Shown in pieces: positions 1-15,895 of a stretch of DNA of 15,895 bases (its first letter is position 1; every line of letters starts with the position of its first letter). The stretch comes from Gammaproteobacteria bacterium (lineage in GTDB: Bacteria > Pseudomonadota > Gammaproteobacteria > UBA4575). The stretch is taken from positions 1 to 15,895 of the forward strand of contig CBDCTA010000007.1 of assembly GCA_965221955.1 (NCBI GenBank), written 5' to 3'. The position numbers and the translations under genes were made by a program. The notes under the pieces were generated by a model that saw only the letters and a program-made list of their open reading frames with translations, did no database searches and was not told where the DNA came from.

Positions 1-1
1 T

Positions 2-73
2 TTGTTGTCTATCGCTATTGTGCTAGCATGTGTTGCTTTACTTGCAATTATAATTATTTTCGTTTTATTTTGA
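2..73 (+). CDS. 3' end of a membrane protein gene (partial, runs off the window start)
   Basis: Frame 2 reads LLSIAIVLACVALLAIIIIFVLF* (TGA 71-73), a hydrophobic C-terminal helix; the start lies outside the window. Confidence 0.4.
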   Translation: MLSIAIVLACVALLAIIIIFVLF

Positions 74-127
74 TTTAAGCTGATGTGCAATATTTAGATT
101 ATTGACAGAATACAATAATCAACACCC

Positions 128-857
128 ATGCAGTTTAGAGTTCTATTATATAACATGCACAAAGGAATCGGCGGCATTGATAAGAAGTATAAAACTCGAG
201 CCAATTGTAGAAGTTATCAAGCACTATCAACCGGATATTGCGTTACTACAAGAGGTTTCTGAAGGTGTTAACGATCACGATATCATGAGCAAATTGATTT
301 GTCAGGAGTTGTATTAGATTATGAACATCGTTTGTTTCAAGAAAATGTTAAACGTAAACTAGGTTATCATGGTGACGGAATACTTAGTAAATATTCCCTT
401 ACGAGATCTACAAGCATCAATTTAAACTGTTCCTCCAAATAAAGCGTCGGAATGGTTTGACAGCGCATGTAAATATTACGAACGGGAAGAGACAACTTAA
501 CCTCATAGTTGTAAATGTTAACCTGAGTTTTAGCTGCTTATGAGCGAGCTATACAAGTTTGTATGCTTATCGAGTGTTTCCTATATCAGCAGTGAAAATA
601 TACAACAATCGATTCTTCTTGGCAGTAACTTTAATGATGTATTGGAAAATTTATGTCGCAAAGCGTTAAATTCAAAAGGTTATGTTTCTATTCCTAAATA
701 TACAAAATCATTTCCAGCTGTTTACCCAAAATGCTCTATAGATCGCATATTCCAACATAGTGATATTAAAATTATAAAAGCATTCGTTAGACATACCGAT
801 TTAGCACGAGAGACTTTTGATCATTTACCCATGACTGTGGATTTTGCCTTAATTTAA
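128..857 (+). pseudogene. Degraded endonuclease/exonuclease/phosphatase (EEP, YbhP-like) gene
   Basis: ATG128 gives MQFRVLLYNMHKGIGG, followed across several frameshifts by QPDIALLQEV, GYHGDGILSKY, VVNVNLS, LGSNFND, KSFPAVYPKCSIDRIF and FDHLPM, i.e. EEP motifs in the correct order. Several indels are present and conserved motifs are altered (GDFN to SNFN, HL to NL). Confidence 0.8.
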
Positions 858-868
858 TTTATAGTCAA

Positions 869-2348
869 TTAAAGTATAGGTGCAAGTAATCGTGTCAAAC
901 GTGTAGCTAAACGAAAAAACCATGACTTGCCTGTAATATCATCATGAGATAACTTACTGGCATTAGAAAAAATCATCTATCAACATCTTTTCTGTTTGTT
1001 TGCAAAACTCTTTATCTACTACCACAGTATTAATTTCAAAATTTAAACGGAACGATCGATTATCCATATTGGCTGTGCCAATGACTGAATATTTCTCATC
1101 GATTAGCATGATTTTTTGATGTGCAAAACCTTTCTCGTAAAGATATATTTTCGCGCTAACTGCTTCTAAGTCATCGTAATAAGCATAAGGTGCGTATTTA
1201 AAAAGAAAGCTATCAGTTTTTCGTGGCGTCATGATTCTGACTTCCACACCTCGTAATGCTGCAAGCTGCAATGCTGCTAAAAACACGGTCATCAGGAATA
1301 AAATATGGTGATGCGATCCACACTCTTTTCTGTGCAGATTCTATACAGTGCGCAAATAAAAGCCCACATGTTTCCAATGCATCACTAGGCCCAGTTGCCG
1401 AGAATAAAGCACATTTATCTGATTCTTGTGTATTTGGGCTCCAAGATAATTCGGGTATTTCTTTTATACCAAAATACCAATCACGTAAAAATGTAAGTTG
1501 GAGAGAGCGTACGGCAGGTCCTATTATTTTAAGATGTGTATCACGCCAAAAGCCAAACTCTTCACTTCGGCCAAGATACTCATCACCAACATTCAATCCG
1601 CCTGTAAAACCAATTTTTCCATCTACAACAACAATTTTGCGATGATTTCGAAAATTTAGCCTTAGACGGTTGAACCAGCCTGTATCACTACCACTAAATC
1701 TAGATACGTTAGCACCGGCTTCGGTGAGTTCATCAATGTAGTTATCAGATAAAGCTAAGCTGCCAACTACATCATAAAGCAGCATCACTTTTTACATTTC
1801 TATTTAGCGCTCCTAGTAATGAATTTTTTAAGTCAGTGCCAATATCATCATGTCGTATAATATAATATTGTACTAGTATGTAGTCATCTGCCTGATCAAT
1901 ACTTTTAAGTATATTATCGAAAGTTGATTGTCCATTGAGTAGTAATTCAATGTGGTTTCCACATGTGAAACATGTGCCAGAAAGTTTCTTCTAAAGCAAT
2001 TAATTCGGTTTGGTTTCTTGCATCCTCAACTGTGTTTTTATCATAGGCGCAGTCACTATTGTGTTTACTTGGTTTATCGCCATTTATTTTTTCAAATTCT
2101 TGGTCAAATTCATTTACACTTTCTTTGTAGTTATAATACTTAACTCTTCCAAAGGTCCAGTAAAGAGGTACTGCGAAGAGAGGAATTGTTAATAGCGTAA
2201 CCACCCAAGCCGTTGAACCTTGAGCGGTTCTAGAATACATTACAGCATGATATGCACTATAAGCACCAATTATATATAGGATGGGTATAATCGAAGCTAT
2301 GAACGCTGTTACCCATCCACTTTCAAAAAGAGAGGTGAAATATTGCAT
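869..2348 (-). pseudogene. cls: Cardiolipin synthase (ClsA-type, PLD family), split by four +1 frameshifts (true pseudogene or sequencing error)
   Basis: N-terminal PLDc_N membrane region (AWVVTLLTIPLFAVPLYWTFG), two HKD motifs (NHRKIVVVD, HQKIMLID), WRDTH, SPYFIP, GTANMDNRSFRLNFE and C-terminal RLLAPIL*. Removing one base at each of ~1989, 1789-93, 1279-83 and 967-72 restores a ~491-aa ORF. Confidence 0.9.
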
Positions 2349-2370
2349 AAGATGAATTGTTGTATTTGAG

Positions 2371-2808
2371 TTAGTTCATCTCTGAATTTTTTCTATTTCT
2401 GAATTCCTTTCCCATTTTTTCAATTTCAGAGTCTTGAAAAACTTCTTTTGCCTTTTTGAAAACCTCATTTTCTTCTTCTTCCATATGATGTTCATTATCA
2501 TGTTTGAGTTGTTTGAATTTTTGTAACCATCCTGCGCTTGACATTGATGCATCATTTAATTCATCAATCAAGTCGAGTGCTACTTGATGTTCAGCAACAC
2601 TGTGTCGAGCTTTATCAGTTCCGTCAGGATCTTCCATTAAATTTGCATAAAAAACTTGTTCTTCAGCTGCAGCATGAGCTTTAAGTTCTTTAGTGAAGTC
2701 GTCAAAAACTCTATTGCGTTCTTGGCTATCACCCTCTGTTTTCACTAGAGTTTCCATTTGTTTGCGCTGTTTTTCATGATCTTCAATTATCTCGTCAAAA
2801 ATATTCAT
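2371..2808 (-). CDS. Hemerythrin/HHE cation-binding domain protein
   Basis: Motifs EDH, HAAAEEQVFY, HSVAEH and HHMEEEENEVF; AGGAG RBS upstream on the - strand; 22 bp from cls, so probably co-transcribed. Confidence 0.9.
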   Translation of the reverse strand: MNIFDEIIEDHEKQRKQMETLVKTEGDSQERNRVFDDFTKELKAHAAAEEQVFYANLMEDPDGTDKARHSVAEHQVALDLIDELNDASMSSAGWLQKFKQLKHDNEHHMEEEENEVFKKAKEVFQDSEIEKMGKEFRNRKNSEMN

Positions 2809-2875
2809 GCCATTACTCCTAATTAATTAAATATAAATAATGAATAAGTTTTACATATATCTTTAACTACTAGAT

Positions 2876-2888
2876 TGTAAGTTTTACA
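2876..2888. promoter_or_regulatory. Palindromic operator TGTAA-N3-TTACA (TGTAAGTTTTACA); degenerate second copy at 2843-2855
   Basis: Lies in the divergent hemerythrin/DUF4112 intergenic region; the same motif recurs at 3437, 5538, 10470 and 11803. Confidence 0.65.
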
Positions 2889-2954
2889 GCATGTATAACA
2901 AAAATATGGTTTATCCTTGTAAGTATGAAAAATGAATACATATAAATTTACTAA

Positions 2955-3410
2955 ATGACAAATAGTTCAGACCAACGTATTAAACGACTGGCATGGTTTC
3001 TAGATAGTTCTATTAGACTGCCTGGTGGTTTCCGCATTGGTGTTGAAAGCATCGTAGGTTTAGTGCCGGGAGTAGGGGATGCTATAGGTGCATTAGCTTC
3101 ATCCTACATTATCCTAGAGGCAGCTAAAATAGGTACGCCAAAGCGAACGTTGCTGAAAATGATAAAAAATGCCTTGCTAGAGGCAGTTGTTGGCACTGTT
3201 CCTATCGCGGGTGATATTTTTGATATGGCATATAAAGCAAATATGCGTAATTACAAGCTGCTTGAAAACCATATGAAAGAATCTACGCTGAAGCCGCCAC
3301 GTAGTAATAAGAAAGTAATCGCTTATATTTTAATCCTTCTGGGCATTGTATTGTTAATGCTGATATGGATTTCGTTTCAAATACTAAAACTTGCAGTTAG
3401 TTTGTTTTAG
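2955..3410 (+). CDS. DUF4112 family membrane protein
   Basis: LAWFLDSSIRLPGGFRIGVESIVGLVPGVGD and VGTVPIAGDIFDMAYKANMRN are typical DUF4112 motifs; C-terminal TM helix. Confidence 0.85.
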   Translation: MTNSSDQRIKRLAWFLDSSIRLPGGFRIGVESIVGLVPGVGDAIGALASSYIILEAAKIGTPKRTLLKMIKNALLEAVVGTVPIAGDIFDMAYKANMRNYKLLENHMKESTLKPPRSNKKVIAYILILLGIVLLMLIWISFQILKLAVSLF

Positions 3411-3436
3411 ATTTAAGGCACTTATTAAGTGTTGTA

Positions 3437-3449
3437 TGTAATATTTACA
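3437..3449. promoter_or_regulatory. Palindromic operator TGTAA-N3-TTACA (TGTAATATTTACA)
   Basis: Perfect copy upstream of the lipoprotein gene. Confidence 0.6.
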
Positions 3450-3594
3450 ATAGTAATCAGGGTACTCTCTATATAACATAATATTTTATATAACTTATAA
3501 ATAAGTATTTTAATAGATAGATGTACAGAATTAGCTGTCAATATTTATCTGAATTAAATTCCTTAATAACCACGAAGGATTAACGGATAGGGCT

Positions 3595-3960
3595 ATGAAT
3601 ATAAAAACTTTCGTAAAAATTTTATTTGGCAGTCTTGCATTAACAATGTTATGGGGATGTGAAATTGAGCAAACTCAAGAAGGAAAACTTCCTGACGTAG
3701 ATGTAGATGTCAAAAAAGGCAATCTTCCAAAATACGAAGTAATTAAAACAGAAGAAGGAAAAATGCCAGACGTTGATGTTGATGTACAGGCTGGTCAAAT
3801 ACCTAAATATGATGTTGACGCACCTGACATCGTTGTTGGAACCAAAGAAATAGAAGTAGAAGTCCCCGATGTAGATGTTGATGTAAAAATGAAAAAAGAA
3901 ACAATCGACGTACCAGTTGTAGGCATAGATATGCCTGATGATAATGATTCCAAAGAATAG
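3595..3960 (+). CDS. Acidic lipoprotein with internal PDVDVDV repeats, function unknown
   Basis: Signal peptide with lipobox LWGC (Cys22); 25-aa tandem repeat EGKLPDVDVDVKKGNLPKYEV / EGKMPDVDVDVQAGQIPKYDV. Confidence 0.8.
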   Translation: MNIKTFVKILFGSLALTMLWGCEIEQTQEGKLPDVDVDVKKGNLPKYEVIKTEEGKMPDVDVDVQAGQIPKYDVDAPDIVVGTKEIEVEVPDVDVDVKMKKETIDVPVVGIDMPDDNDSKE

Positions 3961-3987
3961 AGATTAAATAGTAAATCGATATTTGAT

Positions 3988-4012
3988 GATATGCCCTGTC
4001 ATAGGGCATATC
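3988..4012. terminator. Hairpin, likely bidirectional terminator
   Basis: GATATGCCCT-gtcat-AGGGCATATC is a perfect 10-bp stem between convergent genes; U-tracts are weak. Confidence 0.6.
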
Positions 4013-4051
4013 TATTTCACATATGTCATCTGGGAATGAACTTAAAATAGA

Positions 4052-5455
4052 CTAAAATCCATATCCTAGTGTGAAAATATATTCCTTGTCCGTACTGTCG
4101 GCACCATCTGCTGGCGATTTGTCCCATTCATAATTAGCTTGTGCCTTCGCATTAAAACCATTTCCAAGTGGAAATTTCAGACCATTTCGTGCACGAATGA
4201 CAACATCATTGGAAGTTTCTAGACCATAAAGCCCTTCTTGGTGATGAAAAATATTCATCCATTCGAATATTTTATGTTCATAATCGATAGCCCATCTTGA
4301 GGCTAAATAATCACTATCACTTTCTTCTTTAAAGTCCTCGTTTACATAACTTGGTCCAAGCTCTGCTGAGAGTAACAGATCATCTCGCTCAAAAAATTGA
4401 TAACCAACACCGGCAGATAGAGCAGTACGTAAATTTAGCAGTTCAATCTCGTCTTCTTTAAAAGATGCTGAATTAAACAAGTACCACTTATCTGATAAAA
4501 AGTGATCGTATTGAATAGAGCCGAAAGTTTCATCTTTGGTTTTATCACCATCTGACCGTTCAAATGCACGTTCAATTCGCACGGAATATCGATTATTAGG
4601 TGTACGAGCACGTAATTCTCCCGATCCTACATAGCTATCATCATCACTATTTCCACTCGATGTGCTTAAGCCGATGTCTACATCACCACTGAATTGTGCT
4701 TTTTCCTTTGCTCGAGCTATTTCAATAGGGTCGCCACGTATTATTTTTTTTACTTCAGCTAGTTTAAAATTATTATTGGTTCCTGCTCGGTCCGAATTGA
4801 CTTGTAATTGTGATCGATTGCTTTGCTTAATTCTGCCAGTAATATAGTCATGGTCATTAAACACAACAGTCATGGGATCGAAAGTGCTAAAAGATTTTAT
4901 CTTTTGACGGTCAATTGTAAGCGTATCTGCGAATTCTGTTTGAATGATGAGATTGTTTTCATCAATACCTTGAATAGTGCCCAACAATCGGTCACCACTT
5001 TTTAAAAATACTTCATCCATAGTTATAGTGATTTCATTACTCTTGGGTTTTATAGAAATACTGGGTTTTGTTACTGCATTCGATGAATCTGATTTAGTAT
5101 AAGGTTGGTGGGCTGATGCTAAGTCAGAAATATTGATATTATTGATTATGCCTAATCTTTCGGTTTGAAGTTGTAGTATTCCACCTCGCTTCATGCTTAA
5201 CAGACCGGTTAACTTGTCTTCATTATTAAATATGACGCTCATGGGTTGCTCTGTTTTGAATGAGATGACACTAATCAGAGGCATCTCTAATTTTCCAAAG
5301 ACTGGTGAATGTAAAACTAAAGTATCTTGTTGTATGCGCATAATAGAACCGCTTATTTGATCGCCATTATTAAGCTTAATTTCATCCGCATATAAATTAG
5401 TCGGTATTGCTATTAGATTGAATAGTAAAACTAATGGGCTGAATATATTTTTCAT
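4052..5455 (-). CDS. DUF481 (YdiY-like) outer-membrane beta-barrel protein with duplicated N-terminal domain
   Basis: Signal peptide ending LYA; two copies of D-x-x-x-L-x-x-GD-x-x-x-G-x-I; barrel motifs SGNS, YDHFLSDKWYLF and AGVGYQF; C-terminal LGYGF BAM-type signal. Confidence 0.85.
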   Translation of the reverse strand: MKNIFSPLVLLFNLIAIPTNLYADEIKLNNGDQISGSIMRIQQDTLVLHSPVFGKLEMPLISVISFKTEQPMSVIFNNEDKLTGLLSMKRGGILQLQTERLGIINNINISDLASAHQPYTKSDSSNAVTKPSISIKPKSNEITITMDEVFLKSGDRLLGTIQGIDENNLIIQTEFADTLTIDRQKIKSFSTFDPMTVVFNDHDYITGRIKQSNRSQLQVNSDRAGTNNNFKLAEVKKIIRGDPIEIARAKEKAQFSGDVDIGLSTSSGNSDDDSYVGSGELRARTPNNRYSVRIERAFERSDGDKTKDETFGSIQYDHFLSDKWYLFNSASFKEDEIELLNLRTALSAGVGYQFFERDDLLLSAELGPSYVNEDFKEESDSDYLASRWAIDYEHKIFEWMNIFHHQEGLYGLETSNDVVIRARNGLKFPLGNGFNAKAQANYEWDKSPADGADSTDKEYIFTLGYGF

Positions 5456-5537
5456 TTGTATTCCTTGAATTGCTCAGCGTGTGATTTCATGCAAAAGCTA
5501 CGGCATAAATTTTTACAGTAATTATAAATATTATGTT

Positions 5538-5550
5538 TGTAAATATTACA
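5538..5550. promoter_or_regulatory. Palindromic operator TGTAA-N3-TTACA (TGTAAATATTACA)
   Basis: Perfect copy near the centre of the divergent DUF481/PRC-barrel intergenic region; half-site at 5513-5517. Confidence 0.65.
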
Positions 5551-5626
5551 AAATTGAGCGAGATAAGTTATTGCAAGTTCTATTTCATATAGAATGATAT
5601 GAACTAAATTTAAACAATGTGTAGTT

Positions 5627-6256
5627 ATGAAAAAAATAAGTCAGATACACTTGATAATTTTGCTGTTTGCACTTATTTGCACTTACCCTGCTGGCGCAGA
5701 TGACGGTTGTCGAGATGATCTCATGGAAATTAGTGCAATGCGTACCACAGTACAAACTACGCCAAAATTACGTAGGGACTTACACTTTCTTAGGCAAGCA
5801 GCAAGTTTATTGCATAAGCGTGGAAAAGAAGAAGAGTGCGAAGAAACTGTTGAAGCAATGCGTGATTTGTTATCAGAACATGTCGAGAGGCAAGAGCATC
5901 AGCAGCGTCTTGAATATTTGAGCATGGCTGAAAAGTTGTCAGAGGTGAGAAATACAATTGCGGTTGAAAATATAACAGGATCACCTGTATACAATTTGAA
6001 TGGTGAGGACTTGGGCAATATCGAATCTATGGTTATAAACACACACACCGGTACAGTTGCACACGCTGTATTAAGTTATGGAGGGTTTATTGGCTTTGGG
6101 CAAAAGAATATTGCAATCGCATGGGATGCATTGAAACTTACACCTGATAGAGAATCTTATGTAGTAGATATAAGTATTGATGAACTCAATCAGGCTCCTG
6201 AATTGGATGCAGATTCGTTGCCGGATGACATTGACTTAGATTGGCTCAAGTTTTAA
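5627..6256 (+). CDS. Secreted PRC-barrel domain protein
   Basis: Signal peptide (AGA), a helical N-domain with two Cys, then ITGSPVYNLNGEDLGNIESMVI...AVLSYGGFIGFG...IAIAWDAL, typical of PRC-barrels. Confidence 0.85.
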   Translation: MKKISQIHLIILLFALICTYPAGADDGCRDDLMEISAMRTTVQTTPKLRRDLHFLRQAASLLHKRGKEEECEETVEAMRDLLSEHVERQEHQQRLEYLSMAEKLSEVRNTIAVENITGSPVYNLNGEDLGNIESMVINTHTGTVAHAVLSYGGFIGFGQKNIAIAWDALKLTPDRESYVVDISIDELNQAPELDADSLPDDIDLDWLKF

Positions 6257-6366
6257 ATAAATTTGGGCATTGTTTCAACGCAATATCGCTTGTAATAAAT
6301 TAATCATGCCAACTTTGTGGCACATGATCATCATATTTTAAATTAGAAGTAAGTTAAGAGGTCAAT

Positions 6367-6546
6367 ATGGGAATTGAAGTAGGGGGAATATTAGGGCTAA
6401 TTGTCCTGATTTTAGATATCTATGCAATTGTAAAAATTGTAGGCTCTGGTACATCAACTTTCTCAAAGGTCATATGGATTGTTGTCATTTTATTATTACC
6501 AATTCTAGGGCTTATTATTTGGCTTCTGTTTGGTCCAAAAGGTTAA
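6367..6546 (+). CDS. Small PLDc_N (phospholipase D N-terminal-like) two-TM protein, 59 aa; absent from ORF track
   Basis: GAGG RBS, then MGIEVGGILGLIVLILDIYAIVKIVGSGTSTFSKVIWIVVILLLPILGLIIWLLFGPKG*, with the characteristic KxxWxxxxxxLPxxGxxxWxxxG motif. Confidence 0.85.
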   Translation: MGIEVGGILGLIVLILDIYAIVKIVGSGTSTFSKVIWIVVILLLPILGLIIWLLFGPKG

Positions 6547-6752
6547 AGCAGGTCGGCTACTTCATATAAATACTTGCTGATTGGCATGTCTAAAGTATAT
6601 TGCGTTAAGCATTGAGTAACACTTAATATTTCTTATTAGAGATATGGATTCTAGTTAATAACAATTATAAATTACCTCAAAAAAATTTATGTAATCTTGT
6701 TTGTATATCTCACTTTAGTCAACACAACTTATTTATATTCTAAATATCTAAC

Positions 6753-8123
6753 ATGTTTCTAGAAAAAATTAAAACACCTGGGTTAGCACATTTAAGCTAT
6801 ATATTTGGAGATGGTGGTGAGGCTTGTGTTATCGATCCTCGTCGTGATATCGAGATGTATATTGAAATAGCAAGAAGTAATGGTTGTATTATCACTACAA
6901 TACTGGAAACACACCGTAATGAAGATCTCGTTTCTGGTTCTGCGATACTCGCAGACTTCACTGGTGCTACTGTCTATCATGGGCCACATGCAGATGGAGA
7001 TGTAAGATATGCAACGATCATTTCTGAAACTTCACGATTTTCATTCGGAACATTGAAAGTAGAGGTCCTTGAAACGCCTGGGCACACAAAAGATAGTTTA
7101 AGTTTTTTATTGTTCGACACGAATTTTAGTCAAAGTCCTGTAGGTGTTTTTACTGGCGATGCATTGTTTATTGGTGATGTCGGTCGAACTGATTTTTATC
7201 AAAACGAAAAAGAAAAACTAGCTGGCATGCTCTACGACAGTTTAATGAAAATTAAAAAACATGCGAGCAATGCAATTTTATACCCAGCACATGGAGCAGG
7301 CTCAGTATGTGGAGATGGTATGGCGGATCGTGAATTTTCTACAGTTGCGCATGAATTTGAGAATAATCCAATGCTGTCATTGAGTCGTGATGATTTTGTC
7401 GAAAAAAAGATTAATGAATCACATTATATCGCTCCCTATTTTAAACAAATGGAAAGGTTGAATCTTAAAGGAGCTTCAAATTCTACAAAAAGTATTCCCA
7501 AGCCATATAACTGGATGAAATTCAAAGAGCGTTATAAAGATAATGGAAATATTAAAGTAATTGATGTACGCAGTGCTGAGTCTTTTCTTGGAACATTTGT
7601 GCCAGGTAGTTTGTGTCTTCCTGTAGATATGCTAAGCGCATATGCAGGATGGCTGCTGAGTTATGACGATCATATATTTTTAGTTTCTGAGGATGTATCT
7701 CAAGCACAACAAGCAAAATTACATTTATTAAGAATTGGCTACGATAAGGTGGTGGGTTTTTTAGATAGTAGTCTTCCCATGGTGGCAGCACAAGGTGGAG
7801 AATTTGATGATCTTGAAACTGTTGATACAGAAATAGTCAAAACGCGTTTACATGATACAAATAATTGGACATTACTTGATGTTAGAAAAGATTCAGAGTT
7901 TGCAAATACATCCATTGATGGGGCGAATAATATATATCTAGGTAAACTTATAAATAAAGGTAAAAAACTAGATAAAGATAAACACTATACTGTTATGTGT
8001 GGTAGTGGAATACGAGCAACGGTAGGAGCATCTATTCTTAAGTACCTAAATTTTAATAATGTAGATGTCTATATGGGATCAATGATGGCTTGGAAAAATG
8101 CAGGCCATAAAACAGCAACCTGA
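6753..8123 (+). CDS. MBL-fold hydrolase/persulfide dioxygenase fused to two rhodanese domains (CstB-like)
   Basis: IDPRRD, ETHRNED, TPGHT, FTGDALFIGDVGRTD and YPAHGAGSVCG; two DVR rhodanese repeats; C-terminal active loop CGSGIRA. Confidence 0.85.
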   Translation: MFLEKIKTPGLAHLSYIFGDGGEACVIDPRRDIEMYIEIARSNGCIITTILETHRNEDLVSGSAILADFTGATVYHGPHADGDVRYATIISETSRFSFGTLKVEVLETPGHTKDSLSFLLFDTNFSQSPVGVFTGDALFIGDVGRTDFYQNEKEKLAGMLYDSLMKIKKHASNAILYPAHGAGSVCGDGMADREFSTVAHEFENNPMLSLSRDDFVEKKINESHYIAPYFKQMERLNLKGASNSTKSIPKPYNWMKFKERYKDNGNIKVIDVRSAESFLGTFVPGSLCLPVDMLSAYAGWLLSYDDHIFLVSEDVSQAQQAKLHLLRIGYDKVVGFLDSSLPMVAAQGGEFDDLETVDTEIVKTRLHDTNNWTLLDVRKDSEFANTSIDGANNIYLGKLINKGKKLDKDKHYTVMCGSGIRATVGASILKYLNFNNVDVYMGSMMAWKNAGHKTAT

Positions 8124-8356
8124 GTATCTAAGTGTTGTAAATCCAGCTAAAACCAAAAACATATATTCGTTATATTGCAGCTCATCTCATACATTTTGCA
8201 TGATTTATTGTAAACTTGATGAAACTAAGCCAAACTTAGAGTATGTTGTTAACCAAGTTTAATAATATAGTCTTAGATTAGACATATCTCCACTTGCTTA
8301 TTTTCTTGACAAAGTTTATAGGGTGGGAGTGCTTAATCTTATAAGATTAGAAGCAT

Positions 8357-9601
8357 ATGTCTAATAACGATAGTCAAGCACGACAAATCGCAACTGACTA
8401 CCTGCATGAAAATGCAGAGAAATTAGTAAAAGTATGGATTGATTGGTTACAAGAGCGTGTGCAGACCACAACCATCAAATCCTTACCGGAACGCGCACTG
8501 CGGAATCATATCCCCCCGATTCTGCATAGTCTGGCTAATTTTATTTCAAATCCGGCAGAAATCACACGTCAAGAAATATTAGGGCATTTAAAAATCCATG
8601 GACAGATCCGTAGAGATCAAGGATACACCTTAGAAGAAGTACTTGCAGAATTTGATGGTTTAGCGGGTGTGATTACAGCCGATGTCAATTCAGTTCTATT
8701 TGATGCTATTGAGAAGCTGACCCCAAAAGACATTATTGAAGCACTTACTAACCTAGCAAGTGGCTTGAGGACGATTAGTTTTGTTGCAATGGGCACATAT
8801 TCGCAAACAGATCGAGAGCGTGCAAAGACAACTTCTGAAGGTATGGAGGAAATGACGCGTGCAGTTGTGCATGAGTTGAGAAATCCACTCAACGCAGTAA
8901 CCCTGAACCTTGGTTTAATAAAAGAAGATAATCCTAATATTGAAAACTTAGAAGAAAGTGTGGATTTATGCCTCAGTTCAATCAATCAGGCCTCGGAAAT
9001 TTTAAATTCAATAAAAAATTTAGCCTTAATCGACCTTGCTATGTCCGGAAAATATTTGATTACGCTGCGTGAAATTGCTGAAAGCTTAAAATCAGAATAT
9101 AAAGAAGAAACTGTAAATAAAGGTGTGGAAATTCGATTTGAAGATCACATGCCTGAAGTTAGTATTGAAGCAGTGCCTTTATACATTGTGTTAACCAATT
9201 TAATTACAAATAGTATTAAATATGCAGATAAAACTAAAGATGAACAATTTGTAAGTATAAAAGCAAAGCTTATAGAAGAGGAAAATGATTCTGGATTTTG
9301 TCAAATTGAGGTGCGTGATAATGGAATTGGAATACCAGAAGAACTGCTCGCGCGTGTTTGCCAAAAAGGTTTCCGCGCACATCCTGGTGTAGGTCAAGGC
9401 ACAGGATATGGACTTCATTATGCCCGTGACTCACTCTTAACACGTGGGGGTGCTCTAGAAATTGAAAGTAAAGAGAATGAAGGTACTATAGTTAAAGTTC
9501 GAATACGTTGTTTGTCACCTGAATCTGATGCAATATGTGCAGATCAATATCGAATTGAACATTTGATGGGTGAGAAAGTGTTCGAAAATAACTATAGATA
9601 A
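8357..9601 (+). CDS. Cytoplasmic sensor histidine kinase with N-terminal RsbRD_N (globin-like) domain
   Basis: HGQIRRDQGYTLEEVLAEF (RsbRD_N-like); H-box VHELRNPL; N-box NLITNSIKY; G-boxes DNGIGI and GTGYGL; no TM segments. Confidence 0.85.
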   Translation: MSNNDSQARQIATDYLHENAEKLVKVWIDWLQERVQTTTIKSLPERALRNHIPPILHSLANFISNPAEITRQEILGHLKIHGQIRRDQGYTLEEVLAEFDGLAGVITADVNSVLFDAIEKLTPKDIIEALTNLASGLRTISFVAMGTYSQTDRERAKTTSEGMEEMTRAVVHELRNPLNAVTLNLGLIKEDNPNIENLEESVDLCLSSINQASEILNSIKNLALIDLAMSGKYLITLREIAESLKSEYKEETVNKGVEIRFEDHMPEVSIEAVPLYIVLTNLITNSIKYADKTKDEQFVSIKAKLIEEENDSGFCQIEVRDNGIGIPEELLARVCQKGFRAHPGVGQGTGYGLHYARDSLLTRGGALEIESKENEGTIVKVRIRCLSPESDAICADQYRIEHLMGEKVFENNYR

Positions 9602-9614
9602 AATAACTATAGAT
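9585..9614 (+). repeat. Perfect 15-bp tandem duplication AAAATAACTATAGAT x2 overlapping the kinase stop codon
   Basis: 9585-9599 is identical to 9600-9614. Confidence 0.85.
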
Positions 9615-9670
9615 AATGAGTTCTCTATAAACGAAATCTAGCAAATAAAACAATATAATCGCTAAAGTAA

Positions 9671-10270
9671 CTACGCTGTCAATTCTATGATGGCTTTGTA
9701 AACTAACCAGTAAGTAATTAGAGAAGATGCGATACCTATAAGAATCCATATTCCATCATGCATGGTGAGGCCAACTGATATTAGAAGTAGTGACAAACCT
9801 GGAACCATCACAGCAAAAGGCAGAATTTCAAGAGGCGCCATGCTAATTCCAAGAGAAAAGCTAATTAAACCGATCACATTAAGCCACGGTTCTTTAGTGA
9901 GGTAACTAACTCTCGGCTTTATGAACTCCTCAATTTTATTGACTGGTTTTTCAAGCTTGTCTAATGAAGAATCTAATTTCTTTCTAGTGATTTCAAAATT
10001 TGTAATTTTATTAGGCAGCCAAGGGTATTCAATACTAATTATGAGTTGTATCGAAACAATCGTAACGATAATTCCTGCGAGTGTAGGAACCCCAGGTATT
10101 GCTCCTGTCGGTAGTACAGCAAGCAATGCGGGTATCAATAACATAGGACCATATACTCTTGATGAAAAGATGTTTAATAGCTTTTCAATCGGAATATCAG
10201 CACTATCTTCTTGTTTGCGAAGCTCTACTATTACATCAATTAGATGATCCGGTGCGTTTTTATCTGACAT
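9671..10270 (-). CDS. exoD: Exopolysaccharide synthesis ExoD family membrane protein
   Basis: RVYGPMLLIPALLAVLPTGAIPG, PWLP, IKPR and PLEILPFAVMVPG...GLTMHDG. ATG at 10270 is preferred because the track's GTG at 10300 lies inside a terminator hairpin. Confidence 0.85.
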   Translation of the reverse strand: MSDKNAPDHLIDVIVELRKQEDSADIPIEKLLNIFSSRVYGPMLLIPALLAVLPTGAIPGVPTLAGIIVTIVSIQLIISIEYPWLPNKITNFEITRKKLDSSLDKLEKPVNKIEEFIKPRVSYLTKEPWLNVIGLISFSLGISMAPLEILPFAVMVPGLSLLLISVGLTMHDGIWILIGIASSLITYWLVYKAIIELTA

Positions 10271-10285
10271 TTTAAATAATTTTTT

Positions 10286-10321
10286 AAAAAATAGACCCAC
10301 AGTATGGATGCTGTGAGTCTA
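10286..10321 (-). terminator. Rho-independent terminator immediately upstream of exoD
   Basis: The - strand reads TAGACTCACAG-catccata-CTGTGGGTCTA-TTTTTT: 11-bp stem with one U.G pair and a U6 tail. Confidence 0.75.
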
Positions 10322-10430
10322 AAGGGAGTGGAGCAATTTATGCTCCGAGTGAGTCCTCCCGGACTTATTGTGCTTTTGCGTCAAAAATTATTGATGCTCA
10401 TAATTGATAAAACGCCACTTAATTTAGTGA
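10286..10430 (-). ncRNA. Candidate sRNA or exoD leader RNA (5' end uncertain)
   Basis: GC-rich structured island (GGGAG...GGAGCA-taaat-TGCTCC-a-CTCCC) followed by a terminator; possible -10 TATACT at 10435-10440 on the - strand. Confidence 0.4.
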
Positions 10431-10469
10431 CATAAGTATACTAAGCAGAGCATGCTTGATTGTTAAAAT

Positions 10470-10482
10470 TGTAAAATCTACA
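10470..10482. promoter_or_regulatory. TGTAA-N3-TTACA operator with one mismatch (TGTAAAATCTACA)
   Basis: Lies in the divergent region between the RNA candidate/exoD and the small peptide/EEP genes. Confidence 0.55.
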
Positions 10483-10565
10483 TAAAGAATGCAATTTAAA
10501 TATAATTTTAAATGCTTCGGTTATATACTGGTATCTCAAAATAACGATAATAATTGGAGTCTAAA

Positions 10566-10643
10566 ATGCCTAGAAATATCTTTTATATCATTGGCGTTAT
10601 TGTAGTCATTGTGATTGTTCTTAAATTATTAGGTCTTTGGTAG
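10566..10643 (+). CDS. 25-aa single-pass membrane peptide; absent from ORF track
   Basis: GGAG RBS 6 nt upstream; MPRNIFYIIGVIVVIVIVLKLLGLW*; preceded by the regulon box. Confidence 0.7.
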   Translation: MPRNIFYIIGVIVVIVIVLKLLGLW

Positions 10644-10722
10644 ATACCAATTAAATTTAGTCTATGTTTGGGATAAATATAGTATTCAAAATTAATCTAA
10701 TTTAACGTTCATTCGCGCCAGG

Positions 10723-11778
10723 GTGAAAGGGATATTTTATCTTTTCGCGATATTTTTAATACTCGCTACACTATTACCAATTATCAGAAATGATGATTGG
10801 TGGTTGCGTGTGTTTGAATTTCCAAGATTACAAATTGCAGTCCTTAGCTGCATTTTGTTTTTATTCGCGTTTTTCTTAATTGAGCATCACAATGTATTCT
10901 TTATTTGTGTAAGTTTTTTGCTCATTGCATCTGCTGTTTATCAATTTGTAAAAATTATTCCCTATACTTCGTTTCATCCGCAACAAATGCATGCTGCTGA
11001 TGCGGAGAGCACCGGACAACCATTCAAACTGATGATGTCTAATGTGCTCATGTCGAATAAAAATATAGACGGTTTGGCCAAATTAGTAATTCAACATCAG
11101 CCTGATATATTGCTAGTCATTGAAACAGATGAAATGTGGTGCCAAGATTTAAATTCAAAACTTGATTTTAAATATGAGGTTGCAGAGCCTCTGGAAAATA
11201 CATATGGGATGGTGCTTTATTCTAATTTTGAGTTACAGAATTCAAAAATAGAGTATTTGATTGAAGACGATGTACCGTCTATTCATGCCCAAGTAAAATT
11301 ACCTAACAACAAAACAGTTTCTTTACATTGTTTGCACCCAAAACCACCTGCTCCTCAAGAAAGTGAGGATACCACTGAAAGAGATGCCGAATTACTGATA
11401 GTCGGTAAGATTGTGCGTGAACAAAATATACCAACAATCGTTGCTGGTGATTTGAATGATGTAGCTTGGTCATATACCACTAAGTTATTTCAAAAGATTA
11501 GTGGCTTGCTCGATCCTAGAATTGGAAGGGGAATGATTAATACTTTTCATGCAAAACTCTTGTTTCTACGCTTTCCCTTAGATCATGCATTTGCATCTGA
11601 GGACTTTGCTTTAATTAATATAAAACGATTACCCGGATTTGGGTCAGATCATTTTCCTATGCTAATTGAACTGGTTCTAAATGAGATGAATCGTAATTTA
11701 CATGATGCGCCTTCAGCAGATATAGAAGATAAATCGAAGGCAGAAGAGAAAATTGAGAAAGCATTTGATGACCAATAG
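10723..11778 (+). CDS. Membrane-anchored endonuclease/exonuclease/phosphatase family protein (YafD-like)
   Basis: N-terminal TM helices (WWLRVFEFPRLQ), SNVL, PDILLVIETD, NTYGMVLYS, HPKPP, AGDLNDVAWS, PLDH and GSDHFP. Confidence 0.9.
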   Translation: MKGIFYLFAIFLILATLLPIIRNDDWWLRVFEFPRLQIAVLSCILFLFAFFLIEHHNVFFICVSFLLIASAVYQFVKIIPYTSFHPQQMHAADAESTGQPFKLMMSNVLMSNKNIDGLAKLVIQHQPDILLVIETDEMWCQDLNSKLDFKYEVAEPLENTYGMVLYSNFELQNSKIEYLIEDDVPSIHAQVKLPNNKTVSLHCLHPKPPAPQESEDTTERDAELLIVGKIVREQNIPTIVAGDLNDVAWSYTTKLFQKISGLLDPRIGRGMINTFHAKLLFLRFPLDHAFASEDFALINIKRLPGFGSDHFPMLIELVLNEMNRNLHDAPSADIEDKSKAEEKIEKAFDDQ

Positions 11779-11802
11779 CTTAAATATTGAAGAAGCATTC
11801 TA

Positions 11803-11815
11803 TGTAAATATTACA
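11803..11815. promoter_or_regulatory. Palindromic operator TGTAA-N3-TTACA (TGTAAATATTACA)
   Basis: Perfect copy ~85 bp upstream of the metallothionein ATG; -10-like TAGACT at ~11850. Confidence 0.65.
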
Positions 11816-11900
11816 ATATTATCTCAATAATGCATTATTTTTGATTACATAGACTAAGATATCTGTATTAAAAAGTGTACCAGTCAGAGAGGTAGTATTT

Positions 11901-12080
11901 ATGGCGACAAATAATGACGAAATTAATATGATGATGCTTTGTGCACATGATACTTGTCGATGCGTAATTAATGCTGATCAAGGTGTAATTAAAGACGATA
12001 ATCTCTATTGCAGTCATCTATGTTCCGAAGGTAAATCTTGCGGACATAGTTTTTGTAACTGTGTTGGAGAAGGCGAATAA
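11901..12080 (+). CDS. smtA: Bacterial metallothionein (SmtA/BmtA family), 59 aa; absent from ORF track
   Basis: GAGAGG RBS; MATNNDEINMMMLCAHDTCRCVINADQGVIKDDNLYCSHLCSEGKSCGHSFCNCVGEGE* has 8 Cys and 3 His in the SmtA pattern CxxxxCxC...YCSxxC...CGHxxCxC. Confidence 0.85.
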   Translation: MATNNDEINMMMLCAHDTCRCVINADQGVIKDDNLYCSHLCSEGKSCGHSFCNCVGEGE

Positions 12081-12113
12081 CAGCGTTGGTCAAACTTCAA
12101 TAGGAATTAATCG

Positions 12114-12377
12114 ATGAAAAAAACATCTGACACATTTATCAATTCTAATGAAGAATATGTAAAACTTCGAAATAGCCAAGCACCAGGTATAGATAAGACA
12201 CCAAGAGAACAACCAAAGTCACAAATTCCAGGTTATCGTGGTCATGACAATCCTGAATATGCGCAGTGGACGGATCGAGAGTTGGCTGAACTAGCAAATA
12301 CTTTAAATATCAATTTTAGTGATGATATAAATCGAGATGATTTGATTAATCTTATATTAGAAAAAGAAAAACGCTGA
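12114..12377 (+). CDS. Small protein with C-terminal Rho_N-like helical domain
   Basis: AGGA RBS; YAQWTDRELAELANTLNINFSDDINRDDLINLI resembles Rho-termination-factor N-terminal-like repeats; 33 bp after smtA. Confidence 0.6.
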   Translation: MKKTSDTFINSNEEYVKLRNSQAPGIDKTPREQPKSQIPGYRGHDNPEYAQWTDRELAELANTLNINFSDDINRDDLINLILEKEKR

Positions 12378-12697
12378 TTTATATATAAAAAGTATTAACA
12401 CCACCGCTAGATGGATGACAATGTTATTTCATAATATTTTGATAACCTTATTCACATTTATACGCAAAAAAATAATTATTCTATTTTTAATATTTTTGAT
12501 TTTACAGCATCATTATCTGAAGACGAGGAAATTCAAATATACGTATCCACCAACCGTCATGTTTAATCATTGGTAATACCGTAATGATTAAATAGATCAG
12601 CACACAAATGTAATGAGCTTCTTTCATAGATTAATTTGCAATTTGTTGAACAGCTGTCAGACTCGAGAGCCTCTTTAATTAATTATTAGTTGCCAAT

Positions 12698-13066
12698 ATG
12701 TTCGATGTAATTATAGAAACTACGATCGATTCGCTTGCCCTTGAGCTAGGTTTGGAATATCACTTTGTAGTATATGTTACGAATAAAGGTACCAAACGCT
12801 CTCTTTCAATAATACCTGAGCTTGATGTACTAATAGACCAAATAGACACCTCTATTTGTCATAGTAATGAAACGGAGGTTTGCATAGGTGATAAGCAACC
12901 TAGAGCTCAAATCAAATTAGATGTAGAAGAAAGAGTTAGCTTTACAGTATTTATTACTTGTAATATAGCACTAGAATCAGAGCCCGGTCATAGATTGAAT
13001 ATTTATGCTGAGGATGAGGCAAATACACGTGTTGGAACAACGGGGATCTCTATCACAACGTTATAA
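12698..13066 (+). CDS. Hypothetical protein, beta-rich
   Basis: 122-aa ORF with no recognised motif and no clear RBS. Confidence 0.5.
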   Translation: MFDVIIETTIDSLALELGLEYHFVVYVTNKGTKRSLSIIPELDVLIDQIDTSICHSNETEVCIGDKQPRAQIKLDVEERVSFTVFITCNIALESEPGHRLNIYAEDEANTRVGTTGISITTL

Positions 13067-13089
13067 CCGTTTTAATGTTTTTTTAACTT

Positions 13090-13485
13090 TTATTCTTTAT
13101 CAAAACTATCCACAATAATTGCCCCCATAGAGGCTGGCATCGTTATTACGATGAGCCTTTTTAATGCGATTGCAGGCTCTGTAAACAAAGGAAATTTATC
13201 AAGAGATAATAGTATTAATGCCACAATCACCCCTGCAATGGCATAAGCAACAACTATTCTGAACAAAAATATAGGTACTCTGTGCTTAATATTTCCCTGA
13301 AATACACTTTGATAGGTAAAGAACGAGAGAAAAATTACTGACAAACTAAATAGGATTGCTAAATTAAATACTGGAAGAGTTACTCCTAGCTTCCAGGCTT
13401 CTTCAGAGAAAGAAATGGGTACGCCTAAAGCAAATGCACCTATAGCAACCTGACTCGCATCTTCAAGGTTAAAGTGATATTTCAT
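13090..13485 (-). CDS. DUF2391 family membrane protein
   Basis: EDASQVAIGAFALGVPISFSEEAW and C-terminal PASMGAIIVDSFDKE; four hydrophobic segments. Confidence 0.8.
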   Translation of the reverse strand: MKYHFNLEDASQVAIGAFALGVPISFSEEAWKLGVTLPVFNLAILFSLSVIFLSFFTYQSVFQGNIKHRVPIFLFRIVVAYAIAGVIVALILLSLDKFPLFTEPAIALKRLIVITMPASMGAIIVDSFDKE

Positions 13486-14016
13486 TTAGTCCTAGTTTCT
13501 ATGAATGTCCGCTTTGGGTCGTAAGCGGTCAATTAAAAAATTGCAAAGTTATTAAAAAATTTTCTGACATTGGGACCCCTAAATACATTATTACTGATGC
13601 AATGTTTGTCCCCCTAGGGGGTCATTACTGATTGATAAGAATGCTTTTATATCAAGGAGTTAATTCATGGAAACATCAAACCTGCTAGCGCAGCAAGTTT
13701 GATTGTTCCCACTTTTTGTATTCATGATCTATATAAATCAATGACTTCTTTACGTTAGATTCGGTATTTAAGTCGAATTTGTACCGTTTTGTATAAGCAA
13801 AACTAATGATTATTCTCTCTTTTTATGTGTGAGGGTAAGGGAGAAACACGTACCCATGCCTTTTTTTTAGTGTTGAGGTAACGCGCATGCAGCAACCTTG
13901 TATGGATTTATTCAATTTAGTCGTACGTATAACAAACTCGATCGGAAAGAGCTTTATTAAATTTCTTTAAATCAAAAGAATAGTAGTTCTTCACTATGAT
14001 TCGCTGGAGTTTAACA

Positions 14017-15105
14017 ATGGCTAATCAATCTGCGGCAATTGCAAAGATCTCTCCAATACACCCTCATCATGAGTTCAATTTAAAAACAGCAATTGAGCTT
14101 GATATGTTCAAATATCCTAAGCGTGACTGGCTGTTAGAGCCTTGGTTGCGAGAAAGAATGTTAGTCATGGTCCATGCCCCAACAGGAGTGGGTAAAAGTT
14201 GGTTTGCTTGGAGTGTTGCTATTGGGATTGCATCTGGCAAAGGGTATGCACAATGGTCATGCCCCAAGGCAAGTAAAGTTCTCATAATCGATGGTGAAAT
14301 GCAGCCTGATGATCTACAGGATCGTGCTAGATTTTTACGTAAAAATTTCAAGCTAAGTAAACCACAATTAAATCAACTCAAACATAACTTAGTAGTACTA
14401 GCTCGACAGGACCAAGACCCAGACCATGAATTTCCTGATCTAAATGAAACTGATGATCAAGATAGATTTTTAGAAGTTATTCGAGAGGTTAATCCTGACC
14501 TGGTGATTCTAGATAATTTATCGACACTTGCTAACCTTGAAGATGAGAATGCTGCACACGCATTTAACAACATATTCAGATTTCTAACTAAGATTAAACA
14601 AGAACGTTCAGGCATGCTTGTTCACCATGATCGTAAAGGTACAGATAAAGATACAACTGAGGGTTACAGGGGTAGTAGCAAGATGGCTGCCATATTTGAA
14701 CAAAGAATACACCTGAGTCAGGTACATGAAGGACAGAGGCCTAAAGATACAGGAGCTTGTTTTTATTGCGACTTTAAGAAAAATCGTTATCTCAGTGACG
14801 ACAGCATGAAAACAAAGATCTTTGCATTGCATACAAAACTTGGATGGATAATAGAAGAAGATGAGAATGAGGAGCTGAAAAAATTTGCTGCAGCTGTGCG
14901 TTCTTGTAATTTTACGACATTAACCGAGGTTGGTCGTCACTTTGGCCACAAGAGGGCTTGGGCATCAAAACAAAATAATAAATGTGCAATTCAAGGTTAT
15001 CTTGAGCCAAATGAATACATCGCATGCTGCGATAAGGCTAAACAAAAACTTGCGCTAGATGAGATGGGTGAAAAGGAGCTAAATAAGTTATCTCCAAATG
15101 AGTGA
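14017..15105 (+). CDS. AAA_25 / RepA-like (SF4-type) helicase with possible C-terminal HTH
   Basis: WLLEPWL, Walker A APTGVGKS, LIIDGEM, Walker B LVILDNL, LVHHDRK and YRGSS; C-terminal TLTEVGRHFGHKRAWASK is HTH-like. ATG14017 has a GGAG RBS (the track start is 13996). Confidence 0.8.
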   Translation: MANQSAAIAKISPIHPHHEFNLKTAIELDMFKYPKRDWLLEPWLRERMLVMVHAPTGVGKSWFAWSVAIGIASGKGYAQWSCPKASKVLIIDGEMQPDDLQDRARFLRKNFKLSKPQLNQLKHNLVVLARQDQDPDHEFPDLNETDDQDRFLEVIREVNPDLVILDNLSTLANLEDENAAHAFNNIFRFLTKIKQERSGMLVHHDRKGTDKDTTEGYRGSSKMAAIFEQRIHLSQVHEGQRPKDTGACFYCDFKKNRYLSDDSMKTKIFALHTKLGWIIEEDENEELKKFAAAVRSCNFTTLTEVGRHFGHKRAWASKQNNKCAIQGYLEPNEYIACCDKAKQKLALDEMGEKELNKLSPNE

Positions 15106-15128
15106 ATAACTGAAGAAAAGTAGACACT

Positions 15129-15153
15129 CGAGGGGGTGTTTTGCACCCTCTCG
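15129..15153 (+). terminator. Hairpin downstream of the helicase
   Basis: CGAGGGGGTG-ttttg-CACCCTCTCG forms a 10-bp stem with one G.U pair; weak U-tail. Confidence 0.55.
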
Positions 15154-15184
15154 TATTAATCCCTTATATTTGTTTTATATGTGA

Positions 15185-15359
15185 TGTTTCCATGTATCTT
15201 TCTTTAATGGTCGGAAACAGGATACAGGTGCTAAGTAATTGTTTTGATGCCAAAAATTCAATATTTATTATTAATGTTTCCTGGCTTTTTGGAAACATGT
15301 TCTATCTAAATATAAGCTAAGATAGGTCTCTGTTTACAGAGATCTAAGGTTGGGAAACA
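15185..15359. repeat. Cluster of GGAAACA/TGTTTCC heptamers in both orientations (iteron-like)
   Basis: TGTTTCC at 15185 and 15275; GGAAACA at 15213, 15291 and 15353; variant GGATACA at 15220. Confidence 0.7.
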
Positions 15360-15553
15360 ATTTCTACAATTATTATATTAATTGGAAAATCTCATGATTT
15401 GGATTTTTACATAGTTTTTTCTGCCATAAATGGTAAATAGGATGATTTTACGATTCTTATAGCTTGTCTCATGAATACTTTGGTATTTGAGTAATTGTTT
15501 GTTTTAGTTTTCTATAGAATGAGTGTAGACAGTCTAGAATTCAGGAGATAAAA

Positions 15554-15895
15554 ATGGGTGTTGTAGCTTGTCGTGGAAATTCAGAATTCAATGATGAAAT
15601 CACACTTAAGGCACATTTGGCTTCACTGCTCCGGCTTGAGAATATTGGCTTACTTTTAGGGGCTGGGTCATCTGTCCCTGCGGGCGGTTTGACGATTGAA
15701 CAAATGTGGGACCAATTTATTGCAAATTCATCTAATGATGTTCAATGGTTAATAAATGAAGAGTTTATTTCTAATGATGCTAAAAGTGAAAATAAAGAAC
15801 AGCGTATAACACCTAACATTGAGCAACTTGTCGATAAACTAGAAATTGCAATTATCGAATGGACTCGAATTTCAAGTAAGCATTTGGAGAATGGA
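15554..15895 (+). CDS. SIR2-family NADase (Sir2-HerA type), 5' part only; absent from ORF track
   Basis: AGGAG RBS; MGVVACRGNSEFNDEITLKAHLASLLRLENIGLLLGAGSSVPAGGLTIEQMWDQF...PNIEQLVD, open to the window end; contains the Sir2 GAGxS loop. Confidence 0.85.
   Translation, partial: MGVVACRGNSEFNDEITLKAHLASLLRLENIGLLLGAGSSVPAGGLTIEQMWDQFIANSSNDVQWLINEEFISNDAKSENKEQRITPNIEQLVDKLEIAIIEWTRISSKHLENG

Follow-up and report, generated by a model that had tools for sequence, protein, structure and literature searches.

A short palindrome in the intergenic regions of a bacterial stress-gene cluster, a candidate operator for one regulator encoded elsewhere

Known operators and the geometry of the palindrome

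Fur-family regulons typically spread across many promoters, and arrays of cooperative, regularly phased sites are typical of Lrp octamers. The TyrR box, TGTAAA-N6-TTTACA, is 18 bp long with a 6-bp spacer, and LysR-type boxes are T-N11-A dyads that usually lie near −65; the LysR gene is their divergent neighbour. Operators of Fur, Zur and PerR are described as 7-1-7 boxes in the available text of three reports (PMC5007448, PMC545781, PMC2706843), the first of which assigns one bound dimer to each single 7-1-7 repeat (PMC5007448). For Lrp/AsnC sites, the accessible part of the source gives the 13-bp form abcdeWWWedcba (PMC2715240). The HexR operator appears in excerpts of the literature as TTGT-N7-8-ACAA, and that of its paralogue RccR as the 15-bp TGTAGT-N3-ACTACA (PMC5489143, PMC6531821, PMC11544825), while the GacA/UvrY box is given, in the section of the paper at hand, as TGTAAG-N6-CTTACA, 18 bp with a 6-bp spacer (PMC3171408).

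The DNA examined here, referred to as the window, is a stretch of 15,895 bases that carries a stress-gene cluster of an uncultured marine bacterium. It contains repeated copies of the palindrome TGTAA-N3-TTACA, the geometry of which, judged by sequence, equals that of the operators of characterised dimeric regulators. The half-sites of the GacA and TyrR boxes resemble those found here (TGTAA/TTACA), but none of the five boxes described below came within three mismatches of either 18-mer. The preliminary description had argued for novelty because the spacing differs from that of GacA and TyrR. This argument fails, since an odd palindrome of 13–15 bp with an A/T centre is standard for Fur, Lrp/AsnC and HexR, that is, at least three well-known families use such a geometry. 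The GacA/UvrY box, an element upstream of Csr/Rsm small RNA genes, was rejected on the mismatch count and on the lack of an Rfam sRNA match; Rfam and tRNA scans of the window returned nothing relevant. TGTAA-N3-TTACA is also formally a T-N11-A dyad, and no LysR gene is adjacent to it.

Occurrence and placement of the boxes

A scan of the window located four perfect copies of TGTAA-N3-TTACA, against 0.07 expected; four or more were reached in none of 200 dinucleotide shuffles. All four are intergenic, and the intergenic DNA, which makes up 3239 of the 15,895 bases (20.4%, with 29% GC), was expected to hold 0.016 copies. Copies with one mismatch were present at 10470, also intergenic, and at 468, within a decayed EEP pseudogene; the latter was missing from the earlier list. 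The core TGTA-N5-TACA matched five times (the four perfect copies plus 10470), always inside the intergenic 20%, with 0.41 matches expected and five or more in 0 of 200 shuffles; the 10470 copy was therefore counted as a member. Copies with up to two mismatches, including those at 2843 and 2918, numbered 24 against 18.4 expected, and 24 or more were seen in 21 of the 200 shuffles. Since such copies are not enriched, those at 2843 and 2918 were given zero weight. The preliminary description had correctly placed the four perfect copies (its estimate of the expectation being about 0.06) and the one-mismatch copy at 10470, had rightly called all five intergenic, and had recognised that three of the box regions are divergent; the copy that it listed at 2843 should not be counted. 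The boxes, and the genes that would be controlled from them, are as follows.

2371–2808, minus strand: hemerythrin HHE-domain protein (Pfam/NCBIfam), putative target
2876–2888: box 1, perfect, TGTAAGTTTTACA
2918–2930: candidate weak second site, two mismatches, 42 bp from box 1
2955–3410, plus strand: DUF4112 membrane protein (family match), putative target
3437–3449: box 2, perfect, with the DUF4112 stop 27 nt before it and the lipoprotein ATG (3595) 146 nt after it
3595–3960, plus strand: lipoprotein with repeated acidic PDVDVDV units, putative target
4052–5455, minus strand: DUF481 (YdiY-like) outer-membrane barrel with an N-terminal extension, putative target
5538–5550: box 3, perfect, with its flanks TTGTAAATATTACAA
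5627–6256, plus strand: PRC-barrel protein (family match), putative target
9671–10270, minus strand: ExoD-family membrane protein, putative target
10470–10482: box 4, TGTAAAATCTACA, with one mismatch; the exoD leader (minus strand) is on one side and the ATG of the 25-aa peptide (10566) on the other
10566–10643, plus strand: 25-aa hydrophobic peptide, putative target
11803–11815: box 5, perfect, with the EEP stop 25 nt before it and the metallothionein ATG (11901) 86 nt after it
11901–12080, plus strand: prokaryotic metallothionein of the BmtA/SmtA type (PF02069), putative target

Three of the five box regions are divergent, and in two of them the box is nearly central. Box 1 lies midway between the ATG of the hemerythrin-like gene at 2808 (minus strand) and that of the DUF4112 gene at 2955, at 68 and 67 nt, and box 3 stands between the ATG of the DUF481/YdiY-like barrel gene at 5455 (minus strand) and that of the PRC-barrel gene at 5627, at 83 and 77 nt. 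For six genes, box edge and start codon were 68, 67, 83, 77, 84 and 86 nt apart, a regular 67–86 nt at six of the eight flanking start codons. The distance was longer for the lipoprotein gene (146 nt) and for exoD (170–200 nt). The start of exoD is probably the ATG at 10270 rather than the GTG at 10300, which sits within the terminator hairpin of the exoD leader. A gene map read by hand shows nine promoter-capable gaps from 2809 to 11900, five of them with a box; the four upstream of the PLDc_N, MBL-rhodanese, histidine kinase and EEP genes have none. The earlier statement that the palindrome marks most promoter regions was therefore generous. The weak site at 2918 had a position weight matrix (PWM) score of 6.5, compared with 5.3 for the 99.9th percentile of the window, and was the only secondary site within 70 bp of any box, the other four regions having none by PWM. 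At box 4, the right half of the box overlaps a −35-like TCTACA placed 18 nt from a TATAAT. A MerR-type placement there would need the dyad at the centre of a 19-bp spacer and was rejected by eye, as the dyad is off-centre.

A proposed single dimeric regulator and the alternatives

Most likely, the shared palindrome is the docking site of one regulator encoded elsewhere and serves ordinary gene control. The probability that the five boxes are operators of a single homodimeric DNA-binding regulator whose gene lies outside the window is, in our estimate, roughly 0.65; protein binding, the sign of the regulation, the signal and the family of the regulator are all features that we infer. As the preliminary description had it, no DNA-binding regulator was recognised in the window by Pfam or NCBIfam, several small ORFs having no family match. 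The operator would consist of the core TGTA-N5-TACA, in full wTGTAAw-N-wTTACAw (13–15 bp), and would bind one dimer per site, the sites being presumably promoter-proximal in the five intergenic regions, of which three are divergent. Six start codons lie 73–92 nt downstream of a box centre; with ordinary 5′ leaders this would put the site at roughly −30 to −60, and a single bound dimer could govern both promoters of a divergent pair. The mode of action might be repression through occlusion of the −35 region, lifted by a stress or metal signal. This weakly held detail was preferred because the box halves (TTTACA, ATTACA) resemble −35 hexamers; a −10-like hexamer at 16–19 nt from a box half was good in just one of ten directions, no better than the intergenic background, which leaves −35 occlusion unsupported. 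The co-regulated set would comprise the genes for the hemerythrin-like protein, DUF4112, the lipoprotein, the YdiY-like barrel, the PRC-barrel protein, ExoD, the small membrane peptide and the metallothionein, and possibly the EEP gene (10723–11778), which may be co-transcribed with that of the 25-aa peptide. Co-control of the promoter regions by a single dimeric regulator, as proposed earlier, is thus supported, but the membership of each listed gene in the regulon is presumptive.

Among known families, a Fur-family paralogue (Zur- or PerR-like) that governs a metal or oxidative-stress regulon, each box being a single 7-1-7 site, seems unlikely, although the layout agrees. All five boxes extend to wTGTAAw-N-wTTACAw, an odd 15-bp inverted repeat with an A/T centre that, as in the Fur family, would take one dimer per site. 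The GTAA/TTAC core shares its register with TCGTAATnATTACGA, the Zur box of Gram-positive bacteria, and comes close to TTATAATnATTATAA, the PerR box, as far as the available text of the sources gives them (PMC545781, PMC2706843). The putative targets include a metallothionein and a hemerythrin cation-binding protein, and Zur boxes upstream of a metallothionein gene in Synechococcus WH8102 provide a precedent in the portion of the report consulted (PMC3323870). However, against the Zur and PerR 15-mers only the site at 5537 came as close as three mismatches, the other four boxes having more, and the heptamer differs at positions 2, 3 and 7 (TTGTAAw in the boxes, TCGTAAT, TTATAAT and TGATAAT in the Fur family). 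By hand count, six of the ten half-sites have A at position 7, which is T in the consensus of the family. The motif differs from the Zur and Fur consensus of Gammaproteobacteria, and neither a Fur-family gene nor the classic targets of the family (znuABC, ribosomal paralogues, catalase, ahpC, iron uptake genes) were found in the window by Pfam and NCBIfam; among metal or peroxide genes, those for uptake and detoxification were absent. An Lrp/AsnC (feast/famine) protein is a still more doubtful candidate. The form abcdeWWWedcba is present, with perfect arms in four boxes; four of the five have a central triplet made up of A and T only (TAT, ATA, ATA, AAT), GTT being the exception. Compared with the natural consensus of Ss-LrpB, TTGYAWWWWWTRCAA, as it appears in the accessible part of its source, the boxes have 0, 1, 1, 2 and 2 mismatches, the site at 5537 agreeing throughout (15 of 15 positions) and the other four at 13–14 of 15 (PMC2715240). 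But Ss-LrpB and this consensus are archaeal, the degenerate formula matches 12 other places in the window at two mismatches or fewer, and the Escherichia coli Lrp consensus YAGHAWATTWTDCTR is fitted by none of the five boxes. Phased arrays are absent at four of the five regions and perhaps present at box 1, where the weak second site lies 42 bp away; moreover, the putative targets are not amino-acid metabolism genes. An RpiR-family repressor resembling HexR or RccR is very unlikely, even though the five boxes fit TTGT-N7-ACAA with 0, 1, 1, 1 and 1 mismatches and the RpiR family is common in Gammaproteobacteria, to which the host belongs by its nearest homologues. The outer arms and their spacing are common to the boxes and to Pseudomonas HexR, whose dimers, according to excerpts of the literature, repress promoters. 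The formula has eight fixed bases and matches 12 other places in the window at one mismatch or none, so its specificity is low; the HexR motif in Shewanella is reportedly longer (attributed to Leyn et al. 2011). The inner AA/TT, conserved in the boxes, lies outside the HexR formula, and the TGTA/TACA arms of the RccR site stand 2 bp further apart than those of the boxes, both as published in the text available. HexR and RccR serve glucose or glyoxylate metabolism, to which the flanking genes are unrelated, with no central-carbon target (zwf, edd, eda, gap, aceE) among them.

The boxes might also function without a dedicated regulator, as two overlapping, back-to-back −35 hexamers of divergent sigma-70 promoters. 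The box halves read TTTACA (five of ten), ATTACA (three), CTTACA and TCTACA, matching TTGACA at 4–5 of 6 positions; three of the five regions are divergent, and a consensus promoter scan returned TCTACA-18-TATAAT at box 4 and TTTACA-16-TATGGT at box 1. Nevertheless, we regard this as highly improbable: the boxes at 3437 and 11803 follow a co-directional gene, which leaves a leftward promoter with no gene to serve, −10 hexamers at 16–19 nt are no commoner than in background intergenic DNA, promoter-like sites are not enriched in the window (59, versus 68.9 in shuffles), and −35 function needs neither the exact 3-bp spacing nor the conserved TGTAA arm. It is extremely unlikely that chance or the base composition of AT-rich intergenic DNA produced the motif as an artefact, or that a short mobile repeat left it behind. 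The post hoc choice of the motif was corrected for by considering all 5-mer palindromes with spacers of 0–10 (1024 half-sites × 11 spacers). A raw count of at least four for some palindrome arose in 7 of 1000 shuffles with a 3-bp spacer and in 68 of 1000 with any spacer, and copies at one or two mismatches are not enriched, all of which would suit chance. When the expectation of each motif was applied, however, the smallest Poisson p observed, 2.3e-7, was matched in 0 of 1000 shuffles (family-wise), and the intergenic expectation given above is far below one copy. Nothing is common to the 45-nt flanks on either side of the boxes beyond the 13–15 bp core; a mobile repeat (MITE or REP) was rejected on the grounds that the copies share neither extended flanks nor terminal repeats. 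A copy at the orthologous place in a related locus, described below, further argues against chance.

Related loci and the putative target genes

The comparison set comprised 80 related loci (1,232,868 bases). The core TGTA-N5-TACA matched ten times in this set, compared with five times in the 15,895 bases of the window, and perfect TGTAA-N3-TTACA was found at none of the 80 loci. No window gene other than DUF481 was syntenic in them, so conservation was assessed at box 3 alone. In locus L001, which carries a DUF481 orthologue with 71% identity, the top PWM match in 21.4 kb was a one-mismatch box ending 85 nt before the ATG, as against 83 nt in the window. In shuffles of the 428-bp spacer, any copy at one mismatch or fewer had P = 0.052; for such a copy no more than 15 nt away from the same ATG distance, P was 0.0036. 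L001 was the sole close orthologue compared, and the conservation is that of one orthologue. The second long-form orthologue, in L002 (49% identity), had no copy at one mismatch or fewer anywhere in the locus. Metagenomic contigs carry closer relatives, among them a DUF481 homologue with 73% identity on a 6.4-kb contig and two MBL-rhodanese homologues with 83% and 75% identity. Conservation upstream of orthologues, suggested as a check in the preliminary description, was therefore seen in the first, at a similar distance from the ATG, and not in the second. In a PWM scan of the low-GC loci the L001 site alone was meaningful. Matches in L005 and L009 were rejected as different palindromes; that in L005 lies upstream of an MsrA-like ORF, named by reading its translation. 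The neighbourhood in L001 consists of housekeeping genes (smpB, an SNF transporter, the RnfH and RecN families). A scan there of ORFs other than 17636–18682, which, from reading it, we take to be the repressor HrcA, turned up no Fur, Lrp, RpiR or LysR gene.

Within the limited library searched, no bacterial paper contained the exact motif strings. It is conceivable, though we hold it only tentatively, that the boxes mark out a stress or metal regulon not yet catalogued, under a regulator of novel specificity (TTGTAA-N3-TTACAA, between the PerR and Zur codes). If so, conserved 'general stress' genes with no assigned function (hemerythrin-like, DUF4112, YdiY/DUF481, PRC-barrel, ExoD, the small membrane peptide and BmtA) would be under direct control, and several domains of unknown function would gain one experimental handle. 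Such general stress genes are mostly under RpoS control in model Gammaproteobacteria. Finding the regulator would link eight poorly understood genes to one signal, which would hint at a common function in this uncultured marine lineage. As a kind of gene control, such an operator and regulon would nevertheless be ordinary.

Some further features of the genes were recorded. The hemerythrin-like protein shows distant similarity to the PA2171 persister family, and broken pieces of cls lie downstream of its gene, at 963–2348. The lipoprotein encoded at 3595–3960 had no family match in Pfam or NCBIfam. A distant blastn comparison of positions 2301–10300 with a plasmid collection gave one match, to the MBL gene, which is irrelevant here. 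The metallothionein matched PF02069 at 43.5 bits (cut-off 33), and an 87-aa ORF begins 33 nt downstream of its gene.

Counts and placement of the palindrome

Four perfect copies of the palindrome TGTAANNNTTACA are present in the window (at 2876, 3437, 5538 and 11803), just as the preliminary description had listed them; 0.07 were expected, and none of 200 dinucleotide shuffles of the window contained four or more. All four lie in intergenic DNA, which by our own gene map makes up 3239 of the 15 895 bases (20.4%), has a GC content of 29% (37% in coding DNA) and would be expected to hold 0.016 copies. Two further copies carry one mismatch. That at 10470 is likewise intergenic, in agreement with the earlier placement, while that at 468, absent from the earlier list, sits within a frameshifted endonuclease/exonuclease/phosphatase (EEP) pseudogene where the surrounding translation is still coding-like. 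Copies with up to two mismatches numbered 24 against 18.4 expected, a count reached by 21 of 200 shuffles. Degenerate copies are therefore not enriched as a class, and the two-mismatch copy at 2843, previously counted among the boxes, carries no weight as evidence.

Since the motif had been chosen after the sequence was viewed, every 5-mer inverted repeat with spacers of 0–10 was tested. A maximum raw count of four or more was seen in 7 of 1000 shuffles for spacer 3, and in 68 of 1000 for any spacer. When each motif was judged by its own expectation, the lowest Poisson p for the window itself was 2.3e-7 (TGTAA, spacer 3); the shuffle maxima fell short of this value, which was matched in none of 1000 shuffles. 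The core TGTA-N5-TACA had exactly five matches in the window, all intergenic and including that at 10470 (0.41 expected; five reached in 0/200 shuffles), and the number of boxes was therefore set at five. The motif is real and non-random.

Boxes and the genes they adjoin
2876: box 1, between the divergent hemerythrin-like and DUF4112 genes
3437: box 2, ahead of the lipoprotein gene
5538 (5537 in the 15-bp form): box 3, between the divergent DUF481 and PRC-barrel genes
10470: box 4, between the divergent exoD and small peptide genes
11803: box 5, ahead of the metallothionein gene

With one base added per side, the boxes read TTGTAAGTTTTACAG, ATGTAATATTTACAA, TTGTAAATATTACAA, TTGTAAAATCTACAT and ATGTAAATATTACAA, giving the extended form wTGTAAw-N-wTTACAw. 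The gene map bore out the three divergent regions described earlier; the two remaining boxes lie 25–27 nt past a co-directional gene. The distance from box edge to start codon was 68, 67, 83, 77, 84 and 86 nt for six genes, 146 nt for the lipoprotein gene and 170–200 nt for exoD. Boxes occupy five of the nine promoter-capable gaps that we recognized between 2809 and 11900, and were absent from the gaps preceding the PLDc_N, MBL-rhodanese, histidine kinase and EEP genes. Within 70 bp of the boxes, a weight matrix built from the five of them found only one other high-scoring site (at 2918, score 6.5), so that a single site per region is the rule. The 45 nt on each side of the boxes showed no shared sequence, so the copies represent neither a MITE nor the duplication of a promoter segment.

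Conservation in related loci

The window derives from an uncultured lineage. The closest homologues of its DUF481 protein are metagenomic, and the MBL-rhodanese protein has its best named relatives, about 55% identical, in Microbulbifer and Aliiglaciecola. A profile search of genome contigs with a DUF481 alignment (17 sequences) yielded 80 loci (1 232 868 bases). None contained a perfect box, and the core pattern had 10 matches across all of them, compared with five in the 15.9-kb window. No synteny of the other window genes was found in these loci, so the conservation check was limited to box 3.

Two loci, L001 (71% identity, 43% GC) and L002 (49% identity), contain long-form DUF481 orthologues. 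In L001, TGTCAAACTTACA ends 85 nt ahead of the ATG (83 nt for its window counterpart) and is the top weight-matrix match of the entire 21.4-kb locus. In 5000 shuffles of the 428-bp L001 spacer, a copy with at most one mismatch had P = 0.052; requiring it to lie no more than 15 nt from that distance lowered this to P = 0.0036. No such copy was found anywhere in the L002 locus. Conservation upstream of orthologues, named in the preliminary description as a check, thus has support from one of the two cases that could be tested: for box 3 in L001, not in L002. Shorter paralogues (L003–L009, L024) have a conserved but different upstream region. In L001, the nearest relative, the DUF481 orthologue (10001–11412) is split into two ORFs (10001–10501 and 10591–11412) by a frameshift, pseudogenization or an assembly error. 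In L005, another palindrome, ACTGTATTAATTACAGT, of spacing unrelated to the window motif, lies at 5549–5561, 41 nt 5′ of an MsrA-like ORF (named from its translation).

A putative operator and its candidate regulators

The boxes most likely form the operator of one dimeric regulator encoded elsewhere. This reading, already advanced in the preliminary description, is based on the short perfect dyad and its restriction to promoter-proximal intergenic DNA, on the regular distance to start codons and central position in divergent spacers, on flanks that differ from copy to copy, and on one conserved copy at an orthologous site. The box centres lie 73–92 nt 5′ of six start codons; given ordinary leaders, this would correspond to promoter positions of about -30 to -60, compatible with occlusion of the -35 region by a repressor or with activation from about -41. 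Repression would be slightly preferred, because the half-sites look like -35 hexamers. The -10 hexamer test of the box halves gave this preference no statistical support: a convincing -10-like hexamer 16–19 nt from a box half was found only at box 4 (TCTACA-18-TATAAT), and overall such hexamers were not commoner than in the intergenic background.

The LysR operator rule (T-N11-A) is formally satisfied by the window boxes. TyrR boxes are 18 bp long, whereas those of the window measure 13–15 bp, and none of the five lies within three mismatches of the TyrR or GacA/UvrY 18-mers. The GacA box, TGTAAGN6CTTACA, differs from the window boxes in the same way (PMC3171408), its length having been correctly given earlier together with that of TyrR. 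The claim that the spacing marks something undescribed fails, since an odd 13–15 bp geometry is standard in Fur/Zur/PerR, Lrp/AsnC and HexR. Fur-family proteins place one dimer per single 7-1-7 repeat (PMC5007448), and Fur/Zur/PerR consensus strings are TCGTAATnATTACGA and TTATAATnATTATAA (PMC545781, PMC2706843); the GTAA/TTAC core of the window boxes sits in the same register, and only the 5537 site comes within three mismatches of either. Lrp/AsnC operators have the form abcdeWWWedcba, with TTGYAWWWWWTRCAA as the Ss-LrpB consensus (PMC2715240), from which the five boxes differ at 0, 1, 1, 2 and 2 positions. For the Pseudomonas HexR consensus, TTGT-N7-8-ACAA (PMC5489143, PMC6531821, PMC11544825), the mismatches are 0, 1, 1, 1 and 1. 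The latter two formulae are degenerate, each with a dozen further matches at unrelated window positions, and none of the three families has a classic regulon that corresponds to the target genes; the regulator may therefore belong to any of several families. A Fur-like regulator ranks first among the candidates on three grounds: the scatter of the regulon, the presence of two metal-related targets, and the precedent of Zur boxes recorded ahead of a metallothionein gene in Synechococcus WH8102 (PMC3323870). The operator class is a common architecture, and the regulon is undescribed only insofar as the organism is unstudied.

Other features of the window

Features
102–857: EEP-family gene, decayed, in at least four frame pieces
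963–2348: cardiolipin synthase gene (cls), split into PLDc_N, PLD domain 1 and PLD domain 2 ORFs
2371–2808: hemerythrin-like protein
3595–3960: lipoprotein
8357–9601: orphan histidine kinase, RsbRD_N-type N-terminal sensor domain
10271–10440, minus strand: exoD leader
13996–15105: AAA_25 (RepA-like) ATPase gene
15554–15895: 5′ part of a SIR2 anti-phage-associated gene

Pfam searches of the window ORFs identified hemerythrin HHE, DUF4112, DUF481, PRC, PLDc_N, MBL plus rhodanese, a histidine kinase with the RsbRD_N sensor, ExoD, EEP, prokaryotic metallothionein, DUF2391 and AAA_25. As the preliminary description had stated for such a regulator, no transcription factor family was found among the scanned ORFs (Pfam, NCBIfam), several of which had no family match. 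The histidine kinase has neither a response regulator nearby nor a box upstream. The hemerythrin-like protein matched the PA2171 ribosome-binding persister family (NCBIfam) below threshold (57 bits; cut-off 190). Assembly frameshifts may account for the broken EEP and cls genes, or these may be true pseudogenes.

The exoD leader is long and strongly structured (155 nt of it fold at −46.4 kcal/mol, z = −5.9), its folding being equalled by 0/200 shuffles. Its 3′ end carries an 11-bp terminator hairpin (10321–10292) with a U-run some 15 nt upstream of the ATG at 10270, the likely exoD start. The leader matched no Rfam family and may be a riboswitch or an attenuator.

The right-hand end of the window, where the AAA_25 and SIR2 genes lie, has no box and resembles a mobile or defence island. 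The last ORF matched NF042942 (NCBIfam, E = 1e-31) with a score below the full-length cut-off, because the window end cuts it. The lipoprotein, for which the family search gave no match, consists of repeated acidic units (G-K-L/M-P-D-V-D-V-D-V...P-K-Y-E/D-V).
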